Shown: positions 1 through 64,000 of the stretch, piece by piece
Layout: every line of letters starts with the position of its first letter
Position numbering within the stretch: the first letter of the stretch is position 1
Position numbers and translations under genes: made by a program
Virus record (IMG/VR): IMGVR_UViG_3300002307_000001
Location: 61,269-125,268 of that record
DNA: 64,000 nt
Strand: one strand, 5' to 3'
From: a virus
Notes under the pieces: generated by a model
Database searches by the model: none
Told to the model about the DNA's origin: nothing
Seen by the model: the letters and a program-made list of their open reading frames with translations, nothing else

Positions 1-1444
1 CTTTACCCCAATTTGGTTTTTGAGCTTTGTTTGAATCAGGACATTTCATAGGATTACCTTGAGCATCCTTACATTTCATTTCATTATCTGCATTTTGGTT
101 ATTGTCATTACTAGGGCTATTCTGTGAATCATCTGCAACATTTGGTGGATTGTTATCCGGGTTATTGACCGGATTGTTTGGGTCAGTACTTGGATTGTAA
201 CCATCTTGATTATCTGAGTTATCAGAACTAAAAGCACTTCTATTAGGATCACCTTGGAAACCTGCATCATTACCTGCTCCTGAAGGGGTATCAGAAGTTA
301 CATTGGGTCTACCATTTGTACCACCATCTTGAAAATTGCCACCCATTGCCATAAACCTAGCTAATGGATGATAAGGATTTACAGTACCATATTGACCACC
401 TGGTTCATAGACTTCTCTACCAGGTGTTATCATACCACCTGTTTCCATAGTTTGGCCTCCATACATATGAGAATGATTAAAATGTTTAGCGTTTCTGGCA
501 AAGTTTGCCATCTGTCTTACATGTGGATCAGGTGAGTGCAATGCTTCTTCAGTTGTTTTCCCTGTACGTTGTTTGTAAGCAGTAAACATTCCTTCATGTG
601 ATTTCTTTATATGGATACCACCCTGTTTCATTCCCGGCATTGGTTGTGCACCTTGTTGCTGCATCTGTTGTTGCTGCATCATAGCTTGCTGATCCTGTGG
701 AGACATTTGTTGCTGCTGCTGCTGTCCTTGTTGTGCTTGTTGCATAGCCATCATCTGTTGGTCTTGTGGACTCATCATCTGTTGACTAGGATCTTGTGGT
801 CCCATCATAGCACCCTGTGGCATTCCTTGTGGCATTCCTTGCCCTTGAGGCTGTCCCTGAGCCTGTGACATGGCTTGCATCATTATCTGCAACTGTTGGG
901 GAGTAAGATGCTTTTTCTTGTGTCCACCTTTATGATGGTGACCACCTTTCTTCATTTCAGTAGACAAATCTTGTAACATTCCACCATCCATACCGGTTCC
1001 TGGATTCATGGCAAATGGATTAACTAGTTGAGCACCAGGTGTTATACCACCAAATGCCATTTGAGTTGGAAGATCTTGTAGATATCCTGAACCATCACCT
1101 GTACCTGGGTACATAGCAAAAGGTGTAGGGTATTCATTATTGCTTACATTAAAAGAAGCATTGCCACCCATACCAAAAACAGGTGCACTACCACCAATAG
1201 GAAAAATGGGACCACCGTTAGCAAAATATGTACCATTGCTATATGTTCCTGAATCACCTGCTGTAGATACCCAACTATCACCATTCCAGTAAGATCCAGC
1301 ATGACCAGAAGCTGCTCCTCCATTTTTCATTGTTTGATTTCCTTTCATATGAGGGTATGCTGCAAAGAAATGTTCTTCAGAAGGATAGCGTTGATAAAAT
1401 TCTTCTTGGGTTTTACAGTTAGTCATTTTCATGAACTTATGCAT
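1..1444 (-). CDS. Internal virion/ejection-type protein, runs off the window start; Gln/Met/Pro-rich linker and repeated xxxGG motifs
   Basis: Not in the ORF track. Manual translation from ATG 1444 (MHKFMKMTNCKTQEEFYQRYPSEEHF...) stays open to the edge and includes IHIKKSHEGMFTAYK...ALHSPDPHVRQMANFARNAKHF, a segment type seen in crAss-like virion proteins. Confidence 0.7.
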   Translation of the reverse strand, partial: MHKFMKMTNCKTQEEFYQRYPSEEHFFAAYPHMKGNQTMKNGGAASGHAGSYWNGDSWVSTAGDSGTYSNGTYFANGGPIFPIGGSAPVFGMGGNASFNVSNNEYPTPFAMYPGTGDGSGYLQDLPTQMAFGGITPGAQLVNPFAMNPGTGMDGGMLQDLSTEMKKGGHHHKGGHKKKHLTPQQLQIMMQAMSQAQGQPQGQGMPQGMPQGAMMGPQDPSQQMMSPQDQQMMAMQQAQQGQQQQQQMSPQDQQAMMQQQQMQQQGAQPMPGMKQGGIHIKKSHEGMFTAYKQRTGKTTEEALHSPDPHVRQMANFARNAKHFNHSHMYGGQTMETGGMITPGREVYEPGGQYGTVNPYHPLARFMAMGGNFQDGGTNGRPNVTSDTPSGAGNDAGFQGDPNRSAFSSDNSDNQDGYNPSTDPNNPVNNPDNNPPNVADDSQNSPSNDNNQNADNEMKCKDAQGNPMKCPDSNKAQKPNWGK

Positions 1445-1496
1445 ATTGTATTAGTTTAGTGCTTATAATAAATTTACTTAATTTTTTTGACTTTTA

Positions 1497-3038
1497 CTAT
1501 TTATATTTATTTAACCAACCAGTTTTACCACCGTATTTATTTTGTTGTCTTATTGTTGGTAATAATTGATCGGGTATTTGATTAGTTTTTCCTTTTTCGG
1601 CATTTATCATTCTTTGAAAAGGTGTTTTTATACCAAAATCTGTATATTGATTAGGAAATTCATATTTTAAATGTTCAGGAGATCTATCTATACCTACATC
1701 AGTCCAAGGAGCATGTTCTCTATTTACTAAATGTTGTGTTTCACCACTTCTTAATTTATAACCTTGTTCAAATAACTCTCCTTTACTATTGGGCCCTTTA
1801 GTAAGAAACATTCTTCCTAATGGTTCATTTCTATTATAAGGTAAAGCTGTATATTCAGATGGTGGTACCTCTATTTGTTTATCCCAGATTCTTCTTTTTG
1901 CTGCAGTAGTTAAGGGTTCTATTTTACCAACGTTATTAGGATTTAGTCCAAAACTTTCTAATATCTGTTGCTCTTTATTTAACTCAGGTATACTTACTAA
2001 TGTAGGCATTCCTGTAGGAGTTTTTGCTTTACCTATAGAAGCTGCAGGAAAGTTACCGGATGTTCTTATTGGTTGTATTGGTTCTATAAAAGAATAAGGA
2101 TAATGTGGGACTACATTACTTTCTCCATATACAGGTTTTAAAGGGGCTTTTTTAAGTTTTGATAACCAATTATTAGCTCCCTCTATTCCTGTTTTACCTA
2201 ATCCATAGGCTAACTCAGTTGCACCCATAATAGCAGTTACATCATTTATTTTTTCAGCAAGACTATTAAACTCAGGATTTCTAGCTAATACAGTAAGTGG
2301 TTTAGTATTTCCTTCACTATCTAAATTCATTTGTTCATAAGCATTTGCTTTAGCAGCTTGATATTCTCTTTCCTCTTTGGGACTTCTTTTTTTAGTTGAA
2401 GTTATTTTAGACTCACCTTTCTTTTTGTAATCTGCATAATTTTTATTTAAAGCCATTTGCTCCGGTGTAAGAGTTTTTAAATTCTCTTTTACTTGCTGCA
2501 TTTGTTGGTACCCTTGTAACATAGTAGGATCCATATCTTGATATGGGGATACCGGTGCACTTGTTTGTGCTTGTCTTAATGCTGCTGATTGAGAAGGTGT
2601 AAATCCTCCTTGTTGGTATTGTTGTAACCATCCACCTTGCATCTTTACAAACCCTCCTTCTTTCATAACAGGTACTTCAAATACTTGTTGGCCGGGAAAT
2701 TGATACTCGCCACCAGGTAGCATGTACTGGTGATTACCATAGTTATCCATACCTATAACTGGATATGGTACATTTTGCATAGTTATCCTACCTGTAGGAA
2801 TTAAGTTGTAAGGGTTGTTTCTATCTGGTGAATCTGCTTTGTAACCTGTAGTAGAATAACCACCTAATTGTTTATGTTCAGCAGCTTTGATCTTCTTTTC
2901 CTGCTGTAACATTTGTTTAGTTGGCTTTTTACCGGAGCCGACATTACCCCTAATGTTATCCCACAAACCTCTTTGTGAGTAAGAACCATCAGCTCTTTTA
3001 ATCATACCACCTTCTCTATACTGATTTAACCAGTCCAT
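1497..3038 (-). CDS. Putative internal virion (cargo) protein
   Basis: 513 aa; MIKRADGSYSQRGLWDNIR, ITMQNVPYPV...MLPGGEYQFPG and GWLxxY motifs; lies downstream of the tail genes. Confidence 0.6.
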   Translation of the reverse strand: MDWLNQYREGGMIKRADGSYSQRGLWDNIRGNVGSGKKPTKQMLQQEKKIKAAEHKQLGGYSTTGYKADSPDRNNPYNLIPTGRITMQNVPYPVIGMDNYGNHQYMLPGGEYQFPGQQVFEVPVMKEGGFVKMQGGWLQQYQQGGFTPSQSAALRQAQTSAPVSPYQDMDPTMLQGYQQMQQVKENLKTLTPEQMALNKNYADYKKKGESKITSTKKRSPKEEREYQAAKANAYEQMNLDSEGNTKPLTVLARNPEFNSLAEKINDVTAIMGATELAYGLGKTGIEGANNWLSKLKKAPLKPVYGESNVVPHYPYSFIEPIQPIRTSGNFPAASIGKAKTPTGMPTLVSIPELNKEQQILESFGLNPNNVGKIEPLTTAAKRRIWDKQIEVPPSEYTALPYNRNEPLGRMFLTKGPNSKGELFEQGYKLRSGETQHLVNREHAPWTDVGIDRSPEHLKYEFPNQYTDFGIKTPFQRMINAEKGKTNQIPDQLLPTIRQQNKYGGKTGWLNKYK

Positions 3039-3122
3039 TATATAAACTATTAGTAATTAGATATTATAAAACGTCTATTAAAACTTTTTAGAAATATTCT
3101 ACAAAGCTTCTTTAACATTCTT

Positions 3123-3569
3123 TTATTTAAAAGTATTGAAGTACTTAGCTTTTGCAAATGCACCTTGTAAGTTAGAAGCTAAGTTACAAAGTTCTTCAAG
3201 ATGTCTTTGTTCTGCATAGTCACATAAAGCAACTGTAAATTGAAAACCTTCTTCCAACATCTTGGCTACTGTTTCTTCACTAAATGGTTCAATAGCTTCA
3301 CTAGTTATACCAGAGAATCTTTTTGGGGCCTGTACACCAAGTAAGTATTCAGCTATTGCATCTTTACTTTCTACAAGTTCTGTGTACAATTCATTCAACA
3401 TACTATGCTGTGCAAAGCTTGTAGTTTGCAAATGGTAAAAATGTGCCTTACTATGTAAGTTAAACAACTTGCTTACTATTGATTCAGGAGTCATTCCTGC
3501 TACCATTCCCATACTCATTGGTATTGTGGTAGACATTGGAGAAAACGGTGTATTCTTTTTTAGTTGCAT
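3123..3569 (-). CDS. Ferritin/Dps-like four-helix bundle protein (DUF5856-like)
   Basis: AHFYHLQTTSFAQHSMLNELY...D.IAE motif. Confidence 0.75.
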   Translation of the reverse strand: MQLKKNTPFSPMSTTIPMSMGMVAGMTPESIVSKLFNLHSKAHFYHLQTTSFAQHSMLNELYTELVESKDAIAEYLLGVQAPKRFSGITSEAIEPFSEETVAKMLEEGFQFTVALCDYAEQRHLEELCNLASNLQGAFAKAKYFNTFK

Positions 3570-3671
3570 TTTAGTTTTCTATTTGTTCAGTTGTTAATAT
3601 ATATTCTACTATACTCAAGATTTCATCAACAGTTATCATATCTGGTCTGTATATTGTAAAATCTATTTTTA

Positions 3672-6600
3672 TCATCTTGGTGATATTTGGTTCTTTGTGT
3701 TTGCGTACCTTATTGTGAGGCTATTAGTACCCAACATTGTTTTTCGCATAAAAATACGAGTACCTGTATATCTCATTCTCTTTTGTTGATTCCATGGTTT
3801 TGATAAGTTAAAATATGCAGTATTAGTACTAAAAGTATAACCATCAGGATTAGTAGTTATCATAGGTGTATTACCCAATGGTGCAGGAGAAGATGGTGCT
3901 GCCCTGTTTGCAGTAAAGTCATAAAAATCATTTATACGATATTTATTCTCAACTTTTTGATACAATACCTCTCTTGTAGATCCTATAAAATTGGGATATT
4001 GTAATGCAGCATATGGGTCATCCCATGGTTTTAATACCATTTTTTGTATAGTACTATTTTGCTCTTTGTTGTGCACCATTATGTAATCAAATGATTGGTC
4101 ATAGTTCAAAAACTTATCAACACCATTAGGTGCATACTGGTAACTCTCTAAAAGCCATTCAACACTTTGTAAGATAGTTTCACTTACTTGTGTATTGGTA
4201 TAATACTCTATCTCTACAGGATAATTCTGATTATAGAAATTAGCAAATAATTGTGTAGTATTGTTATGTCTCCATAACTGACCAGATAGACCATTAGTAG
4301 TAAAGAAATGGTTTTTAGAAGGTACATGTAATGATGGACTCCAATCATGCCAGCTTATAAACTCTTTTCTTACACAATCATAAGAAAGAGTCCATCCTGC
4401 ATTATCAAAGTAATTAGGATCACCAAAATTGACAATTGTACCCGGACATGATGATATACTACCAAATACTATACCACATGGTAAACATAAAATAGCATTA
4501 GGATTTGTATTACCTGTATAATAAGTATTAGGGGGGCATGGTCCTAAATACCATTGACCATTTGAATAATTTACAGTTTGACCAGGCTTTGGTACATAAT
4601 CCTTTTTTGATATATACAGTATTTGATAAACACTATCATATATAAGTTGACAACCTATACCTGATACAGGATTATCTATAAGAGGATAATTAGGGAAACT
4701 TGTTAATAACTGAGATGGTAGATACTTAAGTAAATGGTATTTTAAACCACCTGTTTCACCTATATCAGTAAGTTGACCATGCAATAGATTAAATATTTTA
4801 CCTGTTTTTTGTGATATCCAAAATGCACCATGAGGTGTATTAATTATACCTAATCTACTTTGACAAGATGCATATTCATATGAATCATCTATATTATTTA
4901 ATGATTGTAGTGTTTGTTGAAATAGTAAACCTGTACCTACACTATACTCTGTACCACTTTTACTAGGAATAGATTCTACACCGGCAAACATCATAGGAGA
5001 ACTACTTTCCATTAAGAAAATAGCACCTGTTTTATGTAAATCTTTTATAGCATATACACGATCATTAAAATCTTTATAGTTGTTAGGTAAAAAAATCTTC
5101 CAGTTATCTTGCATCTGCTCTTCTTCTTGTGGTAAAGAATAAGCTACTCTACGTGGGTAATAAGCAAAACAACTATATGCTAATACAGGATCATAGTCTC
5201 TTCTTAAACATGAACCCCATGATATAAACTGATTAATAAATCTACTAGCAGATAAAGAGTAATCATATTTATAAAAAATATTACTTTTTATAACATCACT
5301 TCTAAACATTTCTCTTATAAAATCTCTTGATGACCTGTAAGGATCATAAAACATTTTTGAAACACTATCTTCCCAATCTCTATAACCAACATTAATAGAA
5401 CTTTCAACAAAAAAGTCTCTAACACCATTACAGAATAAATAAAAGAAACCTGTTTTTACATAAAATAAACTTGAAAAATTAAAAGCAGTAGCAGCAGCAA
5501 AAGTAAAAGTATTTAATGGACCATCTAATCTTCTGTTGTAAGAAGCTATATTTAAAAGACTACTTGAAACAACATCATTATTTATCCAATACATAGGATA
5601 TGGTACATTCATGTAGTTTCTATAATCATATTTAAAATCATCAGGGGCATTTACCAACCAGTCATTAAAGAACATAAAAGGGTTCTTTTCTGTATACCGG
5701 TTAATATAAGTATCTCCACTAAATATTACATTTGATGTAAATGCTGTAGTACTCGGTATTGTTTGTTGTGTACAACCTATAGGTATTTGTTTAGTACTAT
5801 CTATTTGTCCATATTGTGTCAATTGAGGGATTCTATATGTACCATAATATGATCCTATATTCTTACTAAACCAATTACCTAATGGTAATTGATTGTGTTC
5901 ATCACCAAAATTACTAAGATTAAATCTACTTTTATCATCTCCATAATAAGGTGGAATTTCATCTGATTTTAATAAAACATAATTATTTCTATAAAGATTA
6001 TTTACAGTCAATCCCCCAAAACTTTGTATCTTGTCCTTTATATACTGGTAATCATATATCGTAAAAGTAGATTTTTGAATAGGTTTTGGTGTATTGTAAT
6101 AACCCCATGAATTATATTGTGCACTATATTGTCTTAGGGGAATTAGTCCTTTTATTATAGTAAGAAATTGTTCACTAAATATTTTCATTTGCAAAGGAAG
6201 AAATGCAATTAAAAATGCACCGGCAATAAGACCAGTAGCTATTTTTACACCTGTAGATACATCTGTACCTGCAAGCGTTAATGAGTAATTATTTTGACTA
6301 AATAAAGAACTAGACATTGGAACTGATTCAGTTGCAGCTAGTGTTATATCAGGAAGATTGCCACCTTGAAGAGCTTTTACAATATTTACAGCTTGTATAA
6401 CACTGTTAAATAATGATAAAGCAGTACTTAACCAACTATCAAAATTAGTAAGTACTTTAAACATTGGATGCTTCCAAGGAGTTTCAAATAAACCATTACT
6501 TTTACCGTTTACGGTCATTACTAGTTCTAATTTACCTGAACCAAGATAAGGTTGATTAAAAGCCGTATCAGGTGAGTGAAAAGAAAACATGTTTTTTTGA

Positions 6601-8468
6601 AATCCTCCATTATCATAATCAGGTATAGGATCTCTAAAACCATTACCTGCTTCTCCTTGTTTTATATTATCATAATTTTTTGTAAGAAATACATCTATTC
6701 CTAAATCATTATATGGGTAGTTAGCATGAATTTGTGGAGTAAAAACATCGCTACCGTTATAAGTACCATGTTCATAAACTAATTTCATATTATTAACCAT
6801 ACCTTTAGCAAGTATGCTTTGGTTACCATCTCTTGATGATCTTAGTATTTCATATCCTACTATATCTTTTATTAAATTACCATTATTATCAACAGGTGAT
6901 GCTATATTATCAAAATACAATCCTAATACAGATATTGTACTAGGTGTACCTGCAGCAGGTGCTCCATTAGGGTTAAAATGAGATAATGTTGTACCACCAA
7001 AAGTTGACTGATCTGGCATCTGGTGATGCATTATTTTTTGACCACAAAGATTATTTCCCCATACTGTAGGACTACGGTCTGGATATCTTTCATTAGAAAC
7101 ATAAACACCTGTTCTACCATGAGCAATTGTACTTATTGAACCAGATATAGTTGGTCCACCTACTGCATAACTAATCCATGAACCAGGTGCAGTAGGTACA
7201 TCTCTTGATGGTATATGGTATGATGCACTTTTATCACCAGTATTATATACCCATCTAATGTATAATGAATATACCTCACCTCTAAGATAACCTACATTCA
7301 TACCATAGTTATTACCACCTACTTGATAATAATTTTCAGGGTATTCAACAGCTATCCACCATGTTCTTATCTGATTAGCAAGTATCTGGTAATTAAAATC
7401 AGGTCTTTCTTTTGGACCAACTCTAGTTAAATAATTAGAAATACCAAATATAGCATCACTACTTACAATTGCAGGTGATGATAATGGTAGTTTTTCTAAA
7501 GGTATATTTGGTAAAGTAATATCAATATTGTCAATAGTAATCTTACTTTGATTTGTAGAATATATTCCTAATCTTTTAGCTTGTACTTGTTGATTTACCA
7601 TAGATACAACAACTACTTCCATTTCTGTAAAACGAATTTTAGTATTGTTACTAATACCTTCTATTGTAAGATCAATACAACCCCCATTATTAAGATGTGT
7701 AAAGGTTGAATATACATCGGAAAAAGCAAGATAATCAGTACATTTAATACTATTAATAGCATATGCTATACATACCTGGTATGAACCATTTGGTAGTAAA
7801 CCCCCACTTGTTGATTTTGATAATTTTAAACAAGGTATATCTAGCAATGGTGCTATTCGTAATTGTTGTATATCTATTTTATTGGTATTGTTACATACAA
7901 GACAAGCTGATATTGTTAAGCAATTCTGTATCCAAGGGTTAGGAAATGTTTTAGGTGTAGTTATTGCACCTATTGTCCATGGGCAAGTTGCTGTATTTAA
8001 TACTCTATCTGGGTTTAATCCACCATCAGACCAGTATACATCATAACCACAATCATACCCCCTTCTTGATGTACCGGTAATAAGATTTGTAGTTTTAAAT
8101 CCAAGACCTGTCAAACCTGCAGTTAATGTTGCAGCATCATTCATTAATGTAGTATAACTATTAGTAGCATCTACAAAAATACCAATCTCAGAAATAGTAT
8201 TATTAGTACTAAATACTATCCACTGATCATCTGATAAATATATAAATCCAATAGGAGTATATGGTATTGTTGCTGATCTAATATTAGCAGGTTCTGCACT
8301 TTTACCATATAATTGCCCATCTCCTAACATATTTACCATATTTCTTGCATGGGTATATGTATCACTCTTTTTATATAAGTCAAGAGGATCCTTAACCATT
8401 CCACCTGTAAAGGTGTTAGTTGTTCCTGATTGTTGAGACGGTGCTCCTTGTTGATCTTGTTGTGCCAT
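3672..8468 (-). CDS. Tail stabilization (muzzle) protein, crAss-type
   Basis: 1598 aa; NTFTGGMVKD N-terminus, YLRGEVYS.YIRWVY.TG..S..YHIP, GDTYINRY, WTLSYD...FISWHDW; follows the ring protein genes. Confidence 0.85.
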   Translation of the reverse strand: MAQQDQQGAPSQQSGTTNTFTGGMVKDPLDLYKKSDTYTHARNMVNMLGDGQLYGKSAEPANIRSATIPYTPIGFIYLSDDQWIVFSTNNTISEIGIFVDATNSYTTLMNDAATLTAGLTGLGFKTTNLITGTSRRGYDCGYDVYWSDGGLNPDRVLNTATCPWTIGAITTPKTFPNPWIQNCLTISACLVCNNTNKIDIQQLRIAPLLDIPCLKLSKSTSGGLLPNGSYQVCIAYAINSIKCTDYLAFSDVYSTFTHLNNGGCIDLTIEGISNNTKIRFTEMEVVVVSMVNQQVQAKRLGIYSTNQSKITIDNIDITLPNIPLEKLPLSSPAIVSSDAIFGISNYLTRVGPKERPDFNYQILANQIRTWWIAVEYPENYYQVGGNNYGMNVGYLRGEVYSLYIRWVYNTGDKSASYHIPSRDVPTAPGSWISYAVGGPTISGSISTIAHGRTGVYVSNERYPDRSPTVWGNNLCGQKIMHHQMPDQSTFGGTTLSHFNPNGAPAAGTPSTISVLGLYFDNIASPVDNNGNLIKDIVGYEILRSSRDGNQSILAKGMVNNMKLVYEHGTYNGSDVFTPQIHANYPYNDLGIDVFLTKNYDNIKQGEAGNGFRDPIPDYDNGGFQKNMFSFHSPDTAFNQPYLGSGKLELVMTVNGKSNGLFETPWKHPMFKVLTNFDSWLSTALSLFNSVIQAVNIVKALQGGNLPDITLAATESVPMSSSLFSQNNYSLTLAGTDVSTGVKIATGLIAGAFLIAFLPLQMKIFSEQFLTIIKGLIPLRQYSAQYNSWGYYNTPKPIQKSTFTIYDYQYIKDKIQSFGGLTVNNLYRNNYVLLKSDEIPPYYGDDKSRFNLSNFGDEHNQLPLGNWFSKNIGSYYGTYRIPQLTQYGQIDSTKQIPIGCTQQTIPSTTAFTSNVIFSGDTYINRYTEKNPFMFFNDWLVNAPDDFKYDYRNYMNVPYPMYWINNDVVSSSLLNIASYNRRLDGPLNTFTFAAATAFNFSSLFYVKTGFFYLFCNGVRDFFVESSINVGYRDWEDSVSKMFYDPYRSSRDFIREMFRSDVIKSNIFYKYDYSLSASRFINQFISWGSCLRRDYDPVLAYSCFAYYPRRVAYSLPQEEEQMQDNWKIFLPNNYKDFNDRVYAIKDLHKTGAIFLMESSSPMMFAGVESIPSKSGTEYSVGTGLLFQQTLQSLNNIDDSYEYASCQSRLGIINTPHGAFWISQKTGKIFNLLHGQLTDIGETGGLKYHLLKYLPSQLLTSFPNYPLIDNPVSGIGCQLIYDSVYQILYISKKDYVPKPGQTVNYSNGQWYLGPCPPNTYYTGNTNPNAILCLPCGIVFGSISSCPGTIVNFGDPNYFDNAGWTLSYDCVRKEFISWHDWSPSLHVPSKNHFFTTNGLSGQLWRHNNTTQLFANFYNQNYPVEIEYYTNTQVSETILQSVEWLLESYQYAPNGVDKFLNYDQSFDYIMVHNKEQNSTIQKMVLKPWDDPYAALQYPNFIGSTREVLYQKVENKYRINDFYDFTANRAAPSSPAPLGNTPMITTNPDGYTFSTNTAYFNLSKPWNQQKRMRYTGTRIFMRKTMLGTNSLTIRYANTKNQISPR

Positions 8469-9688
8469 TATATATATTCTGAATTAATCGACCAGGGCCA
8501 GCCTGGAGTATTGGCATAAAGTGAACTAAATGGATGCATGTATTTATGGTATTGTGCTCTTCTGTTCATTTCAATTGTGGACTTTAATTCATAAAAGTCC
8601 GGCATAGTAGCTATTGACAATGCTTCGGCTCTTGCTGTTTTTAACTCAGTTTTTACCATCTGCAATCTTCTTTCCATATCCGGTTCACCATTAAGATAAA
8701 TATTTTCAAAGATACGAGCTTTCATTGCCCATTCATAATACTCATTAATCTTAGGATGATCTAATACCATTAAGTTACCATCTGCATCTTCCATTGCACC
8801 AAGATAACAAATATACACTCTTGCATGACCATTATTACCATTATCCCTCATAGTAGGGATATAGATATGCCCATTTTGAATATGGCCCTGATGTGGAGTA
8901 TTTCTAAATTGAGTATTAATACAAAATGCACTAGCTTCTTTACTTGGTACCATTTGTATCTGCTCAAACTGATCATATCTCCTTACCTGATTAGAATGAT
9001 ACTCAATTACATTAACATTCATTGTACCATTACATGTAGTAAACACTCTGTTTTGATTCCAAGGATCTGTATCAATACTATCACATGTATCGGTATTACT
9101 AGTATCACATGCACAATTATCTGGCAATGTACAAGATAATTGACCTGTAGTAGGTATATTATAGCAAAATGTACTTGTAGATATTTGAAGTTGTTGTGCA
9201 GTATCTATAGATGTTGCACATATATTAGTAGTACTGTTAGCAGGAAAAGTTATTATTTGTGGTGTACCTGAGCAATCAATATATTTAGTAGTTACTGTAT
9301 CTGGTTGAATATTATCAATTTTCCAACAAGGACATGTGGTAAGTTGAGGTATGCTATTTGGATTCTGTACTGGTGTTACTCTATTTTCACTTTGTATCCC
9401 ATTAAATAATCCTGACTCTACAACATTATAATGATGACATAATAAAGCATGATTGAGTATATAAAAATCAGCCGGCAATTTTGCACGACCAAATTCAACA
9501 TCTAGTAAAGTTTCCTTAGTACCATGTATCTTTAACCCTAGTTCATAGTTTACTCTTTGAGCAACTTTTATAAGTTGTCCAGGTTCAATCATTCCCTCTC
9601 TTGCAAAAGAAGATAGATCAAGATTGACTTCATCCATAAGTTCATCAAACTTGCGAAACTTTAGTTCTTTTAATGTAGGACTAGCCAT
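8468..9688 (-). CDS. Tail tubular/ring protein with a Cys-rich insertion
   Basis: AKLPADF and YLGAMEDADGNLMVLDHPKINEYYEWA motifs; directly upstream of the stabilization protein. Confidence 0.7.
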   Translation of the reverse strand: MASPTLKELKFRKFDELMDEVNLDLSSFAREGMIEPGQLIKVAQRVNYELGLKIHGTKETLLDVEFGRAKLPADFYILNHALLCHHYNVVESGLFNGIQSENRVTPVQNPNSIPQLTTCPCWKIDNIQPDTVTTKYIDCSGTPQIITFPANSTTNICATSIDTAQQLQISTSTFCYNIPTTGQLSCTLPDNCACDTSNTDTCDSIDTDPWNQNRVFTTCNGTMNVNVIEYHSNQVRRYDQFEQIQMVPSKEASAFCINTQFRNTPHQGHIQNGHIYIPTMRDNGNNGHARVYICYLGAMEDADGNLMVLDHPKINEYYEWAMKARIFENIYLNGEPDMERRLQMVKTELKTARAEALSIATMPDFYELKSTIEMNRRAQYHKYMHPFSSLYANTPGWPWSINSEYI

Positions 9689-9690
9689 TG

Positions 9691-10374
9691 TTAACGTAGT
9701 TGATTTTTGTTGTCGTGAGCATCATCTTCAGGTACCTGTAATTGAAATGTAAGATCTTTTAATATATTAGCTTCTATTTCACTAAGGATAAAATCAGGTA
9801 CATTTAAAGAATGGCATTGTCTTGTTTCACATTTTTGATCATAGTCGCACTTGAATGCACTAATATCTTCCTCAACCATTGCATCTATTCTTACAGCCGG
9901 CCAGTCAATATTAGGAAAATACAAATGGTCATTTAGATACCATGCATATTTTTGTTTGTTAAATCGAAAATTTTTACTTTTTGATATATAGTTGTATTCA
10001 TCTGGAGTAGTTAGCTTTATTAATTCACTACCATCAAGAGATGTAATACTTCTAATCATTGGTCCATATATACCTTCTGTAAACACTGGTATAGTTAAAC
10101 AAGTTCGTTGTATAGTACTATAACTTCTAGGCCCAACTCCACATTGAGATGCTTCCACTTTATCAATAGTTTGAAGTTTTACAAAATCAAGACTTTCAAA
10201 AATAGAAGCAAATGCAGTAAGTCTTTTAGTTTGATCTAACCTTTTTATAGAAAGAGCAGCATGTTTTTTAAACAAACTATACAACATTCTATCAGTCAGG
10301 AAACTATCCTGTCTAACAGCTTTAAGTTGCCCTCTTAGCCTACTTGTAACATCTCCTATAATAGTTTTAGACAT
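9691..10374 (-). CDS. Tail ring/adaptor structural protein
   Basis: 227 aa; IRSITSLDGS, YAWYLNDHLYFPN, C-terminal PEDDAHDN; crAss-like synteny. Confidence 0.65.
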   Translation of the reverse strand: MSKTIIGDVTSRLRGQLKAVRQDSFLTDRMLYSLFKKHAALSIKRLDQTKRLTAFASIFESLDFVKLQTIDKVEASQCGVGPRSYSTIQRTCLTIPVFTEGIYGPMIRSITSLDGSELIKLTTPDEYNYISKSKNFRFNKQKYAWYLNDHLYFPNIDWPAVRIDAMVEEDISAFKCDYDQKCETRQCHSLNVPDFILSEIEANILKDLTFQLQVPEDDAHDNKNQLR

Positions 10375-10383
10375 ATAAATTTT

Positions 10384-11013
10384 TTATATTGCAAACTCAT
10401 CATGGTTTTCAAGTCTTATTTGTTTATTAATTTGACTTGCTTTTTTTGCAGTTTTTACTTTTTGTTTCCTAAACAAGTGAGCAATGTGTTGTTTTGATGT
10501 AAATAAAATATACTTTTTGTAACCGGCTTCTTTTTTAAACTCTGCAGCTAATGCTCTTGAAAGATGTCTAGCAGCATTAAAACACCACATGTGATGATTA
10601 TCAAACATGTGATTATCTAACTCATTACTATATCTTATTTTACCTATATACTGATCGCTTTCATTATTTTGATGTGGTATTATCTTTCCCTGTCTTAGTG
10701 CATTAAAATCTATATTATTGGCAATTGTCTCACTTGATAGTTTAACAGCACCTGCTACTATTATACCAAGACCATCTGATAATCTTACACCATTTCTATT
10801 ATTTAATACCTCTTGTGCAATTCTTTTATTAAAAAACTCTATACAATTAGCTATCTCACTATTTGTATATTGTTCTAACTCAGGATATTGTTTTTTTATA
10901 GCAATATAAAAATCAACATTCCTTTTATTGAGTATATCAAACTCAACTTTAACAAATCTAGGAGCATGTGGATCAGGTGGTTTGACCTGTCTTTTTGGTT
11001 GCGTAGTTTCCAT
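10384..11013 (-). CDS. HU/IHF-like protein of the crAss tail module
   Basis: IAQEVLNNRNGVRLSDGLGII pattern; position before the ring protein genes. Confidence 0.6.
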   Translation of the reverse strand: METTQPKRQVKPPDPHAPRFVKVEFDILNKRNVDFYIAIKKQYPELEQYTNSEIANCIEFFNKRIAQEVLNNRNGVRLSDGLGIIVAGAVKLSSETIANNIDFNALRQGKIIPHQNNESDQYIGKIRYSNELDNHMFDNHHMWCFNAARHLSRALAAEFKKEAGYKKYILFTSKQHIAHLFRKQKVKTAKKASQINKQIRLENHDEFAI

Positions 11014-11154
11014 CCTAGTTTAAATATACGAATAAACCCCGATTGTGCAAAGAGGTCTCACAAATAAACATTTTTTGTGTAAAAATAAAAAAAAACAGGA
11101 CCTCCTAAGAGGATCCCTGCAGTGATGGAACCAACAACACCAGCTATTTAAAAA

Positions 11155-12069
11155 TTAAGGTAAAGGTAGAGAGAATCTCTCTGTATCTATAATGGTGGTA
11201 TCAGGCCAAACAGCTTTCATTGTAAATAAAGTTCCTGAATCCAATGGATTAGATCCTTTTACAAGAGGAATAATTGCATTTCTGGCACCTAGTGGACCTG
11301 TAGAAAGAATAACACTACCGATAAGAGTAATGTCGTCATATACTTCAAGTTCAACTGAAGTAAAAGATGTCATGTAAAAATAAGAAAGGATATAAGAAAC
11401 AAGTAAATTACCAGCAAGTACTGTTGTACCATCTACATCTATTTCTGTTGGATTAAATGCATCTATTGTAAAAGATGGTAATGATATTGGTGCACCATTC
11501 CATACAGGTTCTGCATCTCCACCAAAATAGAACTTAAAATAAGATGGTGTAAGTATGGGATCTAATATTTGTAATGCTCCTTTATTATCAAATTCCGGTA
11601 TATATTGAGTAATTGTTAAATCTGAAAGACTAACACCTTGGGCATATCCACCAGATACAATATCAGTATATGACGTACTATTTGCAGGATAATTAAATGT
11701 AAAAGAATGAGTACCAGGTGCACCATGAAATGTTATAACATACGTACCTGTAATTTTAAGTAAATAAGGATTTGGATATAATGAAGTTACTGTTATTGCT
11801 ACTTCACGTAAGTTATTTAATGTTCCTGTAATGCTAAAAGTTGAATAAGCATTTATTCCAAATGGTGCACCTGTAGCAGTACTACCTGAACAACAATCTG
11901 AAATTACTACACCTTCATAACATGTAGGAGCATTTACAACAATTGTTGCAGTAGTCCCTGATGTAACTAATTCATTATAACTACTATCAGCTTTTCTTCT
12001 ATATTCAGCTTTAAAACCACAAGTTGGTCTTGGTGAAGGTGCTGTCCATGTTAAATTCAAATTCATCAT
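11155..12069 (-). CDS. Virion accessory protein with an FN3/Ig-like N-terminus
   Basis: LNLTWTAPS...EYRRKADSSY; beta-rich. Confidence 0.5.
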   Translation of the reverse strand: MMNLNLTWTAPSPRPTCGFKAEYRRKADSSYNELVTSGTTATIVVNAPTCYEGVVISDCCSGSTATGAPFGINAYSTFSITGTLNNLREVAITVTSLYPNPYLLKITGTYVITFHGAPGTHSFTFNYPANSTSYTDIVSGGYAQGVSLSDLTITQYIPEFDNKGALQILDPILTPSYFKFYFGGDAEPVWNGAPISLPSFTIDAFNPTEIDVDGTTVLAGNLLVSYILSYFYMTSFTSVELEVYDDITLIGSVILSTGPLGARNAIIPLVKGSNPLDSGTLFTMKAVWPDTTIIDTERFSLPLP

Positions 12070-12087
12070 TGTAGTATTGTTACGTTA

Positions 12088-12759
12088 TTATATAGTAGTA
12101 AGTGTTGCTATTACATTTGTTGCAGGTGAACATGTTGCTGTTCCACTTGTAGTAAATTCAAAAATAAATAGTTGACTAAATTGATTTGCTACAGGCGTAA
12201 TGGTTAATATGTAATTAGTTGTTGTCAAAAGACCGGTAAAAGTACTTGATAATGTTTCTGGAAATGATATAGGTGTCAATACTGTAGTAGCTACTATTGT
12301 TGTAGGTGCTGCAGCAGTTGCAAGTTGAACAGTATATGAATCAATATCAACAGATAAATTACTAAAAGAATATCCTACAGTTGTACTAGTTGGAGATGTA
12401 ATAACTTCAAGATCAGCAAATCCAATACCTTGAGATATAGCAGATAAAGGATTATCTGCACCATTTAGATTCTGTATTTGAAAATCATAAATACGATTAT
12501 TAGCTAAAACTGTTACAGGAGAATTTTCTGGAATAGTAATAGTTGTTGCAGAAGATGAGTCAATAAGATATGATGTCCAAATAGAATCACCCATTAAGCG
12601 ATATTTAACTTTAAAGTTAGTAGTGCCTATTGTATTGTCGCATATTACTGGTATATGAAAAGTTGCCATTATTTTAATCTTTATGGTAATGTTACTGTTA
12701 TTGGACCTAATACAGGAGTAGTTGATCCCACAATTGGGCATACTGCAACTATTTGACAA
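12088..12759 (-). CDS. FN3-like domain virion protein (true start probably MATFHIP near 12669)
   Basis: FKVKYRLMGDSIW, YDFQIQ, FTGLLTTTNYILTITP. Confidence 0.55.
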   Translation of the reverse strand: MSNSCSMPNCGINYSCIRSNNSNITIKIKIMATFHIPVICDNTIGTTNFKVKYRLMGDSIWTSYLIDSSSATTITIPENSPVTVLANNRIYDFQIQNLNGADNPLSAISQGIGFADLEVITSPTSTTVGYSFSNLSVDIDSYTVQLATAAAPTTIVATTVLTPISFPETLSSTFTGLLTTTNYILTITPVANQFSQLFIFEFTTSGTATCSPATNVIATLTTI

Positions 12760-13148
12760 AATGCTTGTTTTAGTAATGGAGATGATGCTATTCTTTGAAG
12801 AAATGACAACATGTATGTATCACTACAAAGAAAATTAGCAAAACCTGTTACAGATGCCCCTGCTGCTAAACCAATACATGCAACTTCTGGAAGTATGACA
12901 CAATCTGATGATATTGTTTCAGCACACTGTGGGCAATTTATTGGATTTGTAGTACTAGGAGAACTACCTGTAGTAGATACACAGATACCCATTGGATAAG
13001 CATTACTTACAGTAAAACTGTAACCAGAAGGACAACATCCACATGCTACAGGTTGCGGCATTACAGTATAATCAGGTGGACATCCACATGTATTACCTTG
13101 TGCACATTGATTACATATATTAGCAGGTATAGAACTACAGTTACACAT
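12681..13148 (-). CDS. Cys-rich fibre/hub-associated protein
   Basis: 155 aa, very Cys-rich, ISSDCV motif. Confidence 0.5.
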   Translation of the reverse strand: MCNCSSIPANICNQCAQGNTCGCPPDYTVMPQPVACGCCPSGYSFTVSNAYPMGICVSTTGSSPSTTNPINCPQCAETISSDCVILPEVACIGLAAGASVTGFANFLCSDTYMLSFLQRIASSPLLKQAFCQIVAVCPIVGSTTPVLGPITVTLP

Positions 13149-13150
13149 GG

Positions 13151-14368
13151 TTATTTATAAGCTATATAATTAATAATAAGGGTGCCACTTGTATCAACAG
13201 TTCTACCAAAGTTTATTGTTGCACCTCCTGCATTAAATGTTATAAAGTAAGGATTAGCAGCAAGTAATGTAGCTGTTTTACCATCACCTGGTTGAACACT
13301 TACAAAACTTGGGGTATACGTTAACTCTGATATTAATACAAATGATGTTACAGTACCTTCATTTATAGTAGCTGTTCCTACATTGTAAGGACAACAACTA
13401 CCACAAGGTGATCCTCCCTGTGTTGTTGTATTGTGTATAACAGTTTTTTGACAAGTTATTCCATATGTTGAGTTTTGTAAATAACTTTCAATAGTTACTG
13501 TATAATAATTTGTAGTTGTTGAAAGACTTGTAGAACTAAGTATAATATCTAAAGATGCACTACCCGGTGTAGAAAGTCCAACAATATCAATAGCTGCACT
13601 ATATCTATTACCCTGACCATCTGTAATATTTATAGTACTATTGTTTCCAGGATCAGTATAATCAGGTGGTATAAATGAATAACCACTAAAGAATACTAAT
13701 ATAGCTGTATTGACAGCACTTGATGTTTTAACAATTGGAGAAAAATCAATAATAACCTGACTACATGTTGGTGTTATTGCACCTATGGCATTTGTTATAC
13801 CTGTACGAGAATCAAGGTATGATATCCACAAGTTATTAATAGCATCTGCTACAGTTCCAGGAGATGTAACCCACCCTGTTAATCCTGACATTGCACTATT
13901 TTGACTAAATGCCGGTGCAGGGTTTAAGAAACCTGGTGTTTCTGCTAATATAGCTGATGTAAGAGCACTTGATGTACCTAATACCGGTTTATAATCACAA
14001 AGATCTTGTGTTAATAACTCCACCATGTCTGTTACTAAAATAGCTGAACTACCGTTATAGCAGTAGCCATTTACATAAGGTACAGTTGTGCCGGATATTT
14101 CAAGAGCTGTTACTCTTTGATCAAGTGATGTAATATTTCCTTGGTACTGTATAAGTATATTATTAACATTATTATACAAATCAATTTGATCACTTAAAAT
14201 AGCACCTATTCGAGAAATATACCCAGTAGTTGGACTATCTATAACAATGTTACCCACCATACCAATAGGTAACATCTCTGTTACTATTATACCAGCCTCA
14301 GTAAGAAATCTAAGATTTTTAGCTACTACTAAAGGAGTATTTGATACATATGGTTGTAAAGGTGGCAT
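13151..14368 (-). CDS. Tail fibre-like structural protein
   Basis: Coiled segment ITSLDQRVTALE, then beta-rich domains; structural module context. Confidence 0.5.
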   Translation of the reverse strand: MPPLQPYVSNTPLVVAKNLRFLTEAGIIVTEMLPIGMVGNIVIDSPTTGYISRIGAILSDQIDLYNNVNNILIQYQGNITSLDQRVTALEISGTTVPYVNGYCYNGSSAILVTDMVELLTQDLCDYKPVLGTSSALTSAILAETPGFLNPAPAFSQNSAMSGLTGWVTSPGTVADAINNLWISYLDSRTGITNAIGAITPTCSQVIIDFSPIVKTSSAVNTAILVFFSGYSFIPPDYTDPGNNSTINITDGQGNRYSAAIDIVGLSTPGSASLDIILSSTSLSTTTNYYTVTIESYLQNSTYGITCQKTVIHNTTTQGGSPCGSCCPYNVGTATINEGTVTSFVLISELTYTPSFVSVQPGDGKTATLLAANPYFITFNAGGATINFGRTVDTSGTLIINYIAYK

Positions 14369-14385
14369 ATAAATAATTTTAATAA

Positions 14386-15039
14386 TTATACAAGATTAAA
14401 TTCAGTTCCTCCAAATGTTATTACAAATTTATCATTACTTAAACCAGCAAGTGTATTTGTAATTATAAGTAATTGTAATTGATTTGATCCGGCATCTAAT
14501 ACTAAATAAGCTCTTGCTGTTTTTATAAATCTTTGGGCAGATTGATCAGAAGAAATATCAACAAGAATTAATTGACTTTTCCAGTTATTTGGAAAACATG
14601 TAGCAGGTATAGTAGTAAGTTTTAATAATGCCCAACCACTAGGTGCTTCAAATCCTATATTAATATTTATTGTCCCTCTTATTTTAAGATTACCATCTGC
14701 TGTCCATAAATACATAGGATTATCAGTAGCAATGACTAATGTTGGTGATATAAGTGTTGTATAACTTCCACTATAATTATAATATAAAGAACAACCTACA
14801 CCTGTAACAGAAGATGCTATGTCTAAATTAAAATCAACCCAATTCCCAGTAATACAAGGATTAATAGGAGCAGATGATCCACAACATGTTGATTGTAATT
14901 GCATAATAACATCTGTAATAGATGCTCCTTTGCAAATTGATAATCCTGATATTGCAGGACCTCCCCATGCAACACAATTTGAACTGGTAATATCGCTACA
15001 TGTATTAGACAATAAGTTACTTTTTATAGGATCTGCCAT
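14386..15039 (-). CDS. Fibre protein
   Basis: CSDITSSNCVAWGGPAI N-terminal motif; C-terminal GNLKIRGTI...LTTIPATCFP receptor-binding-like domain. Confidence 0.55.
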   Translation of the reverse strand: MADPIKSNLLSNTCSDITSSNCVAWGGPAISGLSICKGASITDVIMQLQSTCCGSSAPINPCITGNWVDFNLDIASSVTGVGCSLYYNYSGSYTTLISPTLVIATDNPMYLWTADGNLKIRGTININIGFEAPSGWALLKLTTIPATCFPNNWKSQLILVDISSDQSAQRFIKTARAYLVLDAGSNQLQLLIITNTLAGLSNDKFVITFGGTEFNLV

Positions 15040-15076
15040 CTTACTTTAAATATACAAAATTATTTTGAGAAATATA

Positions 15077-15583
15077 CTATATAGTAAAAGTATTTATTAA
15101 TATCTGATTTACATTTTGTGGCCAGTTAGAAATATGACCAAATGCACTCAATGGAGGATTTAATACACATAATCCTTGTGGATACACCTGCCCATAACTC
15201 ATAATAGTAATATCAGGTGTTATTGCAATAATTCCTGTACAACCACTAGGTGATATACAAGGTACACATGATCCTGGTAATAAAGACGAAGGTTGTGTAC
15301 CTGGTGGACAACCACCTATTGTACAGTAACCATTTCCATTTGAATCTACGCCATATGTATAACCCGGTGCACATGTATAACTAGTTTTTGAAACATTCTT
15401 ACACAGCTCATTATTACAATCATTCAATAATTGCCAATCAGCTAGTTTTTTTCTAATAAGAGCAAGATAAGGATCTACAATTCTATAACCAACTGTAATG
15501 CCCCACTCATCTTTCATATAACCAGCATATGCAACATTGCAATAATCTTTGTTGATTGTTTTTATTGCTGCTTTGAAATTCAT
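15077..15583 (-). CDS. Cys-rich structural protein
   Basis: CAPGY...CPPGT...C repeats. Confidence 0.45.
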   Translation of the reverse strand: MNFKAAIKTINKDYCNVAYAGYMKDEWGITVGYRIVDPYLALIRKKLADWQLLNDCNNELCKNVSKTSYTCAPGYTYGVDSNGNGYCTIGGCPPGTQPSSLLPGSCVPCISPSGCTGIIAITPDITIMSYGQVYPQGLCVLNPPLSAFGHISNWPQNVNQILINTFTI

Positions 15584-15765
15584 GGAGTTGATTTTTTGGC
15601 ATTTAAAATCTGAGCATCAATACTAGGTTTACAAATAACACAGACTGTTCTATTATCTAATGTTTGTGTTCTAGCTATTCCACAAAAACACCGCCCACAA
15701 CTTGGGCAATGTGTCAAATGTACTTGTTGGTTCTGCGGTATCATATTAACATCTATTTGGTTCAA
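15580..15765 (-). CDS. Small zinc-finger protein
   Basis: CPSCGRCFCG...CVIC; overlaps neighbouring start and stop codons. Confidence 0.5.
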   Translation of the reverse strand: MNQIDVNMIPQNQQVHLTHCPSCGRCFCGIARTQTLDNRTVCVICKPSIDAQILNAKKSTP

Positions 15766-16369
15766 AACTCATTTTATCCATTAAACCAATTGCAAACCTG
15801 TATAGGTTCATGCCATCGGTAAACTGGTGTTCATTTTCTACAGTAGCTTTTGCAGCTATCAGATAATTGTAAATAGTTTCTAAAGATCTTATCTGATAAT
15901 CTGTTTCCTGACTTGGTAGACAAGGTGTAAGTCCTATTCTGCAAAGTAAGTTATAATATCTGTTTAATGCTTGTACTATTCTAAGTATTTTATATTCTAC
16001 AAACACCTGATCATTTGGTGCCACTGAATATCTGATATTATACATACCATCTGGTAATGCAGGACAACTAGTTCCACAATCAAGTGGTGGACTAATTCCT
16101 AACATACATGAATTTAATATAAGCCTAGAATTTCCATATCTTATATCAATAGATGTAGGTGTATAAAAACCCGGAGAAGTTATCTGTATGTTAGAACAAG
16201 ATACTTGAAATTTATCACATGGTATTTGATTTGGAATTGTACCTATTGATGTAGCACTTGTACTTGATGTATTTATGAGATTTGGGTCATATATAGATAT
16301 GTCATCAATGAGTAATATCCCCTCATTTGTAGTATCCGGAAAATTAAGTTGTAATATATGCTTTCTCAT
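15746..16369 (-). CDS. Conserved crAss-like structural protein
   Basis: LPDGMYNIRYSVAP motif; follows the major structural gene. Confidence 0.65.
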   Translation of the reverse strand: MRKHILQLNFPDTTNEGILLIDDISIYDPNLINTSSTSATSIGTIPNQIPCDKFQVSCSNIQITSPGFYTPTSIDIRYGNSRLILNSCMLGISPPLDCGTSCPALPDGMYNIRYSVAPNDQVFVEYKILRIVQALNRYYNLLCRIGLTPCLPSQETDYQIRSLETIYNYLIAAKATVENEHQFTDGMNLYRFAIGLMDKMSFEPNRC

Positions 16370-16382
16370 AATGTATAAATAA

Positions 16383-16422
16383 AGAGAGAGGAAGAGGGTT
16401 GATTTCCACCCTTCCCCTCTCT
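16383..16422 (-). terminator. Putative intrinsic terminator
   Basis: AGAGAGGAAGAGGGT...ACCCTTCCCCTCTCT imperfect hairpin after the 461 aa gene. Confidence 0.55.
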
Positions 16423-16442
16423 AAGTTATTAAATACTATTTA

Positions 16443-17828
16443 TTATATACCACTACCGTCATTAGCGGTTATTTCCAGTGTTACCGGACTAGCCACAGCA
16501 GTTAATGCTGCACTAAGAACATCAGTAAATGAATTAGTAGTAGTTCCTGTTGGAACATAAACAATCTCAGTATACTCATCATTGTCATGAACAGCCTGGC
16601 TATTCTGTGGTCTAAAGATATTGTATACAATTGCAATACTATCGTAGTAAGCCTGACGATTGATATTATCCAGTATCCAGTTCTGATTTTCAATCTCCCT
16701 CATACGGTAGCTATCTACAAAGATGCTATCTGCAAAGTGATCCTGACGATATCTTTCTGACTGTATAATTTCACGAACAACTTGCTCACCTAATCCCTTT
16801 GGATATTTAGGAGCTTGTTTTTCATAAAACATGTTAGGTACAGACGTGTTGATTGTTGTATGCCATGTACATGATCCAAAATTATCAAGATTAGAGAAAT
16901 TTCCGGTCATCAATGAAGCATGACAGAAGATTGGCTCAATTTCAAAATAATCAGATGGTGTAAATGTACAGTTGTTATAGTTAGTCTGGTAGTAAGAACC
17001 TGTTAACTGGAAAGCAGCTATTACTGTTGAAGGATTAACTGTATTGCATGTATATGCACCTGCTGCTATTACTGCAGCATTTTCAACACTTGTACCATAA
17101 TTACCAGCAATTGCAGCTTGTAAATCCAGTGCACTATAAACCTGTCCAATACCTTTTACAAATACTGCAGGCATAAAGAACTGTGTCAAGTAAGGTATTT
17201 CACCTGCATTAGAGTTCATTGATGGGGCACCAACACCTGGGTTATAAGTACCATAACGCATGAAATCATTCCATTGCAACATGATACAAGCCGGGTCAAC
17301 TACAGTTGCTGTACAACCTGAACTGCAATCTGTACTGCAGCAACCACCATAAGCAGGAAGAGTTACATACAACTGGTGATTAAGAAGACGAAGTGCTGGA
17401 GATCCAATAAGATCCAAACGCAGCATATATGATTCACCGCAATAGAAAACAGGCCCTACAGTTGAACCAGAACTCTGGTCCCAACCAATTGATACTATTT
17501 GCTGTTGTGCAGCTTGAGCTTTTGATTTTATAAAACGTGTTACCCTACGTGGGTCAATTGCCTTACTGTAATAAGGTGCTTTAAGACCACCATAAAAAGG
17601 TGCAATCTTATCAACATCATGCCAACTACCTACTACCATTTTCAAAGTAGTGGTTGTGTTACCTGATGTAAGGTTGCCCTCAATACCATTAGGTGCAGTG
17701 CAGAAACCAATCACACCTGCTGTCAGGGATTCAGTTGTACCTGTAGTTTGTGTTGCAATAACGTAACTACCTGGATTACCTGTAACTTTGGCTAGGTAAG
17801 CCCGTCTAAACGAATAAGGAAAAATCAT
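16443..17828 (-). CDS. Major structural protein (auxiliary capsid-type, crAss-like)
   Basis: 461 aa; SKAIDPR, YMLRLDLIGSPALR, GLGEQV; own structured leader and terminator. Confidence 0.65.
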   Translation of the reverse strand: MIFPYSFRRAYLAKVTGNPGSYVIATQTTGTTESLTAGVIGFCTAPNGIEGNLTSGNTTTTLKMVVGSWHDVDKIAPFYGGLKAPYYSKAIDPRRVTRFIKSKAQAAQQQIVSIGWDQSSGSTVGPVFYCGESYMLRLDLIGSPALRLLNHQLYVTLPAYGGCCSTDCSSGCTATVVDPACIMLQWNDFMRYGTYNPGVGAPSMNSNAGEIPYLTQFFMPAVFVKGIGQVYSALDLQAAIAGNYGTSVENAAVIAAGAYTCNTVNPSTVIAAFQLTGSYYQTNYNNCTFTPSDYFEIEPIFCHASLMTGNFSNLDNFGSCTWHTTINTSVPNMFYEKQAPKYPKGLGEQVVREIIQSERYRQDHFADSIFVDSYRMREIENQNWILDNINRQAYYDSIAIVYNIFRPQNSQAVHDNDEYTEIVYVPTGTTTNSFTDVLSAALTAVASPVTLEITANDGSGI

Positions 17829-17945
17829 TTCTAAAAAATTTTATGTTTCATCCAGGTATCCTGAACGGAGAGAGTATCTTCCCCCCTCAATATTAATATA
17901 CGTATTATTTGTTTTCTAACAAACTATTTTGGGATATTTTTTATT

Positions 17946-18650
17946 TTAATTCTTAGTTTTTATTGAGTAGAGGTTAAATGTTATTCCTATTCCTACTACT
18001 GGCACTATTTTACCGGTATAAGCAATTCCCAAAAAGGGACCCACAACTGCAAGTGTTTTTGGTATGGCACTTGCATAACTGTATCCTTGTTGTGGTATAA
18101 ATAATTCGTTGGTATGGTAGATCTTGACGTTGAGTTCATCTGACCTGAACAATCGCTTAGTAATAACACTAACATAAGTAGCAGTATCAGGAGAAAGCTG
18201 CATATGGAAATCACCAATTCGTGTTGCGTAATTTCCGTGATAACAGAGGAAATATTCTTTTGTAATGATACTATCAGCAATTGTATGCCTGAAAGTATCC
18301 AAGTAAATAGTTTTCGTAGTGGGAGCATGCTTATCAATAGTAGTTGTTGTACTTGTAACATCAGATATGCTACCAGGTTTTGCACCAATAGCTTTAGCAA
18401 TAGAATCTACTATGTGCTTCATTTGTTCGGGTGTATACAAAGTTCCAGATACTTGTGTATAACCTATCCCTTTTTTATCTGTCTTTTGTTCAGTTGGTTT
18501 GTATTTGGGTTGAATTACCTGTACAGGTCCAGTAACAGGCTGACAACTTCTTATATAAAATACAAGTAGCACTACAATAATTATCATATAACCAAAGTCT
18601 TTCCATGCAAAGTCTTTAAGGTAATCTTTCAACCATTGTAATGCTATCAT
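17946..18650 (-). CDS. Membrane-anchored protein, spanin-like
   Basis: N-terminal TM followed by RSCQ; C-terminal VGPFLGIAY...VVGIGITFNL as in Bacteroidota phage spanin-like proteins. Confidence 0.5.
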   Translation of the reverse strand: MIALQWLKDYLKDFAWKDFGYMIIIVVLLVFYIRSCQPVTGPVQVIQPKYKPTEQKTDKKGIGYTQVSGTLYTPEQMKHIVDSIAKAIGAKPGSISDVTSTTTTIDKHAPTTKTIYLDTFRHTIADSIITKEYFLCYHGNYATRIGDFHMQLSPDTATYVSVITKRLFRSDELNVKIYHTNELFIPQQGYSYASAIPKTLAVVGPFLGIAYTGKIVPVVGIGITFNLYSIKTKN

Positions 18651-18661
18651 ATGTATTTGTT

Positions 18662-18982
18662 TTATTTGGATATTAAAGAATATCTCTTTCTTAATCCTGT
18701 TTGATCCGGCAATATTCCTTCTTCATGAACAACAGTAACTGTTTTTTGATCATTACTGTTCTTACAAGGATTCATTCCCTTGATCTGATCTTTTAAATTG
18801 TCTATTTCGGTCTTTTGTATTCCATTCTGTACCAATAATGTTTCAACTTTACTATCTATTGAATTAAGCTTTTCATAAGCCACTTTTCCAAACCATGCAA
18901 AAAATGCAAGAGTGATTCCTAAAAGATAAATAAATGCTTTGTTATACTCAATATTTCCTTTGTTAGTTGTATCTACAGACAT
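18662..18982 (-). CDS. Single-TM coiled-coil protein, holin-like
   Basis: One hydrophobic helix followed by heptads. Confidence 0.45.
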   Translation of the reverse strand: MSVDTTNKGNIEYNKAFIYLLGITLAFFAWFGKVAYEKLNSIDSKVETLLVQNGIQKTEIDNLKDQIKGMNPCKNSNDQKTVTVVHEEGILPDQTGLRKRYSLISK

Positions 18983-19075
18983 TACACTAGTGTTTTATAA
19001 TATTAAGATAGAAAAACTTTTGGAAAGCACCTAATAAAATTACAAATTGTTAGTAGTTTTTTAGTGGTTTTTATT

Positions 19076-19345
19076 CTATTCTTGTTTATCACTGTATGGT
19101 AAAGCTTCCGGTTTACCATTAACAATCTTACGTCCCATTAGTATACCTGCTCCTATACCAGTCATTACTACAGATTGTGTAACTAAATTAGTATCTTTAG
19201 ATATACCACCATATAAAAAACCAAGCCCTCCTATAAATACAATATATGCACCTGCTAAAGGTAATATTGAACTTTTACCGTTACTATCACTAAATGCTTG
19301 CCCCCAAGAGAAATTAAATAGTTGTTTAATTTTTTCTATGTTCAT
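19076..19345 (-). CDS. Two-TM small membrane protein, holin-like
   Basis: FSDSNGKSS followed by two TM helices. Confidence 0.5.
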   Translation of the reverse strand: MNIEKIKQLFNFSWGQAFSDSNGKSSILPLAGAYIVFIGGLGFLYGGISKDTNLVTQSVVMTGIGAGILMGRKIVNGKPEALPYSDKQE

Positions 19346-19350
19346 AAAAA

Positions 19351-20979
19351 TTAATTTACAAATGTTGATGAATATTGTACTGAAGTAGCAGATAATACTC
19401 TCCAGTTTAGATTATTAGAAAAAGTTCCTTGCCACACCCATATTGTCTGACCTGCAGAACTATCTATATCAGTTGCTGTTATGTATTGGTTGTTTTGTGT
19501 AGCACCGTTAGCAAGTATAAATGTTGCTCTTGTGCCAGGAGTTAACGACTTAATTGATGGTGTTGCTATTGATGAATTATTAAGAAATGTCATTGTATTA
19601 TTAACCATATATGTATTACTTACTGTTAAACCAATATAACCATTTGATGCTGCCGTACAAATTAATGTATTTACTGTAAATCCAGAAATTCCTGTAAAAG
19701 GAAATGCTGGTACTACTCCATTAATTGGTAAGGTCATTGTTGTAACTAATAATGTAGAATTTAAAATTATTGCAGTAACTGGAATTGTACAAGTAAATGT
19801 AGACCATTGAATAAATCCTGAATTTATAGTTATATTTCCACTATTTAATGATGCATAACCGCAAACAAATACTGAGGAAGTTGCATTTATAGTTCCAGCA
19901 GTATATGTAAATGAGTTACCTATAAAATTGTTTATAGTTATTGTTCCTGCTGTATTTATAATTAAAGATCCATTTAAACCATTATTTGTCATGTTTAGTG
20001 TGCCAGTTCCTGCCATTACAATACTATTTGCTGAAAGTGAAGGATTTGTAACTGCACCACCTCCATTTGTCAATACTGTTAAATTTCCATTAGCATAAAC
20101 TGTATAAGCACCATTTATTGTTACAGAACTATTTGCTCCTGCATTCTGTAAAGTATTACAAGATGTTAGATTACTACTAATAGTAATATTACAATTTATA
20201 GTACCTATAGGACATAGTATAAGTATATAAAAATTAATACCTGTACTATTAATAACACTTGTACTATTGGAACTATTTGTATTTAACACAGCATTATTTG
20301 CTAATTGTACTGTGCTTGTATTCATATTGGTAGTACCTGATACATAAATCAAAGATGTAACTCCTGTTATTGTTCCTGTAAAAGAATATGTACCTACACC
20401 TGCATCTATTACAATAGGATTAGACAATGCATTACTGCCTGTATGAGTTGTATTAGAACCAAATGTAAATTGAGATGTACCAGATACTCCACCTGTTGTT
20501 ACACCTGTACCACTAAATAATATATTACCATGTGTAGAATCAGTTCTATTTAATACACACCCTCCACTCAAAGTAGTCGCTCCTGAAAAAGTCCAGTTAT
20601 CTACAAAAGTTAAAGTAACTGCAGATGAACATGTAAATTTTGGTAGAAATGTAAGACCATTACTAGTAAGAGATGATGTTGCATTTACTATCCAAGTACC
20701 TGTACCACCAAATAACATGCCTATACCAAGTGTAACATTACCTGATATAGTCAAATTAACATTTGCAGTAAGTGTACCGGTATAACCTGTAATATTAATA
20801 CTTTTGCACACACCTGCAGTTGTACTTATAGTACATGCACTATTAGAACCACTATTGACTATAACATCATCAGTAGCAGTTGGAATAACACCTGCAGAAG
20901 CACCTGATGAAGAACTTGTACTCCAACTAGTTGTTACATTCCATCCTGTAGCTACGTTTCTATAATATAATGTTGCCAT
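19351..20979 (-). CDS. Beta-helix/solenoid tail fibre or spike
   Basis: WNVTTSWSTSSSSG...IPTATDDVI; T/S/N/G-rich; ATDIDSSAGQTI...NWR C-terminus. Confidence 0.65.
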   Translation of the reverse strand: MATLYYRNVATGWNVTTSWSTSSSSGASAGVIPTATDDVIVNSGSNSACTISTTAGVCKSINITGYTGTLTANVNLTISGNVTLGIGMLFGGTGTWIVNATSSLTSNGLTFLPKFTCSSAVTLTFVDNWTFSGATTLSGGCVLNRTDSTHGNILFSGTGVTTGGVSGTSQFTFGSNTTHTGSNALSNPIVIDAGVGTYSFTGTITGVTSLIYVSGTTNMNTSTVQLANNAVLNTNSSNSTSVINSTGINFYILILCPIGTINCNITISSNLTSCNTLQNAGANSSVTINGAYTVYANGNLTVLTNGGGAVTNPSLSANSIVMAGTGTLNMTNNGLNGSLIINTAGTITINNFIGNSFTYTAGTINATSSVFVCGYASLNSGNITINSGFIQWSTFTCTIPVTAIILNSTLLVTTMTLPINGVVPAFPFTGISGFTVNTLICTAASNGYIGLTVSNTYMVNNTMTFLNNSSIATPSIKSLTPGTRATFILANGATQNNQYITATDIDSSAGQTIWVWQGTFSNNLNWRVLSATSVQYSSTFVN

Positions 20980-21218
20980 TAAAATGTTACTATTTCACCT
21001 GTTATTATTGTGGGTACAAATTCAATTAGAGCTGACATTGCTTCAATTTTTGACTGTTCTGAAATAGCTCTGTTTTTTATGTTCTGATCTATTTCTTCAT
21101 TTGACTCTGGTCTAAAATGAGGAATATCTATTGTCATTGAACTTGATATAAGTTGCAACTCAACTGTTGTTATTACAGTATCCTCTACATGAGATACGTT
21201 AATTATTTTATATGTCAT
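20979..21218 (-). CDS. Small fibre-associated protein (start MTYKIINV)
   Basis: Start and stop overlap both flanking fibre genes; the track's longer N-terminus overlaps the upstream gene. Confidence 0.5.
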   Translation of the reverse strand: MTYKIINVSHVEDTVITTVELQLISSSMTIDIPHFRPESNEEIDQNIKNRAISEQSKIEAMSALIEFVPTIITGEIVTF

Positions 21219-22705
21219 TATGTATATGATATTGAAAGTGTTACAAAAGTAAATGCTGTACAAGAGTTTACTACAAACTCTATTATATCTCCGGATGCAA
21301 GTGCTGTAGATCCCCAACCTGTAAGAGTAGAATCTGTTGCTTTTTGAGCAGATGTTATAGTAGGTAAATCTGTACCTGCAATAGATATTGTAGTAGGGAA
21401 CCCACTATAAGTAGATCTTTTTACATCAATTACTATTGAACCAGATGCTTGATCACCAACTAATGTCCAACTTATTATTGTACCTACTCTTGGCATTCTT
21501 AAATAACCTTTTGAGCCAGTTGATATAACTCCACCTCCTCCACTTAAAGTAATTCCCAATGAGCCACCACTACCTGTAGCAGATAGTGTATTGCCTGACA
21601 TACTAATGCCTGTGCCCAATATTATTTCCTGTACAGGTGTTGTAGTTGAAGAACTGCCAAGTAATTTAGAGGTAGCTGAAACAGCTTGCATCTTTGCATA
21701 GGTAACAGCATTTGTAGCTATAGTAGCTGCAACTGAACCAGGACCTGTGGCAGTAACATCTCCTGTTAAAGCTGTTATTGGATTTCCTACTACATTTATG
21801 TTACCATTAAGTTTTTGTATTGCACTTAATATACTATCAGAGGAAGTTATAACACCTGCACCACTTACATATCCTGTAAGAACTTTTCCTATTACTGCAG
21901 AATTTGAAAGAACAAGTGATATAGAAGTAGAACCTGAACCATTTGCTTCTCCTGTAACTGCTATTGTTTGATTACCTGTAATATAAGTATTTGCATCTAA
22001 ACTACCATCTGCTTTTACAAATTGAGAAGATGTGCCAGATATATAACTTATAGTTCCAGAAGTAGATTTAACAATACCAGTACCAGATAATGCAGATTGT
22101 TTGGTATTCCAAGTAGATGCAGAAGCAATCCTACTATCTGCTAATGTACCTGCCCATGTCAATGTATGTGCAGTACCTGTTGATACAATAGTTACATTAG
22201 TATCATTTACAAAAGTTTGCGTTGTTCCTGTAAGACCATTAAGTGATGTTATAGCTGTTGTAATGTAAGATACATTAGTCGCAGCAGTTACTTGTCCTTT
22301 AGCATTTACTGTCACATTATTATATGTACCTACATTACTATTTACTACAGGTAATGACAATGACCATAAACCAGATGTAGTAATAGGAGAGAAACCAGTA
22401 ACTGTTATATCAGAAGATGAAAGCCCTACAGATGTTACTGTACCTCCTCCTGCTGATCCTGTAACACCTCCTATCATTTGCCACTCAGTACCATCATAAT
22501 AAATATAAGATCCGGATATCCATGTTTTTGTACCGCTACCCAAATTTCTATTCCACATAAAATAGCCTGTACCAGGTACAACAGTAAATTCAGTAGCTGT
22601 GACAATTTGATAGCAATTTCCTAAAGTACCAACACCATCTGCTAGAGATGGTGTATTGGTAGTAGCATACCAAAAACCTAAATGGTTTAATACTGGTAGG
22701 GACAT
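21218..22705 (-). CDS. Tail fibre protein
   Basis: GGTVTSVGLS, VTVNAKGQVTAA, ITSLNGLTG, LTGDVT, AVTYAKMQ fibre-shaft motifs. Confidence 0.75.
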   Translation of the reverse strand: MSLPVLNHLGFWYATTNTPSLADGVGTLGNCYQIVTATEFTVVPGTGYFMWNRNLGSGTKTWISGSYIYYDGTEWQMIGGVTGSAGGGTVTSVGLSSSDITVTGFSPITTSGLWSLSLPVVNSNVGTYNNVTVNAKGQVTAATNVSYITTAITSLNGLTGTTQTFVNDTNVTIVSTGTAHTLTWAGTLADSRIASASTWNTKQSALSGTGIVKSTSGTISYISGTSSQFVKADGSLDANTYITGNQTIAVTGEANGSGSTSISLVLSNSAVIGKVLTGYVSGAGVITSSDSILSAIQKLNGNINVVGNPITALTGDVTATGPGSVAATIATNAVTYAKMQAVSATSKLLGSSSTTTPVQEIILGTGISMSGNTLSATGSGGSLGITLSGGGGVISTGSKGYLRMPRVGTIISWTLVGDQASGSIVIDVKRSTYSGFPTTISIAGTDLPTITSAQKATDSTLTGWGSTALASGDIIEFVVNSCTAFTFVTLSISYT

Positions 22706-22719
22706 TTGTTAGATTTTAA

Positions 22720-23421
22720 TTAGTTACTATGTTCTGCATTTTGATTTAAATTTTGTTGTTTTGCATAGTTATCCATATCATCTGCGAGTATTGCTGCACC
22801 CTCATTAATAATAGTTTCTATAGTATTATCAGAAAACTCACATTCAACATCTGTTATTACTGGTAAACCTGTATCAGGATTTGTACAACCTGCTATTTCA
22901 ATATGTATAGGTTTTCTATAATAAGTAATACTAGGGTTAACTATATCAAAACAATTGTTTGTATATATTCTAAAATTACCACCTATAACCGTTGCAATTG
23001 TTTCTGCCCATTCATATGAGGGTTGCCTATTTTTATCTAATAGAATCATATCAATGTCGGCTTCTTCTCCAAGAAATACCTTGAATTTTCTTGTCGGACA
23101 ACAATCCCCCACCATTCCTTCTGTACTTATTCTTGACCATTCAAGATAATCAGATGGTAATGTTGTATCCCAATAAATTCCTTGATTAGTCATTGTAAGA
23201 GGTAACTGTTTAAGAATTACTTGAAGTTTATCAATACTTCTTATAGATCCTTCTGCAGTACTTTTAGTTTGATTAATACCTTGTAACTGTCTAATTGTCC
23301 ATGCATCCATTGCTTTATTAAAAGCCTCAGCTATCATCCAGCATTCTATATTACCATAGTCACTTGAACTAAGTTTATTTAATCGCTGTTGAAACTTAAC
23401 TTGTAATAGCTGATTATTCAC
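22720..23421 (-). CDS. Head-tail connector/ring protein
   Basis: RLNKLSSSD, LPSDYL, PSYEW, ITYYRKP, ECEF motifs; synteny. Confidence 0.7.
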   Translation of the reverse strand: MNNQLLQVKFQQRLNKLSSSDYGNIECWMIAEAFNKAMDAWTIRQLQGINQTKSTAEGSIRSIDKLQVILKQLPLTMTNQGIYWDTTLPSDYLEWSRISTEGMVGDCCPTRKFKVFLGEEADIDMILLDKNRQPSYEWAETIATVIGGNFRIYTNNCFDIVNPSITYYRKPIHIEIAGCTNPDTGLPVITDVECEFSDNTIETIINEGAAILADDMDNYAKQQNLNQNAEHSN

Positions 23422-23480
23422 GTTATTGTATTTAAAATTTGTAAAATGGGTAGAGATTGTTAAATCCCTACCCGATTACT

Positions 23481-23534
23481 TTAGCATTTTCCTTTCGGCA
23501 TTTTTGGCTTACTTGGCTTACTTGACTTTGCCAT
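23481..23534 (-). CDS. Tiny basic peptide MAKSSKPSKPKMPKGKC
   Basis: Manual translation; lies between the 355 aa gene and a hairpin at about 23446-23477. Confidence 0.45.
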   Translation of the reverse strand: MAKSSKPSKPKMPKGKC

Positions 23535-23553
23535 ATAACTCAATTTTAATTGA

Positions 23554-24621
23554 TTACTTCTTCCATTCTTCTTCTACTTCCTCTGTAATAACACTAAGTA
23601 CATCATTATTTAAAGGATTTTGAAGAAACTTTACAACATCAATAACACCTTTGCCCATAGGGGTACTTGTCTTATTGTAGTATAGCTGACCATCTTGTTT
23701 GTAAGTCAATAACTGCATTTCTGTAGCATCACGTACAATAGCTTGAATACGCAAATCTGCTAAAGGTTGTTTACAGTATTCTATAAACTTTTCAGCAGTC
23801 ATCTTTTTATTCTTATCTACTGTTTCACCATTAATATACTTATCACAATCATCATATAAGATATCATGTGCTGTAGTCTTCCTATAACTCAATGAGTTTA
23901 TTGCACACAATTTAGTTACATACAATAACTTAGTTACATCCTTATCAAACAATTTTTGCAATTCTGCACCGGCCTGATTACGTAATTTTTTAACTTCAGT
24001 TTTAATACTTGCAGTTTCTTCTTCTTTATCCAAATACCATTTTGGTGCTTCAACAGCATTTCTTGCAACATCTAAAGAAGATGCAACACAAAGAAAACCA
24101 CCTGCCTGAATTGCATATATAAGAATAATATCATGTGGATTTTTAGGATCCAGATATAATGTACTATTGCTACATTTAATTTCTACACTATCCCAATAAG
24201 TAGGAATACGTTGTTTTTTATCATCAAATTTATCAGGTCCTTGTGAAATAAACATTGTTACTTTACTCCAAAAAGAATCAGAAAATCTACCGGTAGCCTT
24301 ACCTTTCTCATCATGTTCATCTATATCTTTTTCTGTAAGAGTATAATTACCGGCTAATGAATTTTCAAGAAACACCACTGTCTTACGAATGTCTCTAATA
24401 GTAGCTTCTTTCTTCTCGCTATCACGAATGTTTTGAACTTCAGGTGCAAGTTCATTAAGACCGGTAAGATAACATTTAATACCATTACGTTCTACAAGGC
24501 CTAATAGTTCTTTATGTTGTGCACCATCTGCTACAACCATATCATACTTTTCAAGACCTGCATTAGGGAGACCATTTATGTATGGCTTTATGCTTACCCT
24601 ACTTCCTACTTTAATATTCAT
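23554..24621 (-). CDS. Conserved crAss-like protein of the capsid module
   Basis: 355 aa; YLTGLNE, LDPKNPHD, FLQNPLN; normally adjacent to the MCP gene. Confidence 0.65.
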   Translation of the reverse strand: MNIKVGSRVSIKPYINGLPNAGLEKYDMVVADGAQHKELLGLVERNGIKCYLTGLNELAPEVQNIRDSEKKEATIRDIRKTVVFLENSLAGNYTLTEKDIDEHDEKGKATGRFSDSFWSKVTMFISQGPDKFDDKKQRIPTYWDSVEIKCSNSTLYLDPKNPHDIILIYAIQAGGFLCVASSLDVARNAVEAPKWYLDKEEETASIKTEVKKLRNQAGAELQKLFDKDVTKLLYVTKLCAINSLSYRKTTAHDILYDDCDKYINGETVDKNKKMTAEKFIEYCKQPLADLRIQAIVRDATEMQLLTYKQDGQLYYNKTSTPMGKGVIDVVKFLQNPLNNDVLSVITEEVEEEWKK

Positions 24622-24680
24622 TTTGTTTTATTTTGTTGGTTCAATTACAAGATACGAAGTTATATACTATTTACCAAACA

Positions 24681-25679
24681 TTATATATTCTCTTTTTCTT
24701 TTTCTATTATATTAAGATATGTTTGATACTTTCTATCTAAGTAGACTGTAGCATCTTTGTAGAGATAGTCAGCTATTTTAATTGCCTCATAACTATAATA
24801 GGCAATAGAATACAAGGGAAACTCATAACCAGGTTTTATTCTTTCAGTTGGATATTTTTTACTTGTTAATTCTATTTTATTTTGACAGAACCAAATAAAT
24901 TCACATATAGTATCTAATGTTCCACATATAGATATTTGATAGGGTGTTTCTGTACCTTTTTTAGTTATGTAAGGCATGTATATACCACCATCTCCGTCAA
25001 TACAACCTCGCCAAAAATCACGGCTGTTTTTCAAACTCTCATGAGGTACAGCATCATAGCTTTTTTTATTAGTAAAACCAAGTGCTTTCAATGAATCATG
25101 TATTCGTTTAGATCCTATTCGTAAACGAGATGCTAATCTACCTGCAGGTTTAACATCTTCAAGTTTAGAATTAGACCTCATAAACTCCCTGTATTTTTCA
25201 ATATGTTTTTTATCCCCTCTTTGTATTAATAGTTCTACACTGTAACCTTCTACTTTTTCGCCACTTATAGAACCATCTGTATACAAAAAACCTAACCAAT
25301 AAGCTGACTCAGGAGTAATAGTTTCAAAAGCATCTTCTCTAAGATTAGTATTACCCCATCGAATTAACCATTGTTCAGACTTTGTTTTATATTTTACATC
25401 AGCACTTTTGAGAAGTTCTCGTATAGTTTTACGTGTAAGGTGAAGAGTCTCCTCTATATATAATTGAGATTTACCTTGTTGATAAAGTTCTACTACCTGG
25501 TTAAGTTTTTTCTGATATCTTTCTGCAAGATCTTTATCAACATCTACCCCAGATTTTAAAAGAAGTCTTTTTACCACATCTCTATGAGTACCTACCTTTT
25601 CTCCAATATCAGTAAATGATAATTCTTGATTGTACAATTCAATAATCTCAGGCAATCTTTCTAACGATTTCTTATACAT
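24681..25679 (-). mobile_element. Free-standing LAGLIDADG homing endonuclease with N-terminal HTH repeats
   Basis: AYWLGFLYTDGSI and FWRGCIDGDG motifs, YLDRKY end; own TATCTTTG box at 25713-25720. Confidence 0.85.
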
Positions 25680-25766
25680 AAAAATATCGCACTCCTTTTA
25701 TGAAGTGCGATACAAAGATATACATAATTTCTGAAAAAGTAGCACAGAAACATATATTTATTTTCA

Positions 25767-27389
25767 TCAAAGACTGTAACCTGTGATCGGGTTTTTAGCC
25801 ACGATTTTTAATAGGCGTGTGGGGTCCATTACAACCAGTGCACCTTGCTTCTGGAACATCTTCACCTTGTAACCATTAAAGTCACCTGATGATTGGAAGC
25901 CCTTAGTACGACCCATATAATCAGCAGTACCATTCTGATACATCCAATGGAACTCATGATCAAACTTGTCACGCAACATCTTGATATTATCTGTACCACG
26001 ATCTGTTACGTCAAAGATAATATATGAATAAGATGACAAACGGAAACCATTGATAATTGGATTTTCAATTTCGTTTGCTTCTACGTTATCAAATGCAGGG
26101 TTGATTACAAACTTAAGGTTTGCCAAGAAAGGAATAGTATATGAAGTAAATGCATAACCAAAATCCAAATCGAGAGCTTCACCCTTAATTGCACCAAGTT
26201 CATGTGCATTTTGTACCAAACCAGAATTGATAGCAAATTGCTGGATAGCCTTGTTCATTTGCTGCATACCGGCCAAACCTGTCTGAACAATCAGCTTACG
26301 TTTAGGATCCGGACCTTCAAAGTTTACCTTACCTACATAATAGTTATAGATTTCAGAGTTAAACATATCTGTACTGAATGTACCAATGTTGTAAACCTTC
26401 TTATAACCATTATCAGATTGTATCCAAAGACCTGTAGAGAATCGCAGATCATCTGGACCATCCTGCTGAACACGACCCCCTTTACCCCACATCAAATAAG
26501 TTTCCAAGTCAGTAGTTACTTTCTTGATAGCCTGACGTTCAATTTCAGTGATAAATGCTTTACTGATCTGTCCTTCCTTCATTGCTTTCAACATACCTAC
26601 CTGACCAAGACGAGTAGAAATATCTTCCAATGTACGAAGTGATGGATCTGCACGAAGTGATGGATCATTGATCTTCCAGATCTCAGTTACCGGTATACCG
26701 CCTGTATTCTGACCATTACGCATCATAGCATCAGCTTTCTGTGTAATGTGGTAAGAAGCATTTGCTTCAGCATTACCAAGGATATTATAGAACTCACGGT
26801 ATCCCGCACGAGAAACTACATCATCCCATCTTTCACCATATTCACCACGACCTGAAGTTACACGGAATACCTTAGTACCAGGTACAAGATATTTGTTCTC
26901 CAAATATGCTGAACTATTATTGTTGATCAATTTACATGTGTAAACAAACTCGTTGTTACCCATTGATATAATTGGATCTTCTGTAACACGGAACTCAAGT
27001 CCACGATACTTGTCAAAAGTTAACACTGCAGTATGACCATATTCTCTACGGTTCAATACAATACGGAAGGACTTTTCAGCAATACCCTTCTTAGTATCAC
27101 TTGGATCAATGTCACGAGTGATCTGTGGTAGATCATTAGCTACAGGTGTCTGCCATGTGTAACGACCCCTTGGATCATCTACGTCTATGGTATTACCCTT
27201 GCCAAAATTAGAGAATGCATACAGAGGCATCTGTGCAACCTGTGTATTTGCCCAAAATTCAATTGGACCCAAATCGGTAGGTTTCGCATCCTTCATCATG
27301 TTGTACAAGTGATAAGAGTCGTAGTTCGAACCTATCTCATACACGTTATCACGAAGTGCGATACCATTGTTTAAAACTGGAGTAGCCAT
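25767..27389 (-). CDS. Major capsid protein
   Basis: 540 aa; portal-scaffold-MCP order; YLMWGKGG, strong codon bias, NPITGYSL end. Confidence 0.85.
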   Translation of the reverse strand: MATPVLNNGIALRDNVYEIGSNYDSYHLYNMMKDAKPTDLGPIEFWANTQVAQMPLYAFSNFGKGNTIDVDDPRGRYTWQTPVANDLPQITRDIDPSDTKKGIAEKSFRIVLNRREYGHTAVLTFDKYRGLEFRVTEDPIISMGNNEFVYTCKLINNNSSAYLENKYLVPGTKVFRVTSGRGEYGERWDDVVSRAGYREFYNILGNAEANASYHITQKADAMMRNGQNTGGIPVTEIWKINDPSLRADPSLRTLEDISTRLGQVGMLKAMKEGQISKAFITEIERQAIKKVTTDLETYLMWGKGGRVQQDGPDDLRFSTGLWIQSDNGYKKVYNIGTFSTDMFNSEIYNYYVGKVNFEGPDPKRKLIVQTGLAGMQQMNKAIQQFAINSGLVQNAHELGAIKGEALDLDFGYAFTSYTIPFLANLKFVINPAFDNVEANEIENPIINGFRLSSYSYIIFDVTDRGTDNIKMLRDKFDHEFHWMYQNGTADYMGRTKGFQSSGDFNGYKVKMFQKQGALVVMDPTRLLKIVAKNPITGYSL

Positions 27390-27423
27390 TTTTATTATTC
27401 TATTTTATTGTTTACAAAATTGT

Positions 27424-28686
27424 TTATCGTTCAAAAAGATTCCTTGGTTTACTTAGTTTCTTTTTTGATGATTTAGTTTCTATATCTTCTGAATCAAAAG
27501 CTGCACCATTTGAATTATTCATCTGCTCTGATTTAAGCTTTTTTGCTATTTCAGTAGTTGCAACATTTTTTCCTTGTTGTCTTACATTGTTTTTAAATCC
27601 TTCTGGATCTGCAAGATGGTATGTAATTTCTGCTAATAGTTCAAAATTGGGTTCTACATACTGTATGCGATCCAATAAATGTCCCAAAAGGTTTGTAGGT
27701 TTACCTGATGCACTTGGATAAGCAACATTGGTCAATCCTTCATAAAGCATAGACTGCGTCTTTCTATCTAACTTTATTCCATTTAGTTCACCTTTACCTA
27801 AAGCTTGTCCAACATTAGTTACATACATTTGAGCAGCTTCTCTTTGTTGAAGATTGAACTGTGTCTGCTGTTGTAACTGATATTCAACTTGCTCTTTTTG
27901 CATTTCATCAAGAGTTGGTTTGAAAGTTTTAGCTTTCTTTTCAAGTTTACCATCTTCTTTCCATTCTGCTATTTGTTCTTCAATAACGTCTGGTTTACCA
28001 AAGCCGGTTGCTTGCAGATAACTTCTTGTTATAGCAATTTGTCCATCTTCATCATCAGGATCTAAAGATTTTACTTGTTCCACTCTTGCAAGTGCAGCAA
28101 ACAAACCTTTCATATCTTGTCCACCTTCCATTGCATACCTTGCAGCATATTGCAATTCTTCAGGCAGTGCTTCAAAGAACTCTACTGGTGTTCTCTCAAG
28201 AAGTTCTCTTTCTTTTGATTCCCAGTTTGCATCAAGCATTTGATACAATGTTTTTTCAGGTTGTTTAGAAAGATACTCATCAAGAGTTTGTTTTTTTTCA
28301 TCCCAATCTTCAAAAGCAGAAAAATCACCTGCTTCTATTTTTTCTTTCAAATAAGAAGTCAGAGCATTCTTATCTGTTTTTGGCCTACCTGTACCATTTT
28401 GTGATTCAGTATTACCATCTTCATCTTCATCATCTTTACCAATAGCATTCAATATCTTGTCTGCTTCTGTTTGGTCAACATTTACAATTTTGTCTGTATC
28501 TGTTTTTTCAGGACCACTTTTATGTGTCAGATCATCTTTTGTTATTCCACTTGGTTTATCAAGAAATGACATATCTGAATCATTACTTAATATGTTAGGT
28601 ACTTTAGATGTAAGAACATCTGATGTATCTACTCCAGGGAACAACTTATCAAGATCTACAACCTCATTAGTTACTGTTGTTTCCAT
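27424..28686 (-). CDS. Acidic scaffold-like protein
   Basis: D/E-rich, FFEALPEE, coiled coil; between portal and MCP. Confidence 0.65.
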   Translation of the reverse strand: METTVTNEVVDLDKLFPGVDTSDVLTSKVPNILSNDSDMSFLDKPSGITKDDLTHKSGPEKTDTDKIVNVDQTEADKILNAIGKDDEDEDGNTESQNGTGRPKTDKNALTSYLKEKIEAGDFSAFEDWDEKKQTLDEYLSKQPEKTLYQMLDANWESKERELLERTPVEFFEALPEELQYAARYAMEGGQDMKGLFAALARVEQVKSLDPDDEDGQIAITRSYLQATGFGKPDVIEEQIAEWKEDGKLEKKAKTFKPTLDEMQKEQVEYQLQQQTQFNLQQREAAQMYVTNVGQALGKGELNGIKLDRKTQSMLYEGLTNVAYPSASGKPTNLLGHLLDRIQYVEPNFELLAEITYHLADPEGFKNNVRQQGKNVATTEIAKKLKSEQMNNSNGAAFDSEDIETKSSKKKLSKPRNLFER

Positions 28687-28767
28687 TTATGTTTGTTTGT
28701 TGGTTCAATATTAAACTACACAATATTTCTAAAGAAAAAACATTCTATGTTTAGAAAAATGCACTCT

Positions 28768-31512
28768 TTAGCTCTTAGTGTTTTTCTCTTTTAATTTGTG
28801 ATTAATTTTTGCAACCTGTACTTCAGCATTTGTACGTTTTGCCTCCTCTGCTATTTTTTGTCTTTGAATTTGTTGATCTGTTTCTTTTAATCTTGTATTT
28901 ACTAAATGTTTATCTTTTTCTAAATTCATTTTATCACTATGTTCCTGTTGACCTTGAATAAACTTAAGATTATCCATATAATCATTTTGTTTATTTTGGT
29001 TAAGATCAACTGAACCAGAAAAACCTGCAGCTCTAATTTCTGCTTCTTGTATATGAGTATCTCTATCTTTCTGAGCCTCAGTTGCATCAAAGTCTTGCTT
29101 GGCTTTAAGCATTTCCATTTGATGTTGTTGTTCAGATTGTTGAGCTTGCTGTTCTTGTTGTGATTTTTCTTGTTGTTCTTTTTCATGACGAGCTTCCATT
29201 ACTTTTAATCCAGATTCAAGATCAACCATGTCATCTGCTTTAATGGTACGTATCCTATCCCATAGTGTTGTACCGGTAGTGTTATCTTTAAGCATCATTT
29301 GTTTAATGTTTTCAAGAACATTACGCATACCAACTCTTGTGTGACATGTTACATTAATGTCTCTACCTAACAGTTCTTCACCATTAAGCATAAACATTAC
29401 CTTTTCCTCATCTTTTGTTACATACTGAAGCCTTATAGAAGGATTAGTGGATTGATAATACTGTGCAAGATCTGTTCTCATTTGGTGAACTCTTGGCATA
29501 AGTTCATCTGAGTGTTGTATAAAATACTGTTCTGTTTGTGCATAAGAAGCAGCTATTGCTTGTTCTATACCTGTAGCAGTTTCTGATTTATCAATAGGTG
29601 TACCCATTCTTTGTGGGTTAAGTCCTATAGATGATAATGCTTCTTCTTTAATCCATTGTGCCTGTTTAATCTTTGACATGATACGTTCATGCTGACTCAT
29701 ATCTATTTTTTGGAAGGGCATGTGCTGTATAGCTGTTTCCGTATTTATGATACTTGTATCTACCGGTATCATAGAGAAATTCTTAGCAGCCAGGTAAGCT
29801 TTCTGTATATTGTTTTCTCCCCAATCTTCACCCATGGAATTTTTAGGAAGTACTCTTTGATCAAATACTATAATGGTACCAAGTTCATCTATTTGAATAT
29901 CTTGTATTTGATTCAATACCATGTTGTAACCAATTTGATAAGGTTTTAACCTATCTACAAGAGATTTACTCTGGGTATTATAATCATTAAACACTCTACC
30001 TTCTACAGGTAGTTTACATCCCCAGGTAGTTTTGTTACCTTTAAATTGATATTTTAATCTACCTGGTATACCACCTGTCATGCCTACATACATAGGAGCA
30101 AATCCAGAAGGGTTATTCATACCAATAAATCCAGGAATATTTGGACCAATTTTATACCCACCCCAAGATTCATTTATCCAAATCCAATCTATATGTTCAC
30201 CAAAAATTAAGTTGTCTTTACTTTTTTCTTTAAAAACCAATGTGTTATATATTGGTTTATCTGTTACTTCGTATGTTTCATCTACTATTTCTTGTACAAC
30301 ATTTCCTACTTCATCCATCTTTGTAAGATGTCCCATTAATCTTTGTGTCTTCCAATAGATAGTTGCTACCCTTACCAGGTATGCTGAATCAGTGTCTTGA
30401 AGATCCTCATTTTCATCAAGTATCCAACGAATGATATCACCGTTAGTCTTGTGTGTATTGTAGGCACTCATAAACTGTCTCATACCTACACCCGGTCCTT
30501 GTGTATTCCATTCATAAGACATACTAGGATCGTAAAATGCACCACTCTCATTACCTATACCGGTCTGCGTATACATCGCACCTCTTACTGGATATAATGA
30601 ATTTAGAGTTTCCATCTGATCCTGACTCATCATCCAGCCATACTTGTCAATAACTTCTGGTACTGTCATAAGGGTAATCATACCAACCCATGCAGCATCT
30701 GACATATACCTAACATTAGGACTCTTTCTATAAAAGGTTTGAGTAGGGTTCCATGTTTCTAATTCATAATCATCTTCTTTCATTATGTAATGCCAAAATT
30801 CCCTATCTGTAATTAAAGAATTACGGAAGTTTTGACGTTCTAATTCCGGCATTGCAAACCTATCATTGTCAACTGCCATCTGATGTTCTGCCCATGCAGC
30901 ATATAATGATCTGTAATCTTTACTATAAAACTCCTGTATTTGTGGAAGACTTTTTATAGTTTTAGGATCCATCATTTGTTTAGCCTCATCAGAATCAGGT
31001 TGCATACCCATTTCTTGTAACTTGGCCTGTTGTAACATTGTTGCTTTTTGAATAAGTACTTCTTCTACATCTTTGTACTTTTCATCCAGCATTTCATTTG
31101 CACTCTTTTCATCCCTCATTTCAAATGTAATACGAGAGTATCTTTTTGAAAACTCATTAGTAAGTACATCTATAATAGTAGGAATAATAGGATAAAACTT
31201 TAATTCAAGTGCTGAAACATCTTCTTTGATAAGTGGTTCTATTACTTCAGCATAATCTGTTTCAGCTATTATATAATCACTTTTTTCTATTTGGGAATTG
31301 GCAAGTTTGTAATTTTTAAGCATTTTGCCAGCAGTTCTTTTAAGTTGCCTCATGCCTGTCCATTCAATGTAATCCATTACTTGAGCAGTCCACTGAGGAT
31401 CTTTCTCTTTCATTGGTAGCATTTGGTATGGCTGATAAATTCCACCAAGTGTTTTACCGTATAATGGTTCAGTCTTTGCACCTGCTTTTAACTGTATAGC
31501 ATTTAGTACCAT
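28768..31512 (-). CDS. Portal protein
   Basis: 914 aa; YPIIPTIIDVL, SLVDRLKPYQIGYN, IGLNPQRMG, coiled C-terminus; follows terminase. Confidence 0.9.
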   Translation of the reverse strand: MVLNAIQLKAGAKTEPLYGKTLGGIYQPYQMLPMKEKDPQWTAQVMDYIEWTGMRQLKRTAGKMLKNYKLANSQIEKSDYIIAETDYAEVIEPLIKEDVSALELKFYPIIPTIIDVLTNEFSKRYSRITFEMRDEKSANEMLDEKYKDVEEVLIQKATMLQQAKLQEMGMQPDSDEAKQMMDPKTIKSLPQIQEFYSKDYRSLYAAWAEHQMAVDNDRFAMPELERQNFRNSLITDREFWHYIMKEDDYELETWNPTQTFYRKSPNVRYMSDAAWVGMITLMTVPEVIDKYGWMMSQDQMETLNSLYPVRGAMYTQTGIGNESGAFYDPSMSYEWNTQGPGVGMRQFMSAYNTHKTNGDIIRWILDENEDLQDTDSAYLVRVATIYWKTQRLMGHLTKMDEVGNVVQEIVDETYEVTDKPIYNTLVFKEKSKDNLIFGEHIDWIWINESWGGYKIGPNIPGFIGMNNPSGFAPMYVGMTGGIPGRLKYQFKGNKTTWGCKLPVEGRVFNDYNTQSKSLVDRLKPYQIGYNMVLNQIQDIQIDELGTIIVFDQRVLPKNSMGEDWGENNIQKAYLAAKNFSMIPVDTSIINTETAIQHMPFQKIDMSQHERIMSKIKQAQWIKEEALSSIGLNPQRMGTPIDKSETATGIEQAIAASYAQTEQYFIQHSDELMPRVHQMRTDLAQYYQSTNPSIRLQYVTKDEEKVMFMLNGEELLGRDINVTCHTRVGMRNVLENIKQMMLKDNTTGTTLWDRIRTIKADDMVDLESGLKVMEARHEKEQQEKSQQEQQAQQSEQQHQMEMLKAKQDFDATEAQKDRDTHIQEAEIRAAGFSGSVDLNQNKQNDYMDNLKFIQGQQEHSDKMNLEKDKHLVNTRLKETDQQIQRQKIAEEAKRTNAEVQVAKINHKLKEKNTKS

Positions 31513-31529
31513 GTTAATTTATTGAATAA

Positions 31530-42036: not shown

Positions 42037-42666
42037 ATGTTAGGATGGATTGTTTTTACATTAGTGTGTTTGTATATACTTTGGTTGCTCAGTGTTGATT
42101 CATCACCTACTAAGCAGACACCTATTAATAAAACTACTACAATAGTTCCACCTGTAGTAAAGAATACACCGGCACCAGATAACATTAATCGGGAAAAAGA
42201 AAAAGGGGAAGATGAGATGGCTAAAAGAAAAAAGGCAAAAGCAGTATATATTCCACGTATAAAGAATGTTGCAGGTAGTGTAAATAATCCTTTGGATTGG
42301 TTTATTGTAGATAGGGCACAGGCTACTATAAGTGTAGCTGAACAAATAATAGCAGAACAATTAGACCGGTATGAAGTAGAATGGTACAGGGAGATAGCAT
42401 TTGAAGGATTAAAACTTAGTGATTATGGATATGCTAGGTATGACTTTATAGTAATTACACATAAAGGTATTCACCTTATAGAATACGACTCAGTTAAATG
42501 GCATGAGTCAAAAGAACAACTAGAAAAAGACAGGATAAAAACCAAATTCTGTACAGACAATAATATACCACTAATCAGATACAACAAAAAGGACTATTAC
42601 CATATGGGTAAAAGAATAGAAGAACTTATGAAACTACATAAAATAAACAAAAAATCCCGCAAATAA
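42037..42666 (+). CDS. Vsr/DUF559-like endonuclease (N-terminal TM, or internal start MAKRKK)
   Basis: SVAE, REIAF, RYDF, LIEYD...H, KDRIKTKFC...IPLIRY. Confidence 0.75.
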   Translation: MLGWIVFTLVCLYILWLLSVDSSPTKQTPINKTTTIVPPVVKNTPAPDNINREKEKGEDEMAKRKKAKAVYIPRIKNVAGSVNNPLDWFIVDRAQATISVAEQIIAEQLDRYEVEWYREIAFEGLKLSDYGYARYDFIVITHKGIHLIEYDSVKWHESKEQLEKDRIKTKFCTDNNIPLIRYNKKDYYHMGKRIEELMKLHKINKKSRK

Positions 42667-42711
42667 ATGCAGGAAAATTCGTATCTTTATATCGACTAAA
42701 ACATAAAAGAT

Positions 42712-43248
42712 ATGACAAAGGTAAATGAAATCTGGAAAGATATCAAAAGTTACGAAAATAGATACCAAGTATCAAACGCAGGTAATATAAGAACTCTAGA
42801 AAGATCCTACATAAAAATAAATGGAGCACCTGGTGCTACAAAAGGGAAAATAAAAATACTAAGAACAGATAGAAGAGGTTACGTATCAGTTGCTCTACAT
42901 ACAGGTATAAAAACAAATAATCAATATGTTCACAAATTAGTAGCCTCTACATTCATACCTAACCCGGATAATAAACCCTGTATAAACCACATAGATGGTG
43001 ACAAGAGTAATAACAATATAAGTAACCTAGAGTGGTGCACTCACCTAGAAAACAACGTACACTCATACAATGTACTGGGAAGAAAAATAAAAACAGGTAA
43101 AATAACAACAGCTGAAAAAGTAAGGGGAATGCGAAAAATGCACTATACTGATAGAAAAACTATTATGGAAGTTGCTCTGCATGTAGGAAGACCGTGGAAA
43201 GATGTGTGGGAAATTATAACAGGTAGAAGATTCAAGAAAGTACTATGA
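42712..43248 (+). mobile_element. NUMOD4-HNH homing endonuclease
   Basis: EIWKDIKSYENRYQVSNAG; VHKLVASTFIPNP...INHIDGDKSNN..SNLEWCT. Confidence 0.92.
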
Positions 43249-43426
43249 TGGGAAATTTGCCCATAGTAATGAAGAGCAGATAACCAAGGACAAGATCAAG
43301 ACAGAGTTCTGTAGGAAACATCAGATACCACTAATAAGGTATTCAGCTGTGCATTATTATAAGATGAGTTATGAGATATCCAAGTTGATGAACAGCTATG
43401 GAATAACTAAGAAGGGTAGAAAATAA
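43244..43426 (+). pseudogene. Stranded paralogous 3' end of the Vsr-like nuclease gene
   Basis: YDGKFAHSNEEQITKDKIKTEFCRKHQIPLIRY...KKGRK* aligns ungapped with 42484-42666; 29/60 aa identical by hand count. Confidence 0.85.
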
Positions 43427-43525
43427 AAAAGCTCCCTAAGAATAAGGAGCTATAATATGAAAGACGCACACATCATGAAAGAAAAGAAAGCACTGTAAAG
43501 ATATGATAATAAATGGAATAAACAA

Positions 43526-43888
43526 TTAGCTGATATGATACTCTGCTAACTGATTGTAAATACTCTGTGCCTCTTTACCAAGATCAAAAGCAAAGCACAT
43601 AGAATCAGATATACCATGAAAATCAATACACACAAGCCACTTATCTTCAGGGTTATCATAATACATAGATACATCAGCTATAGCACTCTTCTTTCTAGTC
43701 CACCTATAGTTGCTCTTAACTAGTTCCCACATTTCTGTATCTGAGTTCTTAGTAGAATAATCAGCAACAACTTTATAGGTTAGATAAGTATCATAGAGCA
43801 TTAAATAACACTCTTTCCTCTTAATGTCTTTACGTGTAGTAGTATCTATAAAAGGAAGTTCAATCCGGGTACTTGTACTAGTTATCAT
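43526..43888 (-). CDS. Hypothetical protein, possibly PH-like fold
   Basis: Beta-rich with a C-terminal helix; own promoter-like box. Confidence 0.5.
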   Translation of the reverse strand: MITSTSTRIELPFIDTTTRKDIKRKECYLMLYDTYLTYKVVADYSTKNSDTEMWELVKSNYRWTRKKSAIADVSMYYDNPEDKWLVCIDFHGISDSMCFAFDLGKEAQSIYNQLAEYHIS

Positions 43889-43959
43889 ATTAGTAAATAT
43901 ATAAAAAAGGCAACTAATATAGTTGCCAATTTTATGAATAATGTAATAAAATATTATTC

Positions 43960-44253
43960 TTAATTCTCTACAGGTGTCTCAGATGGGAGAGGGGTAACAA
44001 TACCCTGCAGACGAATATCAATAGTATCCAACTGGTTCAAGATATTTTGCTGGTCATCTTCTGAAAGACCTGCACTAATACTATCCCTAAGGGACTTAAC
44101 TGTAGTCTCTACCTCTGCGATAGATGCTGTAACCTTATCCAACTTTGATTGGAAATCACTAATAGTGGCCATATAAATTTGTTTAAAATTGTTAACTATG
44201 TAGACTAAATAAAATAAAAAAAGATTAATCAGTGACAATAAAATAGTTATCAT
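43960..44253 (-). CDS. Small coiled-coil protein
   Basis: ORF track; start may be MATISDF. Confidence 0.5.
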   Translation of the reverse strand: MITILLSLINLFLFYLVYIVNNFKQIYMATISDFQSKLDKVTASIAEVETTVKSLRDSISAGLSEDDQQNILNQLDTIDIRLQGIVTPLPSETPVEN

Positions 44254-44307
44254 AAAGGTTTAGTTACAAAGCATGAATCAATACGTGTTCTTTCTATAGT
44301 CATAACT

Positions 44308-44691
44308 TTAGTAATTAAATTTACACAGTTTATAAACTTCTTCTACAATATAGGAAATTAGATAAGCTGCAGGTTCATCTGTATCATGAGAAAAATCAAA
44401 ACCTATATAACTCAATATCTTTACAACCGCATGAAATATCTCATGATGAAGTGTACCTATCTCCTTGGCTGTAGAAGGGTAATTAGTCATTCTTATAATC
44501 GACTGCCCGCCATCTAACATAGTATACATACCTACAGAATCTAATTTCCAGATAGCCCTTTCTTTATCCCTATCTGTTATAGCCACTTCATACTTATCTA
44601 TAGAATGCTTGAACTGAATATCGGATTGTCCTAAAGAGAACATAATATCTTTATCATAGATAGGTATCTTGATTATGAAATTTTTAGTCAT
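44308..44691 (-). CDS. HExxH metallopeptidase-like protein
   Basis: LHHEIFHAV...DEPAAYL. Confidence 0.65.
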   Translation of the reverse strand: MTKNFIIKIPIYDKDIMFSLGQSDIQFKHSIDKYEVAITDRDKERAIWKLDSVGMYTMLDGGQSIIRMTNYPSTAKEIGTLHHEIFHAVVKILSYIGFDFSHDTDEPAAYLISYIVEEVYKLCKFNY

Positions 44692-44694
44692 AAA

Positions 44695-45066
44695 TTATAA
44701 AGTTAAATACCACATTAATACAATTACTAATTGATGTAATAACTGATCTAATCCAAAGATATACCAATGGACTTTATTAGCAGGATTAGCAACTTTCGAA
44801 AACCATATATTCATTTTACCTTTTAGTACATCAATAGTAAAATGAGACAATAACTGAAGGAGAAATAACTCTGCAAGAATCTGATTACCCAGATGAAAGA
44901 AACTACAGATAGCCAACATCAAAGAGGTATGAATAAATGCATGAATAAAGATAGGATACAATGGAGTACCTGATCTCTTAGCAACTAACATCCAGGAAGT
45001 AGAAAGATGTGTGTAGTCTGCAATGTAATGCGTAACCAAAAATAAAATTAATAATGTGATGTGCAT
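44695..45066 (-). CDS. DUF3307-like membrane protein
   Basis: HYIADY, HAFIH, HFTID, GLDQLLH. Confidence 0.8.
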   Translation of the reverse strand: MHITLLILFLVTHYIADYTHLSTSWMLVAKRSGTPLYPIFIHAFIHTSLMLAICSFFHLGNQILAELFLLQLLSHFTIDVLKGKMNIWFSKVANPANKVHWYIFGLDQLLHQLVIVLMWYLTL

Positions 45067-45104
45067 AAAGTAAAGATAAGTATATTAATGATACAATCAA
45101 ATAG

Positions 45105-45482
45105 CTACGATACAATAGGCATAATAGCTATATCAACATACAGATCACCATTAATCCTAAGTGACCATGATTCTCTACCGTGAGGGGTAGGTGTTTTGGT
45201 CTCTTCTAATTTATCAGGATACATTACCGGCAAGTAAGAAAGACTTCCTTCTATTTCTATAGGGTGATAGTAGTATAACAATACCCCCAGCATATTCTTC
45301 ATATCAACAAGCATAGGTATAGGATCAGCAGCTCGTTGTTCCCAGGGTATCAGTACAACATCCATATCCTTAAGCAGACTACCATGTATACAAGCCTCAT
45401 ACCCATGTCTAATAGCTATTTCTCTTATGGCAGGATACCAACTAGCATAAATGGCCGGCCTGGGGTTATAATCAACATTCAT
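45105..45482 (-). CDS. Minimal nucleotidyltransferase-like protein (start MNVDY)
   Basis: HGSLLKDMDVV (GS...DxD) plus a distal VDI. Confidence 0.6.
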   Translation of the reverse strand: MNVDYNPRPAIYASWYPAIREIAIRHGYEACIHGSLLKDMDVVLIPWEQRAADPIPMLVDMKNMLGVLLYYYHPIEIEGSLSYLPVMYPDKLEETKTPTPHGRESWSLRINGDLYVDIAIMPIVS

Positions 45483-45566
45483 TTTGTAAAGGTAACAAAA
45501 AAGCCAAAGGTAGAAACCTTTAGCCCTGTAATAAAATATATTACCGAAAATCAAAATCAAAGATAG

Positions 45567-46118
45567 TTAATCTTTTATATAATACCATTGTTGTTTTCCA
45601 ACAATTTTAATATTATTAAATTTTTCATTTACTGCTTGTATTACACCGGGCCAACCATCTATATAATCATCCCCACATAATACCCCACCATTTTTTACTT
45701 TAGGTAACCATGCTTCAATATCATTTTTAACAGCATCATAATCATGTGATGCATCAATATATACTATATCAAAAAATTGATCAGAGTATTTTTTTGCCTG
45801 TACAGTTGAATCACTTTTAATTAAAGTAACTTTATCTGCTACAGGTAATAAATTGTCTTTAGTAATACTATAATAATCTACATCTTTTCTGTGTTCTTCA
45901 GATCCTTCAAAATGATCAATGGCATTATAATCAAATACAAGATCCTTATTAATTAATTCAACTACCCACATAGCTGTACACCTACCTTTATAAACACCAA
46001 CTTCAACTATATTAATTTTCTTACCGGTATCAATTTTCTCCAGTATTATATTGAGAAGCTCTCCTTGTTCAGAAAATTGTGACCATCCATCTATTGATTC
46101 AAAAAAATGTTTTATCAT
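45567..46118 (-). CDS. Class I SAM methyltransferase (Methyltransf_24-like)
   Basis: VEVGVYKG, DIVYIDASHDY, GGVLCGDDY. Confidence 0.9.
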   Translation of the reverse strand: MIKHFFESIDGWSQFSEQGELLNIILEKIDTGKKINIVEVGVYKGRCTAMWVVELINKDLVFDYNAIDHFEGSEEHRKDVDYYSITKDNLLPVADKVTLIKSDSTVQAKKYSDQFFDIVYIDASHDYDAVKNDIEAWLPKVKNGGVLCGDDYIDGWPGVIQAVNEKFNNIKIVGKQQWYYIKD

Positions 46119-46331
46119 ATATCAAAGATAAATAAACTACTGTAGAAAAAAGAAAAGAACAAAACAAAAAACTTTTTCCAAAAATTTTACTCCCCAAAAA
46201 TATTCTACAAAAAGCTACCTACGTATTAGAGGAATAGTAAGACTACCCTCATCATCACAGGGGCCTTCTGTGAGCTTCGGGGTACCTCCCCTAGCAACTC
46301 AAGTCATTCTTTTAAACTCAAAATCAATTTT

Positions 46332-46542
46332 TATGGACATCAATGTTTTGAAATCGCTCATTGCTAATGCACAAAATTGTTTACCAAATGATGAATTTGT
46401 TATATTCCGCAAGCAAGTAAATGAAATCTATTTGCAGACCGAACTACGTTCTCTGTATAATGGTATGCCACTTAGTAAAGAGTGTGAACCATGGCGTGCT
46501 GAACGTATTGAAAAACTAAATCAGCAACTTGCAACCCTTTAG
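46332..46542 (+). CDS. First plus-strand hypothetical protein (start MDINV, approximate)
   Basis: ORF followed by a hairpin CAACTTGCAACCC...GGGTTGTAAGTTG. Confidence 0.45.
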
Positions 46543-46658
46543 TGGGTTGTAAGTTGTTACCATATAAATGGTATTAATCTTATTAATATTAATATTATTA
46601 ACCTTTTTTCTTTTATAATCAATTAATAATTTAACCAAACAATTAAAAACAAACAGTT

Positions 46659-47456
46659 ATGAACAACACAAACAACAAATTAACAGCAGAACAGAAAGTA
46701 GCAGCAAATTTTGCAATTGACATGTACGCACTTAAGCAAATGAAAGTACATGGTGGTATTAAAGCAAAGCCAGTAATCTTGTTACCAGAGTTTGAAATGG
46801 ATACAGATGATACCTTTATCCCAAAACAATCTAATGGTATACGTCCTACTAAGAAAGACGGTTTCATGTATATCCGACTTGCAATGCCGTATGTTGCTAT
46901 CAGTAGCAATGGTACACCTGAAATCAAAGTATTGAAGACTAATGTATTTAATGCTGATAACAAATTGGAAATGTTGCTTGAGGCATATGATATGTCTATA
47001 GGTGCTGCATTGCCAGATAGTGTACTGGTCATTGAAGAAACACTTACCAATCCCGGTGTAACTACAGGTGGGCAACTGAAAGGTGGTTGGCAAATCAAAA
47101 TGGCTGGTGCAGGTAGTAACATGCCATGTACCTTTACAGGTGAATACAATGGTGTTGTATATGATGAACCAGCTCCAATCTATCGTAGAATAAAACTTGC
47201 ACCTACAGGTAGCACAAACACTTTGATAGCACATACCAATACAGCAGACATCAGCAAGTTTGCAAGTGCTGCATGGTCAAAGCTGAATGATCCAAAAGCA
47301 GGTATCACAAACCTGAAAGACAGTAACGCTGAAAAGGCAGGTATTGAAGCAAGGCTCAAAGATCTGAAGACCATTAAAGCTGCAAACAGAACTCCTGAAC
47401 AGAAAGCTGAAATAGCAGAACTCACTGAAGCCCTTGAAGAATTGAGCACAAAATAG
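46659..47456 (+). CDS. Hypothetical early protein, probably abundant
   Basis: 265 aa, A-rich leader, followed by a strong terminator. Confidence 0.65.
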   Translation: MNNTNNKLTAEQKVAANFAIDMYALKQMKVHGGIKAKPVILLPEFEMDTDDTFIPKQSNGIRPTKKDGFMYIRLAMPYVAISSNGTPEIKVLKTNVFNADNKLEMLLEAYDMSIGAALPDSVLVIEETLTNPGVTTGGQLKGGWQIKMAGAGSNMPCTFTGEYNGVVYDEPAPIYRRIKLAPTGSTNTLIAHTNTADISKFASAAWSKLNDPKAGITNLKDSNAEKAGIEARLKDLKTIKAANRTPEQKAEIAELTEALEELSTK

Positions 47457-47471
47457 TAAACACTAACACAG

Positions 47472-47508
47472 CAGAGCACATGTTATCCATACATGTGCTC
47501 TGTTTTTG
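47472..47508 (+). terminator. Intrinsic terminator
   Basis: CAGAGCACATGT-tatccat-ACATGTGCTCTG-TTTTT. Confidence 0.8.
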
Positions 47509-47907
47509 TGTTATGTTATACCCATTTTATGTTCCTTCTTTTTTTCTGGAGTAATCAATACTAGTATACTTAATTAATAATATAATACACATTGATTTCT
47601 AATCAGTTGTATATTAATAGAATTAATTATATCTTAATACTCTCAATGCAGTTATACATAGCTATATAGTTCTATATGAACATATGTTATGGTCTCCATG
47701 GGATACTAAGAATATACCCATATAGAGTTAATCATTATACATAACTGATTGAAAAGTTATAAATAGTTGGGAGTATGAAGAAGAAAATGGTAATATGGTA
47801 ATAAGGTAGTATCATATTCCTATTCAGTCATCCTGTTACTATAAGGTACTAGTGTTACTATTCTACAATAAGTTGTTATATTCAGGTACTATTCTTATCT
47901 TTGTGTT

Positions 47908-48399
47908 ATGATAAATCCCTTTCTTGAGAATAAAGAGTTCAACCTGAAGGTAGTAACAATATTCTCTAATAGTACAGATACTAAAGGATCTGCTATTATA
48001 AGAACTACTACAGAGTATTTGCAAGAAGAACAAAAGCACGTAAAAGTATATAAGACCGGTAATAACAGTCAGTATACTTCATTCCTCTTTAGTCTGAATA
48101 GACATGCCCGTGATATATACATCTTCATACAAGCCAACCTAGGAGAGGATCAGGATACTATTCATCTACACCAGGATAAAGTATGTCAGTATACAGGTAT
48201 AGGTAGGAACAGTTACTATGAAGGTATAGAAGACCTGAAGAGTAATAGTATCATAACTCCCTATAAAAGAAACGAATACTGGATCAATCCATTCATTATG
48301 TTCAGAGGAGATAGGTTAGCATACTATAAAGAACACTGTCCTGATTGTATACAGAATATGGCTACTGCATATAACGTAAAAAGTACTGATAACATATAA
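47908..48399 (+). CDS. RepL-like winged-helix protein
   Basis: HVKVY, SYYEGIEDLKSNSII, YWINPFIMFRGDR. Confidence 0.7.
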   Translation: MINPFLENKEFNLKVVTIFSNSTDTKGSAIIRTTTEYLQEEQKHVKVYKTGNNSQYTSFLFSLNRHARDIYIFIQANLGEDQDTIHLHQDKVCQYTGIGRNSYYEGIEDLKSNSIITPYKRNEYWINPFIMFRGDRLAYYKEHCPDCIQNMATAYNVKSTDNI

Positions 48400-48671
48400 G
48401 GAATAGGGACGATGTGAGGGTTTTAGGGGGTGTAAAGTGCTCATTCGTCCCTCTACTGTCCTTTGAAACCCTTGGTACGACTCATTTCCTTAATGCATTT
48501 CTCCTTTATATATAGTAGAAATGGTTTAAAATACAATATTATGGAAGAGTGAGAAAGAGGTGAAATTGGGCAGTCTTTATTAGTATTTATACTCTTTTAC
48601 CTCCTATTGTAACTACCTGTAAGCACAAAATGACCAATTCTCCCTATTATCAGCACCTCTTTTTGGGCCTA

Positions 48672-48807
48672 CTCTATAGCTGACTAGGTATTCTCTATAG
48701 CTTATTATCTATAGTTCTATAGCTGGTTGCTGTTCTCTATAGCTGGTTGATATAGTTTCTTATTCTTTTTTTAGTGTTTTCTTAGTGTTCTTTCTTAGTG
48801 TTTTCTT
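48672..48807. repeat. Short direct repeats: TCTATAG x5, then TTAGTGTT x3
   Basis: Read directly in non-coding DNA. Confidence 0.65.
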
Positions 48808-49022
48808 ATTGTTTCATCCTTTTAATACCTATTGGTACTGTTTATGAAGAAAGTTATCTTTATTCTTATTTTGTTTATCATCTTCTTTGTTATTCCATCT
48901 ATTACTTTGTATTGTAGTTCTGGTACAAAAGCTGTTTTGTTATATAATGGTATAGTAGTTGGTATTGTTCTTCTGGCTATTTTCTTGTTATTGCTTCAAA
49001 CATGGGCTGAGGGGGATTAGTT

Positions 49023-49122
49023 GTATTTACCTGTATAAAGTAGTAGTAACCAGGTAGCAGTAATGTATCGTTTAATTTCCGTAGCCTGGTTCTTAGTCGA
49101 ACTCATTCAATCAGGTAAATAC
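49023..49122 (+). ncRNA. Candidate rod-shaped RNA with a central bubble
   Basis: GTATTTACCTG/CAGGTAAATAC outer stem and AACCAGG/CCTGGTT inner stem. Confidence 0.4.
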
Positions 49123-49238
49123 GCCAGAGTAGAAATGTGTGAATAGCAGTAAACTTAAACCTGCTTCGTTTACCAGTATCGTATAACTAATATTTTTTAT
49201 CTCTTTCTAAAGTAAGGCTACTACACAGCCATTTATAT

Positions 49239-49812
49239 ATGCAAAAGTATTTACTAATTGATGATCAATCAGGCGATGTTGATATTCTTTTTTCAGTTAT
49301 TGCTAATGATATTAGTGATGCACGTAGATTTTTTCTTGTTGAAGAAGGCTGGTTAATAGGAGAAACAATATCTGAAGTTGACTTTCTCACTACCGGTAAG
49401 AATGAAGCAGATCTTAATGGTCTTGAGAGTCAAACTTTTGAATAATTGGTTTAACATTTAAAACATTTATATGAAAAGACAAATATTATTAGCTCTTGTA
49501 AAAATAGGAACCAATCCTTTGAAAGAATCTGAATTAACAGAAGATCAAAGAATGGGGGTATTAAATGATAACTTAGCAGAAAGAGTTATTGGACATCCTG
49601 GTTTTCTTGTATTAAGTACAGAAGGAAAAAGAGTTTATACAGCTTTAGAAGCTGTAATAGGTGTAGTAACTAAGTGGTAATTTACAATTCATAAATCATA
49701 AACAATATAATATATGGAAAAGAAAACACTGTTTATCATTGATGGTTATCGTATATGGGCTAATAGTTATGAAGAAGCCCATGTACAGTATCTTAGAATA
49801 CTGAAGTTTTAA
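49239..49812 (+). CDS. Three small hypothetical ORFs (49239-49445, 49471-49680, 49714-49812)
   Basis: ORF track plus manual MEKKTLFIIDGYRIWANSYEEA... Confidence 0.5.
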
Positions 49813-49950
49813 TAAAAGTAAATGATTGTGAGCGACTATTTGCAGATACCATGGTTGATGTAGATAGTGCTCTTAGGCTGTTGCTTATATATTTTCTTTT
49901 CTCCAGTTTCCTTATTAATCAAGGTATACTCGGTTGATATTAGTCTCATA

Positions 49951-50478
49951 TCAGTTAGTTGGTTTCTTATTAGGTTGAGTTATATCACTAAAGAAATCAT
50001 GTAAACTATTATTAAATCTCTTGTTTTTTCTAGCTATATAAGGATTGAGCATGTAAATCTTTTGAACATAACCAGAAGGTGCGCATACGCAGTATGATAG
50101 TATTCCTTTCTTTACCAGCTTTCTTACCATGTTATAGAACTTACTGATCTCCATTTCAAGAGCTTCAGATAGGGTTTCAGATGAGTGGGCTACTTTGTTC
50201 TCTTGTTTAACTACTACTGAACAGTCACCATAGATCATATTACCCATTTGCAATACTCTTGCTACATCAGGACCACTAAGCTCTCTACATAGATATTCCA
50301 CAGCTAAAGAATCAAATACTACATAATTATTACTATCAATTTCAAACTTAGTGAATTTCTTAGCTCTCTTAATATTATCACCTTCAACTTCATCATGCAA
50401 TGTTTCACCTGTTAAGTAGTTGGTATATTCATCTGCATTGATTTTCTCTTCATTCTTTAGGTATTTGACTGTCTGCAT
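49951..50478 (-). CDS. RepL-like winged-helix protein (start MQTVKY)
   Basis: NYLTGE, NYVVF, FYNMVRKLVKKGIL, YMLNPYIARK; TATATTTG box at 50483-50490. Confidence 0.7.
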   Translation of the reverse strand: MQTVKYLKNEEKINADEYTNYLTGETLHDEVEGDNIKRAKKFTKFEIDSNNYVVFDSLAVEYLCRELSGPDVARVLQMGNMIYGDCSVVVKQENKVAHSSETLSEALEMEISKFYNMVRKLVKKGILSYCVCAPSGYVQKIYMLNPYIARKNKRFNNSLHDFFSDITQPNKKPTN

Positions 50479-50498
50479 GACACAAATATAACTATAAT

Positions 50499-50590
50499 TG
50501 GTCAAAAAAGACCATTAATATACAAGATATTTCAAGAAAAGTGGTCAAAAAAGACCACAAAAAGGCCGTTTTAGTGGTCAAAAAAGACCA
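50499..50590. promoter_or_regulatory. Three palindromic operator/iteron-like sites TGGTC-AAAAAA-GACCA
   Basis: Identical 16-mers at 50499, 50542 and 50575. Confidence 0.75.
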
Positions 50591-50674
50591 AACAGGGGGT
50601 ATGTAGATGAGCCACCAGAGCTGATTTACATAATTTCCCTTATTCTTATTTCCTTCTATTTAATAGTATCTCAG

Positions 50675-51217
50675 ATGCAGCAATATTCAAGACCATTCAT
50701 TTTCTCTTGGCTACCTGTTTCTGGCAGTAATAATTATTTATATAGTTCTTTATTACCTTTATTCATAAAAAAACTTCAATATTATATGAGCCGTCAGGAA
50801 ATTGTTGATGCCATTGCATCTGAAGAAGATATTCTTACTTCTAATAAAAATAATGAATGGTATAATGAAACTGATAGGTTTCAAATGCAATCTAGAATAT
50901 CAGCTCTTTATGATGAGTTAGCCGTATTAGATGGTGTTCAGCTGATCTTAGATAATCCGGAAGATTACTACGATAATGAAGAGCTTGATAACTTTACAGA
51001 TACAGATAATAATCCACCTGTACCTGTTGAAGTTATTAATGCTATGGTTGCTATTATCAAAGCTAATGAAGTTACTAATCCAGATGCATTCAAGTTATTA
51101 GTATGGAATGGTAAATGGCAAGAGTATGCTATGGATTATATACATCCAGCTGATGATCTTCGTAATACTGAAATGTTTGAAGAGATACAACAAGCGTTTA
51201 TTAATGCTTATGTATAA
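50675..51217 (+). CDS. Acidic hypothetical protein (start probably MSRQE)
   Basis: ORF track. Confidence 0.55.
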   Translation: MQQYSRPFIFSWLPVSGSNNYLYSSLLPLFIKKLQYYMSRQEIVDAIASEEDILTSNKNNEWYNETDRFQMQSRISALYDELAVLDGVQLILDNPEDYYDNEELDNFTDTDNNPPVPVEVINAMVAIIKANEVTNPDAFKLLVWNGKWQEYAMDYIHPADDLRNTEMFEEIQQAFINAYV

Positions 51218-51492
51218 TAGTAGGATACTGTAAAGACATTCAATGGTAAGTATGTAAAAAGTCTACCAAAGTTATTAAACAAAATCTGATCATTGTGTGC
51301 ACACAACCAGATAGGTAAGTTAATAATGGAGGAAATGATTGGCAATGAAGTCCACATAAATATATCTGCGATTAAAACTTTATAAGTCCTGCTATATCTG
51401 GTCTGTTTGGGGCTTGTTCCAGTAAAAGTGAAGACATCCTATCTGGTAAGTTACCAGCTCTCAGTCTTAGTAGCATCATAGATAACTAATAA

Positions 51493-51599
51493 TACAATGT
51501 GCAATATGGTTAAGAGGATAGCTACAGGCGAGTTCCTAAAGGTACTGTTAGAAATACAAGCTACTGACAGGTTAAGGGTTAAACAACCTTACATTGTAT
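51493..51599 (+). ncRNA. Degenerate tRNA-like element
   Basis: TACAATG/CATTGTA closing stem, TGGTTAA D-loop-like segment, TAAGG/CCTTA arm stacked on the acceptor. Confidence 0.35.
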
Positions 51600-51627
51600 T
51601 ATTTTACAACTTTAAAGACAAACAACA

Positions 51628-52065
51628 ATGACAACAACTATTCTAATAGAATTACTATGCAAATATCCAAATAAAGAAGTATCATTTTCTCCTATTAGGC
51701 ACTCCGAATATGAGATTATGTTCAATGAATCAGATGATGTAATACTATATAATGGTAAAGCCGTTGCCTATTGTATATGTGAAGAGTCTCAGTGGAGTTC
51801 CAATATAACTGAAATAGCAGATACATTATGGGAAAATAAGAGAAAAAGATTACAGCCTCTTCAGAAACAGATGAAAGATATTGAAGAAAAAAGAAGCCAT
51901 CTGGAGATAACTAAAGAAACTATACCGGTAATAAAGAAATTCAATAACCAGATAGATCAACTGCAGCAACAGATAAATTGTATACAGTATGAATCTCACC
52001 CTATAGTTAAATCAGTTGTATTCGCTATTGTTGAATATCCTGAGCATATCCTGGTATTATCATAA
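51628..52065 (+). CDS. Hypothetical coiled-coil protein
   Basis: ORF track. Confidence 0.55.
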   Translation: MTTTILIELLCKYPNKEVSFSPIRHSEYEIMFNESDDVILYNGKAVAYCICEESQWSSNITEIADTLWENKRKRLQPLQKQMKDIEEKRSHLEITKETIPVIKKFNNQIDQLQQQINCIQYESHPIVKSVVFAIVEYPEHILVLS

Positions 52066-52223
52066 TCCTACACCTGCAGTTACATAATACATCATTCATT
52101 CATTTCACTAATATAGCAAGTTAACCAATATGTACAAAACAATCAAAGTACTACTATTCATTACAGCTGTGTGTTATATAGCTGGATGTATTCAATCAAT
52201 GTAAATACTGTAAATTAAACAAA

Positions 52224-52436
52224 ATGGATAATACACAAGCATTTCCGGCAACAGATGAAGGAAAAATGACATCAACATATCATCCAGGTATGCTACTTAT
52301 AGACTATATGGCAGCTAAAGTACTACAAGGTATGATGGCTAATCCTAATAAAGCAGGTAACTGGTCAGATAGAGCAGCAGAAAGTTATAAGATCGCAGCT
52401 GCTATGTTAGTTGAAAGAGAGAAGTATATTAAGTAA
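52224..52436 (+). CDS. Widespread small phage protein (AFP...GMxLxDYxAAK..QG family)
   Basis: AFP, GMLLIDYMAAKVLQGMMA, SYKIAAAML. Confidence 0.7.
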   Translation: MDNTQAFPATDEGKMTSTYHPGMLLIDYMAAKVLQGMMANPNKAGNWSDRAAESYKIAAAMLVEREKYIK

Positions 52437-52459
52437 TTTCACAAGCTAAAACAACTAAT

Positions 52460-53083
52460 ATGACTAACTGGAGAATATCAAGAAATGTAAGTCTGTGGGA
52501 AAAAAGTTATGAAAATAACAAAGCTCAAGAAAGAATGGATAAAGAAAAAGCAAATTATATTAGCTCATTCTGTGATGATGACGATGATAATGAAAGTTAT
52601 GACCCTCATGAAGAACCTAATGACGATGAAGTTTGGTTAGTATAATTGATATTCCGTTTAATTCTTAACTAATAAAAACTAAATAACATGTCTGAAAACA
52701 ATAAACAATTCCAGCTACCTAAAGAGTTTGCTGATAAATGGTTGAGTGCATTAAGAAGCGGAAAATACCAACAAGGAACAGGTCATTTAAAAGATGATGA
52801 TAGGTATTGTTGCTTGGGAGTAGCTTGTGACATATCTAGTATAAATCTAGACATAGAAAACGGTGGTTTAGCGGGATTTCCTAAACGTTTAGGTTTAACT
52901 GCTAAAAAAATATTACCTGAACTTCTGATTATTGGTCCTGAAAAAGATGAAGAAGGTTATGATTATAATAATAGTGTAGAAACCCAATCAACATTTGTAG
53001 GTAAAGTAGCCAGAATGAATGATGATGGTAAGTCATTCCCGGAAATAGCTGACTATATAGAATCTATCTGTGAGTTTGTGTAA
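52460..53083 (+). CDS. Two hypothetical proteins (52460-52645 and 52688-53083)
   Basis: The second has WLSALRSGKYQQG...CCLGVAC...NDDGKSFPEIADYIE, a common phage family. Confidence 0.6.
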
Positions 53084-53353
53084 AAGAAATTAAATAATTT
53101 TGATAATTATTATTGCAGTGGTTGCAGAAATTAAAACACCTGCCCGGTTGCATAGCCGTAAGTAGCTTAATACAAAAGTGCTGCCGTAATAATCGGTTGT
53201 AGGTGACTATTTGATTAACAAAGGGGATAAAACGCAGTGGTATTTAATCCATAACCCGATGTTTATTCAAATGTGGAACCTTCATTCTTTGGTTGTGAGT
53301 GACTTATTTATCTGGCTTTTGCGTATAATGATAGATAGTGGAACTCTCAAATT

Positions 53354-53478
53354 GATCAAAAGGTGGAAATGATAAACACACCTACGTGGGGTAGGCTAAG
53401 GTAATAAAGGAAATGAGAGATAACTTCAAGTGCACTGTACCGAATAACTTATAGTAGGTTTGATTCCTACTTTGGTCA
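53354..53478 (+). ncRNA. tRNA-like RNA with a 5-nt anticodon loop and a very long variable region
   Basis: GATCAAA/TTTGGTC-A acceptor, GTG/CAC D arm, CCTAC-GTGGG-GTAGG, GTAGG-TTTGATT-CCTAC T arm. Confidence 0.6.
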
Positions 53479-53782
53479 CATTATATTCAGTTAATCTAAA
53501 ACTACAAACAATCATGCAAGAAACTACACAGACACAGCTAAGTAATGAAATGCAAGTAAGTAATCAGGTAGAGAATGTAGGTGCCGGCAATGGTACTAAA
53601 AACAGCTACAATGAGGTAATCAAAGAGATACTCAATAGCTATGGTACACCTGACTGGAAATTTGAATGTTAATAGTACAATAAAAGATAATTCATAGTAG
53701 AATAGTGTTAGATACTTCTGGTTGTTTCTACAATCAAAGAAGTTTATTATATTCGCACTGTGGTAAAGTAAAACAATAAATT

Positions 53783-53968
53783 GGGGGTAACAGGCTATTG
53801 ATTGCAGTTAGCAGGTTGAAAGAGCAAACAAATCGAAGGTTATGAAAAAGGCCTTGCTCGTTTGAAATCTTACAGAAGCTGCTATTTTCCTAACTGGAAG
53901 AACATTGCTACAGAAAAATAATTGATCACATTGAGAGAGCCGGTACAAGTTATCGGCTCTCTTTTTAT
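53783..53968 (+). ncRNA. Candidate structured RNA with a tmRNA-like 5' end and its own terminator
   Basis: GGGGGTAACAGGCTATTGATTG start; CAGTTAG/CTAACTG and GAGCAA/TTGCTC stems; GAGAGCCGGT/ATCGGCTCTC-TTTTT terminator. Confidence 0.4.
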
Positions 53969-53991
53969 TTAACTTACAAAAACATCTCACA

Positions 53992-54255
53992 ATGGGAAAG
54001 TACATAAATGATGACACTAAAGGTAATTCAATAGGAACTACCTATAGAGAAAAGATAAAGAATCTGATCAATGATGGTGCCATATATACAGATGGTAGTT
54101 TCTTTAAACCTGATCTTGTATGTGTAGTTGATAATGGTGCATTTGGTGCTGCAGGGTATTGTGATACACAAGGTGAGTTTGATCAATGGCATTATCCGGA
54201 TAATAGACCACGTACATGGTTAAGTTATCCTCACGCAGAAAAGTTAGCTAAATAA
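53992..54255 (+). CDS. Conserved hypothetical phage protein
   Basis: VCVVDNGAFGAAGY...DNRPRTWL. Confidence 0.6.
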   Translation: MGKYINDDTKGNSIGTTYREKIKNLINDGAIYTDGSFFKPDLVCVVDNGAFGAAGYCDTQGEFDQWHYPDNRPRTWLSYPHAEKLAK

Positions 54256-54347
54256 TAAACTAATAAACTTAATTAATTTATCTTTGCACTCTAGTTAGTT
54301 AGAGTAAAAATGTTTTTATATTTTTAATCAAAACAAAAACAAATAAA

Positions 54348-54632
54348 ATGTTAAAGCAACCAAGTACTGCACAATTAGTAGAAGTTCCTAACGAGGGACT
54401 TATTGCACTTATAGGTCAAGAAGTTCTGATCTTTTGTTTTAATTACTTTTACTATGGTAAATTAGTAGGAGTAAATACAAGCTGTATAAAACTTGAAAAA
54501 GTTTATCAAGTATTTGAAACCGGAACTTTTTCAGATAGTAAGTTTAAAGATGCTCAAAAATTATCCGATGAGTGGTATATACAGTTATCTGCAATAGAAT
54601 CATTTGGTAAATCATTTAAGACAACTTTTTAA
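54348..54632 (+). CDS. Sm/LSm/Hfq-like fold protein
   Basis: LIALIGQEVLIF....YYGKLVGV....IKLE (Sm1-like) and WYIQLSAIESF (Sm2-like); TATCTTTG box at 54279-54286. Confidence 0.65.
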   Translation: MLKQPSTAQLVEVPNEGLIALIGQEVLIFCFNYFYYGKLVGVNTSCIKLEKVYQVFETGTFSDSKFKDAQKLSDEWYIQLSAIESFGKSFKTTF

Positions 54633-54634
54633 TT

Positions 54635-54826
54635 ATGATAACATCTCATTTAAAAAAAATGAATAGGTCAGGGTCAAGGTCATGGTCATGGTCAGGGTCA
54701 GGGTCAAGGTCATGGTCATGGTCAGGGTCAGGGTCAAGGTCAGGGTCATGGTCATGGTCATGGTCATGGTCAAGGTCAAGGTCAGGGTCAGGGTCATGGT
54801 CATGGTCATGGTCAAGGTCAGTATAA
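54635..54826 (+). CDS. Ser-(Arg/Trp/Gly) dipeptide repeat peptide
   Basis: ATG 2 nt after the Sm-like stop; 10 aa leader then (R/W/G)S x26. Confidence 0.55.
   Translation: MITSHLKKMNRSGSRSWSWSGSGSRSWSWSGSGSRSGSWSWSWSWSRSRSGSGSWSWSWSRSV
54665..54820 (+). repeat. Hexanucleotide array (A/G/T)GGTCA x26
   Basis: GGTCA is invariant in all 26 units. Confidence 0.97.
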
Positions 54827-54834
54827 TACATTAC

Positions 54835-54870
54835 ACACTCTAGTTAGGTAACTAGCTAGAGTGTTCTTTT
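54835..54870 (+). terminator. Intrinsic terminator closing the Sm-repeat unit
   Basis: ACACTCTAGTTAG-GTAA-CTAGCTAGAGTGT-TCTTTT. Confidence 0.7.
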
Positions 54871-54875
54871 AAATT

Positions 54876-55268
54876 GGGCCCGTTTTGGAATTGATTTCAA
54901 TGTAAGGGTTATTACACAAGTAGAGGTACATGTATCCTCTTTAATATCATATGAAACAACAAACGTAAAAGTAGAACTTTCTACTTGGACAATCGAAGAT
55001 GCTTTGGCATTTGTAGATGGTGAGTTTGCTACAGCAGCATAATTCATTTCCGGGGGTAAGCATATGTACCTTGCAACAGAAATGCCTACAGAAGTGACAG
55101 GTTAGAGCTTCTTTTAATCAACTCTAAGACCAGGTAGATTGCCAGTATAAGTTCCCACATATACGTAACTGGATATTCGTTAGTGTAGAAATACTAACTA
55201 AACTTGTGATAAAATGTAGTAATTGCTGCAGGGAAAGACGAGGGAATCGAAGCCCTCCGGGTCCACAA
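54876..55268 (+). ncRNA. ssrA: tmRNA
   Basis: GGGCCCG/CGGGTCC-A acceptor with G3:U wobble; TGGAATTGAT D-like loop; pk1 GAGG/CCTC; tag frame 54965-55042 VKVELSTWTIEDALAFVDGEFATAA*; GAC-GAGGG/CCCTC T arm. Confidence 0.9.
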
Positions 55269-55325
55269 TAGCGTATAGTCACACGCTTAGGTTAATGACT
55301 GGACAACCTGGAAAGACAGGTAACT

Positions 55326-55396
55326 AGTTCCATAGTGTAACGGTAGCACAATTCTCTTTGACAGAATTAGATCTTGTTCAAATCAAGATGGAACTG
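55326..55396 (+). tRNA. tRNA-Gln(TTG)
   Basis: AGTTCCA/TGGAACT acceptor, GTGT/GCAC D arm, ATTCT-CTTTGAC-AGAAT anticodon arm, TTCAAAT T loop; CCA not encoded. Confidence 0.88.
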
Positions 55397-55431
55397 CTTA
55401 TAAATTATTACAGCTTATGGTTGTATTCGCC

Positions 55432-55482
55432 ACCTGTAGTGCAATAGAGAAGTGATTCACTCTGTTGCCTACAGGTTTTTTA
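55432..55482 (+). terminator. Terminator after the tmRNA-tRNA unit
   Basis: CCTGTAG-t-GCAATAGAG...CTCTGTTGC-CTACAGG-TTTTTT. Confidence 0.7.
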
Positions 55483-55509
55483 TTGTAAACTAAACTAAAA
55501 CAATCTAAT

Positions 55510-55815
55510 ATGGAGAAGAAATTACCAATAATAGGAATAATAGGACATGTAGATCATGGAAAAAGTACATTAACTGCAGCTATATGTAATGCATTAAAAA
55601 ATACTTATGATGTAATATTAGTAGACAATAAAACACAAACCATAGAGGCTAAAACATTAGAGCAGATAATGACAGAAAGTAAAATAGCAACATTCGAGTG
55701 CAAAAACTACCAAATACCTGACCTCGCTGTAGCTGACTATGCACCTAAATACGAACCAAAGAAACAACAGAACTACAAACCATATAAGAATAAGTTCACT
55801 AAAGGTAAAAGATAA
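55510..55815 (+). CDS. Small protein with an EF-Tu-like G1/P-loop segment only
   Basis: IGIIGHVDHGKSTLTAAI; 101 aa; no DxPG or NKxD motif. Confidence 0.65.
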   Translation: MEKKLPIIGIIGHVDHGKSTLTAAICNALKNTYDVILVDNKTQTIEAKTLEQIMTESKIATFECKNYQIPDLAVADYAPKYEPKKQQNYKPYKNKFTKGKR

Positions 55816-58800
55816 TGATACCAGATACACTAAAAGACAAGACAACTAAACAGATACTAAAATTAATAGACATCTACTTAGATAACTGGTATCCTGCATC
55901 TGTACCTCCAATAAGTAGTAAACCGTTGTTATTGCTATCAAAATATAATCAGAATCTTATAAGATATGCATCCGGATATTATGCAGATGGTAAGTACTAT
56001 GATGATGAAGATCTTGAACTGTTCTATGTAAGCTATTATAAATACTCAGATGCAGATAAGGTATATGAACTGTTAACCAATAAAAAAGATGGAAAAGTAT
56101 CAGACACAGATAGATAATAAACTATACCAGGTAGTAGTAATTAACGGAAATTCATTCAATATACCAGAACCAGCAGCTACTATATTAGCTGAGGCATTCA
56201 TAAAAATACGTAAAGAAGAAAGTAATGAACCTACAGAAACACCAACCACAACAACCGGTAAAGAAGGAGTATAGTAAAGCTAAAGGTATATCAGATAATG
56301 AACTAAAAAAATATGATATCCTGTGGAATACCGAAATTCTACATGGCAAATATCGTGGATTTACACTAAGATATGTAGGTAATAGAGATCCAGACTACTT
56401 CACCTGGTTGCAGAAAGAAGGACTACTGATAACATGGGGGCTGTTAGCTGATAAAGGTCAAAAAGAAGAGCCTAAAAGCACCTATAACAAGTTCTATGCA
56501 TCAGATGGTAGGATATGGGTTGGATTAAGATTGCAAGAGGTAACAACAACTAAAACAACTACAAATGAATAAGAAACTAGCCTACCTGATAGAAGTAATA
56601 CAAGCAGGTGAAACAAGTGAGGAGCAGTTAAAGCCAATTATATTCGAATATATGGCAGATGACAAAGAAATCATCCCAAATATGTTAGAACTGTTAAGCA
56701 GAGAAAGAGAAATAAAAAAAGAAATTATATCAGAAATGGGATTAAATCTAGGTAGAAATACCGGATATATGATGGGAATAATAGCAGATGAAGATACTAA
56801 GAAATTTATGCTAAATGAAACATATGAATTCTATAAAAAGTATGAACAGTATGTAAGAACAACCCCGTTAAAGTTATATCCAGATCTACGATAAAAACAA
56901 CAAACATGAAAATCAACTTCACTAAAAGAGAAGAGTATATAATGAGTATATACAGAACAGAACTGGAAAGTCTGCGATCAAAGATATCTAAGCTAGAACT
57001 AGAAATAGCAATAAATAAGAAAAAAGAATGGAAAACTGGTAAAATAATAAAGAAACATAATCTAACAAATTGCTAAAAAGAAATAATATGTTCAATAGAA
57101 TAATGGTACTACTAGATGTATCGTGGTTAATGCTAATTGCATGGTACATAATCAATAAACACATATTTAATGGACCTACAGCTGTTATAACTGGTTGTAT
57201 AATCTTACAACTGATAGACTACACAACTGAAATCATAATTGATAAAATCAAAGAAAAATGAGCAAGATACTATACAAGATACTACAGGTAAGGGTGTATA
57301 AATGGTTGATTAACTGGAACCAAATAAGGTGTGATAGTTATACATCTGCTAATAAAGAAATGAATAAAAATGAAATTGATCCAAAAGAAAAATTTGCCAA
57401 TAATATATTATGGTTAGAAAAGTATGAAAAGTACATGAATGCAATAGATAGGTTAACTGATAAACTAGAAAATATATGAGTTGTATAAATAGTTATTTCA
57501 TAGAAAAATTATCCAGTGGTATTATACATCTTCTTATAAATACAGAAGAAAAATGGGAAATATATCATAGACACAGTAATGCCTGGTATCTGGTAGGCAA
57601 AGAAAATCTGAAAATAGATGAAAGTTTATTTCAATTTGAAAAAGATGTAAAATATTTATGTACAGAAATGCAGGATACTGATCAGATATCATTCTATTAC
57701 ATACCTTATTCACTTATTTGGGAGAAAGGAGATAAAAATATTATTCACGAATATAAAAATGAAATATGACAACAAATTATAAGTACCCACTAGCTATTAG
57801 TGGAGAAGTAGAAGAACTGAAAGCACTAATACCTAAACTAAAGAAATTAGGGTATAAAACATATGCAATAAGTAATTGGAAACATTGCCCTATATTAGTA
57901 AATAACTATCGAGGAGATTTAGGTTTATTGAGTAACTTAGCAGAATCTGATAAATACGAAAGAAACCGTATATCTGTATCACTAGCAGACCTATCACCTG
58001 AATGTATACTAGCTATAGCTGCAGTTAGAGAAGATGGGGAATATCAACCAGGTGAGTATGTAAGATGGTTAGGTAATAAACCTTGTATAGGTAAAATAGT
58101 AGCTAAAGATGGTTTTGATAACTGTTATGCTTTAGATGTAAATGGAAATTTAAAAAGTTATGATAGCTGCCATAAAGATTATTTAGAGAGACTAAATATG
58201 GAAGAAATCATTAGTTACTTTAAAGGTAAAGAAGCGCATCCAATAGTAAAGAAAGACAATAAAATGGCAGCTGTAGAGTGTATCAAACTACTAATAGAAG
58301 CTAATCAGGTAAGTAAAGAAGAATTATTTCCAGAAAAAGATAAGGAGTATGATCATACCTATTCTAATGTAATTCTGATTACTGAGGATAATCTATCTAT
58401 TACAGATCCTGAACAACTAGTATATGGTATTATAGACAAATGGAATAAGAATGAAAGAAAAGCTAAAAACTGTCAAAAAGGTAAATTATGGTTTAGTACA
58501 GTAGCTGCTCGTGAAGAATATATAATAATAAATAAACCATGTATGAGTTTTTCAGAAATAAAAGAGTGGAAACTAAGCAACAATAACTCATTAGAACATT
58601 TATTATTCAAAGTAAAACAAAAACTTAATGATTCAGCTAAGTAAAGAAGAGTTAGTAATGAAAGATCTACTCAAACGTACATTTTATGTCTTTGAGTTAT
58701 TAAAGATGAATCTGGAGGATATGAGAACTTCGGATACTGTAAAAAGGTTAGCTGCAACTGCAAAAGCAAATAAAGTAAAGTCCTTTATAGATATACGTAA

Positions 58801-59621
58801 AACTGCGGCAGATCTTCAAAGAAGTATGCAATTCTTTCTTCTAGAAATGAAGAAAACTATGAATTCAGAAACTATGAATGCAGTTATAATGCACATGGCA
58901 GGTGATGAAGTAGCTAAGGTAGGAGAGATAATAGACCAGTTGGCTTATATCCATGATGTACAATCACTAGAAGATATCCGGGTAGCAATAGATAAATATT
59001 GGTTCATAGATGGACCAGGCAAGTTAATTAAGTAACATGGAAGTAGAGTTCAAAGTGCATGGCGGTACCCATATAACTAATACCAGCTGGATAGAAGTTG
59101 AATTAAATTCATCAGGTGATGGACTAAGATATAGAATCTGTTGGGGACAAGAAAATCCAATAGTAAAAGAAGCTGAGATACTATATATGGAAAGTAGTGA
59201 AGAAGATGGTGATATAGATGCTTATTTTACTGATACATCTAGTACTATCTGGAAATTAAATGAAATGATGAGAGTAAATTAATTTAACCAAAAACTAAAA
59301 ACAAAAAAAATGAGCAAAATCAACAGCACAATCGAAGTAAAGGATGCATTCTTTGTAACAAGGGATGAGGTAACACAAGTAAGTGCATTTATAATACCAG
59401 AAGCAGGTACTTATGGTACTAGTGATATTATTTACTATCTTACAGAAAAAGGTTGGAAGAAAGCAAGTAATTATGGCAGTTACAAAGAGATTGAATGGAC
59501 AGAAGCAGAAGCAATCAGTCTCCAGAAAGTAAAAATAGTTGATCATATTGCCTACCTGCAGAAATCAACTGAGGAAAATAAAAAGAAGATAGAAGAAATG
59601 CAGAAAGCTCTAGAAAACTAA
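55815..59621 (+). CDS. Run of about 11 small coupled hypothetical genes
   Basis: Overlapping starts and stops; 56225-56572 has a HGKYRG...DPDYFTWL (DUF3820-like) motif. Confidence 0.55.
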
Positions 59622-60075
59622 AATAAATTAACCATTTTACTTGGATATATCATATAGGCTAAGTAACTTTGAGCTACTATAGGGGACCGGGAAGAATCCT
59701 AGAGAGAATAATAATAATTAAGACATATAAGATCAAACCGAGAGTAAATCTCTGAATGCCCTCACTGATAAACCTTCCCGGTCTCTAATCAGATGAGGGT
59801 TTTCTCATTGTAGGGTAGTGCGGAAGCCTAAATGTAGTACGCAGGCATATAGACAGATCCAATGTAATGGTGGCAGAATTGTACCAAATCCTCTTAAATG
59901 CTAACACTCTTTCGAAACTTGTGAGGAGTTAGCAGCCTCAGTCGGCTCCTTTATACGGGCAATTAAAAAATATTAAAATGGTGTAGGAAACAGGTTCAGT
60001 CTGAGTCAGCTGAACTTGACTCCCTCACCTAATCTCACCATTACCAAGCAATATTAGTAACAAAACACAAAAACA

Positions 60076-60822
60076 ATGAACATAAAAAAGAATAAGAGTC
60101 CAGGGTTAAAACCTAAGTTCCCCAAGATACACATAGATAATAGTAAAGATGTGCTACTGGCATTTACAGATGGGGGATGTAATGGTAATGGTAAAGAAGT
60201 AAATAGAGGTGCATATGCATTTTGTATAGTAGAGAAAAATAAGCTACTGTATGACTATAGCCGGGAACAGAATAATACCACTAACAATAAGATGGAGTTA
60301 GAAGCTATTCTCAACTGTTTAACATTTATAGAAGATACTATACCAGACACAACACAGGTGCTGCTGCATAGTGACTCACAGTACGCAATTCATGGAATTT
60401 GTAGCTGGAGACATGGATGGAAAAAGAAACAGTGGTTAGGTGTAAAGAATGTAGAGCAATGGCAAATGATATCTGCATTAGTAGATCGGTTACCAAATGT
60501 ACAGTACAAATGGGTAAAAGCACATCAGGAGGATAATAGCCTGGAAACCAGATGGAATAAGCATGTAGATGCACTGTGTACTAATATATGCGGAGATGAT
60601 CAGGAGTATAAGGTATATACAGATAGAAAAGAGGGTGCTAAAGTAACCAAAAATACATCAAAAGCTAAGAAAACAGCTAAACAACTTATACCAGATGCAA
60701 AGACATTTCTGTTACAAGAGTGGTTCAAGGTTACTCCACAAGATGAGAGGGAACTGTGGTATAAATGCTCAGATTGGGCATCTAGAATAGTTGAAGTAAT
60801 GCAAAAATATAGAGAGTTATGA
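60076..60822 (+). CDS. rnhA: Ribonuclease HI
   Basis: FTDGGC.GNG, TTNNKMEL.A, HSDSQY, WVKAH, N..VD.L. Confidence 0.93.
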   Translation: MNIKKNKSPGLKPKFPKIHIDNSKDVLLAFTDGGCNGNGKEVNRGAYAFCIVEKNKLLYDYSREQNNTTNNKMELEAILNCLTFIEDTIPDTTQVLLHSDSQYAIHGICSWRHGWKKKQWLGVKNVEQWQMISALVDRLPNVQYKWVKAHQEDNSLETRWNKHVDALCTNICGDDQEYKVYTDRKEGAKVTKNTSKAKKTAKQLIPDAKTFLLQEWFKVTPQDERELWYKCSDWASRIVEVMQKYREL

Positions 60823-61580
60823 GAAGACATAAAGGAAAACACTACCTGAGAGTAGAATTCAGCGGATATGGGCATTATAAGGTATATACAGAACATTATG
60901 GAAAAGATATAAACTGTGTAACTACTAATATGTCAAACATAGATGACTATAAAAGTGAAGAAGAGAAAAGATATAATAGAGGTTATAAAGCATTGAGAAA
61001 AGAGTGTATACACAAAAATCAACTAACATGAGAAAGATAATACAAATAATACTAACAGTACTAGCTATCTGTATATTCCTATTACCGGTGTATTGGAGTG
61101 TAACAATCAAACCTAGTTACATGTGGTTAGTGATAGTCAGCTGGTTCCCGGCAATAATAATATTATACAGTGCACAATCAATAGATAAGTAAGAATAATC
61201 AAATAATCTAACAATCAAAAACTACTAAAATGACAAAGACAATCAAATTCTCAGTATTGGTAATGGCAGGAATGACAAACATTGCACCTGCATATGAGCC
61301 TAAACCAAAGCCAAGAAAGTTACCTGAATTCATAGAGAGAACATACATCAGACCTACACCTGAACTAGCCTGGAAAGCATCTGAAAAACGCAAAAACAGC
61401 TTGTTCAATAACGTGATAGAAATACGCAAGAACATAGACCTTAAAGTAAAGAAGATTCAGCTGGATGAAGAAACAACAGTGACAACCAAGAGCAACAGAT
61501 ATTCGCACCTGGTAGTAGAACAACTAGCTGAAAAATTGTTAATGAGGGTTATTGAGGGTAAAAATGTAGTAAATTCGTAA
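60819..61580 (+). CDS. Three small hypothetical genes
   Basis: 60819-61031, about 61028-61192 (two TM helices), 61230-61580. Confidence 0.5.
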
Positions 61581-61591
61581 ACTAACTGACC

Positions 61592-62059
61592 ATGCCAATA
61601 ACAGATAACATGAGGATGCAATCGATACTGTGCTATCCTAATGCACAGGTAAAATGTAACGATATAGTTGGCAAGGTAATAGGTATTAGAATAGATACTG
61701 GCACCATTCGACTAAAGGATGAGATAGATGAAGACTATGTAATACACATATCGAAACTACAAATCCTACTCCGTCCCATATCAAGCCTGACGGATGAAGA
61801 GTGTATAGAACTTATGGCCTGTCACAGATCACAAGTGGGGGATCGGGTTATTATAAACAGTAAAAATTACTCTAACGGTATATTTGCTATTGAATATTAC
61901 TTTGGCGGAATGAACCTCACCTACATAAAGCCTGTTGACCAAATGACAGGAAAGGAGGCCGACTACCTGCGCTCCATCAACATTATAACTACAGTACACG
62001 GGTTTGACCTTGTTAAAGAAGGGATAGCTATTGTTGACGATAAAATAGGGGATATATGA
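61592..62059 (+). CDS. YopX-like hypothetical phage protein
   Basis: ILLRPISSLTDEE, DYLRS, DLVKEGIAI. Confidence 0.5.
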   Translation: MPITDNMRMQSILCYPNAQVKCNDIVGKVIGIRIDTGTIRLKDEIDEDYVIHISKLQILLRPISSLTDEECIELMACHRSQVGDRVIINSKNYSNGIFAIEYYFGGMNLTYIKPVDQMTGKEADYLRSINIITTVHGFDLVKEGIAIVDDKIGDI

Positions 62060-62487
62060 GATTCCAAGACCAAACATTTTTGCACGAAGAATTAGACTAT
62101 AGAGGTAGTAAATTTACTATGAAAGGCAATTGTATGATGGCTTGTTATGCATCGTATTTTGAATTTGACGTATCAGAAGTCCCTCAAATACAATTTTTGA
62201 CAGGAACTCTAAAACCTAAATATTTTTGGAACGACGTATTGAACTTATGGTTAAATCAATTAGGGTATGAGGAGTATTATTATAAAGCGGACACAGACCC
62301 ATACATAAAGGGATTTACAGACGACTATTATTTTGCATTTGGCACAACAAATAGGAATTTAGGGGTTATGCATCAGGTAATATTTAAAGATGGGGAAATG
62401 GTTCACGACCCACATCCTAGTAAATCGGGATTAGTAAAAATTGAAGGATTTATTACACTAGATAAACTTAAAACCACCAACCCATGA
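62056..62487 (+). CDS. Papain/C39-like fold protein
   Basis: Q...GNCMMACYAS...HQVI...VHDPHP (Cys-His-Asp). Confidence 0.55.
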   Translation: MRFQDQTFLHEELDYRGSKFTMKGNCMMACYASYFEFDVSEVPQIQFLTGTLKPKYFWNDVLNLWLNQLGYEEYYYKADTDPYIKGFTDDYYFAFGTTNRNLGVMHQVIFKDGEMVHDPHPSKSGLVKIEGFITLDKLKTTNP

Positions 62488-63019
62488 GCGAAATAAAGCT
62501 ACCAAGTGAAGTAAGGCAAAGCCTGCAATCTGAATTTTCAAAACAGGATGGATACCACTACTGGAATGGAGAGGAATCGATATGGGTTGATGGAAATTCA
62601 GAAGTAATTGATGCTGCAAGCAAGGGTGCTAAGATAGCTGCCACCCACTACGAGAAAGAGAATAAGAGGGTGGTGGAGTTGCTGATGAGTCGCATTTTAC
62701 ATGAATGGAATATCATGTATCACTTTCAAAGAGAAAATTACAATAACGATTTTGAAACCTACTGGTTGCAATATTGCAAAGAAAACAATATAAAATAATG
62801 ATTATGAAAGACGTAAAAGTTCAAGAGAAAAGTCACGAGAATATAGTTAAGGAAACATATCCAGATGCAGAATCGGATTTTATACTTGACCATGAAGGGA
62901 ATATGTCAATATTTATTAGCTCAATGGCAGTAGGTGACATAATATCTAATTTCTGTCATAGCGAACAAAGCGCATGGGATAGCGCATTTGAAAACTTAAA
63001 ACAACAGGGTAAATTATGA
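62484..63019 (+). CDS. Two hypothetical proteins
   Basis: ORF track. Confidence 0.5.
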
Positions 63020-63237
63020 TACAAATAACCAAATGGCAGAACAGCCGTAATAAAATTAAGTAATCATAAAAGATTAGAAATAATGAAAAAACTAATTAAT
63101 AAAGCTAAAATACTGGTATTCGGAGAGGCAGCTACAGGTGAGAAGATAGTATCACCATGTGGTATTAGGACAGTAATGCCGGATAGGTTATTGTCGTTTA
63201 ACGCATTTATGCGAGTTAATAAAGTTTCTAAAGCAAC

Positions 63238-63510
63238 ATGGGGATTGTGAAACGCAAAGAACTACTAAACAGCAAAGGATATTGGTTAGCACAGACACAG
63301 GTAATAATCTGGGAAACTGTTAGCCAATATCTTAATATAAAACACATTAGTCCATCTGAATTCGCTACATTAGCAGGTATATCTTTATACAAGGTAAGAA
63401 AGATACTCAAAGGAGATTGGAGTGGCTCAATGGTCGAGTATATACAGGTAATGATAGCATGTAAGAAAGCAGTAAAGATTCAGGTAGAAGAACTAAATAA
63501 ACAGAAATAA
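63238..63510 (+). CDS. XRE-like HTH protein
   Basis: ISPSEFATLAGISLYKVRKILKG. Confidence 0.65.
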   Translation: MGIVKRKELLNSKGYWLAQTQVIIWETVSQYLNIKHISPSEFATLAGISLYKVRKILKGDWSGSMVEYIQVMIACKKAVKIQVEELNKQK

Positions 63511-63533
63511 TCAATAATTAAAAACCAAATAAT

Positions 63534-63878
63534 ATGCAAACAATACAGATTAATGAAATACAGGTTAATGGCTTAACTTATGTAATTAAAGGCTCTGAAA
63601 ATAATCAGATTAATTATACTGGTGAAATAAAAATAGTAGTATTACAGCGTGGATGGATATATGTAGGAAGATTTACAAGAGATGGTAATGACTGTAAATT
63701 AAATAATGCATATAATATTCGTACATGGGGAACTACTAAAGGGTTAGCAGAGTTAGTTCAAGGAGTAACATCATCTACTAAATTGGATAAATGTGAAGGA
63801 CTAGTTGAATTCGATTATCTTACAGTAGTACATACTATTTCAGTTAATCCTGAAAAATGGAAATCACTTATAAATTAA
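63534..63878 (+). CDS. Sm/SH3-like beta-barrel protein (DUF6948-like)
   Basis: IVVLQRGWIYVG...LNNAYNIRTWGTTKGLAEL. Confidence 0.55.
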   Translation: MQTIQINEIQVNGLTYVIKGSENNQINYTGEIKIVVLQRGWIYVGRFTRDGNDCKLNNAYNIRTWGTTKGLAELVQGVTSSTKLDKCEGLVEFDYLTVVHTISVNPEKWKSLIN

Positions 63879-63884
63879 TATGAA

Positions 63885-64000
63885 ATGGATAATAGAATAG
63901 CCGTTAATTTCGAAAATACCCAGAATTCCTATGGAAGTGGATATGGATATGGACATGGAACTGGAGATGGAAGTGGAAATGGATATGGAACTGGAGATGG
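63885..64000 (+). CDS. Gly-X dipeptide repeat protein, truncated by the window end; NNTGGA array from 63930
   Basis: MDNRIAVNFENTQNS-YGSGYGYGHGTGDGSGNGYGTGDG... Confidence 0.7.
   Translation, partial: MDNRIAVNFENTQNSYGSGYGYGHGTGDGSGNGYGTGD

What the first reader, a model, noticed from the sequence alone, without database searches (positions are those of the whole stretch)
54279..54870. Self-contained Sm/Hfq-like gene plus a variable hexamer array (NGGTCA x26): candidate undescribed system
Seen: a TATCTTTG promoter box, a 94 aa gene with Sm1/Sm2-like motifs, then 2 nt later an ORF with a 10 aa leader and 26 in-phase hexamers, then a terminator. GGTCA never varies: every Ser codon is TCA and there is no synonymous drift. 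The first base is A, G or T (never C) in an aperiodic order, giving RGRWWGGRWWGGRGWWWWRRGGWWWR. Known: Sm/Hfq rings are hexa- or heptameric and bind short periodic RNA. Inference: either the array RNA is the ligand or scaffold of the ring, or the S-R/W/G peptide is a low-complexity partner (condensate, amyloid or decoy). I know of no characterised function for such a pair.
Basis: partly seen in the sequence, partly recalled or inferred. Interest (0 to 1): 0.85.

Follow-up and report, generated by a model that had tools for sequence, protein, structure and literature searches.

The report
Phage Sm-like protein with Ser-repeat microprotein
A freshwater phage carries a small two-gene cassette, an Sm-fold protein followed by a tiny gene for a fast-changing serine/tryptophan/arginine/glycine repeat peptide; the same pairing recurs in hundreds of uncultured phages, is not described in print, and its function is still unknown.

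Summary
Window 54348-54632 encodes a 94-aa protein with a confident Sm/LSm fold. Two bases later, 54635-54826 encodes a 63-aa peptide: a 10-aa basic leader, then 26 in-phase NGGTCA hexamers, then a hairpin terminator.

The array is a translated gene, not an RNA ligand. In all 80 of 80 related viral loci examined, the Sm-like gene is followed by a start-codon ORF with a basic leader and a (Ser-X)n core. All six Ser codons occur across loci, and several arrays mix them.

X is Gly, Trp or Arg because the variable codon is almost always NGG. The single Trp-free array uses NNC with Tyr instead.

No third gene is conserved nearby, and arrays change by unit gain or loss between phages with identical Sm genes.

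The same genome holds a second, sequence-unrelated pair at 63534-64000: an Sm-like fold protein plus an (X-Gly)n peptide. That type also occurs in cultured Rheinheimera and Rhodobacter phages.

My best reading, inferred rather than shown, is an oligomeric hub plus a separately encoded disordered tail.

The scan had already noted this module on at least nine other DNAs. My literature searches found no description of it.

The parts
54279..54286 (+). TATCTTTG box, candidate Bacteroidota-type -7 promoter element
   Evidence: Present but not significantly enriched (11 matches against 5.45 expected). The promoter reading rests on recalled consensus.
54287..54305 (+). Short hairpin containing the first copy of the 12-mer CACTCTAGTTAG. 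It lies in the 5' leader, or at the recombination edge of the cassette.
   Evidence: Exact second copy at 54836-54847. Similarity to relative L005 starts at 54293. Folded as a stem.
54348..54632 (+). Gene for the 94-aa Sm/LSm-fold protein (family 1)
   Evidence: ORF. 67 homologues. 516 clusters at 50% identity. AF2 model pLDDT 92.8. Sm/LSm top matches. No Pfam or PHROG match.
54635..54826 (+). Gene for the 63-aa repeat microprotein. Basic leader at 54635-54664, (X-Ser)26 core at 54665-54820, then Val and stop.
   Evidence: A homologous leader plus (Ser-X)n ORF sits downstream of the Sm-like gene in 80 of 80 viral loci. Net charge +9, pI 12.
54835..54874 (+). Intrinsic-terminator-like hairpin with T-rich tail. 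It contains the second 12-mer copy and its near-complement.
   Evidence: Conserved in relative L005.
63534..63878 (+). Gene for a 114-aa protein with an Sm-like fold (family 2, weak DUF6948 match). It is the partner in the second cassette.
63885..64000 (+). Start of the second repeat microprotein gene: a 15-aa leader then (X-Gly)n on NNTGGA hexamers. It continues across the junction of the record.
   Evidence: The same pairing appears in 22 of 22 related loci and in phages Barba1A, RcapNL and MW202748.

Best explanation
This is a self-contained, horizontally shuffled phage cassette of two translationally coupled genes.

Gene 1 makes a small, slightly acidic protein with an Sm/LSm fold. By analogy with that fold it probably assembles into a ring.

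Gene 2 makes a strongly basic, probably disordered microprotein. It has a conserved Lys/Arg-rich N-terminal leader followed by a (Ser-X)n core, where X is mostly Gly, Trp or Arg.

Most likely mechanism (inferred): the leader docks the peptide onto the Sm-like oligomer. The complex then works as a hub carrying several detachable low-complexity tails that bind RNA, other nucleic acid or partner proteins during early infection. This is the split-gene counterpart of Sm/LSm/Hfq proteins with fused Arg/Gly-rich or repeat tails.

The core evolves by slippage or unequal recombination of hexamer units. An aromatic codon (Trp TGG) fixes the last two bases of the variable codon, so new variants arise almost only through its first base.

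Shown here: both genes are real and always linked, selection acts on the peptide, gene 1 has an Sm fold, and the array turns over quickly.

Inferred: ring formation, docking through the leader, and a nucleic-acid-related role.
For: Linkage:
- 10 of 10 loci carry an array.
- 77 of 80 viral loci carry an ORF with at least 8 Ser-X repeats directly after the Sm-like gene.
- The other 3 carry the same leader with 1.5-4 repeats.

Peptide-level selection:
- Ser codon counts across loci are TCT 1608, TCA 361, TCG 343, AGT 102, AGC 64 and TCC 45, with mixed codons in some arrays.
- The Ser-X frame is open in 82 of 82 unique arrays and is the frame that starts with a start codon next to the Sm gene's stop.
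- Leaders are conserved and basic.

Coupling: the gap is 2 nt here, and starts overlap or abut the upstream stop in relatives.

Fold: pLDDT 92.8. Foldseek top hits are all Sm/LSm. VIA-align gives Z 10.5, rmsd 2.4, 73 residues aligned to 1loj_A, and 35 chains reach Z>=8.

Charge complementarity:
- Family 1: partner median -2 (pI 5.1), peptides median +9 (pI 12).
- Family 2: partner +1 (pI 7.7), peptides -7.

Independence of context: the next most common neighbour family is in 9 or fewer of 80 loci. Similarity to L006 and L010-L013 is confined to the cassette.

Fast array turnover: 4 of 14 groups of loci with nucleotide-identical Sm genes differ in the array.

Codon anchor: Gly is GGG in 675 of 710 cases in arrays, against 63 of 439 in the Sm genes. 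The only Trp-free array (L066) uses NNC codons with Tyr, and its Gly is GGC in 6 of 6.

Precedent for Sm domains binding short peptides: LSm14/4E-T (6f9w) and Edc3/Dcp2 (4a54) are among the structural matches.

A second, sequence-unrelated Sm-like fold in the same genome has the same two-gene layout.
Against: - I could obtain no evidence for oligomerisation, for protein-peptide contact or for RNA binding. The tools fold single chains only.
- The protein matches no LSM, Hfq or Phage_Hfq profile at E<=1 and no solved structure by sequence. The Sm2 'RG'-type loop (recalled motif) is not visible in alignment A1.
- I saw no fused Sm+repeat protein that would prove a physical link. None of the 67 close homologues is longer than 103 aa. 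None of the 23 odd-length proteins I read, out of the 150 listed, carries a repeat tail.
- Some loci carry up to 8 peptide genes per Sm gene. That fits an effector family with one helper as well as it fits a 1:1 complex.
- There is no expression evidence. RNA-library contigs matched only the neighbouring tRNA.
- The partner's net charge is small, so the charge complementarity is modest.
Confidence: 0.4

Rival explanations
1. RNA-level model. The hexamer array acts as RNA, as ligand or scaffold of the Sm-like ring, and its translation is incidental.
For: Within this array, five of six bases never vary. The variable codon is NGG far beyond what coding requires: GGG in 675 of 710 Gly codons, against 63 of 439 in the neighbouring genes. 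UGGUCA units are RNA quasi-palindromes, and the transcript folds with z = -5.5. Both array types in this genome carry GG every 6 nt.
Against: Across relatives the nucleotides change while (X-Ser)n is kept, including the TCN to AGY switch and mixed codons within arrays. A start codon and a conserved basic leader are always in the Ser-X frame. The self-pairing depends on TCA and is lost in the TCT, TCG and AGT lineages (reasoned units). The Trp-free array L066 has no GG periodicity and uses NNC codons. Family-2 arrays mix Gly codons within one locus.
Confidence: 0.05
2. Effector plus helper. The Trp/Arg-rich peptide is itself the active agent, either membrane-active or toxic in the manner of synthetic (RW)n antimicrobial peptides, or a hypervariable decoy or inhibitor aimed at a host defence or host protein. 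The Sm-like protein only chaperones or neutralises it.
For: The composition is strongly cationic and aromatic: pI 12, with W 510 and R 460 of the variable positions in 82 unique peptides. Some phages carry up to 8 tandem peptide genes per single Sm gene. The array changes fast between otherwise identical phages. Partner and peptide have opposite charge. The cassette lies among small early-type genes and next to the repressor region in RcapNL.
Against: The peptide has no signal peptide and no hydrophobic stretch. The sister family pairs the same kind of fold with acidic Tyr/Asn/Asp-Gly peptides, which do not resemble cationic antimicrobials. I did not scan against the defence library. The cassette is not near lysis genes in this window. 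The resemblance to (RW)n peptides is recalled, not tested.
Confidence: 0.2
3. RiPP-like system. Gene 2 is a leader-core precursor peptide and the Sm-like protein is its recognition element for a modifying enzyme.
For: The peptide has a conserved leader and a hypervariable core. The small partner gene is always adjacent.
Against: No third gene is conserved within 1.5 kb on either side; the next family is in 9 or fewer of 80 loci, and most of those loci are near-identical contigs. The partner has an Sm fold, not the winged-helix fold recalled for RiPP recognition elements.
Confidence: 0.05
4. Diversity-generating retroelement or other targeted hypermutation acting on one base per hexamer.
For: Variation is concentrated in the first base of the variable codon in both array types: NGG and NAY/NNT.
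Against: No reverse transcriptase (PF00078) is found in the complete 125-kb genome, while the control genomes did give matches. There is no template copy of the array elsewhere in the genome; only two arrays exist. Differences between near-identical phages are unit gains and losses rather than point changes.
Confidence: 0.02

Closest known systems
Eukaryotic Sm/LSm proteins with fused low-complexity tails (SmD1, SmD3, SmB Arg-Gly repeats; LSm4). Recalled from general knowledge.
   Same: An Sm fold is combined with a dipeptide-type, Arg/Gly-containing, disordered repeat. The eukaryotic tails add multivalent weak interactions to a ring.
   Different: Here the tail is a separate, translationally coupled gene with its own leader. 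The repeat is Ser-X with much Trp. There is no sequence similarity to LSM profiles. Ring formation and RNA binding are untested. The setting is a phage.
Borg Sm ribonucleoproteins with N-terminal amino-acid tandem repeats (PMC9879509; passages read)
   Same: Sm-type proteins on a mobile or viral-like element are combined with perfect, rapidly evolving, slippage-type tandem repeats that are predicted to be disordered. The authors propose docking functions.
   Different: The Borg repeats are fused to true Sm proteins that keep the Sm1 and Sm2 motifs, and their units are 4-17 aa. Here the units are dipeptides in a separate microprotein, and the partner is Sm-like at fold level only.
T4 GoF / MotB.1 / Frd.2 LSm-like fold family (PMC12152347; abstract and passages read)
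   Same: Small early phage proteins with a predicted LSm-like fold and no sequence similarity to cellular Sm or Hfq.
   Different: [quoted passage not shown] I did not test for sequence relatedness.
PDB 3by7, an Sm/LSm-like protein from an uncultured marine organism
   Same: It is the best structural match of the second partner protein (family 2): Foldseek E 9.4e-4, TM 0.64 normalised to the target. It also matches the family-1 model at Z 7.4.
   Different: There is no sequence-level match to either family: 0 hits for A3 and only chance hits for A2. Its function is unknown.
Hypothetical proteins Barba1A_gp018/gp017 (Rheinheimera phage, MK719701), RcapNL_00047/00046 (Rhodobacter phage, JQ066768), and the product annotated 'lamprin' in MW202748
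   Same: These are members of the sister cassette: a family-2 Sm-like protein plus an (X-Gly)n peptide. It is the same cassette as the one at 63534-64000 of this window.
   Different: They pair with acidic Tyr/Asn/Asp-Gly peptides, not the Ser-X type of the finding. All are annotated without function, and 'lamprin' is a composition-driven name.

Membership tests
Sm/LSm/Hfq superfamily (fold level) | A five-stranded, strongly bent antiparallel beta-sheet (small barrel), usually preceded by a short N-terminal helix | tested here: met
   The AF2 model has pLDDT 92.8 with strands 25-30, 34-42, 46-57, 68-79 and 83-88, plus a short helical turn at 19-21. All top Foldseek hits are Sm/LSm. VIA-align gives Z 10.5 to 1loj_A, and 35 chains reach Z>=8.
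Sm/LSm/Hfq superfamily (sequence level) | A match to the curated profiles (Pfam LSM, Hfq, Phage_Hfq) | tested here: not met
   No Pfam family at E<=1 and no PHROG at E<=0.1. No solved structure matches by sequence. The ESM Atlas gives only weak leads to LSM (0.83) and Phage_Hfq (0.81).
Sm/LSm/Hfq superfamily (sequence level) | Sm1 motif Gly and Asp/Asn, and the Sm2 'RG' (or Hfq 'YKH') loop that forms the nucleotide pocket. These motifs are recalled, not taken from a call. | tested here: inconclusive
   Alignment A1 has invariant G37 and N43 where an Sm1-like pattern would place them. The loop before the last strand reads S81-A82, with no Arg-Gly. I obtained no residue-level structural alignment.
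Sm/LSm/Hfq superfamily (function) | A homo-oligomeric ring of 5-7 subunits that binds RNA | not testable with these tools
   Only single-chain prediction is available, and there is no experimental data.
DUF6948 (PF22253), for the second partner at 63534-63878 | A score above the Pfam gathering threshold of 27 bits | tested here: not met
   17.8 bits, E 0.0038, covering residues 48-111. This suggests a distant relative but is below the cut-off.
RiPP precursor/recognition system | A modifying enzyme gene conserved next to the precursor | tested here: not met
   Clustering of all ORFs within 1.5 kb of 80 loci shows that no family other than the Sm-like gene is in more than 9 loci.
Diversity-generating retroelement | A reverse transcriptase and a template repeat in the same genome | tested here: not met
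   PF00078 gives 0 matches in the 125-kb genome, while controls gave matches. Only two dipeptide arrays exist and they are unlike each other.

The most novel reading that the evidence does not exclude
The cassette is a minimal, evolvable condensate-scaffold kit. An Sm-like ring presents five to seven separately encoded 'sticker-spacer' tails (Trp/Arg stickers on Ser/Gly spacers here; Tyr stickers on Gly spacers in the sister cassette). Together these nucleate an RNA-protein compartment in the infected cell. Repeat slippage and first-base codon changes tune its material properties from one phage generation to the next. This genome, with one basic and one acidic version, could even form a two-component coacervate.
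Probability: 0.12. Interest if true: 0.85.

Novelty: new variant of a known kind. Interest (0 to 1): 0.62.

Why it matters
If the two products work together, this is a very common building block of phage early regions that nobody has characterised. Family 1 has 516 clusters at 50% identity, and family 2 has more than 1000 clusters at 90% identity.

It splits an Sm-type hub and its low-complexity tail into two genes, so the tail can change length and composition within a few generations without touching the folded partner.

It would give a simple bacterial or phage model for how dipeptide-repeat, aromatic/arginine-rich sequences act, a question otherwise studied mainly in eukaryotic RNA granules.

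It would also explain a recurrent class of unannotated or mis-annotated 'repeat' regions that break phage assemblies. Both arrays of this lineage tend to sit at contig ends.

Cultured members exist (Rheinheimera Barba phages, Rhodobacter RcapNL), so the question can be tested directly.

Tried and rejected
- RNA-ligand model: rejected on synonymous turnover.

- Homology between the two partner families of this genome: BLASTP gives E 15 and hhalign gives probability 4%. No detectable sequence relation, only a shared fold class.

- Obligate pairing of the two cassettes (two-component idea): family 2 was found in only 1 of 32 contigs that carry family 1, and in 1 of 15 that are at least 90% complete. 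The general form of the idea is rejected.

- Fused Sm+repeat proteins: none seen. I did not use the 'longer' length search of the search for homologous proteins, so fusions longer than 165 aa among close relatives were only covered by the length-free profile search. That search listed 150 of its 516 hits, and I read 23 of those.

- Conserved third gene: none.

- Cellular homologues: only 19 loci in the collection of one genome for each of 185,579 species. All are metagenome-assembled contigs and none is from an isolate.

- Expression evidence: one run holds the stretch (share 0.98) and is probably its source. 23 others hold small shares. Of the 4 RNA-library runs I laid, one contig matched only 55335-55370 inside the tRNA gene and three gave nothing. 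There is therefore no evidence for or against transcription, and I draw no habitat conclusion from the small shares.

- ESM Atlas for the peptide: no usable hit.

- Literature: 'DUF6948' returned 0 papers. Searches combining dipeptide repeat, bacteriophage and Sm-like, phage, glycine-tyrosine, repeat and hexanucleotide, and phage, Sm-like, LSm, low-complexity, repeat peptide and microprotein found no description of the pair. The Barba phage paper has no occurrence of gp017, gp018, glycine, tandem, indel or hypervariable. The RcapNL papers mention an anti-CRISPR directon in RcapNL, but I could not tie it to the cassette.

- Promoter box: not statistically supported.

Full report
**What is there.**
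- The window is the last 64 kb of a 125,268-bp virus record.
- It has a structural module on the minus strand: major head protein, portal, large terminase.
- It also has a block of small plus-strand genes between about 42 and 64 kb.
- GC content is 33%.
- At 54348-54632 lies a 94-aa ORF. Its TAA stop is followed 2 nt later by an ATG at 54635.
- That ATG opens a 63-aa ORF (54635-54826): a 10-residue basic leader, 26 hexamers and one final Val codon.
- Tandem Repeats Finder reports period 6, 25.8 copies, score 212, plus a 30-nt higher-order period.
- The units are TGGTCA x11, GGGTCA x8 and AGGTCA x7.
- A 13-bp hairpin with a T-rich tail follows at 54835-54864.
- The TATCTTTG box at 54279 exists but is not statistically distinctive.

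**The protein.**
- It matches no Pfam or PHROG family and no solved structure by sequence.
- With an alignment of 49 homologues, AlphaFold2 gives a model of mean pLDDT 92.8 with five strands.
- Foldseek's best PDB matches are all Sm/LSm proteins, at E about 1e-3 and TM 0.75-0.80 on the target.
- The Foldseek-independent search gives Z 10.5 (rmsd 2.4, 73 residues) to an archaeal SmAP1. 35 chains reach Z>=8, and the listed ones are essentially all Sm/LSm, with Hfq chains listed just below at Z 7.1-7.8.
- So the Sm-like fold is real, but membership is at fold level only.
- Ring formation and RNA binding could not be tested.

**The linkage.**
- The word-index search found 67 homologues, 85-103 aa long, all from metagenomes.
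- A profile search of 1.84 billion representatives found 516 clusters at E<=1e-3.
- In IMG/VR, 291 stretches encode a relative, of which I examined the best 80.
- 77 of the 80 have, directly after the Sm-like gene, an ORF with at least 8 Ser-X repeats.
- The remaining three (L071, L111, L116) have the same kind of leader followed by only 1.5-4 repeats.
- The pairing is therefore 80 of 80.
- Some phages carry 2, 3 or up to 8 tandem peptide genes.
- A GenBank phage from Manatee Spring has two, each start overlapping the preceding stop.
- No other gene family is shared by more than 9 of the 80 neighbourhoods.
- Nucleotide similarity between this window and more distant relatives stops at the cassette edges.
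- In a collection of one genome for each of 185,579 species, only 19 loci were found, all on metagenome-assembled contigs.

**Peptide or RNA?**
- Relatives keep (X-Ser)n but write Ser as TCA, TCT, TCG, TCC, AGT or AGC. Counts are 361, 1608, 343, 45, 102 and 64, not de-duplicated.
- This includes the TCN/AGY switch, which cannot happen by one synonymous step.
- Several arrays mix codons, for example L062, L065, L070, L110 and L036.
- The Ser-X frame is open in 82 of 82 unique arrays. The +1 frame is open in 81 of 82 and the +2 frame in 28 of 82.
- Openness alone therefore does not choose the frame.
- Only the Ser-X frame has a start codon beside the upstream stop, a conserved Lys/Arg-rich leader and a conserved amino-acid pattern.
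- The +1 frame reads Gly-Gln/His, Gly-Leu, Gly-Arg or Gly-Val, depending on the Ser codon.
- The long RNA helices predicted for this transcript (z = -5.5) come from UGGUCA pairing with itself through G-U pairs. That property disappears with other Ser codons.

**A codon-level peculiarity.**
- In 82 unique peptides the variable residue is G 710, W 510, R 460 and E 72, with every other residue at 27 or fewer.
- Gly is written GGG 675 times of 710, and Arg is written AGG or CGG 440 times of 460.
- The neighbouring Sm-like genes use GGG for only 63 of 439 Gly and AGG/CGG for 13 of 39 Arg.
- So the variable codon is NGG, and G/W/R is exactly what NGG encodes.
- The minor residues (E, V, M, K, Q, L) are almost all NNG codons.
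- The sister family behaves the same way with NAY: Y 254, N 186, D 99 and H 9 of 560.
- My explanation is inferred. Units are homogenised by slippage and unequal recombination, and the one residue that must be present is aromatic and has a stop-prone codon (TGG or TAY). The last two bases are therefore held fixed and only first-base variants survive.
- One natural test supports this. The only Trp-free array among the 82 (L066) uses Tyr instead, and all its variable codons end in C, with Gly as GGC in 6 of 6.
- This also argues against a universal GG-every-six-bases nucleic-acid signal.
- No reverse transcriptase is present, so a diversity-generating retroelement is excluded.

**Rate of change.**
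- I compared 14 groups of loci whose Sm-like genes are nucleotide-identical.
- Six groups showed different peptide sets. Two of these differences are only truncation at contig ends.
- The other four are real: unit gains or losses, a gene-number change and one substitution.

**The second cassette.**
- At 63534-63878 a 114-aa ORF is followed 6 nt later by an ORF with a 15-aa leader and NNTGGA hexamers encoding (X-Gly)n. It runs off the window and continues at the start of the record.
- The record's 46-bp 'direct terminal repeat' lies inside this array. It may therefore be an assembly effect, and the true copy number is uncertain.
- This protein has more than 1000 homologues (1084 at E<=0.01).
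- It has a sub-threshold DUF6948 match and a model of pLDDT 79.
- Its best PDB match is the Sm/LSm-like protein 3by7.
- Of 22 related loci, 20 have at least 8 X-Gly repeats downstream and the other 2 have 6-7.
- Cultured examples are Rheinheimera phage Barba1A gp018/gp017 and Rhodobacter phage RcapNL 00047/00046.
- In GenBank record MW202748 the repeat product is annotated 'lamprin'.
- The two partner families show no detectable sequence relation.
- They co-occur in only 1 of 32 family-1 contigs. This genome's possession of both is unusual, and the two cassettes are independent.

**How it probably works.**
- Shown: two real genes, always together, translationally coupled, with selection on the peptide, a conserved leader, a fast-changing core and an Sm fold for the partner.
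- Suggestive: opposite net charge of partner and peptide in both families. Family 1 is -2 against +9, and family 2 is +1 against -7.
- Also suggestive: structural neighbours in which an LSm domain binds a short peptide of a partner (6f9w, 4a54).
- From this I infer a hub-plus-detachable-tail complex acting on RNA or other nucleic acid early in infection.
- Confidence is 0.4 for the mechanism and about 0.85 for 'translated peptide functionally paired with an Sm-fold protein'.
- Rivals are: the peptide as the effector with the Sm-like protein as helper (0.2), a RiPP-like system (0.05), an RNA-level role (0.05) and targeted hypermutation (0.02). The remainder is unknown.

**Comparison and novelty.**
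- The closest published things are Sm/LSm proteins with fused low-complexity tails (recalled).
- Next are Borg Sm proteins with N-terminal perfect tandem repeats (PMC9879509, passages read).
- Third is the T4 GoF LSm-like fold family (PMC12152347, abstract and passages read).
- None of these describes a split Sm-like/dipeptide-repeat gene pair, and my literature searches found no such description.
- Within this scan the module had already been noted and followed up on at least nine other DNAs, with the same general conclusion.
- Added here: both cassette types co-reside in one genome but co-occur rarely. The NGG and NAY restriction is quantified against controls, with the Trp-free exception.
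- Also added: the charge complementarity, the absence of any third conserved gene, and the exclusion of a retroelement.

Noticed in passing
window 63534-64000 and the first 57 bases of the record (L002): A second cassette of the same layout: a 114-aa Sm-like fold protein plus an (X-Gly)n peptide on NNTGGA hexamers. The record's 46-bp 'direct terminal repeat' lies inside this array, so the terminal repeat and the array length may be assembly effects.
   Followed up: yes
window 54287-54298 and 54836-54847 (near-complement at 54852-54863): An exact 12-mer brackets the cassette. The downstream copy is the left arm of the terminator hairpin. Similarity to the closest differing relative (L005) begins at 54293, inside the upstream copy, and L005 lacks that copy. 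It may be a recombination edge or a 5'/3' pairing element.
   Followed up: partly
window 55326-55397: A tRNA-Gln (anticodon UUG) lies 460 nt downstream of the cassette. It is conserved at 88-96% identity in relatives L004 and L005. It was the only part of the stretch matched by an RNA-library contig.
   Followed up: partly
window 55510-55815: A 101-aa ORF matches only the first ~70 positions of the EF-Tu-type GTP-binding domain (PF00009, E 1.4e-8). It is a stand-alone P-loop fragment of a translation-factor GTPase.
   Followed up: no
window 31530-34970 (minus strand): The large-terminase ORF is 1146 aa. Its middle (about residues 460-750) also matches primase/DnaC-helicase-loader-type PHROGs. 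This suggests an inserted domain or an intein-like element.
   Followed up: no
window 54665-54820: UGGUCA is an RNA quasi-palindrome (U-A, G-C, G-U, U-G, C-G, A-U), so this particular array is predicted to form long internal helices. The whole transcript has z = -5.5. The property is specific to the TCA lineage.
   Followed up: partly
L138 1140-1454 (GenBank MW202748): The (X-Gly)n partner peptide of the sister cassette is annotated 'lamprin' in a public phage record. This name is evidently driven by composition.
   Followed up: partly
L066 (IMG/VR contig), downstream of its Sm-like gene: This is the only Trp-free Ser-X array among the 82 unique ones. Tyr replaces Trp, and every variable codon ends in C (TAC, CGC, GGC, CAC, TGC).
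   Followed up: partly
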